Translations under genes and position numbers: made by a program
DNA from: an uncultured Gammaproteobacteria bacterium
Lineage (GTDB): Bacteria > Pseudomonadota > Gammaproteobacteria > Steroidobacterales > Steroidobacteraceae
DNA: 64,000 bases
Direction of reading: 5' to 3'
Assembly: GCA_963837045.1 (NCBI GenBank)
Contig: CAWIMA010000009.1
Span: 1,267-65,266 of the forward strand
The notes under the pieces: model-generated
The model's input: only the letters and a program-made list of their open reading frames with translations
Database searches by the model: none
Told to the model about the DNA's origin: nothing
Shown: piece by piece, positions 1 to 64,000 of the stretch
Position numbering within the stretch: the first letter of the stretch is position 1
Layout of the letters: each line of letters begins with the position of its first letter

Positions 1-160
1 CCAGATCCCTACCGGTTTCGGTATCGAAGTCGAGCTGAGGATCAGTGTGCCGGACTTACCGCGCGAGCAGGTCGAAGCCCTGGTGCAGAAAGCCCACATT
101 GTCTGCCCGTACTCCAATGCAACCCGCGGCAACATCGATGTGAAGTTAGTGGTGGCGTAA
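1..160 (+). CDS. OsmC/Ohr-family peroxiredoxin, C-terminal 52 aa (5' end outside window)
   Basis: Frame 2 reads [52 protein letters not shown]-stop. The AH..CPYS.A.RGNI block is the conserved OsmC C-terminus. It is missing from the ORF track only because no start lies in the window. Confidence 0.75.
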
Positions 161-216
161 GCGCACACCCGCAGCGACCCGTATCTGATGGGATAATCGG
201 ATCGGCCAGGGGGTGA

Positions 217-470
217 GCTTGCGCGCACCGCGCTCAAGTAGCTGAGGACAATCAAGACACTCTTATTGGCCCCGGCGATATGACGGCCCAGGCTCGCCAG
301 GTGTTTGCCAATATCGGGGCTCGCGCTCGCTGCGGCTGGCGCTTCGGACCGCAGCGGACGTCGGTGAAGGTGGGAGTGGGGAGTTTTCTGCGGATCACTC
401 TCACGTCCGGGGAAGGACGGATTTGCGCGCGAGAATGCCTGAATCTCTTGATTTGCGATGACCCGTGACC
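217..470 (+). pseudogene. Decayed RidA/YjgF-family fragment
   Basis: The frame of ORF 280..468, extended upstream, reads EDNQDTLIGPGDMTAQARQVFANIGA, which fits the RidA 'G.l..gD...Q..Q...Ni' block. The expected continuation (LALAAAGAS, then VKVGV) appears only by hopping frames. The N-terminal third is absent. Confidence 0.3.
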
Positions 471-766
471 TGCGTACTGCCTATTGCACCCAGATTCTCA
501 GTTCTCAGCTATGAAATCGCAGCGTCGGAATCAGCCCTCGCATCAACTATAGTAGGGTGCCCAATGCCGCTGATACGGAGGCATTGCGAACAGCCAAGGC
601 CAATCTTGAATCCTCAAACCGGGCGATCAGGGCTGGACTTGACTCCCTGAAAGCGATGTTGAAAAAGCTCAGCGACACCGGCCTGCCAGAGTGGTTGGTT
701 GGACTTAGCTCGCGTCTGCGGAGCGAAATTGTGAAACGCAACTCCCCAACCTGCAGCGCATGCCGC

Positions 767-1510
767 TCACTCATTAAGTGATTGACCGTAGACCAGCGGA
801 AACTCAGGGGCGTCAAATGGCGCCCCGTCCTCAAGCGTCAGATGCGGAAATGGCGGCGATCCCGATGCACCACGCCGCACGAAGCGCGCATCGGAACCGA
901 CCCACCGGGATGAAAAGACACGTCGAGTGACGGGCGACGCATTGGCCGGTGCGCCGTGAATGGTGCGAAAGTCGAATGCGATCGCGTCTCCGGGTGCCAT
1001 GTCCCAGCCACGGATTACGAGCTGATCGCGCTGCGCGTCAATGTCCGGGACGTCCTCGAATTGCTCGTCCGCATAGAGTGGGCTACCGTCGAAGCGCCTC
1101 GGCCGGTAGCCTGCGGTATTCCAGCGATGCGACCCGGCGACACATTCGAGACTGACACTGCGCGAGACAGCGTCTAGAGGCGTCCAAAAGCTAACGGTGC
1201 GATCACCTTCCACGCAGTAATAAGGCTGATCTTGATGCCACGGTGTCACGGTACTGTTACCAGGGCGCTTGACGAGTATATGGTCGTGGAAAAACCGCGA
1301 GGTGGGCGATCCCATCAAGCGAGCGGCGACTTCAGCCGCAGGCGATTCAAAGACAAATGCGCGAAAGTCAGGGACGCGCTGCCAATTGCAGAGGTCCTGG
1401 AAAAACGGCGCCGATCCATCCTTTGGCTGGTATGAGCGCTCCAGTGGGCTGGGATGCGCCATTACCTGCGCCACGCCTTGAGACAGCGGTTCGACCCAGT
1501 CTCGGAACAC
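767..1510 (-). CDS. Phytanoyl-CoA dioxygenase (PhyH) family Fe(II)/2-oxoglutarate oxygenase; N-terminus apparently frameshifted
   Basis: 247-aa ORF with PhyH-like blocks (HDHILVKRPG..TPWHQDQPYY; RTIHGAP). The GTG at 1510 sits just after an in-frame TAA. The natural N-terminus (MNISDSTVTDFQTEGVVL) lies in another frame at 1522-1575. Confidence 0.8.
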   Translation of the reverse strand: MFRDWVEPLSQGVAQVMAHPSPLERSYQPKDGSAPFFQDLCNWQRVPDFRAFVFESPAAEVAARLMGSPTSRFFHDHILVKRPGNSTVTPWHQDQPYYCVEGDRTVSFWTPLDAVSRSVSLECVAGSHRWNTAGYRPRRFDGSPLYADEQFEDVPDIDAQRDQLVIRGWDMAPGDAIAFDFRTIHGAPANASPVTRRVFSSRWVGSDARFVRRGASGSPPFPHLTLEDGAPFDAPEFPLVYGQSLNE

Positions 1511-1620
1511 ACCGCGCAGTTAGCACGACCCCTTCCGTCTGGAAGTCTGTGACCGTCGAATCAGAAATGTTCATTTGTCCTCCAGGTATCGGGCGTGCCG
1601 TTCGATCCAATGCCTGAGTC

Positions 1621-2378
1621 TCACGACCCTTGCGTTCTTATTAGCCTAGGGTAATGGTCCCTCCGCATGGTTGCCTTGCAGATTTCGCGCACCCAGAATC
1701 GCTTGCCGCGCCCGGTCACTACTTCCAGGTCCAGGTCATAAGGTGTCCCGCGCGTCATTGTGGCCGTGAACGCCTCTTTGACGATGCGGCGGCTGGCTTC
1801 TGTGTAGGTCATGTACGACTGCTCAATTGAGGTGGTATGGGCGGAGGCGGGAAGCTCCATGATTCGACACAGCTCGGGAGTCCTCACGAGGAGCCCGGCC
1901 TTCACATCAATTCGCCATGCACCGATTCGTCCGACGCGCTCCGCTTCGTGCAACAAGCAGGTCGTTGTCTCGAGCGCTTCTAGCGTCGCCCTTTCATCAG
2001 TTGCGTCTCGCAAGAAGCGCACACGCATGCCCGGCGCGACGTTCGGAACGTCGCGGACCACAATGTCGACCAGCGATTTATCCCGCCGCCCCATCGCGAG
2101 AAAGGTCCCCGTCGCGTATGCCGGATCGACCGCCGCGGCGCCCGCGCAGGGAACCCATGGTGTCGCACCTTAGCGAGATCTCGCATCCGCTTGCCGATCA
2201 TGGTTGCCAGGGGTAGCTTGAATAGCCGAGACGCCTGTACGTTTGCCTCAATGATTCGGTGCGAGCGATTTAGCAGAATCATCCCATCGAACGAGTTCTC
2301 GAACAGAGCCCGGACGACGGCGTGGATCGGAGGAGTTTCGGTTGGCAAGACCTGCCGCTTTCGTTTGCTGATTACCAC
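1621..2378 (-). pseudogene. Tandem-PAS-domain protein split by a frameshift
   Basis: ORF 1980..2378 starts a PAS fold (ALFENSFDGMILLNRSHRIIEANVQASRLF). After about 2170 the sensible continuation (..VDIVVRDVPNVAPGMRVRFLRDATDE, then a second PAS: RIGAWRIDVKAGLLVRTPELCRIMEL...GRGKRFWVREI) is in the frame of ORF 1621..2094. Confidence 0.6.
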
Positions 2379-2503
2379 GATTTCCTTGCACGAACTAGAT
2401 TGTGATAGAAACGTACCAGTGAGGTCCGCGAGGCGAGTGTATTCACGGTTTGATCGAAACCGGAGCCTCTGACACCTGGTGTCTGAGTCGGGCTTCCTCT
2501 CGC

Positions 2504-2767
2504 CTAACCAACATTGAAGCGGCGGCGTGCCTCTCGATGCAGTGGCCGCAGGTGCTGCAAGACGACCTCGCGCTGGTCGGTTCCATAGTTCAACACTAGG
2601 TCCTCAGACCAGTTGCAGCCGTCGGGTGAGGGCTCTTGGATCTCATATTGAATGATGACCGTCGCGTGCTCGCACCCGGGAAATGCTTGAAGCCTGTCAG
2701 TGATCCAGTCACTGATTTGCTTTGGCGTCTTCAATTCGCGCAAAGGCACTCCTTGGATGCGCGCCAT
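2504..2767 (-). CDS. Hypothetical 87-aa protein, 9 nt downstream of RHH regulator 1
   Basis: Intact ORF with a non-repetitive composition, co-oriented and tightly spaced with the RHH gene. No family recognised. Confidence 0.4.
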   Translation of the reverse strand: MARIQGVPLRELKTPKQISDWITDRLQAFPGCEHATVIIQYEIQEPSPDGCNWSEDLVLNYGTDQREVVLQHLRPLHREARRRFNVG

Positions 2768-2776
2768 CCAGCCAGT

Positions 2777-3016
2777 TCAGCTCCGAGTGCTTCGACGCTT
2801 AGTGCCGCCACGCCCCACCGGATTCTCCTCACCGGGAGTCCAAGGGCGCCCGAGGCGCGTCTCGATATATCCACGAATCATGCGTCGTACCACCTGTGAA
2901 GGGGTGAGGTCCTCCTGAGCACATAGCCGTTCGAACACTGCTTTCTTGCGCGGATCGATCAGGGTCGTAAGCCGCGCTGTGCGCTCTTCGAGATGAACAA
3001 CCTTGGGGAATTTCAT
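2777..3016 (-). CDS. Ribbon-helix-helix (CopG/MetJ-like) transcriptional regulator, copy 1
   Basis: 79 aa: RLTTLIDPRKKAVFERLCAQEDLTPSQVVRRMIRGYIE gives a beta-strand plus two helices, with a basic tail. Divergent from Ehr cluster 1. Close paralog at 13211..13441. Confidence 0.8.
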   Translation of the reverse strand: MKFPKVVHLEERTARLTTLIDPRKKAVFERLCAQEDLTPSQVVRRMIRGYIETRLGRPWTPGEENPVGRGGTKRRSTRS

Positions 3017-3033
3017 TTACATGCGAATTACAT
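3017..3033. promoter_or_regulatory. Direct repeat TTACAT-N5-TTACAT (11-bp register) in the RHH1/Ehr1 divergent promoter region
   Basis: TTACAT occurs at 3017-3022 and 3028-3033, immediately upstream of the RHH1 start, inside an AT-rich patch. One-helical-turn spacing is typical of RHH operators. This is a candidate only. Confidence 0.25.
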
Positions 3034-3205
3034 CGTAGGATAATAAAAGAATAATCCGAGTGGAATCATTGCGCAACATTCTCGCATCGTGGTCCGTCGG
3101 CGGGGTGCCTTGCGACAGCTCGGATCTGATCGACGGATCACAATGCGGCCCTTGCTAGGGCCGCTGCGGGAAAAGCGAAATGAGCCATCCGGTGTACGAT
3201 CGGTG

Positions 3206-5236
3206 ATGTCGCTCGCGAGCCCTGCGTGCTTGAGTCAATTAGCCGCCGGCGGCATTGCACTATTGCTCGTCCTCGCGGCGTGCGGAATCCTCGCTGCACG
3301 CCGTCCGCTTGGAGTGCGGCTGACCTACGCCGCTTGCATGCTAATCTCGTCCGGGCTCGCAGGCGTGGCGCTCATCGCGCTGCTCGCACCGCATTCTCGG
3401 CTCGAATCCATCGAAATTCCGCTCGGACTGCCGCTAAGTCGAACGCTTCTGGGCTTCGATCCACTGAGCGCCGCGTTCGCCGTCATCATCAACTTGGCGA
3501 CCGCAATCGTCAGCGGGTACGCCATCGGCTATGGCGCGCATGCCCACGAGCCGCAGCGGGTCGTGCCGTTTTACCCGGCGTTCATCGCCGGCATGAATCT
3601 AGTGCTGCTCGCCCAAGATGCGTTTTCATTTCTCATCGGCTGGGAATTCATGTCACTCGCCTCTTGGGCGCTCGTGGTCAGCGACCACCATTCCAGTGAA
3701 AACCGACGCGCTGCGCTCCTCTATCTCATCATGGCGACGGGGGGAGCTCTGACGCTGCTGCTGGCGTTCGGGTTGCTCGCTGGCCCCGAAGGCGGATACG
3801 CGTTCGAGACGATCCGACGCTCGAGCGCTTCGGGCGTGGGGGCGATCGTTCTCGTCCTCGCGCTGGTGGGGGCCGGCTCCAAAGCAGGTCTCGTGCCGCT
3901 ACATGCCTGGCTGCCGCTCGCGCACCCGGCCGCGCCGAGTCACGTTTCGGCATTGATGAGTGGGGTCATGACGAAAGTGGCAGTCTACGGCTTTGTGCGG
4001 CTGGTCTTCGACCTCGCGGGGCCTCCCGCGTGGTGGTGGAGCGTTCCGGTGCTGGTCATTGCCGGCATCACGGCACTCCTGGGTGTTCTGTATGCGTTGA
4101 TGGAACACGATTTGAAGCGCCTGCTCGCGTACCACACGGTCGAGAACATCGGCATCATCTTTATCGGTCTGGGACTTGCGCTCGCGTTCGAGGCGACGGG
4201 ACTGCGCGTGGCGGCGGCCCTTGCACTCACGGCAGCAATTTTCCACGTGTTCAATCATTCCCTATTCAAGAGTCTGCTGTTCATGGGTTCCGGCGCGGTA
4301 CTGAATGCCACCGGTGAGCGGGATATGGAACACCTCGGAGGCTTGATTCACCGCATGCCGGTCACCGCACTGGCGTTCCTCGCCGGATGCATCGCCATCT
4401 CCGCGCTGCCACCCTTCAACGGGTTCGTCTCCGAGTGGCTCACGTTTCAGGCCATTCTTGTCAGTCCGCAACTGCCGCAGTGGGTTCCGCGACTCCTGGT
4501 GCCGGCCATCGGTGCAATGCTTGCGTGCTCGGCGGCCCTCGCGGCGGCGTGCTTCGTCAAAGCCTTCGGGATGACGTTTCTGGGCCGGCCACGCTCTGAT
4601 GCTGCAACGAGCGCGCGCGAGACGGATTATTGGTCGCTAAGCGCCATGCTCGCGCTGGCGGCGCTGTGTCTGCTCGCGGGGATTCTGCCGGGCTTCGTGA
4701 TCGACGCGCTAGACCCCCTGACACAGATGCTTGTCGGTGCACGGCTCGCGCCGCAGGCCACACAGCCCTGGTTGCGGATTGTGCCCATCGACCCGTCACG
4801 CAGTGCATACAACGGCGCCCTCGTTTTCGTCATGATCTTGATCGCAGCAGCCGCCACGGCGTTTGCGGTGCGCCGGTTTGCCTCGCATACGCTTCGACGC
4901 TCTCCAGCGTGGGACTGCGGCTTCCCGGACGCGAGCCCCGCGACCCAATATACGGCCGGGAGCTTCGCACAGCCCATCCGGCGTGTGTTTGGAAGCGTCG
5001 TGTTTCGCGCACGGGAGCATGTCGTGATGCCGGCGCCCGGGGATACGTCCGTGGCCAGACTGCGCGTCGATTTGCACGATACGATCTGGGAAGCGCTCTA
5101 TCTACCCGTGATTCGTGCGGTCAACGCAATCGCCGATCGCCTGAACCAGGTGCAGTTCCTCACGATTCGAACCTATCTGACGCTCGTGTTCGCGGCACTG
5201 GTCCTGCTGCTGATTGTCGTCGGAGCGTGGCGATGA
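3206..5236 (+). CDS. Ehr cluster 1: HyfB/NuoL-like antiporter-type membrane subunit
   Basis: Polytopic protein with NuoL/HyfB blocks (WEFMSLASWALV, GSKAGLVPLHAWLPLAHPAAPSHVSALMSGVMTKVA, RLLAYHTVENIGII). Start chosen at ATG 3206 (MSLASPA...); ATG 3143 or GTG 3089 are also possible. Confidence 0.9.
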   Translation: MSLASPACLSQLAAGGIALLLVLAACGILAARRPLGVRLTYAACMLISSGLAGVALIALLAPHSRLESIEIPLGLPLSRTLLGFDPLSAAFAVIINLATAIVSGYAIGYGAHAHEPQRVVPFYPAFIAGMNLVLLAQDAFSFLIGWEFMSLASWALVVSDHHSSENRRAALLYLIMATGGALTLLLAFGLLAGPEGGYAFETIRRSSASGVGAIVLVLALVGAGSKAGLVPLHAWLPLAHPAAPSHVSALMSGVMTKVAVYGFVRLVFDLAGPPAWWWSVPVLVIAGITALLGVLYALMEHDLKRLLAYHTVENIGIIFIGLGLALAFEATGLRVAAALALTAAIFHVFNHSLFKSLLFMGSGAVLNATGERDMEHLGGLIHRMPVTALAFLAGCIAISALPPFNGFVSEWLTFQAILVSPQLPQWVPRLLVPAIGAMLACSAALAAACFVKAFGMTFLGRPRSDAATSARETDYWSLSAMLALAALCLLAGILPGFVIDALDPLTQMLVGARLAPQATQPWLRIVPIDPSRSAYNGALVFVMILIAAAATAFAVRRFASHTLRRSPAWDCGFPDASPATQYTAGSFAQPIRRVFGSVVFRAREHVVMPAPGDTSVARLRVDLHDTIWEALYLPVIRAVNAIADRLNQVQFLTIRTYLTLVFAALVLLLIVVGAWR

Positions 5237-6186
5237 TGCTCACCTGGCTCACACAGCTAGCGCAGGCCGCCCTCGTGCTCACTCTCGCGCCGCTCTTGTC
5301 CGGTGTGACGCGCAAGATCAGAGCGCGCCTCCTGCGCCGACAGGGTCCGTCCATCGTTCAGCCATATCGGGATCTCGCAAAACTGATCCGCAAAGAGGCC
5401 GTCGTCGCCGAGAATGCATCATGGCTGTTTCGTGTCGCCCCCTATGTGGTATTTGCGACGACGTGGGTCGCCGCCGCGTTGGTCCCCACATTTGCAACGG
5501 GGCTTACGTTGAGTGCGTCCGCAGATCTCATCGTGATCGTCGCCCTGCTCGGCACCGCTCGTTTCCTGCTCGCGCTCGCGGGACTGGATGTCGGCACGAG
5601 TTTTGGCGGAATCGGCTCGAGCCGCGAAATGATGTTCGCCTCGCTCGCGGAGCCGGCCATGCTGATGGCGGTTTTCACGCTCTCGCTATTTGCAGGCTCG
5701 ACCGAGCTCTCCTCCATCTCAGCCTACATGCTGGGGCCTAATGCCGGTCTCAGCATCTCACTCGCACTCGCATTCGTGGCGCTCGTCATCGTTTCGCTCG
5801 GAGAAAACGCCCGCATTCCCGTCGACAACCCGGCGACGCATCTCGAGCTGACCATGGTGCACGAGGCCATGATTCTCGAATACTCCGGCCGGCACCTCGC
5901 GGTGATCGAATTCGCTGCCTCGCTGAAGCTTTTGCTGTACCTGTCGTTGATCGCGTGTGTGTTCATCCCGTGGGGAACAACGCTTGCCGGCGATGGCGCC
6001 CTTGCCTACACCATCGCGCTCGGCGCCTATGCGACCAAGCTGACGGTGTTGGCATTCTTTCTGGTTCTCTTCGAGACCGCCATCGCCAAGATGCGCGTGT
6101 TTCGTGTACCAGATTTCCTTGGCGTAGCGCTCATGCTGGGGCTCCTCGGCACCATTATGTTGTTCGTATCCCGGGTGCGCGGATGA
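5233..6186 (+). CDS. Ehr cluster 1: HyfC/HycD/NuoH-like membrane subunit
   Basis: MMLTWLTQLAQAAL...RKIRARLLRRQGPSIVQPYRDLAKL.. and ENARIPVDNPATHLELTMVHEAMILEYSG are NuoH/HycD signatures. ATGA overlap with the upstream stop. The track ORF 4630..6186 was trimmed. Confidence 0.9.
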   Translation: MMLTWLTQLAQAALVLTLAPLLSGVTRKIRARLLRRQGPSIVQPYRDLAKLIRKEAVVAENASWLFRVAPYVVFATTWVAAALVPTFATGLTLSASADLIVIVALLGTARFLLALAGLDVGTSFGGIGSSREMMFASLAEPAMLMAVFTLSLFAGSTELSSISAYMLGPNAGLSISLALAFVALVIVSLGENARIPVDNPATHLELTMVHEAMILEYSGRHLAVIEFAASLKLLLYLSLIACVFIPWGTTLAGDGALAYTIALGAYATKLTVLAFFLVLFETAIAKMRVFRVPDFLGVALMLGLLGTIMLFVSRVRG

Positions 6187-6845
6187 CTACTCTCGACAGC
6201 GATATTGCCCATCTGCTCGCGGGTTCCCTGGTGCTCGTGAGCTTCCTGCTGCTGTATCAGGATCGCATGTTCGCATTACTCAATGTCTTTGCACTCCATG
6301 CGATCGTCCTGGCGCTATCCGTCGCCTGGCAGGCGCATATGCAACACGCGCCGCATCTCTTTATTACGGCGCTGATTGCCTTGCTGTTCAAAGGCGTGAT
6401 GATCCCGGCCGCGCTGCATCGAATCGTCGTACGGCTGCGAATTCACCGCACCATCGAAACCGTAGTGAGCATTGGCCCTACGATGCTATTCGGGATGGGT
6501 CTCGTTGCGCTTTCGGTCGTTGTCATGCTGCCGCTGACACAAGCCGCCGGCGCGTTTGTGAGGGAGGACCTCGCCTTCGCACTGTCAGTCCTGCTCCTCG
6601 GATTCTTGATGATGGTTACGCGCCGCAATGCCGTGAGCCAAGTCATCGGATTCATGTCGCTTGAGAATGGTCTCGTGCTCGCCGCGACCGGCGCCCGCGG
6701 CATGCCATTGGTTGTGGAGATCAGCGTCGGATTCTCCGTGCTCATCGCCTTCCTCGTCATCGGCATTTTCCTGTTCCGAATCCGGGAACGATTCGACACG
6801 GTCGAACTGCAGGCGCTCGACATGTCGCGGGGCGAATCGGAGTGA
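6183..6845 (+). CDS. Ehr cluster 1: HyfE/HycP-like small membrane subunit
   Basis: 220 aa, multi-TM, with the VIGFMSLENGLVLAA motif typical of HyfE-type subunits. ATGA overlap with the upstream gene. Confidence 0.8.
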   Translation: MTTLDSDIAHLLAGSLVLVSFLLLYQDRMFALLNVFALHAIVLALSVAWQAHMQHAPHLFITALIALLFKGVMIPAALHRIVVRLRIHRTIETVVSIGPTMLFGMGLVALSVVVMLPLTQAAGAFVREDLAFALSVLLLGFLMMVTRRNAVSQVIGFMSLENGLVLAATGARGMPLVVEISVGFSVLIAFLVIGIFLFRIRERFDTVELQALDMSRGESE

Positions 6846-8293
6846 CCGTGTCCGTCGGAACGCTGGCGCTCGCAGGACTCCTCGGCACCCCTGCGATTGG
6901 CGCGGTCTTGCTTGCGGCTATTCCGACCTACCGGGTCGCGGCCGTCCTCAACATGATTCTGTGCGCGATTACGCTCGCAAGCGCGGCGCTTCTGTACTCG
7001 CACCGCCCGGAGCCCTCGCTTTATTTGCTCGTCGATGACCTCAATACGGTTTTCCTCATCATCGGTACGCTGGTAGGCTTCACCACGAGCCTGTTCAGTG
7101 CAGGCTACATCGCGCACGAGCTGCAATCGCGCAAGCTCAGATCGCGGGATCTGCGCTTCTATCACGCCCTGTACCAGTTCCTCATGTTCGCGATGGATCT
7201 CGCGCTGGTGTCGAACAACATCGGGCTCATGTGGGTGGCGATCGAGCTCGCGACACTCACGACGGTCGTGATGGTGGGCATCTACCGCACCAACGCGGCG
7301 CTCGAAGCATCATGGAAATATTTCATCCTGGGCTCGGTCGGCATTGGCCTCGCGCTGTTTGGCACGATCTTGGTCTACCTCGCCGCTCAGGAACGTCTGG
7401 GCGAGGGCATGCTGGCCATGGCCTGGGACCGACTCGCGGCCCACTCAGCGGGCTTTGATCCGGCGCTGCTCAACCTGTCGTTTATATTTCTGTTGCTCGG
7501 CTACGGCACCAAGGTCGGCCTTGTGCCGGTGCATGCCTGGCTGCCGGATGCCCACGCGGAGGGCCCGACGCCGATCTCTGCCGTGCTGTCGGGCTTGTTA
7601 CTCAATGTGGCGCTGTTCGCGCTGTTGCGATTCAGGCTGATCATGGCGGGAAACCCGGCGGTCCTCTCCCCCGGCCCGATGATGGTCACGATGGGCGCAC
7701 TCTCGCTGGTCTTCGCGGGCTTCATGATCTACCGCAGGCGTGACATCAAGCGCATGTTTGCATACTCCTCGATCGAGCACATGGGGATCATCACCTTAGC
7801 ATTCGGACTCGGAGGACCACTCGCAAATTTCGCCGGGCTCCTACACATGGCCATGCACAGCCTCACGAAATCGGCCATCTTCTTTGGCGTGGGATACATC
7901 TCCCAGCTGGAGGGGACGCAGCGCATCGCGGACATCCGGGGGCTGACGCAGAGCGAGCCGCTCCTCGGATGGTTGCTGGTCGTCGGGGCCGTCGCGATTG
8001 CGGGGCTCCCACCCTTCGGGATCTTCACGAGTGAGTTTCTGCTTATAACCTCGACCTTTGCCCGCTCGCCATGGCTCGCCATTCTGTTGGTTCTAGGCCT
8101 CATGATTGCCTTCAGCGCGCTCGCACTGCGCCTGCACGGCCTCGCTTTCGGAGAGACGGCCAAGCGCCATGCGCTGCCAGCCTGGCGTCTCGCACCCATG
8201 GCCCTGCACTTGGGCTTGGTCGCAATCGCCGGCATCTATCTGCCGGTGGCCGTTGTCGCATGGTTTCGTCACGTGGCCACACAGCTCGGGTAG
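6842..8293 (+). CDS. Ehr cluster 1: HyfF/HycQ/NuoN-like antiporter-type membrane subunit
   Basis: 483 aa: GYGTKVGLVPVHAWLPDAHAEGPTPISAVLSG, MFAYSSIEHMGII. GTG start overlapping the upstream stop. Confidence 0.9.
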   Translation: MTVSVGTLALAGLLGTPAIGAVLLAAIPTYRVAAVLNMILCAITLASAALLYSHRPEPSLYLLVDDLNTVFLIIGTLVGFTTSLFSAGYIAHELQSRKLRSRDLRFYHALYQFLMFAMDLALVSNNIGLMWVAIELATLTTVVMVGIYRTNAALEASWKYFILGSVGIGLALFGTILVYLAAQERLGEGMLAMAWDRLAAHSAGFDPALLNLSFIFLLLGYGTKVGLVPVHAWLPDAHAEGPTPISAVLSGLLLNVALFALLRFRLIMAGNPAVLSPGPMMVTMGALSLVFAGFMIYRRRDIKRMFAYSSIEHMGIITLAFGLGGPLANFAGLLHMAMHSLTKSAIFFGVGYISQLEGTQRIADIRGLTQSEPLLGWLLVVGAVAIAGLPPFGIFTSEFLLITSTFARSPWLAILLVLGLMIAFSALALRLHGLAFGETAKRHALPAWRLAPMALHLGLVAIAGIYLPVAVVAWFRHVATQLG

Positions 8294-8301
8294 GCGCTCT
8301 A

Positions 8302-9813
8302 ATGCTCAAAGCCCTATTCGGAGATCTCTCAGCCGCGCCAACCCACCACCCGTGGCCGCGTGTCACAGCGGATTCAGAGCGGTGGCGCGGCATCGGTGAG
8401 GCGCTGCGCGAAGGCAAGCTCGACTTGCTCGGCCTCTGGGCTGATTTGGCTTACGTGCATTGCGCCCTGTACGAGCCCGCGACTCGCAACGTAGTGAGCG
8501 CATCGATCAAGGTCAGCGCGGGCAGGGTCCCGTCGCTCGCAGTCTTTCATGCGCCCGCATCTCGCTTGGAGCGGGCGATCGGCGATTTGTTCGGCGTCGA
8601 ATTTGTCGGACTGCCCGATCCACGGCCGTGGATCGATCACGGATGCTGGCCTATCCATACGCCATTGGCTGAACTGCCGGGGCCGGGAGCGCCGTTGCCG
8701 CCCTACCGGTTTCTCGGGGCGCAAGGTCCGAGCCTGCATCAGATTCCGGTCGGTCCGGTGCATGCCGGGATCATCGAACCCGGTCATTTCCGCTTCACGG
8801 CGAGCGGCGAAACCGTTGTCCGACTCGAAGAGCGCCTCGGCTATACCCACAAGGGCATCGACAAACTGCTCGAGGACCAATCGATTGACCAAGCTGCACG
8901 AGTTGCGGCACGCGTGTCGGGGGACAGTACCGTGGCGTATTCGTTTGCCTTCGCTCGCGCCGTGGAGGCCGCTCTCGAAGTTAACCCGCCGCCGCGCGCG
9001 GTGTGGCTACGGGCGGTGATGGCCGAGCTCGAGCGAATCGCGAATCACTTAGGAGACGTCGGCGCCATTTGCAACGACGCTGCGTTCTCGATGATGCACG
9101 CGGAGTGCGCAATCCTGCGCGAAGTGGTATTGCGCGCCTGTGCCGTCGCGTTCGGCCATCGTCTGATGATGGACCGCATTGTCCCGGGCGGCGTCGCCGC
9201 GGATCTTGAACCTGCCGGACAGGAGGCAATCCTCGGCATGACGCGGCGGGTGCGGCGGCAATTCCCCGAGCTGATCGAACTCTACGACAACACGGCCTCA
9301 CTTCAGGACCGTACAGTCGGCACCGGTGTCGTGTCCACAGCGCTCGCTGCACAGTTTGCTGCGCCCGGATACGTCGGGCGCGCGTCCGGACGCGCATTTG
9401 ATGCCCGACTCGCCCTGCCCTACGCCCCGTATGACGCAGCGCCGATCGAAATCGCCGTGCGGACGGAAGGCGACGTCGATGCGCGCGTCTGGGTAAGGAT
9501 TCAGGAGATCCTAAAGAGCATCAGTTGGCTCGAGGCGGCGCTCGCCTCCATTCCACCCGGCCCTTTGCGTTTGCCGGTCAACACTGCGGCCGGTACAAGC
9601 GTCGAGGGCTCGGCTCTGGTCGAAGGGTTTCGGGGAGACATTCTTGGGTACGTGCGCATCGGCCCGAGAGGGCGCATCGATCGCTGCCACTTACGCGATC
9701 CGTCATGGTTTCTGTGGCCGCTCTTGGAAGCTGCCATCGAGGGCAACATCGTTGCGGACTTTCCGTTGTGCAACAAGTCATTCAATTGCTCCTATTCCGG
9801 GCATGATTTGTAG
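8302..9813 (+). CDS. Ehr cluster 1: fused NuoC-NuoD / HycE-like 'large subunit' lacking the NiFe cysteine ligands
   Basis: NuoC-like N-domain (RLERAIGDLFGVEFVGLPDPRPW) plus NuoD/HycE core (VGPVHAGIIEPGHFRF, ERLGYTHKGIDKLLE). RVSGDS (8911-8928) sits where RxCGxC is expected. The C-terminus is PLCNKSFNCSYSGHDL instead of DPCxxC. Confidence 0.9.
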   Translation: MLKALFGDLSAAPTHHPWPRVTADSERWRGIGEALREGKLDLLGLWADLAYVHCALYEPATRNVVSASIKVSAGRVPSLAVFHAPASRLERAIGDLFGVEFVGLPDPRPWIDHGCWPIHTPLAELPGPGAPLPPYRFLGAQGPSLHQIPVGPVHAGIIEPGHFRFTASGETVVRLEERLGYTHKGIDKLLEDQSIDQAARVAARVSGDSTVAYSFAFARAVEAALEVNPPPRAVWLRAVMAELERIANHLGDVGAICNDAAFSMMHAECAILREVVLRACAVAFGHRLMMDRIVPGGVAADLEPAGQEAILGMTRRVRRQFPELIELYDNTASLQDRTVGTGVVSTALAAQFAAPGYVGRASGRAFDARLALPYAPYDAAPIEIAVRTEGDVDARVWVRIQEILKSISWLEAALASIPPGPLRLPVNTAAGTSVEGSALVEGFRGDILGYVRIGPRGRIDRCHLRDPSWFLWPLLEAAIEGNIVADFPLCNKSFNCSYSGHDL

Positions 9814-9839
9814 TTGCGCTCACCCTCGGTAACCTCATC

Positions 9840-10379
9840 ATGCGCAGGCGCCTGTTCAAAAACCTCTTCACCACCCCATGTACCGAGCCCGTGACCGAGG
9901 GGGCAGCGCCGCTGGAGCTCGCGGGCGCGCAGCTTCGAGGCGTGATCGCGCGAAGCCTCGGTCGCAGTCTCGCGATCCGCGAGGTCGATGCGGGTTCCTG
10001 CAACGGCTGCGAGCTTGAAATTCACGCGCTCAGCAATGCCTTTTACGATGTCGAGCGCTTCGGAATCCGCTTCGTGGCCTCCCCGCGCCATGCCGATCTG
10101 CTGCTCGTGACCGGCCCTGTCACGCTCAACATGCGCGAGGCCCTGGAGCGCACCTATGCGGCAACGCCGGCGCCCAAGTGGGTGGTGGCGGTCGGAGACT
10201 GTGGTGCCGGCTGTGGGCTGTTCGCAGACAGCTATGCGTGCGTCGGCGCAGTCTCGAAAGTGATTCCAGTCGACCTCGTGATTCGCGGCTGCCCGCCCAC
10301 CCCTACGGACCTGCTACAGGGATTGCTCGAACTCCTCAACGGCGGCGCCGCGCTCAGCGTGAACACCCAGCACTCCTGA
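9840..10379 (+). CDS. Ehr cluster 1: NuoB/HycG-like small subunit with [4Fe-4S] ligands
   Basis: 179 aa: DAGSCNGCELEI, FVASPRHADLLLVTGPV, VAVGDCG, RGCPP. All four N2-type cluster cysteines are present. Confidence 0.9.
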   Translation: MRRRLFKNLFTTPCTEPVTEGAAPLELAGAQLRGVIARSLGRSLAIREVDAGSCNGCELEIHALSNAFYDVERFGIRFVASPRHADLLLVTGPVTLNMREALERTYAATPAPKWVVAVGDCGAGCGLFADSYACVGAVSKVIPVDLVIRGCPPTPTDLLQGLLELLNGGAALSVNTQHS

Positions 10380-10419
10380 GCGTCTACTGCCCGCTGCGCA
10401 ACCGCGACACGAAGGTTTC

Positions 10420-12204
10420 TCAATATTTTCGTGCCATAGGCGGAATCGTCTGCACATCGGCCGAGAGTGTTGCGAGATGAACCGGTCGATAGTCGAGCCG
10501 CACCGCGCCATGGCCATCCACCCACGCGAGGCTGTGTTTGAGCCAGGCCGCATCGTCACGGTTTGGAAAATCCTCGCGCGCGTGCGCGCCGCGACTCTCC
10601 TTTCGAGCGAGCGCCGAATGCATCGTGGCGATGGCTTGAAGTAGGAGATTTTCGAATTCCAGCGTCTCGATGAGATCGCTGTTCCAGATGAGTGAACGGT
10701 CTTGGACGCGGATATCCGGCAATAACTGCATCGTTCGGAAGAGCCTCGCCGCCCCTTCCGTGAGGGTGGAGGCCGTCCGGAACACGGCGGCATCGGACTG
10801 CATGATCTTCTGCATCTGCAGTCGCAGCTCCGCCGTCGGCCGCGTACCGCTGGCGTGACGCAAGCGATCGAGCCTCGAGATAGCAAGCTCTCCGGCATCT
10901 TTGGACAGCGGCGGCTGCGCCGCACCGGGCCGGATCGAGGCGACACACTGGCGCGCGGCCTCACGGCCGAAGACCACGATGTCAAGGAGCGAGTTGGACC
11001 CCAAGCGATTTGCGCCATGCACGGAGACGCAAGCCGCTTCACCCACTGCCATGAGTCCCGGCACGACCGCATCCGGATTGCCGTCCTTGGGGGCGATGAC
11101 CTCCCCGTGATAGTTGCAGGGGATGCCGCCCATATTGTAGTGCGCGGTGGGCAACACCGGAATCGGTTCGCGCGCGACATCGACTCCGGCAAAAATCCGC
11201 GAGGACTCGGCTATACCGGGCAGGCGCTCACGAATCACCTGCGGCCCGAGATGTTCGAGATGCAGATGCATGTGATCCTTCTGCGGGCCGACACCGCGCC
11301 CCTCGCGAATCTCAATCGTCATCGCACGGCTGACGACATCGCGCGAGGCCAAGTCCTTCGCATTCGGCGCGTAACGTTCCATGAACCGTTCACCGCTTGC
11401 ATTGGTCAGAAACCCGCCCTCGCCGCGCACGCCTTCGGTGATCAGGCATCCGGCGCCGTAGATGCCGGTGGGATGAAACTGTACGAACTCCATGTCCTGC
11501 AACGGCAAGCCTGCACGCAGTACCATGCCGCCACCGTCACCGGTGCATGTGTGCGCCGAGGTGCACGAGAAATAGGTCCGTCCGTAGCCGCCGGTCGCGA
11601 GGATTGTCGTGTGCGCACGGAAGCGGTGGAGCCGGCCTTCGGTCATGTCGAGCGCCACCACGCCGCGGCACGCGCCGTTTTCCATGATGAGATCGATCGC
11701 GAAGTACTCGACAAAGAAGATCGCACGATGTTGGATTGCCTGCTGATACAGGGTGTGCAGCATGGCATGGCCGGTGCGGTCGGCCGCGGCACATGTGCGC
11801 TGCGCCACCCCCTTGCCGAAGTGCGTGGTCATGCCACCGAAGGGACGCTGATAGATGCGTCCATCCTCCGTGCGGGAGAACGGCACGCCGTAGTGTTCGA
11901 GCTCGATGACCGCGCTCGGAGCCTCCTTGCACATGAACTCGATGGCATCCTGATCGCCGAGCCAGTCGGAGCCCTTGATCGTGTCGTAGAAATGAAAGCG
12001 CCAGTCATCCTCCCCCATGTTACCGAGAGCTGCGCTGATCCCGCCCTGTGCCGCGACGGTGTGGCTGCGCGTCGGAAATACTTTGCTGAGACAGGCGGTC
12101 GCGAGGCCTGCTTCCGCAAGCCCAAGCGTGGCGCGCAGGCCCGCTCCCCCCGCCCCTACGACAATTACGTCGTACGTGTGATCGGCTATCGGATAGGCGC
12201 TCAT
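10420..12204 (-). CDS. sdhA: Succinate dehydrogenase flavoprotein subunit
   Basis: 594 aa, full length: [32 protein letters not shown] (covalent-FAD His), ...PPMARKY end. No sdhB follows; the next gene is 40 bp away and convergent. Confidence 0.95.
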
Positions 12205-12625
12205 GCCAAAGCTCCGAACGCTACTTCCAAGACGGCGAACACGGCCGCCGCGGCCACGAGCACATGTACAAAGCCCAGCAGGAGCAGTAAGCCGATCCGC
12301 GCGAGAGGGTCATGCAGGTAGTCTTCCACCACCACGCGAAGCCCCAAATAGGAGTGTTGCGCGACGGCGAGGATGAGCACAACGAGCGGCACCGCATTCC
12401 AGCCACGACTCATCCACTCCCGCACCATCGCGTAATTGATCGATGAGAATCGACAACAAAGACACGACAAACCACACCCCGGGCAATCGCCGTAATCCAA
12501 TAGGCGAGCAGGAGAAAGCCGCCGGATAGGATGATTCCGCTCGCCCGATGCAGGATCGATAGCGTGTTCGTGTACTGCCACCGGTAGTGAAGATACGGTG
12601 ATAGCGGTCTTGAGGGTCCAAGCAT
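12201..12625 (-). pseudogene. sdhC 5' stump joined out of frame to sdhD 3' part (deleted membrane-anchor genes)
   Basis: 12476-12625 encodes MLGPSRPLSPYLHYRWQYTNTLSILHRASGIILSGGFLLLAYWITAIARG (SdhC N-terminus). 12201-12428, in another frame, encodes ..[46 protein letters not shown] (SdhD C-terminus). Together they span about 140 codons, where two genes of about 125 codons each are expected. Confidence 0.65.
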
Positions 12626-12631
12626 GTGACT

Positions 12632-13198
12632 TCACTCCTTAAACAGGCTGCGAGTAGCGAGCCTAAATCGGAATTCCGCTGATCCCGACGAGCGCAGCAC
12701 AAAGAGAGCCGCTTTGCCTTCGATTAAGGGTAGCCCCGCGCGTGGCCCGATGTTTCCGAGTCGCAGAATGGCCGACCCATCGGTCACGATCGCCACCGCC
12801 CGACCGAGGTAGGTGAAATCGAACACCTTCTCCGGGGCCGCACGGATCGCCAGACACACGCGCGCTACCCCCGGGGTATAGATGTCGCGCAGAATCTGCT
12901 GTGTAGAGATCGCAACGCGCGAGCGCATCTCGATTTTGCCGCCGCGGTGATGATCGAAGGCGCGATCCGACCACCCAATGAAGCGCGCCGTCGGCAGCGC
13001 GTTTAACCGATCGACGAGCCCCGCATGCGCCGCGGTGTCGATCTCAACGGTGATCTCCCACAGGGTGCGGTCCTGGTCGCGCCGCACGCTACTCACGTGT
13101 TCGAGAACGAGTCCGGCCTCTGCGATCACATTGAGCACGCTCGCCAGAGCGCCCGGGGAATGCGGCGTCTCGACCTTCAGAATCTCGGGAATCTTCAC
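12632..13198 (-). pseudogene. 3'-truncated ACT-domain malic enzyme gene
   Basis: ACT-like N-terminus followed by the malic-enzyme N-domain: DIYTPGVARVCLAI, VAIVTDGSAILRLGNIGPRAGLPLIEGKAALF. Similarity stops there, the ORF ends about 20 codons later, and the NAD-binding half is missing. Confidence 0.7.
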
Positions 13199-13210
13199 CG
13201 GGGTCGCGCG

Positions 13211-13441
13211 TCACGCGCGTCCGCCACGCCGTACCCCGCCCCGGACCGCCGGCTTCGACGCTTGGTCGGGGGGTGTCCAGGGCTGCCCGGTCCGCTCCTC
13301 GATATAGCGGCGAATCAAGCGCCGCACCACCTGGGAGGGGGTGGCGTCCTCTTCCGCACACAAGCGTTCGAACAACGCCTTTTTGCGCGGATCGACGAGG
13401 ATCGTCAGTCGTGCGGTCCGATCTTCGAGTGCCACGGCCAT
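13211..13441 (-). CDS. Ribbon-helix-helix (CopG-like) transcriptional regulator, copy 2
   Basis: 76 aa: RLTILVDPRKKALFERLCAEEDATPSQVVRRLIRRYIE. About four-fifths identical by eye to copy 1 over the 52-aa core. Divergent from Ehr cluster 2. Confidence 0.8.
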   Translation of the reverse strand: MAVALEDRTARLTILVDPRKKALFERLCAEEDATPSQVVRRLIRRYIEERTGQPWTPPDQASKPAVRGGVRRGGRA

Positions 13442-13455
13442 CCTTAAGAGCTAGC

Positions 13456-13470
13456 GACAGGGTACCTGTC
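13456..13470. promoter_or_regulatory. Inverted repeat GACAG-GGTAC-CTGTC in the RHH2/Ehr2 divergent promoter region
   Basis: 5-bp arms around a GTAC-containing centre, 15 bp from the RHH2 start and 43 bp from the hyfB-like start. Candidate operator only; it does not resemble the copy-1 repeat. Confidence 0.2.
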
Positions 13471-13512
13471 TGTCATTATAATCGAACACGAATCCGCATA
13501 ACACCCATTGTG

Positions 13513-15516
13513 ATGCCACTTATCCATTCATCGCTCAGCGCGTGCCTCGTGCTGATCGCTCTCTGGGGCCTCCTCGGCCTCGCCGGACTTCTGCGCCCCA
13601 TGAGCGTGGGTTTTGTGGGGCGGACGCTCTTTCCGCTGGGGGCCCTGTGTGGCGCGGCCCTTGCGATCGTGGCGGCCGTGAGCCTCGCGGCACCTGCCGA
13701 GCAGCTGACGCTTACCGTCGGACTGCCCGACCTGCCGATGCACATGCGGCGCGATGCGCTGACGAGCCTCTTTCTTCTTTTGCTCGGGGCCGCTTCGGCG
13801 GGCATCTCGGTCTTCGCTGCGGGGTACTTTCGACGTGGTCACGGCACCGCGCCCGGCCTGTTATGCCTGCAATACCATGTATTCCTGGCCAGCATGGGTT
13901 TGGTGCTGCTGGCCAATGATGCCTACGCGTTCATGGTGGCGTGGGAAACGATGGCGCTCTCGTCCTACTTTCTGGTCACCACGCAACACGGTCTCGCGGA
14001 GATCCGTCGCGCGGGCTTTCTCTATCTGCTGATCGCGCACGTCGGGGCGATCGCAATCCTGTTGAGCTTCGGCGTGATGCAGGGTGGCAGTTGGCAGTTC
14101 ACCTTCGATGCCATGCGCGGCGCGCACCTTGCGCCACAATGGGCGGCGACCGCCTTCCTGCTCGCACTCTTCGGCTTCGGGGCGAAAGCCGGGCTCGTGC
14201 CCCTGCACGTGTGGCTACCTGAGGCGCACCCGGCCGCCCCCTCGCCCGTTTCGGCGCTCATGAGCGGTGTGATGCTGAAAACCGCCGTCTACGGCGTGCT
14301 GCGCGTGACCTTCGATCTGCTGGGGCATGCCCAATGGTGGTGGGGCCTCGTGCCGCTCGCCTTCGGGCTTTTCAGCGCGCTGTACGGAGTGGTATTCGCC
14401 GCGGCCCAAACCGACATGAAACGACTGCTCGCGTACTCTTCGATCGAGAACATGGGCATCATCTTCACCGGCTTCGGGCTTGCGATCGTATTCCTCGGCG
14501 TCGGCATGCCCTCCCTCGGAGCGCTCGCCCTGATCGCGCTGCTGTATCACAGCCTCAATCACGCGTTCATGAAGAGCTTGCTGTTTCTCGGTACCGGGGC
14601 GGTTTTGCATTCGACCGGTGAACGCAACCTCGGGCGCCTGGGCGGACTGATCCATCGGATGCCGTGGGTCGCGTGGCTGACCCTCATCGGTGCGCTCGCC
14701 ATGGCCGGGCTCCCGCCACTGAACGGTTTCGTCTCCGAGTGGCTCCTTCTACAGTCGTTTCTCTTTTCGAACGAAGTGCCCCGGCCTTTCATCAACATGC
14801 TGCTTCCCTTGGGCGCGGCGCTTATCGCACTCGCCGCCGCGCTCGCCGCCTATGTCATGGTCAAGTTCTTTGGAGTCATCTTCCTGGGCCAGCCGCGCGA
14901 GGAGAGCTTGAACCGCGCGCACGATGCGGGCGTGCTCGAGCGCATCGGCCTTATCTGGCTCGCGCTCGGCTGCTTCGCATTGGGCCTCCTGCCGACGCAT
15001 GTGATCGGCGCGCTGCGCAGCGTGGTCGAGCAATTGAGTGGCGCCGAACTGCCGAGCGCGCACGCTCCCTGGTGGCTCCTCGTACCGTTGCCGGAACGGC
15101 GCGCCTCCTATTCCCCGCTCGTCTTCTTCCTTGCGATCGCCGCAGTCGTCGTGGTCACGATGTTCGCCGTGCGGCTCTTCTATCACCGTCGGGTGCGTCG
15201 CGCGCCGCCGTGGGATTGCGGATTCGGAGGCTTAAATTCGCGGATGCAGGACAGCGCGGAAGGCTTCGGTCAGCCGATTCGCCACATTTTCGGGTCTTTC
15301 TTTGCGATGAAGCGCGAACTGCCCTCCCCGTTTGATCACGCACCGCGCTACCGTGTCACGGCAGGGGACCGGATCTGGCTGGCGCTGTACCTGCCGCTTG
15401 GCACCCTCGTGCGGCGCGTGGCGGATACCGTCGTGTGGTTGCAGCAGGGGCGCATCTCCACCTACCTGCTCTACAGTTTCGTGACCCTCGTTGTGTTGCT
15501 GGCGCTCGTCGTATGA
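13513..15516 (+). CDS. Ehr cluster 2: HyfB/NuoL-like membrane subunit
   Basis: MPLIHSSLSACLVLIAL...; WETMALSSYFLV, GAKAGLVPLHVWLPEAHPAAPSPVSALMSGVMLKTA, RLLAYSSIENMGII. Track ORF 13273..15516 trimmed to ATG 13513. Confidence 0.9.
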   Translation: MPLIHSSLSACLVLIALWGLLGLAGLLRPMSVGFVGRTLFPLGALCGAALAIVAAVSLAAPAEQLTLTVGLPDLPMHMRRDALTSLFLLLLGAASAGISVFAAGYFRRGHGTAPGLLCLQYHVFLASMGLVLLANDAYAFMVAWETMALSSYFLVTTQHGLAEIRRAGFLYLLIAHVGAIAILLSFGVMQGGSWQFTFDAMRGAHLAPQWAATAFLLALFGFGAKAGLVPLHVWLPEAHPAAPSPVSALMSGVMLKTAVYGVLRVTFDLLGHAQWWWGLVPLAFGLFSALYGVVFAAAQTDMKRLLAYSSIENMGIIFTGFGLAIVFLGVGMPSLGALALIALLYHSLNHAFMKSLLFLGTGAVLHSTGERNLGRLGGLIHRMPWVAWLTLIGALAMAGLPPLNGFVSEWLLLQSFLFSNEVPRPFINMLLPLGAALIALAAALAAYVMVKFFGVIFLGQPREESLNRAHDAGVLERIGLIWLALGCFALGLLPTHVIGALRSVVEQLSGAELPSAHAPWWLLVPLPERRASYSPLVFFLAIAAVVVVTMFAVRLFYHRRVRRAPPWDCGFGGLNSRMQDSAEGFGQPIRHIFGSFFAMKRELPSPFDHAPRYRVTAGDRIWLALYLPLGTLVRRVADTVVWLQQGRISTYLLYSFVTLVVLLALVV

Positions 15517-16463
15517 AGCCAATCGAGATTATCACCCAGGTGCTCGAGCTGATCGCGGCGCTCGCCGCGGCGCCACTCTTTCTCGGCTGGATCAACCAGT
15601 GTCGCGCGCAACTGCAAAACCGTCGCCCACCGAGCCTGTGGCTGCCCTACCGAGGCATTCGCAAACTCTTTCATAAGGATGCCGTGATCGCCGAACGCGC
15701 ATCCCCCCTGTTTCGCGTGGCGCCCTACATCGTGTTCAGCGCGATGGTCCTCGCCGCCGCGATCATTCCCTCGATGGGCACGGAGCTGCCATTCACCAAG
15801 GCGGCGGATGCAATCGCGCTCGTGGGGCTGCTCGCCACGGCACGAGTCTTTTTATCGCTCGCAGCGATGGACATCGGCACCGCCTTCGGCACGCTCGGAG
15901 CGCGCCGCGAGATGATGGTGGGATTCCTCGCCGAGCCCGCCCTGCTGATGGTTATCTTCGTCGCCTCCCTCATTTCGGCAACCACCGCGCTGCCCGCCAT
16001 CACCGAGAATCTGGCTACGCAGCATCTGGGGATCTATCCGAGTCTCGCCTTCACGGCGGTCGCCTTCACGATGGTGTTGCTCGCCGAAAATGCGCGCATT
16101 CCCATCGACAATCCGGCGACGCATCTCGAACTCACGATGATTCATGAGGCCATGATGCTCGAGTACTCGGCACGCCACCTTGCGCTCATGGAGTGGGCGG
16201 CCGCTCTCAAGCTCTTCAACTACGCGTGCATCGGGTTTGCGCTCTTTATCCCATGGGGAGTCTCGACCGGCGAGGGCGGTCCTCTCGCACTTCTCGCCTC
16301 GATTCCGCTGCTCGCCCTGAAGCTTGCGGTGGCCGGAGTCGCCCTCGCCCTGATCGAGACGCTCTCGGCGAAGCTGCGGGTGTTTCGTGCACCGGAGTTT
16401 CTCGCCGTTGCGTTCCTATTTGCGGTGCTGGGCCTGCTCGTGCACCTGCTATTGGCAGCTTAG
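15513..16463 (+). CDS. Ehr cluster 2: HyfC/HycD/NuoH-like membrane subunit
   Basis: ENARIPIDNPATHLELTMIHEAMMLEYSARH. ATGA overlap with the upstream gene. Same length class as copy 1. Confidence 0.9.
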   Translation: MKPIEIITQVLELIAALAAAPLFLGWINQCRAQLQNRRPPSLWLPYRGIRKLFHKDAVIAERASPLFRVAPYIVFSAMVLAAAIIPSMGTELPFTKAADAIALVGLLATARVFLSLAAMDIGTAFGTLGARREMMVGFLAEPALLMVIFVASLISATTALPAITENLATQHLGIYPSLAFTAVAFTMVLLAENARIPIDNPATHLELTMIHEAMMLEYSARHLALMEWAAALKLFNYACIGFALFIPWGVSTGEGGPLALLASIPLLALKLAVAGVALALIETLSAKLRVFRAPEFLAVAFLFAVLGLLVHLLLAA

Positions 16464-16468
16464 AAGCG

Positions 16469-17173
16469 ATGGCCGGCGTCCCCTTCGATCTGCAACTGCT
16501 GAACCTCTGTGCGGCGCTGCTCCTGTTGCTTTCCTTTGCGATGCTCGCGCAGCGGCGCATCGTGAACCTGGTGAACCTCCTCGCCGTACAGGGCACGGTG
16601 CTCCTGGTCGCCACACTTCTGCTCGCGTGGCGCACCGGCCAGCATCATCTTTATGTGTCTGCGGCGCTCACCCTCGCGCTCAAGGTGGTACTGCTGCCCT
16701 GGATTTTGCACCGGCTCATTCGCCGCCTGCAGGTCTATTGGGATACCGAGCCGCTGCTCAACATCCCGGGCACCATGCTCGTGGGCGTCCTGGTCGTCGT
16801 GTTCGCCTTTGGCCTGGCGCAGCCGATCTCAGCGCTAGCCAGTACCGCGACGCGCAACTCGATCGGCATCGCGGTCGCTGTGGTGCTGCTGTCATTCGTC
16901 ACAATGATCACGCGGCGCAAGGCGATGTCGCAGGTGGTTGGATTTCTCTCGATGGAGAACGGGCTTTTTTTTGGGGCCATGAGCGCCACCTACGGCATGC
17001 CGATGATCGTCGAGTTCGGGGTGGCGCTCGATGTCCTAGTCGCCGTGCTGGTACTCGGCATTTTCTTCTTCCAGATCCGCGAGCAGTTCGACAGTCTGGA
17101 TCTGCATCATCTCGAGTCGCTCAAAGAGAGCCATTCACTCGAGGAAACTCAGTCCCTCGAGGAGGATGATTAA
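16469..17173 (+). CDS. Ehr cluster 2: HyfE/HycP-like small membrane subunit with acidic tail
   Basis: VVGFLSMENGLFFGAM motif. An extra C-terminal HHLESLKESHSLEETQSLEEDD is absent from copy 1. Confidence 0.8.
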   Translation: MAGVPFDLQLLNLCAALLLLLSFAMLAQRRIVNLVNLLAVQGTVLLVATLLLAWRTGQHHLYVSAALTLALKVVLLPWILHRLIRRLQVYWDTEPLLNIPGTMLVGVLVVVFAFGLAQPISALASTATRNSIGIAVAVVLLSFVTMITRRKAMSQVVGFLSMENGLFFGAMSATYGMPMIVEFGVALDVLVAVLVLGIFFFQIREQFDSLDLHHLESLKESHSLEETQSLEEDD

Positions 17174-18632
17174 CGTGGAGTTCCTGCTCCTGCTCGCAAG
17201 CCCCCTCGCCGGCGCACTCCTCCTGGGCGTCTTCGGCGCGCGGCGCTGGGCGCCTGAGCTCAATGTGGCCATGAGCCTCGCGACATTCCTCGCCGCTTGT
17301 GCGCTCACGGCACGCGTCGTGGGCGAAGGGAATCTCCTTGTAGCACGTGAGCAATTCTTCATCGATCCGTTCAACGTCTTTCTCGTCACACTCACCGCCT
17401 TTGTTGGACTCACGACGTCGTTGTTTTCGCGTCCCTACATGCGCGTGGAGCTCGAGCACGGGCGCGTGAGCGCGCCTCGGCTGCGTCTGTATCACAGCAT
17501 GTTTCAGCTCTTCATGACGACTATGTTAATTGCGCTCACGACCAACAACATGGGACTTCTGTGGGTCGCCATGGAAGCTGCAACGCTTTCCACCGTGCTG
17601 CTCGTCACGCTCTACCGGACGGCGGCGAGTCTCGAGGCCGGCTGGAAATATTTCATCCTCTGCGGCGTCGGTATTGCCCAGGCACTGTTCGGCACGATTC
17701 TGCTGTACTTCGCCGCCGAGAAGATTCTCGGTGCGCAAGGAGTGACTGCGCTCCTGTGGACGCACTTGAATGCGGTGAAGGGGCAGCTCGAGCCCGCCGT
17801 GTTGAGTCTCGCGTGGGTCTTTCTGCTCGTCGGCTACGGCACGAAGGTGGGCCTCGCGCCGCTCCACAACTGGCTCCCCGATGCGCATGCGGAAGGCCCC
17901 ACGCCGATCTCGGCCGTACTCTCGGGGCTGCTGCTCAATGTGGCCATCTACGCGATCGTGCGCTGCAAGGTGCTCGTCGAAGGTTCGCTGCACTCGCAAC
18001 TCCCCTCGCGAATGTTGATGGGTTTCGGTCTGCTCTCGGTCGTGCTCGCGGCGTTTTTTCTGTGGCGTCAGCGCGATGTCAAGCGGCTCTTCGCCTACTC
18101 CTCGATTGAACACATGGGGATCATCACCTTCGCCTTCGGCATGGGGGGGCCGGTCGCCAATTTCGCCGCGCTCCTGCATATGACGGTGCACTCGCTCACC
18201 AAGTCGGCGATCTTCTTTGCCGTCGGGCACGCCGCGCAGAAAGCCGGCTCGCAGCTGATAGAGAACATCCGGGGGCTCATCACCTTGAGCCCGACAATCG
18301 GTTGGGGCCTGATGCTGGGGTCGCTCGCGATCCTCGGTATGCCCCCCTTCGGCGTCTTTGCGAGCGAATTTCTGATCCTCACTACCGCGATGCGAGATCA
18401 GCCCTGGGCGACGCCCATTCTGCTCACCGCGCTCGGCGTCGCCTTCGCCGCCATCTTCGGACGCGTGCAGCCCATGGTATTCGGTGAAACGACGGCTCGG
18501 CGTTTACCGCACCCGCCGTCCCTGGTGCCGGTCTTTGCGCACCTCGCCATCGTGCTGGCGCTCGGCTTGTATATACCGCCCTATCTGGCGGACTGGTATC
18601 GCGCGGCGGCGCGCCTGATCGGGGGCGGCTGA
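17166..18632 (+). CDS. Ehr cluster 2: HyfF/HycQ/NuoN-like membrane subunit
   Basis: 488 aa: GYGTKVGLAPLHNWLPDAHAEGPTPISAVLSG, LFAYSSIEHMGII. Confidence 0.9.
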   Translation: MINVEFLLLLASPLAGALLLGVFGARRWAPELNVAMSLATFLAACALTARVVGEGNLLVAREQFFIDPFNVFLVTLTAFVGLTTSLFSRPYMRVELEHGRVSAPRLRLYHSMFQLFMTTMLIALTTNNMGLLWVAMEAATLSTVLLVTLYRTAASLEAGWKYFILCGVGIAQALFGTILLYFAAEKILGAQGVTALLWTHLNAVKGQLEPAVLSLAWVFLLVGYGTKVGLAPLHNWLPDAHAEGPTPISAVLSGLLLNVAIYAIVRCKVLVEGSLHSQLPSRMLMGFGLLSVVLAAFFLWRQRDVKRLFAYSSIEHMGIITFAFGMGGPVANFAALLHMTVHSLTKSAIFFAVGHAAQKAGSQLIENIRGLITLSPTIGWGLMLGSLAILGMPPFGVFASEFLILTTAMRDQPWATPILLTALGVAFAAIFGRVQPMVFGETTARRLPHPPSLVPVFAHLAIVLALGLYIPPYLADWYRAAARLIGGG

Positions 18633-18633
18633 G

Positions 18634-20172
18634 ATGGCGCTGCGAGCCTGGTTCGCTCGAAGCGGCGCCCAACCGGGCGCCCCGGGTCTGCGCGCACTGA
18701 GCGTCTCACGCGAGGAGTGGCGCCAGGTGGCCGAGGATTCGGCGGCCGCAGGCGGCAGACTCATCGCCCTCTGGGCGAGCGAGGACGAGCGTGCCGCGCC
18801 CATCCTTCGCGCCGTGTTTCTCGCCGAAAAAAGCGGCCTTGTGCTCAGCCTCCCGGTCACCGATCCGCAAGTGCCGTACCCCGGACTCGAAGATCTCTTT
18901 CCGGCCGCAGAGCGCATGCAGCGCGCGCTGGCGGACCTCTCGGGATTGCGTTCTACAGATTCGGATACGCGTCCCTGGCTGCGCCACGCGGCATGGCCCC
19001 CAAGCTATCGGCCGCTGATCGATCCGCAACTGTTGCCGACGGCCGCTATACCGGACCTCGACACCTATGAATTCGTGCGTGTCGAGGGCGAGGGCGTACA
19101 CGAGATCCCCGTCGGTCCCGTGCACGCCGGCATCATCGAGCCGGGGCACTTCCGATTCTCGGTCGTGGGCGAGAAGGTATTAAGGCTCGAGGAGCGCCTG
19201 GGTTACGTGCACAAGGGCATTGAACGGCGATTTACCGAGCTATCTCTACTCGAAGGCCACCGTCTGGCCGCGCGGGTATCCGGGGATTCCGCCGTCGCGT
19301 TCTCCTGGGCCTACTGCCAGGCACTTGAGGGCATCGCGGGTACGCAGATTCCGCCGCGTGCCGCATGGCTGCGGGCACTGTGCCTGGAACTCGAACGGAT
19401 TGCGAACCACCTCGGGGACCTCGGCGCACTTGGCAACGATGCCGGTTTCGCATTCGGTCTGACGCAGTTCTCGCGCCTGAAGGAACACCTCCTGCGGGCC
19501 ACTCACGAAGCGCTCGGGGAGCGCTATCTGATGGGCGCCATCGTGCCCGGCGGGACACGCGCAGATCTCGCCGATTCCGGCGCAAGGCGGCTCGCCGTGT
19601 GTGTGCACGAACTCGCAGACGAAGCATTGACGTTGCGTGCGATCTACGACGAGCACGAGGGCGTGCGCGACCGGTTCACCGGGGCCGGTGTCGTCGCTCC
19701 GGAGCTCGCCGCGCGCTTGGGGCTCACCGGGCTCGCGGGTCGCGCAAGCGCCCAGGCGTTCGATCTGCGCGTCGACCTGCCATGCGAGCCGTACACAGAG
19801 CTTGCGCCGGTGAAAATCGGATTGATGGAGGGAGATGTGGCGGCACGTGTCGCAGTGCGCTTTGATGAGTTGAGCGAATCCTGCCGTCTCATCCGGCATA
19901 TTCTGCACGGGCTCCCGGTTGGGCCACACCGGGCTCCAGTACGCATGCCCGCCGATCGCGCTGTGGGAGCAGGACTGATCGAAGGCTGGCGCGGTCCCGT
20001 GTTCGTTGCGCTCGAAGCGGGAGCGGCAGGCGCAATCCGCCGCTGTCATCCGCACGATCCGTCGTGGCAGAACTGGCCCGTGATTGAGCACGCCATCATC
20101 GACAACATCGTCCCGGATTATCCGCTCATCAATAAGTCCTTCAATCTCTCCTACAGTGGCCATGATCTGTAG
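18634..20172 (+). CDS. Ehr cluster 2: fused NuoC-NuoD / HycE-like 'large subunit' without any NiFe cysteine ligand
   Basis: VGPVHAGIIEPGHFRF, ERLGYVHKGIERRF. RVSGDS at 19273-19290. The C-terminus is PLINKSFNLSYSGHDL, with no Cys at all in this motif. Confidence 0.9.
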   Translation: MALRAWFARSGAQPGAPGLRALSVSREEWRQVAEDSAAAGGRLIALWASEDERAAPILRAVFLAEKSGLVLSLPVTDPQVPYPGLEDLFPAAERMQRALADLSGLRSTDSDTRPWLRHAAWPPSYRPLIDPQLLPTAAIPDLDTYEFVRVEGEGVHEIPVGPVHAGIIEPGHFRFSVVGEKVLRLEERLGYVHKGIERRFTELSLLEGHRLAARVSGDSAVAFSWAYCQALEGIAGTQIPPRAAWLRALCLELERIANHLGDLGALGNDAGFAFGLTQFSRLKEHLLRATHEALGERYLMGAIVPGGTRADLADSGARRLAVCVHELADEALTLRAIYDEHEGVRDRFTGAGVVAPELAARLGLTGLAGRASAQAFDLRVDLPCEPYTELAPVKIGLMEGDVAARVAVRFDELSESCRLIRHILHGLPVGPHRAPVRMPADRAVGAGLIEGWRGPVFVALEAGAAGAIRRCHPHDPSWQNWPVIEHAIIDNIVPDYPLINKSFNLSYSGHDL

Positions 20173-20181
20173 CTCCCCCTC

Positions 20182-20721
20182 ATGATAAAAACACTGCGTC
20201 AAATTGCATCGATCGGCATCGCCACCGAACCAACGCCGCAGGCGGACGAGAGCTTGCGCATTCGCGACGTCCTGCGGGATCGCATTCGTGACGCGCTCGG
20301 TCGGGCGCTCTGCATCCGGCACATCGACGCTGGCTCCTGCAACGGCTGCGAGCTCGAAATACACGCCCTCAACAACCCTCTCTACAACTTGGAAGGGCTT
20401 GGGATTCGGTTCGTCGCCAGCCCCCGTCACGCCGACCTGCTGCTGATCACAGGACCGGTGTCTAAACACATGGAAGTGGCCCTGCGCCGAACCTATGAGG
20501 CGACACCCGACCCCAAGCTCGTGGTCGCGCTTGGTGACTGTGGCTGCACCGGCGGCATTTTCGGCGAGAGCTACGCCAGTTGCGGGCGCGTTTCAAACGT
20601 CATCCCCGTCGATGTCGCGGTCCCTGGTTGCCCGCCGAGCCCAACGCGAATACTGCAGGGCATTCTTGCTGCCATTTCACGCTCTGCCCCAACGACAGTA
20701 GACACCCAAGTTCACTCATGA
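20182..20721 (+). CDS. Ehr cluster 2: NuoB/HycG-like small subunit with [4Fe-4S] ligands
   Basis: DAGSCNGCELEI, FVASPRHADLLLITGPV, ALGDCG, PGCPP. Confidence 0.9.
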   Translation: MIKTLRQIASIGIATEPTPQADESLRIRDVLRDRIRDALGRALCIRHIDAGSCNGCELEIHALNNPLYNLEGLGIRFVASPRHADLLLITGPVSKHMEVALRRTYEATPDPKLVVALGDCGCTGGIFGESYASCGRVSNVIPVDVAVPGCPPSPTRILQGILAAISRSAPTTVDTQVHS

Positions 20722-20757
20722 ACCACGTAGCGATCCCTCCTTGCGAGGTCAGAGAGA

Positions 20758-21624
20758 ATGACACAGGGCAAGGGTAAGCTGCGCGAGATTCCGAGTCCTT
20801 TTCCGCTACAGGGCCGGCTATTGCTGCTGGAGCCCGCCGGCAGGCGCGCACCCACGCTGTGCAAGCGCCTCCTGGAGGGCACGTATCAGAAGCCCTTTAT
20901 CCTGGACCACGGAACGCTGCGCTATCTGCACTTCGGCATCGATAGGGTCGAGAGTCTGATGCATCGCGATGATCCTGATGCGCTGTGTCTGTCCTATACC
21001 CGCAAGATGATGAGCTTTCTGCTGTTCAAGCCGCGGCCGCGTCGCATACTCCTCCTTGGACTCGGTGGCGGCTCATTGGCCAAGTTCTGCTATCGGCGCC
21101 TCCCAACTTCAATAATCACCGTTCTTGAAATTGATCCGAATGTGATGGCGTTGCGCGAGGAATTCTGGGTGCCGTCGGACGATGAACGTTTCCGTGTCCT
21201 CCAAGGTGACGGAGTCAAGTACGTCGCGGACCAGGGTGCGCGCAAAGACGTCATCCTCGTCGATGCCTACGACCGCAGTGGTGCGGCGCCCGAACTCGCC
21301 ACTGCGCACTTCTATCACGAAGTTTGGCGGCGCTTGAGCGTGCGCGGGGTGCTCGTCGTCAATGTCTTCGGCAATGCCTACCAGCGGCTCGCGCACGCCG
21401 CGATGATACGCGGCGTATTCGGCGAACGGGTGATGTTGCTGCCTGTTCGCGAATACGAGAATCTCATCGTCCTCGCGTTTCGTACCGATGCCCCGGTACA
21501 CGATTGGGAACGCCTCGAACGCCGGGCAAGCACCCTCAAGGGACGCTTTGGACTCGATTTTCCGTTCTATCTACGCACGATGCTACATTCCTTCGCAGAG
21601 ACTGCGCCGTGCGGTCCGACGTGA
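20758..21624 (+). CDS. Spermidine-synthase-like SAM-fold protein, paralog 1
   Basis: 288 aa: RILLLGLGGGSLAKF (GxGxG), VLEIDPNVMALREEF, DVILVDAYD. 36 nt after the Ehr2 small subunit, with no hairpin in between. Confidence 0.75.
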   Translation: MTQGKGKLREIPSPFPLQGRLLLLEPAGRRAPTLCKRLLEGTYQKPFILDHGTLRYLHFGIDRVESLMHRDDPDALCLSYTRKMMSFLLFKPRPRRILLLGLGGGSLAKFCYRRLPTSIITVLEIDPNVMALREEFWVPSDDERFRVLQGDGVKYVADQGARKDVILVDAYDRSGAAPELATAHFYHEVWRRLSVRGVLVVNVFGNAYQRLAHAAMIRGVFGERVMLLPVREYENLIVLAFRTDAPVHDWERLERRASTLKGRFGLDFPFYLRTMLHSFAETAPCGPT

Positions 21625-22490
21625 AACGTCTGCCCACTGATCGACCGCGACTCTTTGCAATCGAAGGCCCGTTCCCCAAGGAACGCAGCGTGCTGCGTCT
21701 CCTCGAGCCGCCCGGCAGTTGTCCACAGACACTGTGGCAGCGCGTGTTCGATGGCAGTTATGACAAGCCGTTCATTGTTGATAGCGGGTTGTTGCGATTT
21801 TTGCACTTTGACCTGCAATGCGTGCAAAGTGCCATGCATTTGGAGGATCCGGATACACTGAACCTTGCCTACACGCGCAAGATGATGGCGTTCCTGCTCT
21901 TCAATCATGCACCTCGGCGCATCCTGCTGCTCGGCCTCGGCGGCGGCTCACTCGCGAAATTTTGCTACCGGCGTCTGCCATGCACCGCGGTCACCGCGGT
22001 CGAAGTCAATCCCGATGTCATTGCGCTGCGCGAGGAATTTCGGATTCCCCAAGACGATGATCGCTTTCGCGTGATCCGCGCGGACGGCGCAATGTATGTG
22101 GCGCGACTACCACCTTGCAAAGATGTGATCCTCGCGGATGCCTGTGATCGCGAAGGCGTCGCCCCACAGCTCGACGCAATCGAGTTCTACGAGAACGCCC
22201 GTCGTTGCCTCTCGCGTGGAGGTGTGTTCGTCACGAATTTGTGTGGTGATTTGTATGACCACGCGGCACACTTTCTGAAGATTCGCGATGTGTTTGGCGA
22301 TGAGTTCATGACGTTGCGGGTAAAACCGGACGGCAACATCATCGTGCTTGCGTTCAAAGAACGCCGGCCCGAAATCGATTGGGCACAGCTGGAGGCAGCT
22401 GCCGAAGAACTCAAACGCAGATTGGGCCTCGATTTCCCGAGATACGTGCACGACTGGAAGCTGGGTCGGTGGCAGCAGGTACCCAATTGA
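21621..22490 (+). CDS. Spermidine-synthase-like SAM-fold protein, paralog 2
   Basis: GTG 21621 overlaps the upstream stop (GTGA). RILLLGLGGGSLAKF, AVEVNPDVIALREEF, DVILADACD. Colinear with paralog 1 along its whole length. Track ORF 21324..22490 trimmed. Confidence 0.75.
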   Translation: MKRLPTDRPRLFAIEGPFPKERSVLRLLEPPGSCPQTLWQRVFDGSYDKPFIVDSGLLRFLHFDLQCVQSAMHLEDPDTLNLAYTRKMMAFLLFNHAPRRILLLGLGGGSLAKFCYRRLPCTAVTAVEVNPDVIALREEFRIPQDDDRFRVIRADGAMYVARLPPCKDVILADACDREGVAPQLDAIEFYENARRCLSRGGVFVTNLCGDLYDHAAHFLKIRDVFGDEFMTLRVKPDGNIIVLAFKERRPEIDWAQLEAAAEELKRRLGLDFPRYVHDWKLGRWQQVPN

Positions 22491-22496
22491 GAGCTC

Positions 22497-22620
22497 TGTC
22501 GCGCTCCTTGAGCAAGCGGTTTTCTTCCTGCAGATACTTGATCACCTCAAGCTGACGGCGGTCGACCCAACCGGCGCACATCAGGAGGAGCATTTGAAGA
22601 GGAAGACGCAGTGGAGACAT
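22497..22620 (-). mobile_element. Transposase/integrase N-terminal stump (IS scar)
   Basis: ORF 22411..22620 begins MSPLRLPLQMLLLMCAGWVDRRQLEVIKYLQEENRLLKERD. This is the hydrophobic leader plus 'Y/L-L-x-EEN-R-L-L-KE' coiled segment seen at the N-terminus of several DDE transposases. It then runs into the antisense of the neighbouring gene, and no catalytic domain follows. Confidence 0.3.
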
Positions 22621-22744
22621 TGGAGCCGAGTAATAGCAACGCGCAAATGCAAATTGTCTTTGTTAACGCTTCATTTGGCTGACAACCAAGGTTTCATTTG
22701 GCCGGTGCCGAGGCTTACAATTGGCCGATAGTTTCTATGTGCGA

Positions 22745-23416
22745 CTAAGCGTGCTGCACGACGTTCCGCGCGCGCCAGCTACAAAAATTATTGTCGAGGC
22801 GCATCGCCGCTGCCAGGCGCTTGAGTCTTTTCAAGTCCAACTCGCCAAGATCAAGATCCAAGGGCGGAGTCGACATGCGACTTCGCGACGAGCCCGACAG
22901 ATACAGCCAGTGCAGCAGCGCCGCCTCCGGTGTCGCGCGCCGATAGTCGACTCCGGTGACTAAGCGATCATTCTCGGCTCCGGCTTCGAGCACGCGCTCT
23001 GGCACACCGCGGAATACGAATGTGCCTCCCTGAGTCTCGAGTCGACCAAGTGACGGCGTCGTGTATCGCGAAGATAGAGGAACGACAGCCGTCACCCAAT
23101 CGGTGTAGTTGTTCCACACGCCGGAATCACCGAGCACCGTCTGCAGGGAGATCACTGCGCCCGGACGCAGCCAAACAGCGGCCTCGCAGAGCTGGGGCGG
23201 TGGCACGATCAACCGATTGAGAAACAACCCTCGCACGACTCGCTGTAGACGGTTGGCGGCCACTGCTTCCTGGATCCAGCGCTCCACGCTGGGCTTAGAG
23301 ATGTCGCGTCGCACATTTTCGGCCACTTGTATGATCGACGCAGTATCGAGCACGCGCAGCGCAGTCGGCTCGGCGAGCACGAGTTCCAGGCGAGTTGACC
23401 ACTGAGGAGTTCTCAC
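22745..23416 (-). CDS. AbiEi-like antitoxin / transcriptional regulator domain protein
   Basis: 223 aa: ..NRLQRVVRGLFLN.. (the 'l.rv.RGlY' block), AVISLQTVLGDSGV, TPEAALLHWLYL. 4-nt overlap with the upstream AbiEii gene. Confidence 0.6.
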   Translation of the reverse strand: MRTPQWSTRLELVLAEPTALRVLDTASIIQVAENVRRDISKPSVERWIQEAVAANRLQRVVRGLFLNRLIVPPPQLCEAAVWLRPGAVISLQTVLGDSGVWNNYTDWVTAVVPLSSRYTTPSLGRLETQGGTFVFRGVPERVLEAGAENDRLVTGVDYRRATPEAALLHWLYLSGSSRSRMSTPPLDLDLGELDLKRLKRLAAAMRLDNNFCSWRARNVVQHA

Positions 23417-24189
23417 GGCGAGCCCGCATCGCGCGCGCTATTTGCCAAACTTCGCTCCAGCGTCTCCAGAAGTCGCAGCTTAATCGCGAGATACTCGTCC
23501 TCGTCAACGTGCGAGTGAATCTCTACCGGCAATGTTGGTAGTACCTCATCTCGGAAAAGTGCCCAGCTCATCAAATCCAGCTTGTCGGCGACACGCTTCA
23601 TCAGCGTCGCCTGACCTCCTAGATTTTCAATGGCTGCAGCGCTCGGGATTGCGCCGCGCGCCAGCAGCAGCTCCAAGTCGTAGATGTCGCGTGGAGCTGT
23701 CCGCCGATCATCGACCAGTGCTGCAAGCTTGTTGTCGGCAAGTGCCTGCTCGTCATAGACGCTCACGTAGACACGCGGCAATGTCCGGTCCGCGATCTGA
23801 ACAGGAATTTTGAGTACATGGCTTGGATCCGGCGTTTGGCGCCGTGATACCTCTACCGCGAGATGCAGATTCTCCCCGGTGCTAGTTCGACCGGAGATCT
23901 TCCAACGAGCGACTGTGTCGGTCTGCTTGGATTCGGAAATCGAGGCGCCGACCAGCCCACTTCCATGAATGGCGCGATCGATCGCCGTCCGTACGGTATG
24001 TTGAAGACTTGCCAAGGAGCGATGTGGATCGTGATCGAAATCTAGATCCTGGGTAAAACGCGCACTCTCGGTAAGAACCCGCATGGCCGCACCACCCTTC
24101 AACACGAGGCTCGAGCTTGTGGAACCGCGATATAGGAATGTCAGCAGCCGCAGCTGAAATGCGTCGCGAGCTTGGGAGAGGGTGGTCAT
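23413..24189 (-). CDS. Nucleotidyltransferase AbiEii/AbiGii-family toxin (DUF1814)
   Basis: From ATG 24189: MTTLSQARDAFQLRLLTFLY..LVLKGGAAMRV...RFTQDLDFD...APRDIYDLELL. Track ORF trimmed by 20 codons. Confidence 0.75.
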   Translation of the reverse strand: MTTLSQARDAFQLRLLTFLYRGSTSSSLVLKGGAAMRVLTESARFTQDLDFDHDPHRSLASLQHTVRTAIDRAIHGSGLVGASISESKQTDTVARWKISGRTSTGENLHLAVEVSRRQTPDPSHVLKIPVQIADRTLPRVYVSVYDEQALADNKLAALVDDRRTAPRDIYDLELLLARGAIPSAAAIENLGGQATLMKRVADKLDLMSWALFRDEVLPTLPVEIHSHVDEDEYLAIKLRLLETLERSLANSARDAGSP

Positions 24190-24201
24190 TGAGGATACAT
24201 T

Positions 24202-24238
24202 AAGGTTATATCCATCATTATATGATGTTTGTAACCTT
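24202..24238. promoter_or_regulatory. Nested palindromes in the AT-rich AbiE promoter region
   Basis: AAGGTTA (24202-08) pairs with TAACCTT (24232-38), enclosing ATCAT-TAT-ATGAT (24214-26), directly upstream of the AbiEii start. AbiE modules are classically autoregulated at inverted repeats. Confidence 0.35.
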
Positions 24239-24526
24239 AATAAAACCATTCTTAGTCATGGACTAAAGCAACACTATAGAAATCGTAACTATCTGTTTTT
24301 ATTAATTTTTCAAATCCTTACCCCAACCATTGATTTCCTAAGAATTTTTCCATCATCAACCGCCTGCAGTTCCAGGAATTTCTCGCTCATGGTTCCAGTA
24401 ACGGTTCCTCTTTCGGCGCGGGAAAATCGCTGAACGATCCGGCTGTTCTTGGACATCGACATAATCACGTTTTGGCCGGACGCTGTTAGCGTCAAAATTA
24501 GTGTTGGGGTTTTCTAGGACGGAACG

Positions 24527-25126
24527 ATGGGCATGTTCGACGAAGTCTACTGTTATGCGCCGCTCCCGGACGGTCGCGACCCCCGTGGTACGTGTTTTCA
24601 AACGAAGTCATTTCCTGATCCCTGCATGTGCCGCTATCGGATCACCAGCGCTGGGCGACTGATCGACTCTGCTGGCAATGATCTAGAGCCGGACGGGTAC
24701 ATCACGTTTTATACAGTCGATCGGGATGACGGCGACATCGAGGCGCCGGGAAGAATTCGGGGGTTGCGCGAGTATCGCGCTCGATTTCTGTCCGGACAGC
24801 TGGAGAATATCGTACGAGTTAGTGAAAACAGTGCGGATCGCGTCCGATACGGCTTACAACGCACTACCCATTTCGTCATGAATGTGCATGCCCGTTGGCG
24901 CGAAGTCGGGATGGACAACGCCTGTGTCAGCTGGGCGAAGGCGCTTTTCTCCGCAGCCGCGCCTTATGCGAGCGGCACGGCCTATGTCAACTTCATGCCG
25001 TACGACGAACCCGAAAGAGTGGAAGCGGCCTATGGCGCGAACTATCGCCGGCTGTCAGATATCAAGCGGCGCTACGATCCCCAAAACTTCTTTCGCATGA
25101 ACCAGAACGTGCGGCCAGCCGCTTAG
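24527..25126 (+). pseudogene. Chimeric ORF: small phage-like hypothetical protein fused to the C-terminal fragment of a BBE/FAD-linked oxidase
   Basis: The first ~110 aa (MGMFDEVYCYAPLPDG..CFQTKSF..YRITSAGRL..) look like a complete small protein. From about 24860 the frame reads ..GTAYVNFMPYDEPERVEAAYGANYRRLSDIKRRYDPQNFFRMNQNVRP, the berberine-bridge C-terminal domain. No FAD-binding domain is present. Confidence 0.55.
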
Positions 25127-25258
25127 TTTAGCGAGACCGCGTCTCGGCGGGTCGGCGTCGAACGCGGCGGACACTGGAGCACCGGCGTACCAGCCCTCTC
25201 GTGCGCCTATTCGGACAAACTCGGCTACGAATTGAGGCGTCGCAACTGCCGCAGCAAG

Positions 25259-26407
25259 CTACTTCGCGGCGATAGAGGCTTTGCCGATAAAAGTGGTCGC
25301 CGCCGGGTCCGGATGCTTGCTGTTCAGTTTGATGTTCAGACGCAGCTCGTTCTGCGAGTCGGCGTTGAGGATCGCCTCCTCATAGGTAATGACGCCATTG
25401 TCATACAGCTCGAACAGCGACGAATCGAAGGTGCGCATGCCGAGTTCCCGCGACTTGCCCATGATCTCCTTCAACTCGTGAAATTCGCCCTTCAGAAGTT
25501 TGTCCGCGACGATCGGCGTATTGAGCAGAATTTCGATGGCGGCTATGCGTCCCTTTCCGTCCGCCGTGCGCACCAGGCGCTGCGAAATGATGGCTTTCAG
25601 ATTGCTGGACAAATCCATCAGCAATTGAGCGCGGCGTAGATCTGGGAAGAAATTGACGATGCGGTCGAGCGTCTGGCTGGCACTGTTGGAATGCAAAGTG
25701 CTCAGGCACAGGTGCCCGGTCTCGGCAAATGTGATCGCAAGCTCCATGGTTTCGGCGTCGCGGATTTCCCCGATCAGGATGACATCCGGAGCTTGGCGAA
25801 ATGTGTTTTTGAGCGCGCCGCGCCAGGTATGCGTGTCGATGCCGACGTCGCGATGCGTGACCAGCGACATCTGCGATTGATGCACGAATTCGACCGGATC
25901 TTCGACGGTGATGATGTGGCCCGCCGAGGAGCGGTTGCGGTGATTGATCATGGCCGCAAGCGATGTTGACTTGCCGCAGCCGGTGGCGCCGACCATGAGC
26001 ACCATGCCTCGTTTGGTCATCACAATGTCCTTGAATGTCTCGGGAAGTCCGAACTGTTCGATGGTCGGAATCTCCGTAGGAATCGATCTGATGACCATGC
26101 CGACGTTGTGCTGCTGTACGAACACATTGGCGCGGTAGCGCGCCACACTGGGTATCTCGATGGCGAAATTGCATTCGAGTTCCTTGGCAAACTCCTCGCG
26201 TTGACTCTCGTTCATGATCGAGTGCGCCAATTCCCGAGTAATTTCTGCGCTTAGCTTTTGTGTGGCAAGTGGGTGCATATTGCCCTGGGATTTCATGCTC
26301 GGCGGAAAATCCTTCGAAATGAAAAGATCCGAGCCGCCCGCCCGAGTCATCGCGGTGAGCAGCTTGGTCATATAATTCTTCGCTTGTTCTTCACTCAGCG
26401 TCGCCAT
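25259..26407 (-). CDS. pilU: Type IV pilus retraction ATPase PilU/PilT family
   Basis: From ATG 26407 (382 aa): GMVLMVGATGCGKSTSLAAM (Walker A), ITVEDPVEF, DVILIGEIRD, GHLCLSTLHSNSA. Confidence 0.85.
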   Translation of the reverse strand: MATLSEEQAKNYMTKLLTAMTRAGGSDLFISKDFPPSMKSQGNMHPLATQKLSAEITRELAHSIMNESQREEFAKELECNFAIEIPSVARYRANVFVQQHNVGMVIRSIPTEIPTIEQFGLPETFKDIVMTKRGMVLMVGATGCGKSTSLAAMINHRNRSSAGHIITVEDPVEFVHQSQMSLVTHRDVGIDTHTWRGALKNTFRQAPDVILIGEIRDAETMELAITFAETGHLCLSTLHSNSASQTLDRIVNFFPDLRRAQLLMDLSSNLKAIISQRLVRTADGKGRIAAIEILLNTPIVADKLLKGEFHELKEIMGKSRELGMRTFDSSLFELYDNGVITYEEAILNADSQNELRLNIKLNSKHPDPAATTFIGKASIAAK

Positions 26408-26624
26408 TTTCGCATCCTTAACATAAGCTGCCCGCCGCTGAATATATCCGCGCAGCTCTTGGCTGTCCGCGACAGAGTTAACAAGTCTCGGTGCGGCTGT
26501 AAGGCCCTGCTCGACGCCCGACAACGTACGTTGTCGGCATCCTTTTCATTGAGTCCGACCCAATTTCCGGCTTTTCCTCGCGTTCCAGAGTCAAGCCTCT
26601 CAATGGGGTCGCGACTCGATGGGC

Positions 26625-28103
26625 CTAGTCGGGCTGCGGTGCTGTTGCCGACTTGAGAGCTGCGGGCGCGATGGAGATCCGGGGCACCAGCAAGGCGAGA
26701 AGCACGGCGCCAAGCGACAGCACCAGCACGGCCCAAAAGGTCCGGTTTAATGCTTGTTCCAAGGCGGCCCGGATTAGGGCATCACCGGTTGTGAGATCGT
26801 GCCTGTCCAGCAGTTGACGGAGCTGATCGGACGTGACCGGTGCCATGCCCGAACGGCTCAGGCCAAGGTTGAACACCGCCCCCAGCAAGGTTGCGCCGAG
26901 TGTACTGCCCAAGTTTCGAGAGAACACATTCGACGCAGTGACGCTGCCGCGCTGTTTGAAATCGGCAATTTCTTGTACGAGCACGAGTGAGGGTAGGCTG
27001 ATCAGTCCCATGCCGAAACCCATCACGAGGGATCCCGTCGCGGCAAAGAGCGCTGACATATTCGGTGTTAGCGCGACAAAGAATCCAGCACCGAGCGGCT
27101 GGAGCAGCGTGCCGGTCAACAGCAGGCGCCGCAGCTCAAACCGGTGGAAGAGACGGGCCGCTATGGTTGCGCCGGCCGGCCATCCGATGAGCATAGTCGT
27201 CAGCGTGAGTCCCGCCGTGGTCGGGGAGCGTTGCATGACGATTTGCACATAGATTGGCAGGAAGGTTGTGAGACCAATGAGAGCCATGCCGGCCAGCACC
27301 CCAACGCCATTGGTCGCCGCGATGGATCGATGGCTCCATAGCTCGAACGATACGATCGGATCAGTAACGCGCCGCTCCAGCAACACAAAGACCACCGCCG
27401 CGATGCAGAAGAGTCCGGCCGCCGCCACAAGTCGCGTTGGTTGGTGGGCGCCGAGTTCGGTGAGCGCGATCAACAGAGACGTCACGGCAACCGTGAAAGA
27501 GGCAGCCCCGCCCACGTCGATAGAGCGACGCTCATGCTTCGAATGTTCCTTAAGGAACAAAACGAATCCAGCCGCGGCGGCGATGCCGACGGGAATATTG
27601 ATCCAAAAGATCCAGGCCCATGACACCGAGCGGATGATGAGTCCGCCGACTACGGGTCCGAGCACCGCGGCGATGGCCCAAACACTTGCAAGATACCCTT
27701 GCACCTTGCCGCGTTCGCGCGCCGGATATAGGTCGGCCACGATGGTCAACGCGACAGGCTGCATGGCTCCTGCGCCGACGCCTTGTATGAGGCGACAGCC
27801 AATCATGGCCGGCATCGACCACGCGAATCCTGCCAACAGCGATCCGAGCAGAAAAATCCCGATTCCCACGAGCATGACCGGCTTGCGGCCGTACACATCT
27901 GCGAGATTCCCGAACACCACTGTCATTGCCGTTTGCGCCAGAAGGAACGACGAGAACACCCAGCTGTAGAGGCGCAATCCACCCAGATCTGAGACGATCT
28001 GCGGCATCGCAGTGGAGACGATGGTCGCTTCAATGGCGATCATGGCCATTGTCGTCATTATCGAGGCAATGATGAGCGCGCGGGGATTTTTCAGGATCGA
28101 CAA
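26625..28103 (-). CDS. MFS transporter, DHA2 (EmrB/QacA-like, 14-TMS) family
   Basis: 492 aa, TTG start: MIAIEATIVSTAMPQIVSDLGG, GNLADVYGRKPV. Length and hydropathy fit the 14-TMS drug/H+ antiporters. Confidence 0.8.
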   Translation of the reverse strand: MSILKNPRALIIASIMTTMAMIAIEATIVSTAMPQIVSDLGGLRLYSWVFSSFLLAQTAMTVVFGNLADVYGRKPVMLVGIGIFLLGSLLAGFAWSMPAMIGCRLIQGVGAGAMQPVALTIVADLYPARERGKVQGYLASVWAIAAVLGPVVGGLIIRSVSWAWIFWINIPVGIAAAAGFVLFLKEHSKHERRSIDVGGAASFTVAVTSLLIALTELGAHQPTRLVAAAGLFCIAAVVFVLLERRVTDPIVSFELWSHRSIAATNGVGVLAGMALIGLTTFLPIYVQIVMQRSPTTAGLTLTTMLIGWPAGATIAARLFHRFELRRLLLTGTLLQPLGAGFFVALTPNMSALFAATGSLVMGFGMGLISLPSLVLVQEIADFKQRGSVTASNVFSRNLGSTLGATLLGAVFNLGLSRSGMAPVTSDQLRQLLDRHDLTTGDALIRAALEQALNRTFWAVLVLSLGAVLLALLVPRISIAPAALKSATAPQPD

Positions 28104-28194
28104 TTAAGCGGATCCAAGATGGCGATACACCTAATCTACCCCGCAGCCGCGGGTTAAGCTACCCGGGGCGCGCCGCTTGGGTACATTAGGATGA

Positions 28195-29007
28195 ATGCAT
28201 ATGGGCAATACGGCTCCGGGGGCGATTCGAATCGGCATCGGCGGTTGGAGCTACGAGCCCTGGCGTGGCACGTTCTACCCTGACCCACTTCCGCACAAAC
28301 GCGAGCTCGAATATGTCAGCCGCCAACTCACCTCGATCGAGATAAACGGAACTTATTACGGTTCGCAGAAACCTGCAAGCTTCGCCAAATGGCGCGATGA
28401 TACACCGGACGGTTTCGTCTTTTCCGTGAAGGCTCCGCGCTTTGTCATGAATCGCACAGTGCTTGCCGGCGCAGAGAGCACCATCACACGATTCTTCGCG
28501 AGCGGTGTCATGGAGCTAAAAGACAAGCTCGGTCCAATCAATTGGCAGTTCATGCCCACGAAGATATTTGATCCTGCCGACTTCACGGCATTCCTGAAGC
28601 TTCTGCCAAAAGAGGTGGCAGGCCGCGAGCTGCGACACGTCGTCGAGGTTCGACACGACAGCTTCCGCTCTCCCGATTTCGTCGCGTTGCTGCGCAAGTA
28701 TGGCGTTGCAGTCGTGGTCGCGGCTGATTCCGATTACCCGCAAATCGCCGATGCCACCGCCCCCTTCGTCTACGCCCGTATCATGGGAACACAGGCGAAG
28801 CACGAATTCGGTTATTCGAACGCCGCGCTAAATCTTTGGGCCGCGCGAGCGCGCGCCTGGGCCGCAGGCGCCGCTCCCGATGGACTCGACTACATCGAGC
28901 CGCCGCGCGCGTACGGCAAACCCCGCGACGTCTATTTATATGTGATAGGCGGCGACAAGGTGCGCAACCCGGCCACAGCGCAGTCCCTGATCCGGCGCCT
29001 CGGGTGA
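28195..29007 (+). CDS. DUF72 (YecE/UPF0759) family protein
   Basis: IRIGIGGWSYEPWRGTFYP..LEYVSRQLTSIEINGTYY..FVFSVKAPR. Confidence 0.8.
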   Translation: MHMGNTAPGAIRIGIGGWSYEPWRGTFYPDPLPHKRELEYVSRQLTSIEINGTYYGSQKPASFAKWRDDTPDGFVFSVKAPRFVMNRTVLAGAESTITRFFASGVMELKDKLGPINWQFMPTKIFDPADFTAFLKLLPKEVAGRELRHVVEVRHDSFRSPDFVALLRKYGVAVVVAADSDYPQIADATAPFVYARIMGTQAKHEFGYSNAALNLWAARARAWAAGAAPDGLDYIEPPRAYGKPRDVYLYVIGGDKVRNPATAQSLIRRLG

Positions 29008-29034
29008 CGCCCCTGCGATTGCCTCAACCGGCCG

Positions 29035-30438
29035 TTAATGCAGCGCCAGCGTGTCCCGTCGCCACGCAACGTCCTGCCATCGGCCGAAGTCCCGCAAGAT
29101 CTCGGGGCTGCCCGCCTGCCGCACCAAGGCGAGGTCATCGAGCCGCAGCTCCTCGAAGCTCCGCCGGAATCGCCCGCGATCCTTTACTTCTCTCGCGATG
29201 AGCAGGCGCCTGGTGCCCGGTGCGTAGCCCGCAAAATCCACGTAGCCTTCCTCGGGATTGTCGAGCCCGGGCGAGAGCACATCGATCGTCCAGCTTCCAG
29301 CGCTTTCATGAAATACCCAGAGCTCGCGCCAGCTCTCGAGTGGCTGCACCGCCAGCACCAATGCCGGACCTTGAGGGATGATCTGTATCGAGGCCATCCT
29401 CACCATCCCGTACGTACAGCGCCGTATGATTGCGGCCGCGCGCGGCCGGCGTGCATCCCCCAGGGCAACACACGTTTCGCCCGGATCTCCGGGCGCCGCG
29501 CTGAGAGTCAGTGGTCCCGGCTGCGGTGCGGCCAGCGCTCCGGCCCAGCGGATGGCACTGACCCGCAGCACGGCGTCCACGTATTCCAGCTGCCGGTCAT
29601 CACCCAGATCATCGGGATGCACGGCAATAAGCTCCGCGAGTGCATTCTCCGCCGCGGCGCCGGCGGGTTCGCGGCGGCGGTCTTGCTCATAGGCAAGCGA
29701 GGCCCAAACCCCAGCACGCCGCGCATGCAGGCGGCTTCGCATCATCGCGCTCAATTCGCCGTCTTTGATCTGCTCGAGTAGTTGGGAGCGTTCAGTGTCG
29801 ACCGATGCGCGCGGGACGGGGCCCAAATCCGGATCGATGCAATCGGGCCGCGTGAGGCCGAGGACTGCGCGCGCGCGCTCCTCCGGCTGCGCCCCGGGGA
29901 GAGTCAGAACGCGATGAAACAATTCGCCGTCGTAGCAGACTCGCATCCGACCGTTGCGCTCGAAACTGCGCATGTGAACGCCGAACTGTTCTACGACTTC
30001 CAAGTGTGGAGCGAGATCGGCGAGATGGTCCGCGCTGCCTGAGGCCTGATCGGCGAGCCGCTCGGCCATTTGGGCTATGGCGTCGAAGGGCTCGGCAGTA
30101 ATGGCTCGCGGCGGTACGGCCCTGAGATACGCCGCGCCGTAACTGATTCCGAGCGCCTCGGATCCCGGGCTCGCGCGCAGGAAGCGCAGCACGGCGAGAA
30201 GGTCGGGGGCAGCGGTCTCGGAGAGCTCGACCGGCCGGGCCGCGTCCCCTCGCAAGTATCCGCCCCGCTCGCGACGATAGTCGTAGACTTTCAGGTATCC
30301 GGCATGTTCGCCGCGGATCTCGAGCACATCACCTTGCCATAGCCGCGTGAGCTCGGTGGCGCTCGAGCGCGGCGCTGCGCGCAGCGCGGCGTGATCCTGG
30401 ACCACGATGGCGAGCGTCGCTGTGAGGGCGAGAATCAC
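29035..30438 (-). CDS. Hypothetical 467-aa protein (SH3b-like N-terminal segment), translationally coupled to the SPFH gene
   Basis: Long intact ORF with a GTGA overlap with the upstream gene. The N-terminus LWQGDVLEIRGEHAGYLKV resembles bacterial SH3. No catalytic family recognised. Confidence 0.55.
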   Translation of the reverse strand: MILALTATLAIVVQDHAALRAAPRSSATELTRLWQGDVLEIRGEHAGYLKVYDYRRERGGYLRGDAARPVELSETAAPDLLAVLRFLRASPGSEALGISYGAAYLRAVPPRAITAEPFDAIAQMAERLADQASGSADHLADLAPHLEVVEQFGVHMRSFERNGRMRVCYDGELFHRVLTLPGAQPEERARAVLGLTRPDCIDPDLGPVPRASVDTERSQLLEQIKDGELSAMMRSRLHARRAGVWASLAYEQDRRREPAGAAAENALAELIAVHPDDLGDDRQLEYVDAVLRVSAIRWAGALAAPQPGPLTLSAAPGDPGETCVALGDARRPRAAAIIRRCTYGMVRMASIQIIPQGPALVLAVQPLESWRELWVFHESAGSWTIDVLSPGLDNPEEGYVDFAGYAPGTRRLLIAREVKDRGRFRRSFEELRLDDLALVRQAGSPEILRDFGRWQDVAWRRDTLALH

Positions 30439-31718
30439 CGGGAGCCTCCCACCTGAGAGGTCAAGGTGGCTGCCGCGTCGCCGACGGGGCTCACCGGGCT
30501 CTGGTCGCCGCCGAGGAGGCTCGAGCCGATGAACTTACCCGCTGCAGGGAGCGGCGCGATGATGACCTGTACCTTATCGGACAGCTTGTCCGCCAGCGTC
30601 TTCTGGATCAGAAGCGGATACCGCGCCACCAGCGCGCCCTCGCGCTCCATCTGGCCGGCACTCGCCTTGCCCACGAGATCAAGTCGATAGGCCTCCGCAT
30701 CCGCGAGTTTTTGCCGCGAATCGGCTTCGCCCTTGGCCTCGATGCGGCGCGCCTCTGCGGCGCCCTCCGCGGTGCGAATACGCGCGACCTTTTCGGCTTC
30801 AGCCTCGAGCTGCCGTTGCTCGATCTGCTTCTGCTTGAAGGGCAGGATATGCTTCATGGTTTCCTCCTGCGCGCGCGCTGCGATGACTTGCTCTTGGCCG
30901 GCGGCTTCCGCGGCCGTTTGCCGCCGCACCTTGTCGGCCTCGGCCTCGAGCTGCTGCTGTTTGACCTGCGCCTCCTTGAGCTGCAGGGTGTAATGAATCT
31001 TCTCGGTCTCGAGTTCTTCGGAGAGGAGCGTCTCCATGCCGGCTCGATAGTCGGGAGGCAGATCGACCTTCCCCATATCGACATCGCGCAGGACGAGCCC
31101 CATGGCGGTGAATTTTGGCTTGAGCTCCGCGATGAGCTCCCGCTGTATTTCAGTCCGCCGTTGCGAGAAAATTTCCCGCACGGAGTATCGGGCAAAGGTG
31201 GGATAGGCGATTCCCTGAACGGCGGGCGCGACCAGATCCGCGCCGATGTCGTCCGGAAATTCCTTTGACATCTGGGCGAGGCGAGCACGGTCCACGGTCC
31301 AGCGAACCGCGAGATCGACGCCGATCGACAGACCCTCGACCGACTGGAAGGGGGCCGGGCCGGTGGCGCTCGCACTTTCGGTCGGCCGATACACCTGATC
31401 GCGAATCGAGTAGCGCCGCACCTGGTAGATTCCGGGCAGTACGAATATCGTGCCTGCGGTGTAGACGCTCACCGTTCCGTCGAGCGCGTTGGTGCGCGCC
31501 AGAACCTCGCCGCGGCGTACCGAATCAAATGGCGGATGGGTGCACAGACTGTAGATGATCAAAACCAGGACGGCGGTAATCACAGCGCGCCAACGAAAGC
31601 GCCAGAGGCCCGCGGTGAGGGGTAGGAGGGCTGCGACCGCTGGACCACCGAGCCGGCCCAGAGGCTCGATGAGCGCCCGTCGCACGAACTCGAACAAGGC
31701 ATCCAAGCGACCAGACAT
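30435..31718 (-). CDS. SPFH/Band-7 (prohibitin/HflK-like) membrane protein with long coiled-coil
   Basis: From ATG 31718: N-terminal TM, SPFH core (GLSIGVDLAVRWTVD, VREIFSQRRTEIQ), then an E/A/Q/K-rich coiled region. Confidence 0.8.
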   Translation of the reverse strand: MSGRLDALFEFVRRALIEPLGRLGGPAVAALLPLTAGLWRFRWRAVITAVLVLIIYSLCTHPPFDSVRRGEVLARTNALDGTVSVYTAGTIFVLPGIYQVRRYSIRDQVYRPTESASATGPAPFQSVEGLSIGVDLAVRWTVDRARLAQMSKEFPDDIGADLVAPAVQGIAYPTFARYSVREIFSQRRTEIQRELIAELKPKFTAMGLVLRDVDMGKVDLPPDYRAGMETLLSEELETEKIHYTLQLKEAQVKQQQLEAEADKVRRQTAAEAAGQEQVIAARAQEETMKHILPFKQKQIEQRQLEAEAEKVARIRTAEGAAEARRIEAKGEADSRQKLADAEAYRLDLVGKASAGQMEREGALVARYPLLIQKTLADKLSDKVQVIIAPLPAAGKFIGSSLLGGDQSPVSPVGDAAATLTSQVGGSR

Positions 31719-31875
31719 TTTTGCCACTCTCCCGTTGCAGAGCCGGACCGGCTCGACCGGAAGAGTTTCGCAATCCTTTGTGGCGAGGCCGTGGAGCAAC
31801 TGTGGCGGAGTGTGGCAGTGAGGAGCTCTCCGAAGGAATTTGCTCTACTTCAAGACCCGGCGTATAAGTCGCGTC

Positions 31876-32220
31876 ATGACCGAACACAAAATCTTTTGCG
31901 CGGTCGCCCGGCTCGATGACGATGCGGCGATGCACTCGCTTCTCGAACCCATTGGGGATGCGATGAACGTGCGGACGGTGCTGCGCATGGTGCGCACATC
32001 CATCCTGTGCCCCCTCTACGATGAGAAGATGCGGATTGCGAGATACATCGTGCTCGATATTGATAATCACGTCGTTGGGTGCCACTCCGTCACCGACATA
32101 TCCCGGCAACAGGCGAAAGAGATCACTGCCGGATGTGTCAGCGTGTCGCGCTGGAGCCCTGCAGCATTCGACGCGGTGGTTGAACGGGTTCTCGGCGGCG
32201 CAACGCAGCAAATGCACTAG
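31876..32220 (+). CDS. Hypothetical 114-aa protein
   Basis: The frame has strongly G/C-biased third positions and a normal composition. The overlapping antisense ORF 31525..32217 is Arg/Pro/His-rich. No family recognised. Confidence 0.4.
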   Translation: MTEHKIFCAVARLDDDAAMHSLLEPIGDAMNVRTVLRMVRTSILCPLYDEKMRIARYIVLDIDNHVVGCHSVTDISRQQAKEITAGCVSVSRWSPAAFDAVVERVLGGATQQMH

Positions 32221-32264
32221 AGACGTTTTCGCCGATCTTGTGCGTCGGCGCCCTGCCAGGTTCG

Positions 32265-32663
32265 CTACACAAACAGCAAAAATCCGCGGGAATCGTGTGT
32301 GACAGCAACACTGATTATGAAGCTGTAAACAATCAGGGCCGCAACAAAGCAGGCAAGTCGTATCGGCCGAGTTTTACCGAGTCGCAGCGCGAACAAGCCC
32401 AATGCGATGTACGCCAGCAGAAGTAGAACTTTCGTCGTCAACCAGGATTGAACGAATGGCCACTGATGGATGATGCTCGCCAACAACAAGGCGGCCGCGA
32501 GCAGGGTGGTATCGATTGCGTAGGACAGGCGGCGCAACATTGCGTGGTTCGCGTAGGCTGAGCCCGTTACCGCAAATACTGCCCGCAACGCAAACAGACC
32601 CCCGGACAAGACGACGCAGGAGACGTGTGCCCACTTGATCTGCGGATAGAGTTCGCCAATCAA
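32265..32663 (-). CDS. SirB2/YchQ-family inner-membrane protein
   Basis: ..IHQWPFVQSWLTTKVLLLLAYIALGLFALRLGKTRPIR.. is the SirB2 signature. Proposed TTG start at 32663, preceded by GGAGAA. The track ORF 32265..32939 runs on in frame into the nsrR stump. Confidence 0.7.
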   Translation of the reverse strand: MIGELYPQIKWAHVSCVVLSGGLFALRAVFAVTGSAYANHAMLRRLSYAIDTTLLAAALLLASIIHQWPFVQSWLTTKVLLLLAYIALGLFALRLGKTRPIRLACFVAALIVYSFIISVAVTHDSRGFLLFV

Positions 32664-32777
32664 GATCTTCTCCAACGGATGCGTCTGCCCGTCCTTGATG
32701 GTCGCACGCTGGTCCTGTTCATTTGCCAAAAATATCAACACGCGCAAAGCGTAATCGGTGAAGCGTGTGAGTTGCAT
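32664..32777 (-). pseudogene. Rrf2/NsrR N-terminal stump (about 29 codons)
   Basis: MQLTRFTDYALRVLIFLANEQDQRATIKD is near-identical to the N-termini of the intact nsrR genes at 49241 and 60108. The wHTH remainder and the Cys cluster are deleted. In frame with sirB2. Confidence 0.65.
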
Positions 32778-32812
32778 AGCGCCTACGTAGAACCCACATG
32801 AATCGGCTTCTA

Positions 32813-32835
32813 AAGATGTATATATAATACCCCTT
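32813..32835. promoter_or_regulatory. NsrR-like 11-1-11 box upstream of nnrS
   Basis: AAGATGTATAT-A-TAATACCCCTT versus the proteobacterial NsrR consensus AAGATGCATTT-n-AAATGCATCTT: 9/11 and 7/11 matches. Lies between the nsrR stump and nnrS. Confidence 0.5.
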
Positions 32836-32855
32836 ATGAAGCCGGCGAGATATGC

Positions 32856-34070
32856 ATGCTCCAGAAGAATATCCGAAGAGTACCCGCAGCGGATTCCATC
32901 ATGATGCCGAATGTCTTTGCCTATGGCTTTCGGCCTCATTTTCTCCTGGCGGGGCTGGCGGCGCTCATCCTGGTACCCCTGTGGGCTCTGAGCTTTGTCG
33001 CTGGCACGCCGCTCGGTTCAGGGTGGCCACCCACGTTGTGGCATGGCCATGAAATGCTCTTCGGCTTCATCACTTGTGCGATCGCGGGATTTTTGCTCAC
33101 GGCGGTGCCCAGTTGGACGGGTCAGAAAGGATACGCGGGCGCGCCGCTCGTGGCGTTGGCGCTCGTGTGGTTGACCGCTCGGATCATGATCTTGAGTTCC
33201 TCGTTGTGGCCGCCCGTTCTCACGGCAGCGGCCGACTTGGCGTTTTTGCCCTTGCTGGCCGTGCTCGTCGTGGTTCCCCTTGCGCGGCAACGAAATCGAA
33301 ACACGCCGCTTTTGCTCGTTCTCGGGTTGCTGTGGCTCACCAATTGCGCGTTTCACTTTGCGGTGATTCGTAGCAATCCGCCGCTGGCACGACACGCACT
33401 GATCCTCGGAATCGACATTGTATTGATCCTGGTGACGATCATCGGAGGTCGCATCGTACCGGCGTTCACGACGTCGGCCCTGCGGCAACGAGGCATCCAA
33501 GATGCAGTGAAATCGCGGCTTGTGCTGACCGTCATGGCGGTTGCGATCATGGTGTTGATCGCGGTGGGCGATGTGCTTTGGCCAGAAACGCGAATCGCGG
33601 GCATGCTCGCGGGTATTGCCGCCGTCGTCCAAGGCCTACGCCTGCTGCAGTGGAGATCGCTTCAGACGCTGCGCCAACCGATTGTTTGGATATTGCATTT
33701 GGCCTATGCGTGGCTGCCGGTAGGTCTCGCTCTCAAGGCGGCGGCGCTGTTGGGTGAATATGCGATCGGAGCCTTCTGGCTCCACGCGCTGACGATCGGA
33801 GCGCTTGCGACGATGATAACGGCCGTCATGACCCGCGCCTCGTTGGGGCACACCGGCCGCGCGTTGATTGTTCATCCACTGACTACAGTCGGCTATGTGA
33901 TGTTGACGGCGGCGGCACTCGTCAGGGTGTTCGGCCTGACGGCGCTTAGGCTGAGTTATCCGCAGGTCGTTATTCTGACCGCATCGTTTTGGACTGCGTC
34001 GTTTGCGCTTTTCGTCGGCGTGTATGCACCGATTCTTTGGGGACCGCGCGCAGACGGCAAGCCCGGATAG
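32856..34070 (+). CDS. nnrS: NnrS family haem-copper membrane protein (NO-stress response)
   Basis: FAYGFRPHFLLAG, WHGHEMLFGFITCAIAGFLLTAVPSWTG, about 12 TMS. Alternative start at ATG 32901. Confidence 0.88.
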   Translation: MLQKNIRRVPAADSIMMPNVFAYGFRPHFLLAGLAALILVPLWALSFVAGTPLGSGWPPTLWHGHEMLFGFITCAIAGFLLTAVPSWTGQKGYAGAPLVALALVWLTARIMILSSSLWPPVLTAAADLAFLPLLAVLVVVPLARQRNRNTPLLLVLGLLWLTNCAFHFAVIRSNPPLARHALILGIDIVLILVTIIGGRIVPAFTTSALRQRGIQDAVKSRLVLTVMAVAIMVLIAVGDVLWPETRIAGMLAGIAAVVQGLRLLQWRSLQTLRQPIVWILHLAYAWLPVGLALKAAALLGEYAIGAFWLHALTIGALATMITAVMTRASLGHTGRALIVHPLTTVGYVMLTAAALVRVFGLTALRLSYPQVVILTASFWTASFALFVGVYAPILWGPRADGKPG

Positions 34071-34090
34071 GCCTGCGGGAGTCGCAGTTG

Positions 34091-35497
34091 ATGATGATGG
34101 ATACGAACGCGCACTCGGCTAAGGGTCGGCTACTCACCGTCTGGACGCCCGAGGACAAGAGGTTCTGGGAAACCCAGGGCAACGCGATCGCCGACCAGAA
34201 CCTGTGGCTGTCAATTCCCGCGCTGTTCCTGGCCTTTGCGGTATGGATGGTGTGGAGCGCCGTGGTCACGCAGCTGCCCGCGGTTGGCTTCAAATACAGC
34301 ACCAATCAGCTCTTCTGGCTCACCGCTGTGCCGGCATTCGCCGGCGCCACATTGCGCATCTTCTACAGCTTTATGGTACCCATCGTCGGTGGCCGGCGCT
34401 GGACTGTCCTCTCAACACTGTCATTGCTGATTCCCTCGGTGGGCATTGGCCTGGCGGTGCAAAGCACGGCAACGCCCTATTGGGTAATGCTCCTGATGGC
34501 AGCTTTGTGCGGCCTGGGCGGCGGTAATTTCAGCTCGAGCATGGCCAATATCAGCTTCTTCTTCCCGATGGAGCGCAAGGGCTCGGCCCTGGGCCTGAAC
34601 GCCGGCCTCGGTAACCTTGGCGTGTCCTCGGTCCAGTTCATGGTGCCGCTCGTCATCTCGGCAGGCATTTTTGGCTGGTTCGGCGGCGAGCCGCAAAAGG
34701 TGCTGCTGCCGGGCGGCGCCACTAAAGAGCTCTGGCTGCAAAATGCTGCCTTCGTGTGGGTGGTACCCATCTTGGTGTCGGCGCTTCTCGCGTTCCTGAT
34801 GATGAATGACATCGCCGATGCCAGGGCGTCGTTCCGCGAACAAGCGGTGATCTTCCGGAACCGCCACACCTGGATCATGTGCTGGCTGTACCTCGGCACC
34901 TTCGGCTCTTTCATCGGCTTCTCGGCCGGCTTCCCGCTGTTGATCAAGAGTCAGTTCCCCGGCGTCAATCCGCTGGAGTTCGCCTGGATGGGGCCATTTG
35001 TCGGCGCGCTGATCCGGCCCGTCGGCGGCTGGCTCGCGGACAAGGTGGGTGGTGCCCGCGTGACCCTTTGGAACTTCATCGTGATGATCGCCGGGGTGTT
35101 CGGTGTCCTTCACTTTCTTCCGCTCGGCGGACAGGGTGGCAATCTCACGGGCTTCTTCGTGAGTTTCATGATTCTGTTCGTTACCTCAGGGATCGGTAAC
35201 GGCTCGACGTTCCGCATGATTCCGGTGATCTTCATGAGCGAGGCCCGGGACGCTGCACGCGGTGCCGACCCACAGGCCGTCGTCAAGAATGGCAACAAGC
35301 AGGCCGCCGCCGTGCTCGGCTTCAGCGCTGCCCTGGGCGCCTACGGCGGGTTTTTCATCCCGAAGAGCTACGGCACGTCGATCACTCTGACCGGCAGTCC
35401 GCACGCAGCGCTCTGGCTATTCATCGTCTTCTATGTCACGTGCATCGTGATCACCTGGTGGTTCTATGCCCGCCGCAACGCCCTCCGTACCTGCTGA
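34091..35497 (+). CDS. narK: Nitrate/nitrite transporter NarK (MFS NNP family)
   Basis: MMMDTNAH..; FWLTAVPAFAGATLRIFYSFMV, GLGGGNFSSSMANISFFFP, GLNAGLGNLG (nitrate signature motifs). Track ORF trimmed. Confidence 0.92.
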   Translation: MMMDTNAHSAKGRLLTVWTPEDKRFWETQGNAIADQNLWLSIPALFLAFAVWMVWSAVVTQLPAVGFKYSTNQLFWLTAVPAFAGATLRIFYSFMVPIVGGRRWTVLSTLSLLIPSVGIGLAVQSTATPYWVMLLMAALCGLGGGNFSSSMANISFFFPMERKGSALGLNAGLGNLGVSSVQFMVPLVISAGIFGWFGGEPQKVLLPGGATKELWLQNAAFVWVVPILVSALLAFLMMNDIADARASFREQAVIFRNRHTWIMCWLYLGTFGSFIGFSAGFPLLIKSQFPGVNPLEFAWMGPFVGALIRPVGGWLADKVGGARVTLWNFIVMIAGVFGVLHFLPLGGQGGNLTGFFVSFMILFVTSGIGNGSTFRMIPVIFMSEARDAARGADPQAVVKNGNKQAAAVLGFSAALGAYGGFFIPKSYGTSITLTGSPHAALWLFIVFYVTCIVITWWFYARRNALRTC

Positions 35498-35531
35498 GTC
35501 CGAGACCTAGCATCATGAGCAGAGTCATCCC

Positions 35532-38500
35532 ATGAGTTACTTCCTGGATCGCCTACAGTTCTTCAGGCGCCGTCCGGATGGCTTTTCCGGCGGGCACGGA
35601 GTTACGCGCAGCGAAAGTCGCGATTGGGAAGACGGTTATCGCGCCCGCTGGCAGCACGACAAGATCGTGCGTTCCACGCACGGCGTGAACTGCACCGGCT
35701 CGTGCAGCTGGAAGATTTACGTGAAGAACGGCCTCGTGACGTGGGAGACCCAGCAGACCGACTACCCGCGCACACGCCCCGACCTTCCCAACCATGAGCC
35801 ACGCGGCTGCCCGCGTGGCGCGAGCTACTCCTGGTACCTATACAGCGCCAACCGATTGAAATATCCGTTGGTGCGAGGCGTACTGTTGCGGATGTGGCGC
35901 GAGGCCCGGAAGACCATGACACCGGTCGATGCGTGGGCCAGCATCGTCGACGATCCGGCGAAGACGAAGGCCTACAAATGCATGCGCGGCATGGGCGGTT
36001 TCGTGCGCACGCGTTGGGACGAGGCCAACGAAATCATTGCCGCGTCCAACTTGTACACGGTTAAGAGGTATGGTCCCGACCGCGTGGTCGGCTTCTCGCC
36101 GATACCAGCGATGTCCATGGTGTCATACGCGGCGGGTGCACGGTACCTGTCGCTGCTGGGCGGCGTGTGCCTGTCGTTCTACGACTGGTACTGCGACCTG
36201 CCGCCGGCTTCACCGCAGGTGTGGGGCGAGCAAACCGACGTGCCGGAATCTGCAGACTGGTACAACAGCCGCTACATCATCGCCTGGGGCTCCAACGTCC
36301 CCCAGACACGCACGCCCGATGCGCACTTCTTCACCGAAGCGCGTTACAACGGCACCAAGACCGTTGCGATTTGCCCGGACTATTCCGAGGTTGCCAAGCT
36401 CACGGATCACTGGCTGCACCCCAAGCAGGGTACCGATGCGGCATTGGCGTTCGCCTTCGGACACGTAATCCTGAAGGAATTTCATGTTGACAGCCCCTCA
36501 CAGTACTTCACCGATTACTGTCGTCAGTACTCCGACATGCCGATGCTGGTCCGCCTTGAGCAGCGCGCCGACGGGCGCCTGGTGCCGGAGCGCTTCCTGC
36601 GCGCCAGCGACTTGAACGGACTCGGGGAGGCGAACAACCCTGAGTGGAAAACCCTCGCCTACGACGAGGGCACCGGTGAGATCATGGTCCCCAACGGCTC
36701 TATTGGCTTTCGCTGGGGCGAAAAGGGCAAATGGAACCTTGAAGAGAAGGACGGCACCGGGCGCGCGGTGCGCCTGCGCCTGAGCCTCGCGGACTTCAAC
36801 GACGGCATCGAGCCGGTCAGCTTCCCTTACTTCGGCGGCGTCGAACACGACAAGTGGACCGCCTCGAAGTTTAGCGACGTGCTCGAGCGCGATGTGCCCG
36901 TGCGCAAACTGCAGTTATCCGACGGCACGGCATGGGCCGTCGCCACGGTGTACGACTTGATGCTGGCGCAGTACGGCGTGAATCGTGGGTTCGGCGGCGA
37001 CAACGTCGCCCGGAGCTACGACGACAATGTGCCGGGTACACCGGCATGGCAGGAGAAGATCACCGGGGTTCCACGCGCCGATGTCATCCGGATTGCGCGC
37101 GAGTTCGCGCGAACCGCGGACAAGACCCGTGGTCGCAGCATGATCATCGTCGGCGCGGCGATGAATCACTGGTTCCACAACGACATGAACTACCGCGGTC
37201 TGATCAATATGTTGATCATGTGCGGTTGCGTCGGCCAGACCGGTGGCGGCTGGGCGCACTACGTGGGACAGGAGAAGCTGCGTCCGCAGACTGGCTGGCT
37301 GCCGCTCGCGTTCGCACTCGACTGGAGCCGCCCGCCGCGCCAGATGAACGGCACGTCGTTCTTCTACTTCAATTCCGATCAATGGCGCTATGAGAAGCTC
37401 GAGGTGAAGGAAATTCTCTCGCCGCTCGCCGACCCCGGCAAGTACGGCGGTACGCTCGTTGATTTCAACCTCCGTGCCGTGAGAATGGGGTGGCTGCCGA
37501 GCGCCCCGCAGCTCAATCGCAACCCCTTTGAGGTGGTGCGTGCGGCCGAACAGGCAGGCCAGGCGCCGGCGGACTATGCCGTCGCGCAGCTCAAGCAAGG
37601 GGGCCTTGATTTTGCGTTCGCCGATCCGGATGCGCCGCAGAATTTCCCACGCGTCCTGTTCATCTGGCGATCAAACCTGCTCGGGTCCTCTGGCAAGGGC
37701 CACGAGTACATGCTGCGCCATTTGCTCGGTACGCGCCATGGCTTGCAGGGCAAAGATCTGGGCGAGAGCGGTTCGCTGAAGCCCGAGGACGTGAAGTGGC
37801 GGGATCCGGCGCCTGAGGGGAAGCTCGACCTGTTGGTGACACTAGATTTCCGCATGTGCACATCGGCCCTCTACTCGGACGTCGTGCTGCCGACGGCCAC
37901 GTGGTACGAAAAAAACGACCTCAATACGTCCGACATGCACCCGTTCATCCACCCGTTGTCCAAGGCCGTGGATCCGGCATGGGAATCGCGCAGCGACTGG
38001 GACATCTTCAAGGGAATCGCGCACGCAGTGAGCGATATGGCGCCCGGCGTGCTCGAGGTGGAGCGGGATCTGGTGCTTGTTCCCACCCTGCACGACACAC
38101 CCGGTGAGTTGGCCATGCCGTTTGATGTTCGCGACTGGAAACGGGGCGAGTGCGAGCCCATCCCGGGTAGGACCATGCCGTCCGTGGTTGTCGTCGAGCG
38201 TGACTACCCGAACCTTTACAAGAAGTTCACATCGCTCGGTCCACTCCTCGACAAGCTCGGCAACGGCGGCAAGGGCGTCAACTGGGATACCAAGGACGAG
38301 GTGCAGTTCCTCGGCGACCTCAATCGTCGCGTGGGCGAGGCGGGAATCAGCCAGGGCCGCCCGCGGATCGAGAGCGCCATCGACGCCTGCGAGGTGATCC
38401 TGCACCTGGCGCCCGAGACCAACGGTCACGTTGCGGTCAAGGCCTGGAGGTCCCTGGGTACGTTCACCGGCCGCGAGCACACGCATCTTGCGGTCGGCAA

Positions 38501-39278
38501 GGCGCACGAGGCTATCCGCTTCCGCGACATACAGGCCCAGCCGCGTAAGATCATCTCGTCGCCCATCTGGTCGGGCCTGGAGGACGAGCATGTCAGCTAC
38601 AACGCCGGATACACCAACGTGCATGAGCTGATCCCGTGGCGCACGATCACCGGCAGACAACAGTTCTACCAGGACCACGAGTGGATGGTGGCCTTCGGCG
38701 AGGGCTTCATGGGCTACCGCCCGCCAGTCGACACCCGGACCATCGCGCCAGTGCTCGGCAAGAAGCCAAACGGTCACAAGGAGATTGTCCTTAACTGGAT
38801 CACGCCGCATCAAAAGTGGGGCATACACAGCACCTACAGCGACAATCTGATCATGCAGACGCTGTCACGTGGCGGACCGATCGTCTGGCTCAGCGAGGAC
38901 GACGCGCGCGGGGCCGGCATCGAGGACAATGACTGGATCGAATTGTTCAACGTGAACGGCGCGATTGCCGCGCGTGCGGTGGTCAGCCAGCGCGTGATGC
39001 CGGGAATGGCAATGATGTACCACGCGCAGGAGCGCATCATCAACACTCCGGGCTCCGAGGTCACCGGCACGCGCGGCGGCATCCACAATTCCGTGACCCG
39101 CGTCGTGGTCAAACCAACCCACATGATCGGCGGTTACGCCCAGCTCGCTTACGGCTTCAACTACTACGGCACCACCGGCACCAACCGCGACGAGTTTGTC
39201 ATCGTGCGCAAGATGGACAAGATCGACTGGCTGGATGGCGAGGACGGGCCGGCGGTTGTCAAGGAGGCGGTACGATGA
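35532..39278 (+). CDS. narG: Respiratory nitrate reductase alpha subunit
   Basis: 1248 aa. N-terminal HGVNCTGSCSWKIYVKNG (H/C FS0 motif). Colinear NarG blocks throughout. Confidence 0.97.
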   Translation: MSYFLDRLQFFRRRPDGFSGGHGVTRSESRDWEDGYRARWQHDKIVRSTHGVNCTGSCSWKIYVKNGLVTWETQQTDYPRTRPDLPNHEPRGCPRGASYSWYLYSANRLKYPLVRGVLLRMWREARKTMTPVDAWASIVDDPAKTKAYKCMRGMGGFVRTRWDEANEIIAASNLYTVKRYGPDRVVGFSPIPAMSMVSYAAGARYLSLLGGVCLSFYDWYCDLPPASPQVWGEQTDVPESADWYNSRYIIAWGSNVPQTRTPDAHFFTEARYNGTKTVAICPDYSEVAKLTDHWLHPKQGTDAALAFAFGHVILKEFHVDSPSQYFTDYCRQYSDMPMLVRLEQRADGRLVPERFLRASDLNGLGEANNPEWKTLAYDEGTGEIMVPNGSIGFRWGEKGKWNLEEKDGTGRAVRLRLSLADFNDGIEPVSFPYFGGVEHDKWTASKFSDVLERDVPVRKLQLSDGTAWAVATVYDLMLAQYGVNRGFGGDNVARSYDDNVPGTPAWQEKITGVPRADVIRIAREFARTADKTRGRSMIIVGAAMNHWFHNDMNYRGLINMLIMCGCVGQTGGGWAHYVGQEKLRPQTGWLPLAFALDWSRPPRQMNGTSFFYFNSDQWRYEKLEVKEILSPLADPGKYGGTLVDFNLRAVRMGWLPSAPQLNRNPFEVVRAAEQAGQAPADYAVAQLKQGGLDFAFADPDAPQNFPRVLFIWRSNLLGSSGKGHEYMLRHLLGTRHGLQGKDLGESGSLKPEDVKWRDPAPEGKLDLLVTLDFRMCTSALYSDVVLPTATWYEKNDLNTSDMHPFIHPLSKAVDPAWESRSDWDIFKGIAHAVSDMAPGVLEVERDLVLVPTLHDTPGELAMPFDVRDWKRGECEPIPGRTMPSVVVVERDYPNLYKKFTSLGPLLDKLGNGGKGVNWDTKDEVQFLGDLNRRVGEAGISQGRPRIESAIDACEVILHLAPETNGHVAVKAWRSLGTFTGREHTHLAVGKAHEAIRFRDIQAQPRKIISSPIWSGLEDEHVSYNAGYTNVHELIPWRTITGRQQFYQDHEWMVAFGEGFMGYRPPVDTRTIAPVLGKKPNGHKEIVLNWITPHQKWGIHSTYSDNLIMQTLSRGGPIVWLSEDDARGAGIEDNDWIELFNVNGAIAARAVVSQRVMPGMAMMYHAQERIINTPGSEVTGTRGGIHNSVTRVVVKPTHMIGGYAQLAYGFNYYGTTGTNRDEFVIVRKMDKIDWLDGEDGPAVVKEAVR

Positions 39279-40819
39279 AGGTCCGCGCACAGATCGCGAT
39301 GGTGCTGAATCTCGACAAGTGCATCGGGTGCCACACCTGCTCCATCACCTGCAAAAACGTCTGGACATCGCGCGAGGGCGTGGAATACGCCTGGTTCAAC
39401 AATGTTGAGACGAAACCCGGTGTCGGCTATCCCAAGGAGTGGGAGAACCAGGACAAATGGAACGGCGGCTGGGTGCGCACCGAGAGCGGCAAGTTGATAC
39501 CACGGGCTGGGGGGCGCTGGCGCCTGCTGTCGAAAATCTTCGCCAATCCCGATTTGCCTCAGATCGACGACTACTACGAGCCTTTTGACTTCGACTATCA
39601 GCATCTCCATGAGGCGGTCGGGGGGAAACACCAGCCCACCGCCCGCCCACGCTCGCTGATCAGTGGCGAGCGCATGCAGAAGATTCTGTGGGGCCCGAAC
39701 TGGGAGGAACTCCTGGGTACGGAGTTTGCCAAGCGCGCGAAGGATCAAAATTTCGACGCGGTCCAGAAGGAAATCTACGGCGCGTTCGAGAAGACCTTCA
39801 TGATGTACCTGCCGCGCCTGTGCGAGCACTGCCTCAACCCGGCGTGCGTGTCGGCGTGCCCTTCAGGGGCGATATACAAGCGCGAGGAGGACGGCATTGT
39901 CCTGATCGATCAGGACAAGTGCCGCGGCTGGCGTATGTGCGTGTCTGCTTGCCCATACAAGAAGATCTACTACAACTGGAAGAGCGGCAAGTCTGAGAAG
40001 TGCATCTTCTGCTACCCGCGCATCGAAATGGGCGAGCCAACGGTTTGTTCGGAAACCTGCGTCGGCCGCATTCGCTACCTCGGTGTGATGCTCTACGATG
40101 CCGACCGCATTGCGAGCGCCGCCTCGGTGCCGGGGGAGACGGATCTGTACCAGACCCACCTCGATATCTTTCTGGATCCGCGGGATCCGGCGGTAATCGA
40201 AGCGGCGCACAAGGAAGGCATTCCCCAAACCTGGCTGGAAGCGGCCCGTGCCTCCCCCGTCTACAAGCTGGCAATTAACTGGCGGCTGGCGCTGCCGCTG
40301 CATCCCGAATACCGGACCCTTCCGATGGTGTGGTACGTCCCGCCGCTATCGCCTATCCAGTCCGCCGCGGAACGCGGCCGCCTGGACATGAACGGCGAAC
40401 TGCCGGACGTGGCCTCGCTGCGCATTCCGGTGCGCTATCTGGCCAATATGCTCACCGCCGGCGACGAGCGCCCGGTGGTACGTGCTCTGGAGCGCTTGAT
40501 GGCCATGCGGGCTTGGCGTCGTGCGAAGAACGTTGATGGCGTTGAGGACGACGCAGTGCTGCAGCAGGCCGGTCTCAGCGTCGCTCAGGCAGAGGACATG
40601 TACCGCTACCTCGCCATCGCAAACTACGAAGACCGCTTCGTCGTTCCGAGCGGGCATCGCGAATACGCCAACGACGCCTTCGGCGAGCGTGGCGGCTGCG
40701 GCTTCACGTTCGGAAACGGCTGCAGTGGTGCAACCCCAGCGGATCTGTTCGGTGGTCGCAAAAGCACGACCTACACCGTGCATCCAAACCGGCAGGAAAA
40801 GCAGGAGGAAGACACATGA
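39275..40819 (+). CDS. narH: Respiratory nitrate reductase beta subunit
   Basis: 514 aa: LDKCIGCHTCSITCKNVW, LCEHCLNPACVSACPSGAIYKREEDGIV, KCRGWRMCVSACPYKK. ATGA overlap with narG. Confidence 0.97.
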   Translation: MKVRAQIAMVLNLDKCIGCHTCSITCKNVWTSREGVEYAWFNNVETKPGVGYPKEWENQDKWNGGWVRTESGKLIPRAGGRWRLLSKIFANPDLPQIDDYYEPFDFDYQHLHEAVGGKHQPTARPRSLISGERMQKILWGPNWEELLGTEFAKRAKDQNFDAVQKEIYGAFEKTFMMYLPRLCEHCLNPACVSACPSGAIYKREEDGIVLIDQDKCRGWRMCVSACPYKKIYYNWKSGKSEKCIFCYPRIEMGEPTVCSETCVGRIRYLGVMLYDADRIASAASVPGETDLYQTHLDIFLDPRDPAVIEAAHKEGIPQTWLEAARASPVYKLAINWRLALPLHPEYRTLPMVWYVPPLSPIQSAAERGRLDMNGELPDVASLRIPVRYLANMLTAGDERPVVRALERLMAMRAWRRAKNVDGVEDDAVLQQAGLSVAQAEDMYRYLAIANYEDRFVVPSGHREYANDAFGERGGCGFTFGNGCSGATPADLFGGRKSTTYTVHPNRQEKQEEDT

Positions 40820-41499
40820 GGCTGCTGAAGCTGATCGGCGTTCTGATGGACTATCCGCAGGAGGAGCTGTGGCAGCATCGCGAGGAATTGCTCGCAGGGG
40901 CGGACGATCCGCGGCTGTCGAAGCAGCGCCAGGCGGAGCTGCGTGACTTCGTCGGCATCCTGCTCGACACCGATCCGCTCGCGGCGCAGGACGCTTGGCT
41001 GTCGACGTTCGAGCGCGGCCGCTCGATGAGCCTGTTGCTGTTCGAGCACATCCATGGCGAGTCGCGCGACCGCGGCCAGGCGATGGTCGACCTGATCGAT
41101 GCATACCGGAACAACGGCTTCGAATTGGCCGCGAAGGAACTCCCGGACTACCTGCCCCTGCTGCTCGAGTATCTGTCCCATCGCCCACCGGACGAGGCGC
41201 GCGACTGGCTGGGCCACGTCAAACACATCGTCGGCATGCTGGCCGCTCGCGCTGCCGAGCGCCGTAGCGCGTACACGATCCTATTTGCGATCCTGGTGGA
41301 ACTGGCTGCAGGCAATCTTGACGTCAGCGTGCTGCGCCGGCGCGCAAGGGAAGAGCCGCGCGACGACACTGCCGAAGTCATGGATCGCCTGTGGGAGGAA
41401 GAGACCGTCCGTTTCGGTGCCGAAGCGCGTGCCGAAGACTGCTCGCCAGCCGGTCATTCGCCTGCACCCACTACTGCTCCCAGACAGGTGCCGCCATGA
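40816..41499 (+). CDS. narJ: Nitrate reductase molybdenum cofactor assembly chaperone
   Basis: LLKLIGVLMDYPQEELW..., ELPDYLPLLLEYLS. Position between narH and narI. Confidence 0.85.
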   Translation: MRLLKLIGVLMDYPQEELWQHREELLAGADDPRLSKQRQAELRDFVGILLDTDPLAAQDAWLSTFERGRSMSLLLFEHIHGESRDRGQAMVDLIDAYRNNGFELAAKELPDYLPLLLEYLSHRPPDEARDWLGHVKHIVGMLAARAAERRSAYTILFAILVELAAGNLDVSVLRRRAREEPRDDTAEVMDRLWEEETVRFGAEARAEDCSPAGHSPAPTTAPRQVPP

Positions 41500-42206
41500 A
41501 CTCGCTCGACCAGGTCATGTTCCAGATCTACCCCTACGTCGCGCTGTCGGTGTTGCTCGTCGGCAGCTGGGCACGCTTCGATCGCTCCATGTACACCTGG
41601 CGCACCGGCTCGAGCCAGCTGTTGTCGGATCGAGGCATGCGTGTGGGCAGCAACCTGTTCCATATCGGCGTGCTCGCGATACTCGGCGGCCATGTGATCG
41701 GCCTGTTGACCCCGCACTCGGTCTATTCACACGTGATTTCCGCTCCGCACAAGCAGCTGCTGGCGATGGCTGCTGGCGGCGTTTTCGGCACCGTCTGCCT
41801 TGTCGGCCTGTGCGTCCTGCTGGTGCGGCGGCTGGCCAATCCGCGCGTGCGCGCCACCGGTTCCTTCGGCGACACCCTGGTACTGATACTTTTGTTTGTA
41901 CAGCTCGTGTTGGGGATGTACAGCATCGTGATTTCCACGCACCACATGGATGGCAGCGTGATGCTCGCGCTGAGCGAGTGGGCGCAGCGCATCGCCACGT
42001 TTCGATGGGGTGCCGCCGCCTTCATTACGGATGTGCCATGGGTCTACAAGGCGCACGTGTTGCTCGGCATGACACTGCTCCTGATCGCGCCGTTCACCCG
42101 ACTGGTGCACGTGTGGAGCATCCCGGTCAGCTACCTGTGGCGGCCATACCAGGTCGTGCGCCGCCGTCAGGCGCCACTGCGCTACGGCACGAGGGCGAGC
42201 CCATGA
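41496..42206 (+). CDS. narI: Respiratory nitrate reductase gamma subunit (dihaem cytochrome b)
   Basis: MNSLDQVMFQIYPYVALSVLLVGSWARFDRSMYTWRTGSSQLL, LFHIGVLAILGGH, HVWS. ATGA overlap with narJ. Confidence 0.92.
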   Translation: MNSLDQVMFQIYPYVALSVLLVGSWARFDRSMYTWRTGSSQLLSDRGMRVGSNLFHIGVLAILGGHVIGLLTPHSVYSHVISAPHKQLLAMAAGGVFGTVCLVGLCVLLVRRLANPRVRATGSFGDTLVLILLFVQLVLGMYSIVISTHHMDGSVMLALSEWAQRIATFRWGAAAFITDVPWVYKAHVLLGMTLLLIAPFTRLVHVWSIPVSYLWRPYQVVRRRQAPLRYGTRASP

Positions 42207-42311
42207 ATTCGTGTATTTGCAGGCGCGGCAGTGCCAGCTGCAGCAGTACCTGCGCGGCCTTGAGCAGCGCTACGGGGTGCGCGGCTTGGGAGAGATAGAA
42301 GCCCAGGCGAA

Positions 42312-43451
42312 TTGAGCTTGCCATGGGGAGTCGATAAAGTGGCGAGACGCAGTCATGCACCCACGATAGCAACGCTCGCAGGCGGCCGCGCGCGGCGCAC
42401 GAGGCGGGCATGGGTGGATCTGTCCAAGCTGTCGCCTGCCAGCTTCGCGATGGTCATGGCGACCGGCATCCTCTCGATCGGCTTGCACCAACGTGGCTGG
42501 GCCTGGCCCGCGCGTGCCTTGTTCGGACTGAATGTCCTCGCTTGGGTCGTGTTGTGGATCCTGACGATACTGCGGTTGCTGCGCCATACGCGACAATTCG
42601 TCGAGGACTTGATCGATCACTTGCGCGGTCCGGGGTTCTTTACGGCCGTCGCGGCCACCGCTGTGCTCGGCTGCCAGCTGATCTTGCTTGCCTCAGAATT
42701 CCATTACGCGATGTTGCTGTGGGCGATGTCGATCGTGCTCTGGGTGGGCCTCACCTACACCATCTTCACCGCATTCACCATCAAGGAGAATAAGCCCACG
42801 TTGGACAGAGGCATCACCGGCGGCTGGCTGCTCGCCGTGGTGGCGACCCAATCGCTTGCCGTGCTCAGCGCGCTGGTAGCCGCACGCTTCGCCCAGCCGT
42901 GGAGGCTAGAACTGAACTTCTTCGCCCTGTCGATGTGGCTGTGGGGCGGCATGCTGTACATATGGATGATGTCGCTGATTTTCTACCGCTATACGTTCTT
43001 TAATTTCTCGCCAAGCGACCTGGCGCCTCCGTACTGGATCAATATGGGCGCGATGGCAATCTCGACCCTGGCGGGCTCCTTGTTGATCGCCAACGCGCCC
43101 GATGCACCATTCTTAAATTCCCTGCTACCGTTCCTCAAAGGCTTCACGGTATTCTACTGGGCCACCGGCACCTGGTGGATACCCATGTTGCTGGTGCTGG
43201 CCGCTTGGCGCTACGTGTACAAGCGTTTCCCGCTGAGGTATGACCCGCAGTACTGGGGCGCAGTGTTTCCGCTGGGCATGTACGCGGTCGGTACACAGGA
43301 GATGTCGCGTGTACTTGGGCTGGGCTTTCTCGACTGGCTGGCGCCGCTGTTTCTTGGGATCGCGGCCGTAGCCTGGACGGCGGCTTTCGTCGGTTTGCTG
43401 CGCAGCCTCTCGCGCTACTTGCGCGCCCAGGGAGCGCCGGTTGTTCTTTGA
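42312..43451 (+). CDS. TDT-family (TehA/Mae1/SLAC1-like) anion channel/transporter
   Basis: 10-TMS protein: FAMVMATGILSIG, GGWLLAVVATQSLAV, PPYWINMGAMAIST, GTWWIPMLLVL. TTG 42312 or GTG 42414 start. Confidence 0.7.
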   Translation: MSLPWGVDKVARRSHAPTIATLAGGRARRTRRAWVDLSKLSPASFAMVMATGILSIGLHQRGWAWPARALFGLNVLAWVVLWILTILRLLRHTRQFVEDLIDHLRGPGFFTAVAATAVLGCQLILLASEFHYAMLLWAMSIVLWVGLTYTIFTAFTIKENKPTLDRGITGGWLLAVVATQSLAVLSALVAARFAQPWRLELNFFALSMWLWGGMLYIWMMSLIFYRYTFFNFSPSDLAPPYWINMGAMAISTLAGSLLIANAPDAPFLNSLLPFLKGFTVFYWATGTWWIPMLLVLAAWRYVYKRFPLRYDPQYWGAVFPLGMYAVGTQEMSRVLGLGFLDWLAPLFLGIAAVAWTAAFVGLLRSLSRYLRAQGAPVVL

Positions 43452-43473
43452 CCAACGTACAACTCGGGTAGCC

Positions 43474-44019
43474 TCACTCCTTTCGCGGTATTGGGCCGGC
43501 GTCCCGGGGAAGCAGCGATATCACGGCATTGGCGAGATCCTGCTCGGTCAGACCATTCTTGGTGGGTAGGAGTCTCGCGCGAATGATGCCATCCGGACCA
43601 ATGATATAGGTGATTGGTAACGCTCTCGGAGTACCGAAACCGTTGGTCTTGGCATCGACCAGCAGAGCCGCCGGGTAGCTGATGCCTTGCATTGCCCGGC
43701 TTACCGCCTTGCGTTCGTGGGGATCGTCGGCGCTCAAACCAATGACCGTCACACCTTCCGACTCGTGCTTTCGGTAGAACGCCTCGAGCATCGGCATCTC
43801 GGCACGGCACGGCGGGCACCAGGTCGCCCAAAAATTCAACACAATGACCTTGCCGCGCAGTGCGGCGAGGTCGAGCTCACGTCCATCCAGTTGCTTGACG
43901 ATCACGGGCGGCGCCGGCTGGCCGACATCGTCGGATGCAGCGACCGACCGCTCCGCATACAACAATGGCGCGAGTACGCTGAAGGTCAACCACAGAGCGC
44001 GATAATTTTGAGTGATCAC
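43474..44019 (-). CDS. TlpA-family periplasmic thiol:disulfide oxidoreductase
   Basis: Signal/anchor then KVIVLNFWATWCPPCRAEMP (thioredoxin WCPPC). Confidence 0.85.
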   Translation of the reverse strand: MITQNYRALWLTFSVLAPLLYAERSVAASDDVGQPAPPVIVKQLDGRELDLAALRGKVIVLNFWATWCPPCRAEMPMLEAFYRKHESEGVTVIGLSADDPHERKAVSRAMQGISYPAALLVDAKTNGFGTPRALPITYIIGPDGIIRARLLPTKNGLTEQDLANAVISLLPRDAGPIPRKE

Positions 44020-44062
44020 CGAGTGTGCTCCTCTGGCGCAGATAAAGGTCCAGGGCCGAGCA

Positions 44063-45043
44063 TCAAAAGCTGTAGCCCACGATGAACTTCAACAGCACGG
44101 GTGCGACGAGCTGGCCCTGCGTGCCTTCCGTCGCCACCGACGGTGCGGCATTCGCATAGTGGTAGACGCGAAACTCAGCGTCTGCGTAGAACTTCCATTT
44201 GCCAACGTCCGCTTCGAGCCCGGGCGACACCAGCACTCGATGGTATCCACTGTTGGGAGGGTCCGCATTGACGCCGCTGTCGTGCAGACGATCGGAGCCG
44301 AGCAATTGCAGCAGGGCAGTCAACTTGCCGTTGTTTGCCAGCTGGAATCCATCGTACATGACTCCGGCCGCAGCGTCCGTCTCGTTGCCCGGCCGATATC
44401 CTTCGCGCGTGTTAAACGCCCGCTCGAACAGGGCTTCAACGAACCATTTCAGATGATGATCGGCGCTGATGTTGCCGAGATGGTAGCCACCCAACAAAAG
44501 GTCCGTGGTTCCCGTACCGATTGAGGTGTCGCGGTCGAAATAGGGGTACGTCCAATCACCCGTCGCCAGCTTCAGGCCGGCCGAGAGTCCCGTCGACATG
44601 TCGGGCGAGAAACCCGTGTAGTTGGCGAGGACGCGCACGTCGCCGATCGCATTGTGGCGGTAGGACTGGATATCCGGCGCTCCTGGAGACCCGATATCCG
44701 TACGAAAGGTCCGCAACCAGTACGGGATCTTCACCGACATGCCCCATTTGCGATTGAAATTGTAATCGAGGCCCACCGCGCCGAAATTGGTCTCGATCTC
44801 CTTGTCGGTGTTGTTGGAGTCCGGTGCGGCGTGCGAGCCGACCCAATTTTGATCCTGATCCTGGTAGTCATCCTCGACATAGAACATGCCGCCAGGGTGC
44901 GTCAGAATCATGGTTGCGGTGCCGACGTCGAAGACGCCGCAACCGCAGGCGCAGGCGAGAGCAAAGCCCGGCATCAGTGCGCCGAGCGCGGTGAAGGAAA
45001 GCAACCGCGTCCTGCCGCCAGCCGAGAAAGGAAGGAGCGGCAT
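44063..45043 (-). CDS. Outer-membrane beta-barrel protein (MetA-pathway/'transporter' family-like)
   Basis: Signal peptide, alternating beta-strand pattern, terminal ..KFIVGYSF (aromatic C-terminus). Cys-rich CACGCG just after the signal. Start chosen at ATG 45043. Confidence 0.6.
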   Translation of the reverse strand: MPLLPFSAGGRTRLLSFTALGALMPGFALACACGCGVFDVGTATMILTHPGGMFYVEDDYQDQDQNWVGSHAAPDSNNTDKEIETNFGAVGLDYNFNRKWGMSVKIPYWLRTFRTDIGSPGAPDIQSYRHNAIGDVRVLANYTGFSPDMSTGLSAGLKLATGDWTYPYFDRDTSIGTGTTDLLLGGYHLGNISADHHLKWFVEALFERAFNTREGYRPGNETDAAAGVMYDGFQLANNGKLTALLQLLGSDRLHDSGVNADPPNSGYHRVLVSPGLEADVGKWKFYADAEFRVYHYANAAPSVATEGTQGQLVAPVLLKFIVGYSF

Positions 45044-45166
45044 AGTCGAGCCGTGCGCCCCAGAGGATGGATCCATAATGCCCTCGAAAAGAATCCCGAA
45101 TAATGAAGAGCAATGCGCGAGGCAAGCCCGCGGCTTGCATCACGCACTGCGCAGAGATTCAAAGGG

Positions 45167-45562
45167 TCAGGCTAGGGAAGGCGGTCCGCGGGGCGTTTGT
45201 TGGCGAGCGGGTCCGAACTTCAAGAGCGTTTGCGTAACCGCAGCCGGCGCCATCAACTGATCGATGTTTGCAGCACCCGCGAGCACCGGCAATGTCGGCA
45301 ACGGGGCTGGCCCAGCGCTTTGCGCGTAGGGGCATGTCGGATCGCCGTGCGCGCCCTCGTGACGCGCGGCATGATCGTGACCGGGATGATGGTGATGGTG
45401 TTCACCCACCGACGTCTCTGCATCGCACAAGACGATCGCGAGACTTCCACCGGTTGGCGCCAGCATGAAGCCCGCCGGAATGAGCGCCCGAAGGAACAGC
45501 AGCCCGACGAAGAGCAGCGTTGCCCATCCGGGTTTGTCAATGTGCCGTATCCCTTTCGTCAC
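45167..45562 (-). CDS. DUF2946-like small periplasmic protein with His-rich metal-binding stretch
   Basis: 131 aa: N-terminal TM (LLFVGLLFLRALIPAGFM), LCD..GEHHHHHPGHDHAARHEGAHGDPTCPY. Confidence 0.55.
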   Translation of the reverse strand: MTKGIRHIDKPGWATLLFVGLLFLRALIPAGFMLAPTGGSLAIVLCDAETSVGEHHHHHPGHDHAARHEGAHGDPTCPYAQSAGPAPLPTLPVLAGAANIDQLMAPAAVTQTLLKFGPARQQTPRGPPSLA

Positions 45563-45607
45563 ACTCGGTCGCTAAAGAGTCGAAGCCACGGAAGCCCCGC
45601 AAGAGCG

Positions 45608-45628
45608 TCTGCCGCCCGTGGCGGCAGA
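45608..45628 (-). terminator. GC-rich hairpin between nirK and the downstream copper-handling genes
   Basis: TCTGCCGCC-CGT-GGCGGCAGA, perfect 9-bp stem, 100 nt after the nirK stop. No U-tract follows on the minus strand, so it may be an attenuator or stabiliser rather than a full terminator. Confidence 0.3.
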
Positions 45629-45727
45629 ACGCACCTGTGCTATCCGGTAAACGAGAGCAATGACGGACACAGAGGCTATCAATTGTCCACTGAAACCGGG
45701 CACATCCAATTTCCCTCCGAGAGACGC

Positions 45728-46675
45728 TTATTGGAGGATGAGTTGGTCGCCGCGACCCTTCTTCGGATCCGCGTCCGGTTTATTCATCAGGACGGTAATT
45801 GCTCCGCGGAGCGCCGCGCCCATGGTGTGGTCAACGATCGCGTTATTAGTGGGTCGGTCACTGGGCGAGACCAAATCGAAGGCATCGCCCTCGGCCACAG
45901 CTACGTTATAGGTTTGGATGCCGTACAGGGTATTCTTCGGGTTGCCGTTGATGTAGACACGGTCCCAGATCCCGGCGATCGGGTGGAAGGCCACCGGCAT
46001 GTTGATGTTGGCATTCACGAAATAGATTCTAACGAGCTCGCCCGGCTTGGCTTCGAGCACCTGGGATGCATTAGGGTCATGCACCGGATCGTAGTGCAGG
46101 ATCTTGCCGTTGATGAGCGAACCGGCCCATCCGTTATTCTCAAGCATCGCCTTGTAGTTCTCGGCATCCGGGAAGTATTGACCTTGAATCAGCACGTACT
46201 CTCGGTCCGGCTTGGGAAAGTGCTTGTTGTAGCCTTCCTTGGGGTCAACGAGGATCACGCCGTACATGCCGCGAGCGATGTGCTGGACCATCGGGCTGGC
46301 ACCGCAGTGGTACATAAACACCCCCGGGTTCTTCGCCTCGAACTTGAAGTGCTTCCTTTCGCCGGGCTTGATCTGCGCGAATTCTCCCAGGACGTCGGCT
46401 TGCGCGGCATGAAAATCCATTGCATGCGAATTCTTGTTCTCCGGCGGATTGATCAAAGTAAAATCAACCGTGTCTCCTTCGGTCACGCGCACAAATTTTC
46501 CCGGTATGGCGCCATCAAATGTCCATGCCGGGTATTTTGTCCCCTTGTTGTCGATTGGAACGTCCACTTCTTTGGCCGTCATGGTCACTTCAACGGTCTT
46601 GGCGAAGGCGTGCTGGGCGGTGAATAGCGCACCGGCACAAATCACAGGTATGGCGATTATCTTAAATGCTTGCAT
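45728..46675 (-). CDS. nirK: Copper-containing nitrite reductase
   Basis: 315 aa with signal peptide. NSHAMDFHAA (T1/T2 His) and FMYHCGASPMVQHIARGMYG (Cys-His-Met T1 ligands). Same short class as Nitrosomonas NirK. Confidence 0.92.
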   Translation of the reverse strand: MQAFKIIAIPVICAGALFTAQHAFAKTVEVTMTAKEVDVPIDNKGTKYPAWTFDGAIPGKFVRVTEGDTVDFTLINPPENKNSHAMDFHAAQADVLGEFAQIKPGERKHFKFEAKNPGVFMYHCGASPMVQHIARGMYGVILVDPKEGYNKHFPKPDREYVLIQGQYFPDAENYKAMLENNGWAGSLINGKILHYDPVHDPNASQVLEAKPGELVRIYFVNANINMPVAFHPIAGIWDRVYINGNPKNTLYGIQTYNVAVAEGDAFDLVSPSDRPTNNAIVDHTMGAALRGAITVLMNKPDADPKKGRGDQLILQ

Positions 46676-46806
46676 TGTCTAGGCCCCCATCGTTAACGGT
46701 AGTTGATTCAGATTCGAGCGAACGTTCCCCTTTTAATGCGTAAATTGCTTCTCCTTGCTGCGTGTGACTACCCACTTTCCTTGCGCGCATGCCCCGCGAA
46801 CTCGCC

Positions 46807-47184
46807 TCATGATCCGGTCGTGCATTTACATAACTTTCGCAGATACTGAACCATGTCATGGATCTCATCGTCGCTTAAGGTATCGCCCCAAGGCGGCATC
46901 AGTACAGACTTGTCGATCGAAAGACCGCCTTCTTTGATAACCTTGAACAAATCGGCGTCGGTCCGTGTGGACATCGATTTTGCATCGGTGTGGTCTCGCG
47001 GCTGTACGGACATGTCACGTACGTTGATCCCCTGGCCGTTGCCTTGCATGCCGTGGCATTGCACGCAATACGTCTTGTAGTTGTCGGCGGCAACTTCCTT
47101 GCTTTGTGCGGATGCGGCCAGAGTCATTGCCGCCACGGTTACAGCCATCGTCGCCAGTAGTAAAGCGATTTTGCTATTTGTCAT
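46807..47184 (-). CDS. ncgC: Monohaem cytochrome c (NcgC-like)
   Basis: Signal peptide, single CVQCH, distal Met (LMPPWG). Start at ATG 47184. Confidence 0.8.
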   Translation of the reverse strand: MTNSKIALLLATMAVTVAAMTLAASAQSKEVAADNYKTYCVQCHGMQGNGQGINVRDMSVQPRDHTDAKSMSTRTDADLFKVIKEGGLSIDKSVLMPPWGDTLSDDEIHDMVQYLRKLCKCTTGS

Positions 47185-47887
47185 TGCCGCTGTCCTTGGA
47201 AAGCAATTCCAGGTAATGCACAAGCTTCTGGATGTTTGCGTCCGTCACATGCTTGTTCGGCATCCAGATGAGCGGATCCCAGGCCTGTGGGCTGCGAATG
47301 TAGCTCGCGATGAATTCGGGTTGCAGGCGCTTTCCCGCCGTATAAAGTTCGGGGCCGGATAAGCCACCGTAGTCCGGCTCGATTCGATGACAGGCGATGC
47401 AGCCCAAAAATTTGTCGAATGCCATCTCGCCCATTTGCTTCGAGATCGTGCCGGGTTCAATCTTCTCCCTGGCAATCAGGTCATCGTGCGCCTTCAGTTT
47501 CATCAACTCGGCGGCGACCGCTACCGCATCCGCTTTGGAGAGCGCAACATGATCCTTAAGCGTTGCGGCATCAACCTCGTCGTGCTTTGCTCCCGGCTTA
47601 ATGTGATTCTCGTAAAACTCTCCTGCAGGCCGTATCCGCGTTGGCTTTTGCAACCACTCCACCAGCCACTCCTCGCGGTATTTGTTACCCGCGTAGAACA
47701 AGTCGGGCCCCTTTCTGTCCCATAGCGCCTTGAGGGTTTGCGGCGCCGGTCCGGTGATGCTGTGGCAATCGACGCAACCCGCTTTCAGCACCGCCATCCC
47801 ATCTGCCGCCATCACTCCGAACGGCAGAGCTAGAAGCGTCGCTGCCAGCACCAGACGGCAAGCAACCCATTCACCCGATTTCTTCAC
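47174..47887 (-). CDS. ncgB: Dihaem cytochrome c (NcgB-like)
   Basis: Signal peptide and two haem sites, CVDCH and CIACH. Confidence 0.8.
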   Translation of the reverse strand: MKKSGEWVACRLVLAATLLALPFGVMAADGMAVLKAGCVDCHSITGPAPQTLKALWDRKGPDLFYAGNKYREEWLVEWLQKPTRIRPAGEFYENHIKPGAKHDEVDAATLKDHVALSKADAVAVAAELMKLKAHDDLIAREKIEPGTISKQMGEMAFDKFLGCIACHRIEPDYGGLSGPELYTAGKRLQPEFIASYIRSPQAWDPLIWMPNKHVTDANIQKLVHYLELLSKDSGNDK

Positions 47888-47889
47888 GG

Positions 47890-48954
47890 TTAGTTCCTGT
47901 GCCGCTCTTGCGCAACCGGATGTCCTTGGAAACCCGGGCTGTTGAAGATGCCGTAACCTTGTTTCATCGATTCGCTATAGAAGAAATTGGGGTCGTAGGA
48001 GCCTGTCGAATCCTTGTCCTTCCAGAGATACCAATCTTCCATTGGAATACCGTCGTATTCGATGACCGTGATCGGCCCCCCGGGGAATTTGCCCCCTGCC
48101 GTCACATGATCATCAATATGGTCGTGGAATATGAAGCGGCCCGGATTGTTCATCTTGATGATCGCGTCATATCGCTCCCCCGATCCAACCAGGATGGTGT
48201 CCACAGAATAGGGATTGGGTAGAGGCAAGCCGTCCTTATGCGTGATAAGCATGTCGTGTCCGTGCGAGTGCATCTCATGCAACACACCGCCTGCACCGAT
48301 GAATCGCACGCGCACCACATCGCCCTTCTTGACCCGGATCGGCTGGGTCAGCGGAAACGATTTGCCGTTGACGGAGAAGTAGTCCTCGACTTCATATGGG
48401 GTGCCGCCCTCGCCATACTTTTGGGCGTTCTTGCTCTCCCAACTTGAGAGCATCATGATCACGTCCTTCGTGACGGTTTTCTCGATCGGCAGCGGATCCT
48501 TGGGGTCGACAATCATCGGCCCCCACATGCCACGGATTCCCACATGTTCATTGACATTGACATGGCAGTGGTACCAGAGCGTGCCCGGTCGGTCGGCATT
48601 GAACTTGTAAGTGAACGTGTCTCCGGGCTGTATTGGTTCCTGCGTGATTCCGGGCACGCCGTCACTTTGCCAACTGCCGATCTGATGGGTTCCATGCCAG
48701 TGGATGGTATGGGCCAGCGAAGTGTTGTTGGTGACATGCACCGTAAGATCATCACCTTGTCTGACATGAATCAGCGGGCCGGGCACCTGGCCGTTAAAGG
48801 CGAAAACCTTGTAATCGAGATCAGGGGCCACGTGTATGACGACCTCCTCGATCGTCATGTTGAATTCTCTTGGCTCGGCCCGCGATGTGCCGGGCAGCAT
48901 CGCCAGAGTCGCAATGAACACCGCTGACGCCGCCGCAGACCAATTCATAGGCAT
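47890..48954 (-). CDS. ncgA: Two-domain multicopper oxidase (NcgA-like)
   Basis: Signal peptide; HTIHWHG, WYHCHVNVNEH, HEMHSHGH copper-ligand blocks. Confidence 0.85.
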   Translation of the reverse strand: MPMNWSAAASAVFIATLAMLPGTSRAEPREFNMTIEEVVIHVAPDLDYKVFAFNGQVPGPLIHVRQGDDLTVHVTNNTSLAHTIHWHGTHQIGSWQSDGVPGITQEPIQPGDTFTYKFNADRPGTLWYHCHVNVNEHVGIRGMWGPMIVDPKDPLPIEKTVTKDVIMMLSSWESKNAQKYGEGGTPYEVEDYFSVNGKSFPLTQPIRVKKGDVVRVRFIGAGGVLHEMHSHGHDMLITHKDGLPLPNPYSVDTILVGSGERYDAIIKMNNPGRFIFHDHIDDHVTAGGKFPGGPITVIEYDGIPMEDWYLWKDKDSTGSYDPNFFYSESMKQGYGIFNSPGFQGHPVAQERHRN

Positions 48955-49069
48955 ACTCCCAATGACGCAACCACTTTGTATCTTTCAACCCAAAGAGCAG
49001 GCCGTCCCTTTGCAAAGTCAGCTATATGCGGCACCGCACTAAGTACCTATTCCGATGAATTCGCCCTTA

Positions 49070-49092
49070 AAGATATATTTCGTATGCATGTT
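49070..49092. promoter_or_regulatory. NsrR-like 11-1-11 box in the ncgA/nsrR divergent region
   Basis: AAGATATATTT-C-GTATGCATGTT: 9/11 and 8/11 matches to AAGATGCATTT-n-AAATGCATCTT. Its reverse complement shares 16/23 positions with the box at 60208-60230. Confidence 0.6.
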
Positions 49093-49240
49093 AAGAGGCA
49101 AAGCAGGGCGTTGTCAAGTACTCCGACTTTAGAGCACTCGGACTGAAAGCGGCGGCAGATATGCTTGAATTGCCAAAAATGCGCGGCGCCAGTAGCATTC
49201 CGGGCATGCCATACAGTCCTGGTTGGGCGGGCTTCTCGTC

Positions 49241-49690
49241 ATGCAGCTGACCCGATTTACCGACTATTCGCTACGCACGCTGATTTTTCTGGGCGCGCAT
49301 CCGGAACGTCGGTGCACGATATCGGAAATCGCCCTCGCGTACGCCATTCCGCAAAACCACTTGCCGAAGGTCGTCAATCGGCTTTCTTCGGTCGGATACA
49401 TCGAAACGATTCGCGGCAAGGGCGGCGGGATGCACCTGTCGAGAGCACCCAGGCTAATAAATGTCGGCGAAGTCGTGCGTGACACGGAAGGCGGTTTCAA
49501 CATCGTCGAGTGTTTCAACGTGAAGCATCAGGACTGTCCGCTGCTTCCTGCGTGTACGCTTAGGTCCGTTCTGATGGATGCGCGCCGCAACTTCTTGGCG
49601 GTGCTTGACCGCCATACGCTCCAGGACTTACTTGGAAGCGACGTACGCGGCATGCTTGCGCGCGCCAAGCGCGGATCGATTTCCGATTAG
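49241..49690 (+). CDS. nsrR: Rrf2-family NO/nitrite-sensing repressor NsrR
   Basis: MQLTRFTDYSLRTLIFLG..ISEIA..NHLPKVVNRLSSVGYIETIRGKGGG, with three cluster Cys in ECFNVKHQDCPLLPAC. Divergent from ncgABC-nirK, as in Nitrosomonas. Confidence 0.88.
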   Translation: MQLTRFTDYSLRTLIFLGAHPERRCTISEIALAYAIPQNHLPKVVNRLSSVGYIETIRGKGGGMHLSRAPRLINVGEVVRDTEGGFNIVECFNVKHQDCPLLPACTLRSVLMDARRNFLAVLDRHTLQDLLGSDVRGMLARAKRGSISD

Positions 49691-49869
49691 AGCGGATGAT
49701 TAAGATGCGAGTGGACTCGGCGCTGGTGCGGATAATACGCACATCATGGCAATCCGAGGAACACCCTGTACCGACGGCATTTCAAGCCTGACGCGGAACC
49801 GAAGAAGGGCCACTTGTCGTCCAATTAACAATGACCGTCTCCGTGCCCTCGTCTCAGGGGCCGGCCTTG

Positions 49870-49911
49870 GGCGCATCCGAGAGGTTCGTGCCGCTCGGAT
49901 GCGCCATTTTT
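49870..49911 (+). terminator. Rho-independent terminator
   Basis: GGCGCATCCGAG (49870-81) pairs perfectly with CTCGGATGCGCC (49894-905). It is followed by A-TTTTT (49907-11). Confidence 0.65.
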
Positions 49912-50044
49912 CACTGTCGTGCACAGCTTTCGATGGGCGCCGCCGCTCCGACAGGGATACCTTATATCGCGACCATCGTTTGCGACGCCGCGCCACTTGC
50001 GCCGGCGTCGAACCTCGTCCCAGTCGGCGGACGGCGTCAGTGCA

Positions 50045-50440
50045 TCACCTAGGATCGGCATAGCCTCGCTCTACTGTTGTTCGCGTCCGAAGGGCCTCCT
50101 CGACGACGGCCGCGTGGTTCATTTTCTTGTCCCTGGCGGCGTATAGCAGCGTCACGCGCTGCCTGGTTGCGCGCTCCCGAAGTGCATCGAGGAGGGTTGC
50201 GTGCGAGCGCAGTTCCTCGAGATATCGATCGCGGAAAGCGGACCAGCGCTGCGGCTCGTGCGCGAACCATTCTCGAAGCTCCGTACTTGGCGCGATATCG
50301 CGCATCCACTCGTCGAGCGCCGCAAGCTCCTTTTTGATACCGCGCGGCCAAAGACGGTCGACGAGTACGCGGTAGCCGTCCCGCCGAGCGGGCTTCTCGT
50401 AGATTCGTTTGATGCGGACGTCGAGATCAACTGCATGCAC
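50045..50440 (-). CDS. DUF488 (YeaO-like) family protein
   Basis: IKRIYEKPARRDGYRVLVDRLWPRGIKKE..LDEWMRDIAPSTELREWF..RVTLLYAARD. Confidence 0.85.
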   Translation of the reverse strand: MHAVDLDVRIKRIYEKPARRDGYRVLVDRLWPRGIKKELAALDEWMRDIAPSTELREWFAHEPQRWSAFRDRYLEELRSHATLLDALRERATRQRVTLLYAARDKKMNHAAVVEEALRTRTTVERGYADPR

Positions 50441-50457
50441 GAACTTCGGCCTCTAAG

Positions 50458-50607
50458 TCATGCATGAAAGCAGCCGTTGAGCCTGTCTATGTTGATCTCA
50501 TGTGCTGATCGCGCAACGCCTCCCATCCCGGCGAGAACTATGGGGACATCGCATCCCAGTAGCGTGCAGATGGGTGTCTGGAGGGTCGAGATCACGGGGG
50601 CGGGCAT
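50458..50607 (-). pseudogene. Nitronate monooxygenase (NMO) N-terminal stump
   Basis: MPAPVISTLQTPICTLLGCDVPIVLAGMGGVA matches the NMO start ('..l.llgi..PIi.apMggva'). The ORF stops 17 codons later and the TIM barrel is missing. Confidence 0.5.
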
Positions 50608-50635
50608 TGCGTTGCTGGAAGCGGCTTTCCGCCGT

Positions 50636-51751
50636 TCACGCAGCTGAGGCAAGCCGTGTCAACGCGGTATCCACGCCGGCCGCAATCCCGCCGATACTTT
50701 CACGCTCCAAGTGCGTACTCAAGCGGTCAAGCTCGATCCCCAATGCCTCGAGGTCACCGAACAGCCCGAGCACCTCCTGCAGATTGCGCTCGAGCGTGGG
50801 CGCCGCAGCACCGTGATCGAGATACGCGTCCAATGTACTCAGCGTCATTGCAGTGACAGTGTCGCGACCGATGAGTCTATTCACGTATTTCACGTCGCCG
50901 GGATGCGAATTTGTGATCTCCGTGCCCGCCCAAAGCAGGCGCTGCGTCTGTGCATGGCGTGCCGCCAGGCGTTGCCACCGCGGTGAAGCAATCACACTTT
51001 TGTATTGTTGGTACACAAATTGTGCGACCGCGATCGCTGCTCTGCCGCGCAGGCCCTTTGCGCGAGCGGCCCTTGCAGGCTGCTGAATCGAGTCCAGCAA
51101 TCTATCGACCTCACTGTCGATACGACTTACGAAAACACTTGCCACGGACGCAATGCGCTCAAGCGGCAAGCCCTTGGCGACGCGATCCTCCAACCCACAT
51201 AAATACGCTTCCGTCACCTCTCGGTAGCGACGCGCACCGCAAATTAACGTCGCATTGACATTCAGACCCGCCGCAATCAATCGTCGCATGGCAATCAAAC
51301 CGGCATCAGTCGCCGGCACCTTGATCATGACGTTGGGTCTATCGATCACGCTCAACAGCCGCCGAGCTTCGGACTCGGTGCCTTCCGCATCCTCGGCCAT
51401 GGCGGGTGAAAGATCGACGCTCGCGTAGCCATCGCGGCCGTTCGTACTGTCATAGACACGCCGCAGACGATCAACCGCGCCGCGTATATCCTTTATGCTC
51501 AGGCGCTCGTAAATTTGTCGCGTCGTGGCACCAGCCGCCCGCAGCTCGGCGACGGGCTCGCGATAGGCCAATTCTTCGGCATAGGCCGTGGCAAGACCGA
51601 CCGGATTCGAATCGATGCCCGAGATGCCGTCTCTGATAAGGCGAGCAAATTGCGAGCCGGCCAACGTGCGGGGGTGATTACAATCGAGCCAGGCGCTTTG
51701 ACCAATTCTCTGCAAATCGTAAAGGTGATTTCCTCCCACTTCGATACGCAT
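50636..51751 (-). CDS. tal: Transaldolase
   Basis: From ATG 51751 (371 aa): GQSAWLD, GYASVDLSP, NVMIKVPAT (active-site Lys block), LNVNATLI. Confidence 0.85.
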   Translation of the reverse strand: MRIEVGGNHLYDLQRIGQSAWLDCNHPRTLAGSQFARLIRDGISGIDSNPVGLATAYAEELAYREPVAELRAAGATTRQIYERLSIKDIRGAVDRLRRVYDSTNGRDGYASVDLSPAMAEDAEGTESEARRLLSVIDRPNVMIKVPATDAGLIAMRRLIAAGLNVNATLICGARRYREVTEAYLCGLEDRVAKGLPLERIASVASVFVSRIDSEVDRLLDSIQQPARAARAKGLRGRAAIAVAQFVYQQYKSVIASPRWQRLAARHAQTQRLLWAGTEITNSHPGDVKYVNRLIGRDTVTAMTLSTLDAYLDHGAAAPTLERNLQEVLGLFGDLEALGIELDRLSTHLERESIGGIAAGVDTALTRLASAA

Positions 51752-51791
51752 GGCTGCTGCTCCTGTGTTACGCGTGGAATTGCGCAATCAA

Positions 51792-52325
51792 TCAATGCTT
51801 GCCGCGCTCTTGCTTCGTTCGTTTCGGCGGTTGACAGAACCGCATGGGCCCTAAGTCGGGCGACCGTCGAGGCGCGGCGATTGCCGATGGCTCATTCAAC
51901 AGAGAAATTCCAATCGGATGCTGTGATATGGTCGCCACGGATCCTGCGGATTCGCGATACAGATGACGCCGCGTCAGTGGCAGCCTTGCAGCGGACTCGC
52001 CACGCTTGCTCACCAATACTTGATAAATGCCAAGCTGTCCGGTTTCAAATTCTAGTGCACACGCCGCCATATACAACCGCCACACTCGGTAGGTCGATTC
52101 GCTGACGTATTCGAGTGCTCGGGCGTGGCTCCATAATCGAACTGCGAGAGAGTCGGGAAAGCGCTGAAACGCCCGACTCAACAAGATGGCCGCAAGCTCT
52201 CCGCCACGGTAGGGAACGACATCCGCAGCCTCTCGGAGTATTTCGCCGTTACTGACGTGGCGTGCCGGCCATCTCGACTGTTTAACTGATCCGGTAAACG
52301 TCGCATCGCGCATACACTTCACCAA
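51792..52325 (-). pseudogene. Cyclopropane-fatty-acyl-phospholipid synthase-like C-terminal fragment
   Basis: ..STYRVWRLYMAACALEFETGQLGIYQVLVSKRG.. is the CFA-synthase/mycolic MT C-terminal block. The SAM-binding N-terminal two-thirds are absent. Confidence 0.45.
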
Positions 52326-52339
52326 CGCGCGGCACTGGA

Positions 52340-52732
52340 CTATTGCGCAGGCGCGCCGGGCGCATGCCTCTGCTCAGAAATCGAGGCGCCGCCGCTGCGG
52401 ATTGCGAGCACGGCTATGAGGACACCAAGGATCACGTTGTCCCTGACGGCGTCCGCGTTCGCAGCGTAACCGTACACCCAGGGTGAGGCGATGGTGCAAA
52501 GCGCCAAAAACAGGTTGAGCCAACTAAAGGGCGCAGTGTCGCGCCAAGAGGCAAGGCGGACGGCGGCGATTATCACGATAAAGACTCCGACGATCAGGCC
52601 GCTCCACAGGGCTGGCGGCATCGCGCTGTAATGGAACACCCACGGGGAGACAACAAGCCAGATGCCGAGCAGAATATTGATGCCGCTCGCGGTGCGAGCC
52701 AGTGCCGCATAGTTACGTGTCGACGTTAACAT
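52340..52732 (-). CDS. SPW-repeat membrane protein
   Basis: Two halves each carry the SPW motif (LVVSPWVF, IASPWVY) in a 4-TMS layout. Confidence 0.75.
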   Translation of the reverse strand: MLTSTRNYAALARTASGINILLGIWLVVSPWVFHYSAMPPALWSGLIVGVFIVIIAAVRLASWRDTAPFSWLNLFLALCTIASPWVYGYAANADAVRDNVILGVLIAVLAIRSGGASISEQRHAPGAPAQ

Positions 52733-53005
52733 GACGTACTACTCCTCAAATCCAAATTAATTCGAAGATGCCTTTTTAGACGCCCGAAGTACACAAAGAT
52801 TCCATCACGTTGGCCGATCACGACGGTCCGATTGATCGGCCGGCGAAGGGGGAAGACCTGGGGCTTGCAACGGACTTGGTTCGCGATTATCTTAGCGGCG
52901 ACGGCCGCGCTGACGGCGCGTTGGCGCTTGTCCGTAGCGACGGTGCAGACCGACGGACGGCCATCGAGAGATGCCAAAGGCCCCGCCGGGCGCGCGCACG
53001 GATCG

Positions 53006-54661
53006 TTATATGTCGCCGCGCTTGGCAAATTGACCGATGAGATCCGCGGCGCGAAACGCCAACGCCTGAATGGTCATGGTCGGTTGGCCCCTTCCGGAGG
53101 TCACGAAACTCGAGCCGTCGCACAAGAACAAGTTCGGCACATCGTGCGCGCGATGGTACTTGTCGACCACCGAGGTCGACGGATCATTCCCCATGCGCGC
53201 AGTGCCCAACAAATGCACGCCGAAGATATTCTCGGCAATTTCGTTGCGCCAGATTTTCTTCGCGCCGGCAGCCTCAAGGATCTCGTACGAACGATCTTGA
53301 AAGAACTTCGCAGTCGCCAGATCGTCCGGATGATCTTTGTAGGTGACCCGAATGGCGGGAATGCCCCATGCGTCCTTCAGTCTGGGGTCGATACTCACGC
53401 TGTTCGATTCCAGCGGCAGCGATGTGGTATGGCCTGTTGAGGCCATGGTGCGCGTAAATCCTTCCAGCCGTTCTTTGAATTCCGCGCCCCAGCGCGGAAG
53501 ATCGCCGCCGGAATCCATGGCCCACAAGGCTGGCTGTGGATTGATGCGCGCATCGATGCCGCCGCCGCCGTAGAAGCCCCTCTTCGGATCGGAGTTGTAA
53601 AAATCGTGCAGGATGCGGGTCACCTGCACGCTCTTGTATTCGTTCAACTCGTGTTCGAACACGCCCTGGACGCTGGATCCCTGGTTGAACATCAGGTGCT
53701 TGCCGACCATGCCGCTCGAGTTGGCGAGCCCCTGCGGGAATCGATTGCTGGTGGAATTGAGCAGCAGACGCGCGGTCTCGGCGCCGTTGGCCGACAGCAC
53801 CACAGCCCGGGCAGGCTGGAAATGCTCTCGCTTGGCGTCGTCAAAATAATGGACGCCGGTGGTGCGCCCCGCCGCGTTCGTGTCCACATGAAACACGTAG
53901 CTCGCCGATCTGATCTCGCAAAGGCCCGTCGCTTCGGCTTCCGGAATCGAGGTGTACAACGAAGAGGACTTGGCGCGTGCCTCACAGCCAAAGCCCATGC
54001 AAAACCCGCAATTCACGCAGGCCGGGCGGCCCCGATAAGGCTGCGATGCGATTGCCATCGGCGCGGGGAACGGGTGCAAACCCAGCTTACGGGCGCCCCG
54101 CTCCAGCAGCACGCCGGAGGATTTCACCGGCAGCGGCGGCATGGGATACGGCTTGGAGCGCGGCGGATCGAACGGACTGGCGTTGGCAAGGCCTGATACA
54201 CCCACTTCCCACTCGACCTTGGTGTAGTACGGCTCAAGCTCCTGATAGGTGATGGGCCAATCGGCAAACGCGGTCCCCGGGATCCTGCCGATCGCGCTGC
54301 GCTCGTTGAAATCTATTTCATGGAAGCGCCAATAATTCGCGGTGTAGTGCACGCTGCTGCCGCCCACCAGACGCGCATAAGTGGCGGGGAGAGGACCACC
54401 GGTGGGTTGCTGCGCCGTCTCGGTCGGCAATTTGCGAAACGTCTGCGGACTGAGCTTCGGTGAGTTGGTTATGCCGTTGAGAAAGAAATACTTAAGTTCG
54501 TCGTGCTCGAAGTCCGCGGCGCCCAGACGCGGTCCCTGCTCGAATACCAACACGGTGAAGCCGGCGCGAGACAACTCGCGCGCCACGACCCCGCCGGCCG
54601 ACCCCGAGCCAACCACCACAAAATCCACCATCTCATCGGGTTTGAAGGTGCGAGCGCTCAA
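53006..54661 (-). CDS. GMC-family flavoprotein dehydrogenase (gluconate 2-dehydrogenase alpha-like)
   Basis: DFVVVGSGSAGGVVARELS (FAD fold), ..HLLGTARMG..VVD..HDVPNLFLCDGSSF. TTG 54661 overlaps the upstream stop (TTGA). Alternative start at ATG 54631. Confidence 0.85.
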   Translation of the reverse strand: MSARTFKPDEMVDFVVVGSGSAGGVVARELSRAGFTVLVFEQGPRLGAADFEHDELKYFFLNGITNSPKLSPQTFRKLPTETAQQPTGGPLPATYARLVGGSSVHYTANYWRFHEIDFNERSAIGRIPGTAFADWPITYQELEPYYTKVEWEVGVSGLANASPFDPPRSKPYPMPPLPVKSSGVLLERGARKLGLHPFPAPMAIASQPYRGRPACVNCGFCMGFGCEARAKSSSLYTSIPEAEATGLCEIRSASYVFHVDTNAAGRTTGVHYFDDAKREHFQPARAVVLSANGAETARLLLNSTSNRFPQGLANSSGMVGKHLMFNQGSSVQGVFEHELNEYKSVQVTRILHDFYNSDPKRGFYGGGGIDARINPQPALWAMDSGGDLPRWGAEFKERLEGFTRTMASTGHTTSLPLESNSVSIDPRLKDAWGIPAIRVTYKDHPDDLATAKFFQDRSYEILEAAGAKKIWRNEIAENIFGVHLLGTARMGNDPSTSVVDKYHRAHDVPNLFLCDGSSFVTSGRGQPTMTIQALAFRAADLIGQFAKRGDI

Positions 54662-55284
54662 GCGTGCTTCTCCGTCGAATAGGACACAAAACCCTGGTAT
54701 TCGGCATCGTAGAAGCCGAACGGCGGCGCGAACACGTGCTGATCGACGAAGCCCAGCAACTTCCAACCCAATCCTCGATAGTTGCCGCCGTACTTCGCCG
54801 AAGTGAACATGCCGAGGACCGTCAGCATCCGCGTCACGTCGAAGAACGGCGTGCTGTCTGCTGTTTTCAAGAAAGCCCGTTGGCCATCGGCGGTCGCGGC
54901 GCCGAACGAGGAAACCGCCGGGTTGGCGGCGCGAAATTTTGTCTGAAATTCTATGAGTCCCCGACGGTAATCCGAAGCGAATGCAGCGAAGAACGTGGCG
55001 AGTGAGCGGTCGATGAAATAGACCGCGCGCGCCTCGCGGGCGCCGGGCGTTGCGCCGCTGGGTACGATCTGCGCGCAGATCGCCTCCACATCAGCGCCAT
55101 CACCCGCACTGAAGAATTCGAAATGGGGAGGCGCCGTATCCGAGTATGCCTCGTCGGCGTGATGGGCCGCTGCCGCGATCGACGGCCAGTGCGCCGCAAC
55201 CCACATGCCGGTGACAAGACCGCCGCTCGATGCCAGGAACGAACGCCTTGAGATATCGTCTTGATCGCCGTCGGGTGATTTCAT
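54658..55284 (-). CDS. Gluconate 2-dehydrogenase subunit-3-family protein (Tat-exported small subunit)
   Basis: Twin-arginine leader SRRSFLASSGG. Its size and its position directly upstream of the GMC flavoprotein fit this family. Confidence 0.7.
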   Translation of the reverse strand: MKSPDGDQDDISRRSFLASSGGLVTGMWVAAHWPSIAAAAHHADEAYSDTAPPHFEFFSAGDGADVEAICAQIVPSGATPGAREARAVYFIDRSLATFFAAFASDYRRGLIEFQTKFRAANPAVSSFGAATADGQRAFLKTADSTPFFDVTRMLTVLGMFTSAKYGGNYRGLGWKLLGFVDQHVFAPPFGFYDAEYQGFVSYSTEKHA

Positions 55285-55662
55285 TCGCCGCCTCGCCGCT
55301 CTTATGTACGTGACGCTTCCATGGATCGTGCGCCCCGGGCAAATGCCCAGTCAAGGGAGCCGGCGAAGCAGAGTCGTAGGTTCAAGCAACCGGGTACCAA
55401 GGCGGAAGCTCTCTTTCAAATCATGAGTGCTTGCCGCTCAATCGCCAGTTGTGGGACCGCATCGGCCGGATCCGCAACATCGCATGCGCGAGTTTCAGGT
55501 ATCTCAGCACCCCGGGTCTCCTTTTTTGGCGTGAGATAGCGCGCGCCGGGAACCCGCGGCGGCGGCGGAAGTCGAACGCTGAGATTGCCAGGTCTTACGA
55601 TTGCGCGAGTGCAGCAGTCATAGGCCCGGTGACGCTCAGCCACATCGTTCGAGGGAAGCCGC

Positions 55663-56292
55663 ATGGCCAGTTATACTTTGCCGGAGCTCGAATTCGATTA
55701 CGGCGCGCTCGAGCCCCACGTCTCGGGGCGAATCATCGAGCTGCATCACGGGAAACACCACGCCGCCTATGTGAAGAACGCCAATCAGACCCTCGCGCAG
55801 CTCGAGGAGGCTCGCGGCAAGGGGAGCTACGACCGCATCGCCTATCTGGAGCGCTCATTGGCGTTCAATTTATCCGGGCACATACTCCACTCCGTCTTCT
55901 GGCAATGCCTGACGCCCAAGGGCGGCGGGCGTCCTGAAGGGACGTTGGCCCGTCGGATCGACGCTGACTTTGGCTCCTTCGACTCCTTCAAGAGTCAGAT
56001 GACGGCGGTCGCAGGGTCGATCATGGGGTCAGGCTGGGCGGCTCTCGTATGGGAGCCGATCGCGGCGCGACTTCTGGTGACGCAGGTTTATGATCACCAG
56101 TCCAATGTTACACAGGCGGGGATACCTCTCATGGTGATCGATGCATGGGAGCATGCCTATTACCTTCAGTACGAGAACCGCAAGGCGGAATTCTTCGACG
56201 CGCTATGGAATGTGTGGAATTGGAGCGACATCGCCGCGCGCTTCGATGCCGCAACCACGGCGAAATTCTCGCTGCGCGGATCGGCTCGGTGA
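55663..56292 (+). CDS. Fe/Mn superoxide dismutase
   Basis: YTLPELEFDYGALEPH.S..IIELHHGKHH..Y, DAWEHAYYLQYENRK. Confidence 0.93.
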   Translation: MASYTLPELEFDYGALEPHVSGRIIELHHGKHHAAYVKNANQTLAQLEEARGKGSYDRIAYLERSLAFNLSGHILHSVFWQCLTPKGGGRPEGTLARRIDADFGSFDSFKSQMTAVAGSIMGSGWAALVWEPIAARLLVTQVYDHQSNVTQAGIPLMVIDAWEHAYYLQYENRKAEFFDALWNVWNWSDIAARFDAATTAKFSLRGSAR

Positions 56293-56503
56293 GGCGAGCC
56301 GGCGTTCACGGCCGTACAATCGTCATGACGTAATCGACGATGGCATTGACCATGGCCGTAGTCGCTGGCAGATGGCCGAACAACGCTCGAAAATAAAAAG
56401 GGCCGGTGAGCGCGCGGGTGTAAAATGGCGGCCCACCGTTGCTGCTTTCAAACGGCGACCGCAATGCTGGGGGTTTGCTAACTCAATCCTAAGGAGCAGA
56501 ACA

Positions 56504-56962
56504 ATGAGAATGCCGATATCTAGCCGACTTGTCGTCCCGGTGATCTGTGCGTTGGGCATCGCCCTTTGGGCGGGCCCGTCGCAGGCCGCGACCGTGTCCT
56601 TCAAGGTGCAGCTGTCCGGCGCGCAGCAGGTGCCGCCGGTACAAACTGCCGCCACGGGAACCGCCGACATCACCTTTGACCCGGCTACGCGCATGCTCAG
56701 CTGGACGATCATGACCAGCGGGCTGTCGGGGCCGGTCACCATGGCGCATCTGCACGGACCGGCAGCGGCAGGCAAGAACGCCTCCGCGCAGATCTGGCTG
56801 ACCAAGAAGGGCAGCCCGGTCGAGAATCCGATAAAGGGACAGGCGACGCTGACACCTGAGCAGGTGAAGCAGTTCGAGGCCGGCGAGTGGTACATCAATG
56901 TGCACACGGAATCCCATCCGGGAGGCGAGATCCGTGGTCAGGTGATGCCGCCCAAGAGCTGA
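56504..56962 (+). CDS. CHRD-domain periplasmic protein
   Basis: AAGGAG RBS, signal peptide, ..LSGAQQVPPV.TAATG.A..TFD......MAHLHGPA..G......YINVHT..HPGGEIRGQV. Track ORF 56141..56962 trimmed. Confidence 0.8.
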   Translation: MRMPISSRLVVPVICALGIALWAGPSQAATVSFKVQLSGAQQVPPVQTAATGTADITFDPATRMLSWTIMTSGLSGPVTMAHLHGPAAAGKNASAQIWLTKKGSPVENPIKGQATLTPEQVKQFEAGEWYINVHTESHPGGEIRGQVMPPKS

Positions 56963-56968
56963 CCGCGG

Positions 56969-57637
56969 CTATAGAAAATTAGCGAGAACGGCTGCGGCGA
57001 GGGCGCTGCAGCTGAGGAGCACGGCTGCGCGTGCCGGACCCGCGATGCGCGGTTGCGGTATGCCGGCCGGCAAGGTCTTCCATCCGGTGATCATCGGCAG
57101 CAGCAGGTTGTGTCCCTTGATGACCCAGTAGAGGAATATCGCCAACAGGTGCAGCGCGACCGCAGCCAGCAGCGCATCCCAAAGAATCCAGTGAAGTGCA
57201 GTGATCGTGTTCGCTACGGGTGCCGGGATCAGTTCGGTGAATGGTCCCTCGTCCGCCACATCGTTATTGACGTAAACCCCGCTCAACGTCTCCCCGAACA
57301 GCAGCAGCAGGAGAAGCAGCACCATCCATCCGCCGGCCGGATTGTGCCCGACCTGACGGTCGGGCTCGCGGCGCAACGCGTGCGCCAAGTGTCGTGCAGC
57401 GGCGCGTGGAGCAGCGAGAAAGGTCGAGAACCGCGTCGTCTCGCTGCCGAAGAACCCCCACAGGATCCGGAAAATCACCACCGTGAGCAAGGCGTATCCG
57501 GTCTTGGCGTGCCAGTCCATCCAGTTCAGCCGCCACGTGACGTAGGCGGCCACTACCAGCGTCACGGCGACCCAATGAAACAGGCGCGTGGGGCCGTCCC
57601 AGACGAGCATCTTGAGATCGGAGCCGCTCATGCCCAT
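56969..57637 (-). CDS. Cytochrome b561 / Ni-Fe-hydrogenase-type b-cytochrome family membrane protein
   Basis: VWDGPTRLFHWV, 4 TMS, GHNPAGGWMVLLLL, conserved His positions. Confidence 0.75.
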   Translation of the reverse strand: MGMSGSDLKMLVWDGPTRLFHWVAVTLVVAAYVTWRLNWMDWHAKTGYALLTVVIFRILWGFFGSETTRFSTFLAAPRAAARHLAHALRREPDRQVGHNPAGGWMVLLLLLLLFGETLSGVYVNNDVADEGPFTELIPAPVANTITALHWILWDALLAAVALHLLAIFLYWVIKGHNLLLPMITGWKTLPAGIPQPRIAGPARAAVLLSCSALAAAVLANFL

Positions 57638-57653
57638 CGTTCAATCACGGCGA

Positions 57654-59012
57654 TTATGGCGTCGAGCCCACGAGCGATTGCGCCATCGCCGAGTCGAAGG
57701 TCCTCGAATCGACCTTCAGATAAGCGATCTGCTCCTCGGCGATCACCGCGGCCTCGGCCACGCCCGGCACGCGGCGCAGCTTGGCTGCGAGCTCCTCCGC
57801 ATCGACGGGCCGGCCATCTGGGATCCGTATCAGCCGCGTCGTGAGGTAGCTCGGCTGCTTCATCGTTGCGGCAACCAGCAACCATAGCAGCGCGATGGCT
57901 CCCGTCATGGCAAAAACGCTGCCGCTGCCCGCGATTTGGTGCACCCAACCGCCCACGACGCCGCCGAAGAAAATACCGAGAAACTGCAAACTCGAATAGA
58001 TGCCGGTGGCGGTTCCCTTGGCCGCCGGCGGCGCGGTTTTCGTGATGAGCGAGGGCAGGCTCGCCTCCATCACATTGAAGCCGGCAAAGAAGAGCGTGAC
58101 CGCGGCGAGCAGCACGTACACATCGTCCTTGCCCACTGCGAGCATGAACTGGCTCGCCGCGAGCGCCGCAACGGCCCCGACGAACACGGTTTTCATCCGG
58201 CGATACTTCTCGGCGATGATGATCGCCGGCACCATCACCACGACGGAGAGCAGCAGGACCGGCAGATAGATCATCCACTGATTGTGGCTGTTCACATTCA
58301 ATCTGGCGTGCAGCAGCGAAGGCACCACCAGGAAGCTGGCGGTCAGCATGGCATGCAGCGCGAAGATGCCGAAATCCAGCCGCAGCAGCTCCGGGTTCTT
58401 CAGGATCGCTCCCAGCATGGCCGGCACCGTTTCCGCGTCGCGGTGCACGTGTAAAGTCAGCGGGCGGGGTACGATGAATTCGGTGATCGCAATGCCGAGC
58501 AGCGCCAGGCCGACCATGATCCAGAAGATGCCCGACACGCCGACCAGGCCGGCGAGGATTGGTCCCGCCACCAGCGCCACCATGAAGGACAATCCGATCG
58601 TGATCCCCACCATCGCCATTGCTTGGGTGCGGCTCTCCTCGGCGGTCAGATCCGCCACCAGCGCCAGGATCACGGAGCCGACCGCACCCGCACCCTGCAA
58701 TACCCGGCCGACGATGACTCCGTCGATCGAACTCGACGCGGCAGCCACGGCGCTGCCGACCCCGAATATGACCAGCCCCAGAACGATGATGCGCTTGCGC
58801 CCGACTTTATCGGACAGGAGCCCGAATGGGATCTGCAGCAGACCCTGGCTCAGACCATAAATTCCCAGTGCCAGACCGATCTTGTACGGCGTCGCACCCG
58901 ACAGGTGGCCGGCATACTCCGCAAACACCGGATAGATCATGAACAAACCCAAAAGTCTCACCGAGAAGACGGCGGCAAGAGAGCTGGCTGCCCGAAATTC
59001 CTGTTTTTCCAT
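57654..59012 (-). CDS. MFS transporter, YajR-like (12 TMS plus C-terminal soluble domain)
   Basis: GLLSDKVGRKRII, then a ~65-aa non-membrane C-terminal extension (RLIRIPDGRPVDAEELAAKLRRVPGVAEAAVIAEE..), as in E. coli YajR. Confidence 0.75.
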   Translation of the reverse strand: MEKQEFRAASSLAAVFSVRLLGLFMIYPVFAEYAGHLSGATPYKIGLALGIYGLSQGLLQIPFGLLSDKVGRKRIIVLGLVIFGVGSAVAAASSSIDGVIVGRVLQGAGAVGSVILALVADLTAEESRTQAMAMVGITIGLSFMVALVAGPILAGLVGVSGIFWIMVGLALLGIAITEFIVPRPLTLHVHRDAETVPAMLGAILKNPELLRLDFGIFALHAMLTASFLVVPSLLHARLNVNSHNQWMIYLPVLLLSVVVMVPAIIIAEKYRRMKTVFVGAVAALAASQFMLAVGKDDVYVLLAAVTLFFAGFNVMEASLPSLITKTAPPAAKGTATGIYSSLQFLGIFFGGVVGGWVHQIAGSGSVFAMTGAIALLWLLVAATMKQPSYLTTRLIRIPDGRPVDAEELAAKLRRVPGVAEAAVIAEEQIAYLKVDSRTFDSAMAQSLVGSTP

Positions 59013-59080
59013 AGCACGCGCAGACTAGCATGGCGGCACCGCCAGTCGAGCCGCGCGGTGCAGCCTGCGGTCGACACAGC

Positions 59081-59557
59081 CTAAGGCGGTGGGCTCGGTT
59101 CCGCGTCCGCCTGCTGGAATATGACGGAAGTAATGCGTGCAGCCACCAGTACTGCAAGCAGGGCGGTGAGCGCCAGGATGTCAGGCCACTCGATGTTGTG
59201 GTTGTACAGGCCGATGAAAATTTCCCGCAGAATGAAGGCAATGCCCACTTCCGACAACACCCGCAAACGAATGCGGTGAAATTCCAGATAATCCGTGAAC
59301 GTGCGGAAGAGTTCGATCAGCACGAACACGGACAGCACATCGATCACCAGGTCCCGCGCCACGCTGTCGATCAATCCGTGCGAGAGGGTGTGGGTGGGGA
59401 TGCCTTCGCGCACCGCATGGACGGCTCCAATGATGTCGAAGATCAGGCCGACGACGGCGCCGAGCAGGGTCAATACCATGATGAAGACCAGGACGCAACG
59501 ATGCTGTCCAGAATCCTTCGATACATCAGCAATGATTTGGATTTCATGAAACCGCAC
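59081..59557 (-). CDS. PsiE-family (phosphate-starvation-inducible) membrane protein
   Basis: VFVLIELFRTFTDYLEFHRIRLRVLSEVGIAFILREIFIG. Confidence 0.65.
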   Translation of the reverse strand: MRFHEIQIIADVSKDSGQHRCVLVFIMVLTLLGAVVGLIFDIIGAVHAVREGIPTHTLSHGLIDSVARDLVIDVLSVFVLIELFRTFTDYLEFHRIRLRVLSEVGIAFILREIFIGLYNHNIEWPDILALTALLAVLVAARITSVIFQQADAEPSPPP

Positions 59558-59628
59558 CCTCCCTGTGCGAACAATAGCTTATCCGTGCGGTTCGATATAG
59601 CCGCCCGGCGCCGCGCCGAGCCGGGCCG

Positions 59629-60108
59629 CTACCGGCCGGGACGCTCCCTGGGGACCGATTTGATGGATATTTGCGCGCCTCTGGCGAGCGCGAACCGGGT
59701 AGTGACCCCGCGTCCCAGGACATCCTGCAGTGTGTGCCGATCCAGCGTCGCCATGAAATTGCGGCGCGCATCGACGAGAATCGACTTGAGCGTACACGCG
59801 GGAAGCAAAGGACAGTCCCGCCTCCCTGCACTGAGGCATTCGACGAAGTCGAAGCTGTCTTCCATGTGCCGCACGACATCACCGATGTTGATCATCTTCG
59901 GCGCACGTGAAAGCCGCATGCCGCCGCCCTTGCCCCGAACGGTCTCGATGTAGCCGACCGAGGAAAGACGGTTGACGACCTTCATCAAGTGGTTGACCGA
60001 AATCCCGTACGCGTCGGCGGTTTCAGAGATGGTGCACAATCGATCGGGATGCGCGCCGAGATAGACGAGCACGCGCAAAGAGTAGTCGGTAAACAGAGTG
60101 AGCTGCAT
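59629..60108 (-). CDS. nsrR: Rrf2-family NsrR paralog
   Basis: MQLTLFTDYSLRVLVYLG..NHLMKVVNRLSSVGYIETVRGKGGG, cluster Cys in ECLSAGRRDCPLLPAC. Confidence 0.85.
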   Translation of the reverse strand: MQLTLFTDYSLRVLVYLGAHPDRLCTISETADAYGISVNHLMKVVNRLSSVGYIETVRGKGGGMRLSRAPKMINIGDVVRHMEDSFDFVECLSAGRRDCPLLPACTLKSILVDARRNFMATLDRHTLQDVLGRGVTTRFALARGAQISIKSVPRERPGR

Positions 60109-60207
60109 GGATTACGGACAAACCATAACACATATGCCCGTACGGAATAACTTGCGCACAATCATCGGCTTTTGGTCTTATTCGCTCAAACTAGATCCGC
60201 GTATTAT

Positions 60208-60230
60208 AACATGCATTATGAATGCCTCTT
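60208..60230. promoter_or_regulatory. NsrR-like 11-1-11 box between nsrR paralog 2 and nrtS
   Basis: The reverse complement reads AAGAGGCATTC-A-TAATGCATGTT: 9/11 and 9/11 matches to AAGATGCATTT-n-AAATGCATCTT. Confidence 0.65.
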
Positions 60231-60256
60231 AAAAAGGCCCGGTAGGAGAAACAGAT

Positions 60257-60547
60257 ATGCCGACGGACGAGGATGACGGAAGACAGACGTGCGCAGCTGC
60301 CGCGGCGTGCCGGCGTCCCGGCATGCTGCGCCTGATATTGCAGCCCGGTATTGTGCGATCTGCGCTGAAGGTATCGCTCGTGGTCGGCACACTGCTCAAT
60401 GTCATCAACAACGGCGCACAGTTCTGGACGGGCCACAGCGTCAGTGTTTGGCGCGTGGCTCTGAACTTCGTCGTGCCCTTCTGCGTGTCGAGCTACAGCG
60501 CCGCGCGCAATGAGGCGCAGCGCTTGGAACGAGACGCGACGCCATGA
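60257..60547 (+). CDS. nrtS: NrtS-like small membrane protein (putative nitrate/nitrite transporter family)
   Basis: ..IVRSALKVSLVVGTLLNVINNGAQFW...VALNFVVPFCVSSYSAA matches my recollection of the NrtS family. ATG 60323 (MLRLIL..) is the more likely start. Confidence 0.5.
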   Translation: MPTDEDDGRQTCAAAAACRRPGMLRLILQPGIVRSALKVSLVVGTLLNVINNGAQFWTGHSVSVWRVALNFVVPFCVSSYSAARNEAQRLERDATP

Positions 60548-60563
60548 CCCCGGTCGCCGCCGA

Positions 60564-61559
60564 TCACTGCAGACTGGGCACCGGCGCCGCCTCGGTGCCC
60601 GACGGCAGAAACGGATCGGCGAGGATCTCCGAGCTGCCGGCTCCGGCCAAAAAGGTCTGCATGCGCGCCGCCTCGACCATCTGCGGGTTGCCGCACAGAT
60701 AGACCCGCCACCCGGTCAGGTCCGGGCTGTCTTCGAGCGCGACTCCATGCGGCGTTCCGGCGCAGTACCCGTCGGCCGACGGCCCCTCGGAGATGCACGG
60801 ACGATAGCGAAAGTTCGGGTGGATCGCGGCGAGCGCGCTCAATTGCTCGTTGAGGTACAGTCCGCAGATGTCGCGGCTGCCGTGGTACAGGTGGATCCGA
60901 CCGCGGTGCCCATGGTTCAGCGCATCGCGCACGATTCCATATAGCGGCGCCAGGCCGCACCCGGTGCCGAGCAGCAGGATGTTCTGTTCAGGCCGTCCGG
61001 GAACGTAGAAGCAGTCGCCGAACGGCTCTGAGATCGTCACAGTGTCACCGCGCTGTAGATGCTCGAAGATCCAGCCGCTGACCCGCCCGCCCGGAACCCG
61101 GCGCACATGCATGATCAGCTCCTCGTCAAGCGCCGGAACGCTGGCAAGCGAGTAGTTGCGCGAGGTCCGGGCATCCATGAAAAGGCGCACGAACTGGCCG
61201 GAGCGATACTCGAACCGGCCCGGCGGCCGGATGTGCACGGCGCGGATTTCGTCGTTCAGGCCCTCGATCGCACAAACGTTTGCCTCGATGCGTTCGATCA
61301 CATCGTCGGCCAGAGCAACCTCGAGATCCTGCGTCGGGAAGCACTGACACGCGAGGAACAGCTTGCGCGCCACCATCGTGGGCGTCAGTCCCTTCTGCGC
61401 TGGTTCGGGCACGACGCCCCGTACCGCGCGCATGAGGCATGACTGGCAGACGCCTGCGCGACAGGAACTGGGGACCGTATGCCCGCGGGCCGCCAGGCAG
61501 TCGAGCACCGACTGCCCGCCGGCCTCGTACGACGATCCTTGAAACGCGACCCGCGACAT
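60564..61559 (-). CDS. [2Fe-2S] ferredoxin - FNR-type (FAD/NAD(P)H) oxidoreductase
   Basis: N-terminal plant-type Fdx (SCRAGVCQSC...LACQC), RNYSLAS (FAD) and LLLGTGCGLAPL (NAD(P)H). 11 nt downstream of the trHbN gene. Confidence 0.85.
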   Translation of the reverse strand: MSRVAFQGSSYEAGGQSVLDCLAARGHTVPSSCRAGVCQSCLMRAVRGVVPEPAQKGLTPTMVARKLFLACQCFPTQDLEVALADDVIERIEANVCAIEGLNDEIRAVHIRPPGRFEYRSGQFVRLFMDARTSRNYSLASVPALDEELIMHVRRVPGGRVSGWIFEHLQRGDTVTISEPFGDCFYVPGRPEQNILLLGTGCGLAPLYGIVRDALNHGHRGRIHLYHGSRDICGLYLNEQLSALAAIHPNFRYRPCISEGPSADGYCAGTPHGVALEDSPDLTGWRVYLCGNPQMVEAARMQTFLAGAGSSEILADPFLPSGTEAAPVPSLQ

Positions 61560-61570
61560 TCGTGCAAGCG

Positions 61571-61933
61571 TTACCGGCCGAGGACGTCCGCGCGGGTGGT
61601 TTCGGCGACCGCGGCCACCTTGGAGATGAGGTGATCGGGCACCTTCAGCTCCTTGAGCGTCGCCCCGAGATCTTCGACCACGGCATTGAAGTGCGAATCG
61701 TTGAGCCCCTTCTCGACCAGGTGCGCGTGGGCCTTTCTCATGTCCAGGCCGGTGTAATTGTTCGGACCGCCGAAGGCCATGGTCAGAAAGGATTTTTGCT
61801 TCGCCGCCTGATGGACCATGTCCACGCCGGTGAAGAACCGGCTGATGCGGTCGTCCTTCAGCACCTTGCGGTAGAAGATGTCCACCGCGGCATTGACGGC
61901 GGCTTCGCCGCCCAGATCCTCGTAAAGTCCCAT
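61571..61933 (-). CDS. glbN: Group I truncated haemoglobin (trHbN)
   Basis: From ATG 61933, preceded by AGGAGA: MGLYEDLGGEAAVNAAVDIFYRKVLKDDRISRFF.GVDM..QAAKQKSFLTMAFGGPNNYTG.DMRKAHAHL. Track ORF trimmed by 49 codons. Confidence 0.88.
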   Translation of the reverse strand: MGLYEDLGGEAAVNAAVDIFYRKVLKDDRISRFFTGVDMVHQAAKQKSFLTMAFGGPNNYTGLDMRKAHAHLVEKGLNDSHFNAVVEDLGATLKELKVPDHLISKVAAVAETTRADVLGR

Positions 61934-61967
61934 GATGCTGTCTCCTGTGTCAAAGTGGGGTCGTCTC

Positions 61968-62005
61968 GAGATGCATGCCTCGAACATGTATCTTCCGTGC
62001 ATCTT
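61968..62005. promoter_or_regulatory. Cluster of NsrR-like half-sites upstream of trHbN
   Basis: GAGATGCAT (61968-76), ATGTATCTT (61986-94) and GTGCATCTT (61997-62005). AACATGTATCT-T-CCGTGCATCTT scores 8/11 and 8/11, but the halves are direct rather than inverted. Confidence 0.3.
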
Positions 62006-62222
62006 ATTAAAGCGCAGATCATGCGTCTGTAAGTAGTTTCCGCAGATTTCTGCCGCCGCGCTCACCCGCGGCACATCCATTAAAAATCGCTAATGGTGCG
62101 CAGACTTGAATGATGGTGATGATTGGTCTAGCCTAAATCGTGCGATGCGGCAGGCTGGGCTGCACGCAGAGCTGAATTTTGTCGCCAATAACAAGCAAGA
62201 CGGAGCGCACTGGTCACGCGTC

Positions 62223-62873
62223 ATGGCTCAGGTGTTTCGACCCGGGCAGATTTTTGCGCTGAAATTCGGCGCGAGCATCGTTTTGATTGTGTGCGTTGCC
62301 GGCATCTTCATCTGGCGCGCCGTCATCGCCGAGTCGCCGTCCGTCGATTCCCCGGTCGCGCAGGTTCCCCCCTTCAGCCACAAACATCACGTCAGCGACG
62401 TTGGTCTCGATTGCCGCTTTTGCCATGTATCCGTGGAAACCGGGGCCTTTGCCGGCATACCGCCGACCTCGACCTGCATGACCTGTCATTCGCAGCTGTT
62501 CAAGGGACAACCGATGCTCGCTCCGGTTGCCGAGAGTCTTCGCGAGGGCCTCCCGCTGCACTGGATCCGCGTCCACCGCCTGCCCGACTTCGTCTATTTT
62601 CACCACGACATACACATCTCCAAGGGGATCGGCTGCTCGACCTGTCACGGGCGGGTGGACCAGATGCCCCTCTTGTGGCGTACCCAGTCGCTGGACATGT
62701 CGTGGTGCCTGGATTGCCACCGCGCACCGGAAAAATACCTGCGTCCGCGCAGCCGGGTGTTCGACATGACCTGGCAGCCTCCGCCCGATCAGCTGGAGCA
62801 GGGCCGCCTGCTGTCGGCGGCCTATCGGATCGATCGCCGCCGCTTGACGGGCTGCTCCAACTGCCATCGTTAG
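62223..62873 (+). CDS. actA: Alternative complex III pentahaem cytochrome c subunit
   Basis: MAQVFRPGQIFALKFG.. TM anchor, then five CxxCH motifs (CRFCH, CMTCH, CSTCH, CLDCH, CSNCH). Track ORF (TTG 62106) trimmed. Confidence 0.8.
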   Translation: MAQVFRPGQIFALKFGASIVLIVCVAGIFIWRAVIAESPSVDSPVAQVPPFSHKHHVSDVGLDCRFCHVSVETGAFAGIPPTSTCMTCHSQLFKGQPMLAPVAESLREGLPLHWIRVHRLPDFVYFHHDIHISKGIGCSTCHGRVDQMPLLWRTQSLDMSWCLDCHRAPEKYLRPRSRVFDMTWQPPPDQLEQGRLLSAAYRIDRRRLTGCSNCHR

Positions 62874-62882
62874 AAAAATAAG

Positions 62883-64000
62883 ATGCCTCCCACCGACCAC
62901 CGTGAGTTTCCGCCGTACCAAGAAGCGATTGGCGAGCCCCCGCCGCTGTGGAGAAGTCTGGAGCCACCCGCCTCGCCCACCGACGTCCCCACGCTCGATC
63001 GGCGCCATTTTCTGCGCCTCACGGCGGCGTCCTTGTCCTTGGCCGGCGCCGGCGCCTGCAGCCGCGCACCCCAGCAAACGATCGTGCCCTATGTGCACGC
63101 GCCTCCGCAGCTGGTGGCCGGCGATCCGCTGTATTTCGCGACCTCCGCCGACCTGTGCGGAACCGCGCTCGGGCTGCTGGTCAAAAGCAATTACGGGCGT
63201 CCGACCAAAATCGAAGGCAATCCCTCGCACCCGGGCAGCCTGGGCGCGACCGACATCTTCGCCCAGGCGGCGGTGCTCGATCTGTGGGACCCGGACCGCG
63301 CCCAAGCGGTACTGCACCACGGTCAGGTGAGCACCTGGGACAGCTTCGCTGCTGCGCTGAGCGCGCGCATCAGCGGCCTGTCTGCCAATGCCGGGAACGG
63401 ACTGCGCATCCTGACGGAAAGCGTCGCTTCGCCGACCCTCGCCGGCCAGCTGCAAGCGCTGCTCGAGCGCTTCCCCGGCGCACGCTGGCACCAATATCAG
63501 CCGATCAATCGTGATCACGCCTACGAAGGCAGCCGCCTCGCGTTTGGCGAAGTTCTCGAAGCACGATATCACTACGACCAGGCGCGCGTGGTGGTGAGCC
63601 TGGACGGCGATTTTCTTGGGCTCCCCGGTGTACGCTACGCGCGCGACTATGTCAGCGCGCGCCGCGCCGGCGACGGCCAGCCCGATCCGGGCCGGCTCTA
63701 CGTCTTCGAATGCACCCCGACGCTCACCGGCAGCTTTGCCGATCATCGATACGCAGCACGATTCGGCCAGATCGAGGCGATCGCCCGCGCCCTGGCGCAG
63801 GCGCTGGGTCTGCCCGTCGCCGGCACACTCGATGCGGCGATATTGCCCGGCGGCGCCCTGGCCGCCTGCGCGCGCGACCTGAAGCAGAACGCCGGGCGCG
63901 CCTTGGTGGTCGTCGGCGATGCGCAACCGCCCGTGGTGCATGCGCTGGCGCACGCGATCAATGAGGCGCTGGGCAACGTCGGCCGCACCGTGAGCTATAC
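62883..64000 (+). CDS. actB: Alternative complex III molybdopterin-oxidoreductase-like subunit (3' end outside window)
   Basis: Open frame from ATG 62883 to the window edge, not in the track because it has no stop. Tat leader DRRHFLRLTAASLSLAGAGAC, then ..YFATS....G.ALGLLVKSNYGRPTKIEGNPSHPGSLGATD. Confidence 0.8.
   Translation, partial: MPPTDHREFPPYQEAIGEPPPLWRSLEPPASPTDVPTLDRRHFLRLTAASLSLAGAGACSRAPQQTIVPYVHAPPQLVAGDPLYFATSADLCGTALGLLVKSNYGRPTKIEGNPSHPGSLGATDIFAQAAVLDLWDPDRAQAVLHHGQVSTWDSFAAALSARISGLSANAGNGLRILTESVASPTLAGQLQALLERFPGARWHQYQPINRDHAYEGSRLAFGEVLEARYHYDQARVVVSLDGDFLGLPGVRYARDYVSARRAGDGQPDPGRLYVFECTPTLTGSFADHRYAARFGQIEAIARALAQALGLPVAGTLDAAILPGGALAACARDLKQNAGRALVVVGDAQPPVVHALAHAINEALGNVGRTVSY

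Follow-up and report, generated by a model that had tools for sequence, protein, structure and literature searches.

The window analysed here, a stretch of 64,000 nucleotides from an uncultured gammaproteobacterium, carries a gene for a truncated haemoglobin followed on the same strand by a gene for a ferredoxin-type reductase. The two genes and the features around them are as follows.

59629-60108, minus strand: Rrf2-family regulator, NsrR-like (Rrf2 117.5 bits; NF008240 139.9 bits)
60208-60230, unstranded: second NsrR-like palindrome, between the nsrR-like gene and nrtS (18/22)
60257-60547, plus strand: NrtS-like small membrane protein, convergent with the 3' end of the reductase gene (NF038050 29.7 bits, cut-off 25)
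60564-61559, minus strand: reductase of 331 aa with N-terminal [2Fe-2S] ferredoxin, FAD-binding and NAD(P)H-binding domains (Pfam)
61560-61570, minus strand: spacer of 11 nt from the globin stop to the reductase start (read from the sequence)
61571-61933, minus strand: glbN, group I truncated haemoglobin of 120 aa (Bac_globin, PF01152, 61.7 bits, cut-off 21)
61934-62105, unstranded: control region between, and common to, glbN and the divergent cytochrome gene
61983-62005, unstranded: NsrR-like 11-1-11 inverted repeat that starts 72 nt upstream of the globin start (17/22 against the consensus AAGATGYATTTNAAATRCATCTT)
62106-62873, plus strand: multihaem cytochrome gene, divergent from glbN (Cytochrome_C7; QrcA-like model under its cut-off)

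The globin gene starts at an ATG at 61933, with AGGAG 8–9 nt 5' of it. Both the PF01152 domain and comparison with solved structures place its product in group I. The closest structures are those of Synechocystis and Synechococcus GlbN (E 4e-36) and M. tuberculosis HbN matches at E 3e-17, whereas group II structures match far worse (E 5e-8 to 9e-4, about 1e-4 to 1e-8). These matches agree with the original prediction of a group I truncated haemoglobin gene; its trHbN label is right as to the group, but the protein is closer to cyanobacterial GlbN than to mycobacterial HbN. Residues invariant in 48 relatives comprise Gly8-Gly9, Phe20-Tyr21 (B9/B10), Lys45, Gln46 (E11), Gly55-Gly56, and His69 (F8), and at least 90% of them also have Gln42 (E7). 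The protein thereby carries the group I signature of Gly-Gly motifs, proximal HisF8, distal TyrB10, and Gln at E7 and E11. This globin shares the group I fold markers and its TyrB10/GlnE11/HisF8 pocket with M. tuberculosis trHbN and cyanobacterial GlbN, and a TyrB10/GlnE7/GlnE11 pocket is that of NO-dioxygenating group I globins. Unlike M. tuberculosis HbN, the window globin has no N-terminal pre-A extension, the alignment beginning at HbN residue 14. It differs from Synechocystis GlbN in having Lys45 rather than His at E10 and no His at the position aligned to residue 117. In Synechocystis GlbN the E10 His is a ligand in bis-histidine haem coordination and the His at residue 117 is tied to covalent haem attachment, so both features are unlikely in the window globin.

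The reductase exceeds the Pfam cut-offs for all three of its domains (Fer2 40.4 bits, FAD_binding_6 31.2, NAD_binding_1 56.6). Its best solved relatives are reductases of oxygenases and P450s, led by GcoB (5ogx, E 2e-43) and including BenC-type 1krh (E 2e-24); together with the three domains, these matches bear out the earlier assignment to the oxygenase-reductase class. Invariant in 48 reductase relatives are Cys33, Cys38, Cys41, and Cys71, Arg134-x-Tyr136-Ser137, Gly200-x-Gly202-x-x-Pro205, and Cys289-Gly290. The architecture is accordingly the three-domain BenC/MmoC type, with a four-Cys plant-type [2Fe-2S] site, an RxYS motif for FAD, and a GxGxxP motif for NAD, and the domain order and all cofactor motifs are like those of BenC, MmoC, T4moF, and GcoB. 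What sets the window reductase apart from these four is that it adjoins a globin as a conserved partner, with no oxygenase or P450 gene adjacent. On the BenC, MmoC, and AntC models it falls far under the cut-offs, and its top NCBIfam model is NF004317 (173.9 bits, under the cut-off of 338). All globin-linked reductases score best on NF004317 and remain below its cut-off (137–201 versus 338 bits); their clade therefore has no curated model, and in annotation its members receive generic names.

The spacer of 11 nt given in the original prediction was confirmed, and a promoter and terminator scan found no promoter-like or terminator-like sites within it. In the nearest relatives the gap is 10–12 nt; across 75 loci it spans −10 to 155 nt, with most values at 5–30 nt. 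Of 80 public loci holding a relative of the reductase (40–100% identity), 76 have a globin gene immediately upstream in the same orientation. These loci are spread over at least seven phyla (Pseudomonadota, Myxococcota, Acidobacteriota, Hydrogenedentota, Sumerlaeota, Armatimonadota, and Fidelibacterota). One carrier of the pair, Hyalangium versicolor H56D21 (locus L032), is in culture. The co-occurrence count proposed with the original prediction was made in a sample of 400 genomes: among the 82 that hold a close globin, 66 have the two genes adjacent and contig ends cut 9 more, the 66 being not independent because all belong to eight families, the window's own included. Loss of adjacency had been named as grounds for abandoning the idea, and the opposite is seen. 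Six genomes (G371, G022, G149, G004, G108, G374) have a globin 45–67% identical with no reductase nearby, and two gammaproteobacterial genomes (G175, G187) hold the pair with a reductase just 31–34% identical. A search for longer proteins containing the globin returned, among the 120 matches listed, only two- or three-domain tandem globins; a single-globin fusion would rank lower, so a globin–reductase fusion is neither shown nor excluded by this search. The two-gene unit is real and widespread.

In a tree of the reductases, 5 unlinked outgroup rows stand apart from a group made up of all 78 linked rows and 9 unlinked ones, and the nesting of unlinked rows among linked ones suggests losses of the pair. 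The identity matrices of globin and reductase correlate at r 0.70, a value equalled in 0 of 999 permutations. Judged by their sequences, the two proteins have a common history and their pairing is not due to chance.

These data bear on whether the reductase mainly serves some other acceptor (an oxygenase, for instance, or a P450 or flavin-dependent enzyme), its adjacency to the globin being unrelated to electron transfer. Such a role would fit its closest solved and curated relatives, which are oxygenase and P450 reductases (5ogx, BenC, MmoC), as well as the occurrence of reductases of 31–42% identity without a globin, beside unrelated genes. We nevertheless regard it as very improbable, given the short-spaced adjacency in 76 of 80 loci across phyla, the common history of the two proteins, and the lack of any recurrent oxygenase gene nearby. 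No oxygenase gene was found beside the reductase in the window neighbourhood or among the annotated recurrent neighbour clusters of the 80 loci, and a role as an oxygenase-system component was rejected on this basis. Clustering of the reductase with an oxygenase system had likewise been foreseen as a reason to give up the original prediction; instead, globin-linked reductases group together. The ten unlinked relatives in the genome sample were considered as a clue to another partner, and none emerged: their neighbours (glycosyltransferase, EF-hand protein, LacI, FolE2, DnaX, cupin, and Maf) are unrelated.

The Rrf2-family gene lies nearby, 1.5 kb away. The NsrR model NF008240 is the best NCBIfam match of its product (139.9 bits, under the cut-off of 182; RirA 120.9). 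Where NsrR-like half-sites had been noticed at 61968-62005, palindrome scoring located the 11-1-11 repeat at 61983-62005; shuffled versions of the upstream region gave a mean of 12 and a maximum of 14, and only five sites in the whole 64-kb window score at least 16, this one among them. The putative box is imperfect, its centre being poor, and its arms agree with the NsrR sites that supplement file 6 of PMC1274295 lists. The palindrome at 60208-60230 overlaps a promoter-like site on the minus strand (60232-60203). Scans detected no sigma-70 consensus in 61934-62105 and no terminator 3' of the reductase gene, both uninformative results.

Similar elements recur elsewhere. In sister genomes (L013–L021), an Rrf2 gene 64–70% identical lies divergent and directly upstream of the globin. 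Of 75 paired loci, 31 contain an Rrf2/NsrR-like gene, the gene order being one of four, and 27 have a box of at least 16/22 upstream of the globin, with Myxococcota reaching 21/22. Of 9 loci where nsrR leads the operon, 7 have a box scoring at least 15 upstream of nsrR. Roughly half of the paired loci have neither a box nor an Rrf2 gene, among them those of Methylococcaceae and Ferrovaceae, where other regulators are present. The Rrf2 protein encoded at 59629-60108 is probably the repressor of the globin–reductase unit.

The candidate NO-response neighbourhood described originally, consisting of an nsrR-like gene, an NsrR-like box, nrtS, and the upstream sites, was located by Pfam, NCBIfam, and palindrome scoring. 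The NrtS-like gene belongs to this neighbourhood and lies outside the two-gene unit. Both nirK and narGHI also lie in the window, and further recurrent neighbours of paired loci are genes of the NarX/NarL-like and HPP-CBS kinds and napABC. A superoxide dismutase gene is found about 5 kb from the pair. In the window's genome, profile searches returned a single Bac_globin match, no Hmp above the cut-off, and no Hcp. Hmp exceeds the cut-off in just 1 of 67 pair-holding genomes in the sample, the window's own counted (G187 has both), a contrast that is weak because the sample is dominated by one family that is Hmp-free with or without the pair.

A role in handling oxygen or oxidants deserves consideration in this setting. 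The globin might buffer oxygen or deliver it to oxidases, or remove peroxide or peroxynitrite, with the reductase acting as a methaemoglobin reductase and the NsrR link reflecting general stress. In the window the pair's operon is divergent from a respiratory cytochrome operon and the superoxide dismutase gene is not far off, and peroxidase activity is reported for some other truncated haemoglobins (PMC4319818). The respiratory cytochrome neighbour, however, is not conserved in related loci, and the neighbours that are conserved are regulators and transporters for NO and nitrate/nitrite rather than oxidases or OxyR/PerR-type regulators. We therefore consider this role quite unlikely.

Another candidate is reductive nitrogen chemistry at low oxygen, in which the reductase would keep the globin ferrous and the globin would produce N2O from NO, NO from nitrite, or ammonium from hydroxylamine. 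Its nearest solved relative is cyanobacterial GlbN, which reduces hydroxylamine rapidly in vitro. Genes around the pair (nar, nirK, nap, NarXL) belong to the respiratory reduction of nitrate and nitrite, which implies a low-oxygen setting, and a dedicated electron supply fits a reductase role as well as it fits a dioxygenase role. On the other side, the TyrB10/GlnE7/GlnE11 pocket is typical of NO-dioxygenating group I globins, the E10 ligand of bis-histidine Synechocystis GlbN is replaced by Lys45, and predicted NsrR control together with the near absence of Hmp from pair-holders points to NO removal. On balance, reductive chemistry appears unlikely.

The reading we favour, with a probability of roughly 65%, is that the pair is a bicistronic operon, with glbN and the reductase gene together encoding a two-protein NO dioxygenase. 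Gene anatomy, cofactor motifs, the conserved linkage, and the recurrence of NsrR genes and boxes were computed directly; we infer that the genes are co-transcribed, that NsrR binds, that electrons pass from one protein to the other, and that NO is dioxygenated. In the proposed cycle, NO would react with the ferrous oxygenated truncated haemoglobin to yield nitrate and ferric haem. NAD(P)H would then supply two electrons to the reductase FAD, from which single electrons would pass via the [2Fe-2S] cluster to the haem and restart the cycle. An NsrR-type repressor most likely keeps transcription off; damage to its cluster by NO would release it from the 61983-62005 palindrome and allow transcription to start. 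Since nirK and narGHI are present in the window and searches of the genome revealed no flavohaemoglobin, the pair would stand in for Hmp.

Contact between the two proteins was explored by complex prediction. The predicted globin–reductase complex scored 0.53, compared with 0.00 for the best of three controls. Among 80 solved complexes, 58 attain the mark set for such predictions, as do 2 of 110 mismatched pairs; those that attain it with a score of 0.60 or less are just 7 of the 80 solved complexes plus both of these mismatches. At least 91% of contacts agree between runs, and pLDDT of the partner is at least 86. The modelled complex lends weak support to contact between globin and reductase.

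The original description of the pair as a split analogue of Hmp is the best-supported reading, given the conserved adjacency, the grouping of the reductases, the NsrR genes and boxes, and the lack of Hmp above the cut-off. Both systems combine a globin with an FNR-type FAD/NAD(P)H module, Hmp is often under NsrR, and the proposed reaction is alike (NO and O2 yield nitrate, and NAD(P)H reduces the haem again). Hmp is one polypeptide with a 3-on-3 globin, whereas the window encodes two proteins, a 2-on-2 truncated globin and a reductase with an additional [2Fe-2S] ferredoxin domain between flavin and haem. The pair was not accepted as a true flavohaemoglobin: the genes are separate, and the reductase reaches just 64 bits on the Hmp model NF009805 (cut-off 432), its match being confined to model positions 184–387, the FNR part.

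The idea of a split, Hmp-like NO dioxygenase is not new; it was published as a prediction in 2005, when Rodionov et al. (PMC1274295) proposed Hmp-like NO oxidation for the NsrR-controlled glbN-lpg2536 operon of Legionella pneumophila. Gardner 2012 (PMC3820574) repeats this prediction and lists the reductase as a candidate trHb reductase. The original statement that the physiological reductase of trHbN has generally remained unclear is therefore only partly fair. The window has the same layout: a cyanoglobin-type group I trHb gene followed by a ferredoxin-reductase gene on one strand with operon spacing (11 nt), in a predicted two-gene operon. Each locus has a predicted NsrR-type palindrome upstream and an nsrR gene, in the window a putative one, nearby, the Legionella genome has no hmp and the window's genome none above the cut-off, and the function proposed is identical. 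The loci differ in the position of nsrR, which in the window is downstream, past the convergent nrtS, and in Legionella is divergently upstream. Unlike the Legionella operon, that of the window has a control region in common with a respiratory cytochrome operon. The hosts also differ, one a soil gammaproteobacterial MAG bearing nirK and nar, the other a non-denitrifying pathogen. As far as gene content and order can tell, the window locus is a real, ordinary further case of a known predicted design. With the reductase candidate published since 2005, it adds breadth rather than a new idea: at least seven phyla, gene islands of denitrifier type, and genomes nearly always without Hmp, in a sample dominated by one Hmp-free family. 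Literature searches for an experimental study of any glbN–reductase pair (activity, binding, or expression) found none.

Which protein re-reduces truncated haemoglobin N in cells has long been a gap in the understanding of NO dioxygenases, and a conserved dedicated reductase, putatively co-transcribed, is a natural candidate for this step. A more speculative extension, which we consider improbable, is that the pair does more than detoxify: nitrate that it forms from NirK-derived NO would be re-reduced by the respiratory nitrate reductase (narGHI) of the same island, closing a loop in which NrtS and NarK move the anions. If true, such a loop would let micro-oxic turnover of NO contribute to energy conservation. 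Conceivably, too, activity is gated within the reductase by an NO-sensitive [2Fe-2S] domain. A COX1 search of the genome identified one aa3-type oxidase and one 468-aa protein that weakly matches CcoN (223 bits against a cut-off of 583) and may be either a cbb3 oxidase or an NO reductase.

The globin and reductase genes lie in tandem on the minus strand, globin gene first, beside a candidate regulator gene, an NrtS-like gene and a putative operator:

61983-62005: putative 23-bp NsrR-like palindrome, 17/22 against the NsrR consensus
61571-61933, minus strand: glbN, 120 codons from an ATG at 61933, with AGGAG ahead of the ATG
60564-61559, minus strand: reductase gene, 331 codons from an ATG at 61559, 11 nt past the glbN stop
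between the reductase and Rrf2 genes, strand opposite to both: NrtS-like gene
59629-60108: Rrf2 regulator gene; best model NsrR, 139.9 bits, under the 182 cut-off

The longest frame for glbN opens at 62080; all relatives are 117–125 aa long and start at the position equivalent to 61933. The glbN product scored 61.7 bits to Pfam Bac_globin, and its nearest solved structures are group I truncated haemoglobins (cyanobacterial GlbN, E 4e-36; Tetrahymena, 8e-33; Chlamydomonas THB1, 4e-24; M. tuberculosis HbN, 3e-17), with weaker matches to group II structures (5e-8 to 9e-4). Aligning 48 globins showed full conservation of both Gly-Gly hinges, PheB9-TyrB10, LysE10, GlnE11 and the proximal HisF8, and near-complete conservation of GlnE7.

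The reductase has the domain order Fer2, FAD_binding_6, NAD_binding_1. Its top curated model is NF004317, 'iron-sulfur-binding ferredoxin reductase' (173.9 bits, under the 338 cut-off), followed by BenC, MmoC and Fre, and the nearest solved structure is the P450 reductase 5ogx (E 2e-43). Four cluster cysteines, the flavin motif RxYS, the nucleotide motif GxGxxP and a C-terminal Cys-Gly are invariant across 48 reductases. The original description of a globin gene followed after 11 nt by a ferredoxin-FAD-NAD(P)H reductase gene is therefore correct as written. BenC/MmoC/GcoB-type reductases have the same architecture but are defined by an oxygenase partner, which the window reductase does not have; that it really serves another acceptor is a less probable reading.

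The pair is genuine and strongly conserved, and the reading of it in the original prediction, which had proposed a co-occurrence count, is supported. One genome per prokaryotic species was scanned from the reductase side, yielding 80 loci at 40–100% identity from Steroidobacteraceae-like gammaproteobacteria, Ferrovaceae, Methylococcaceae, Rhodospirillaceae, Caulobacteraceae, Myxococcota (Hyalangium), Acidobacteriota, Hydrogenedentota, Sumerlaeota, Armatimonadota and one Marinimicrobia bin. Of these 80 loci, 76 have a co-directional globin gene immediately upstream of the reductase gene, its product 59–100% identical to the window's, with intergenic gaps of -10 to 155 nt, mostly 5–30 nt. From the globin side, 82 of 400 genomes of the phylum encode a close globin (E 1e-27 or better), and the reductase gene is immediately downstream in 66 of these. 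The 66 do not count as independent events, because the close-globin genomes come from just eight families, the window's among them, with one dominant. In nine of the others a contig end truncates the locus (verified for two), one is unchecked, and six are verified as having no reductase nearby. Separately, in one Methylococcaceae MAG a reductase nested within the globin-linked clade is without a globin (locus L048:385-4966); an 850-aa gene, napB and napC (napABC) precede it on the same strand.

A maximum-likelihood tree of 92 reductases (78 globin-linked, 14 unlinked) placed all 78 linked rows and nine unlinked ones on one side and five unlinked reductases, BenC-like by score, on the other, the basal branch being weakly supported (54). 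The unlinked reductases within the globin-linked group nest among linked rows, a pattern expected for losses or relocations. Pairwise identities of globins and reductases correlate (r 0.70; as high in 0 of 999 permutations), which is consistent with inheritance of both genes as a unit, with a contribution from shared species history. The globin is much better conserved (median identity 68% vs 43% for the reductase).

The complex of globin and reductase was predicted with both alignments, haem and the 2Fe-2S cluster. It scored 0.53 against 0.00 for the best control, with contacts agreeing at least 91% between runs and a partner pLDDT of at least 86. The benchmark comprised 80 solved complexes, of which 58 reached the mark, and 110 mismatches, of which 2 did; at 0.60 or below, only 7 of the 80 and both passing mismatches did so. 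The prediction is weak support, a small push towards an interaction rather than evidence of binding.

The NO-response neighbourhood originally proposed is also present, with an NsrR-like regulator gene (below the model cut-off), an NrtS-like gene and an NsrR-like box. Shuffled versions of the upstream region gave box scores averaging 12, with a maximum of 14, vs 17 for the palindrome at 61983-62005. A score of at least 16 is reached at just five places in the 64-kb window, this palindrome and four others; three of the four, at 32813, 49070 and 60208, by sequence-only annotation fall in the nnrS-nar promoter region, the nsrR-nirK promoter region and upstream of nrtS. The palindrome arms fit the NsrR sites that Rodionov et al. 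list, the Legionella glbN site among them. Across 75 paired loci with complete genes, an Rrf2 gene resembling the window's occurs in 31, in four arrangements. In Myxococcota and Acidobacteriota it is co-directional and downstream; in Rhodospirillaceae and others, co-directional and upstream; in sister Steroidobacteraceae genomes and Hydrogenedentota it lies upstream in divergent orientation; the fourth arrangement is the window's own gene order. A box of at least 16 lies upstream of the globin gene in 27 of the 75, reaching 21/22 in Myxococcota, and 7 of the 9 loci in which nsrR is the first gene of the operon have a box of at least 15 upstream of nsrR. Lineages lacking the Rrf2 gene have other nitrogen-oxide neighbours instead, HPP-CBS proteins among them; NarX/NarL-like pairs lie near the pair in Ferrovum and an HTH-MetOD1 regulator in Methylococcaceae.

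Divergent from glbN, 62106-63998 encodes a multihaem cytochrome, which matches Cytochrome_C7 and, below cut-off, QrcA, along with a molybdopterin-family protein resembling QrcB; the two would fit a Qrc-type or alternative complex III operon that has its control region in common with glbN. Genes for a Mn/Fe superoxide dismutase, a CHRD-domain protein and cytochrome b561 (55663-57637) are less than 6 kb from the unit.

From the anatomy, motifs, linkage and regulatory association observed, we infer that NO would inactivate an NsrR-type repressor bound at the unit, and glbN and the reductase gene would then be transcribed together. The ferrous oxygenated globin would turn NO into nitrate, and NAD(P)H electrons would pass through FAD and the [2Fe-2S] cluster of the reductase to the ferric haem. 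The design would work like an Hmp split into two proteins, plus an iron-sulfur relay; the pair itself falls outside the Hmp family. The genome (a 4.6-Mb gammaproteobacterial MAG, 93.95% complete, 6.96% contaminated) holds glbN as its one Bac_globin match, no flavohaemoglobin above cut-off (best 84.5 bits vs 432, FNR part only) and no hybrid-cluster protein. Hmp is above cut-off in 48 of the 400 genomes but in only 1 of 67 pair-holders (window's genome counted), as expected if the pair displaces Hmp; the contrast is weak because the dominant family is Hmp-free in all genomes, with or without the pair. The window also holds nnrS-narK-narGHJI and a nirK cluster (annotation partly checked). Reductive chemistry on NO, nitrite or hydroxylamine, or handling of oxygen or peroxide, has lower odds than NO dioxygenation. 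About 27 kb past the window end on the same contig, L108:421-2796 encodes a haem-copper oxidase family protein (468 aa) and a CcoO-like partner (246 aa), each scoring far under its cbb3 cut-off (223 vs 583 and 66 vs 201 bits); the two may form either a divergent cbb3 oxidase or an NO reductase, and their identity bears on the organism's NO disposal.

The closest known counterpart is a predicted rather than a characterised system. In Legionella pneumophila, whose genome has no hmp, hcp, dnrN or nnrS, the glbN-lpg2536 operon (cyanoglobin and hypothetical ferredoxin reductase) was identified as the sole NsrR target, and both products were suggested to mediate Hmp-like NO oxidation (Rodionov et al., 2005, PMC1274295). 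A review cited this prediction as evidence for ferredoxin reductases as electron donors to truncated haemoglobins (Gardner, 2012, PMC3820574); the literature searched yielded no experimental follow-up. In a 2024 study of Hydrogenedentota and Sumerlaeota MAGs glbN was noted, but the glbN passages mention no partner reductase. The window unit is thus a further example of a design already predicted, to which we add linkage counts starting from either gene, a description of four nsrR arrangements, a tree of the reductases and the finding that no curated model covers the globin-linked reductase clade.

Variants of the unit were also observed. In many genomes of 1.5–3 Mb, from two families of the phylum sample, a single reductase gene is preceded by two or three globin copies in tandem (among them L094:2402-3625, L095:2716-3588 and L096:2793-3665, in genomes G149, G321 and G201). 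In three aligned loci, copies 1 and 2 differ consistently at the second Gly-Gly hinge (TGGP vs FGGP). The duplication is old, because across genera same-position copies are mostly more alike than copies within one genome. Among the matches listed from public collections, many proteins of ~270 and ~400 aa (P0006-P0122) are fusions of two or three group I globin domains, 70–81% identical to the window globin, with no reductase domain in their Pfam lists; two are named Gallionella group 1 truncated haemoglobins. Finally, in two gammaproteobacterial loci (L087:1910-5898 in G175; L093:2961-6777 in G187), a globin and a divergent reductase (31–34% identical) end a longer same-strand cluster, preceded by genes of ~475, ~190 and ~128 aa, the latter two matching Tll0287-like and cytochrome c in L087.
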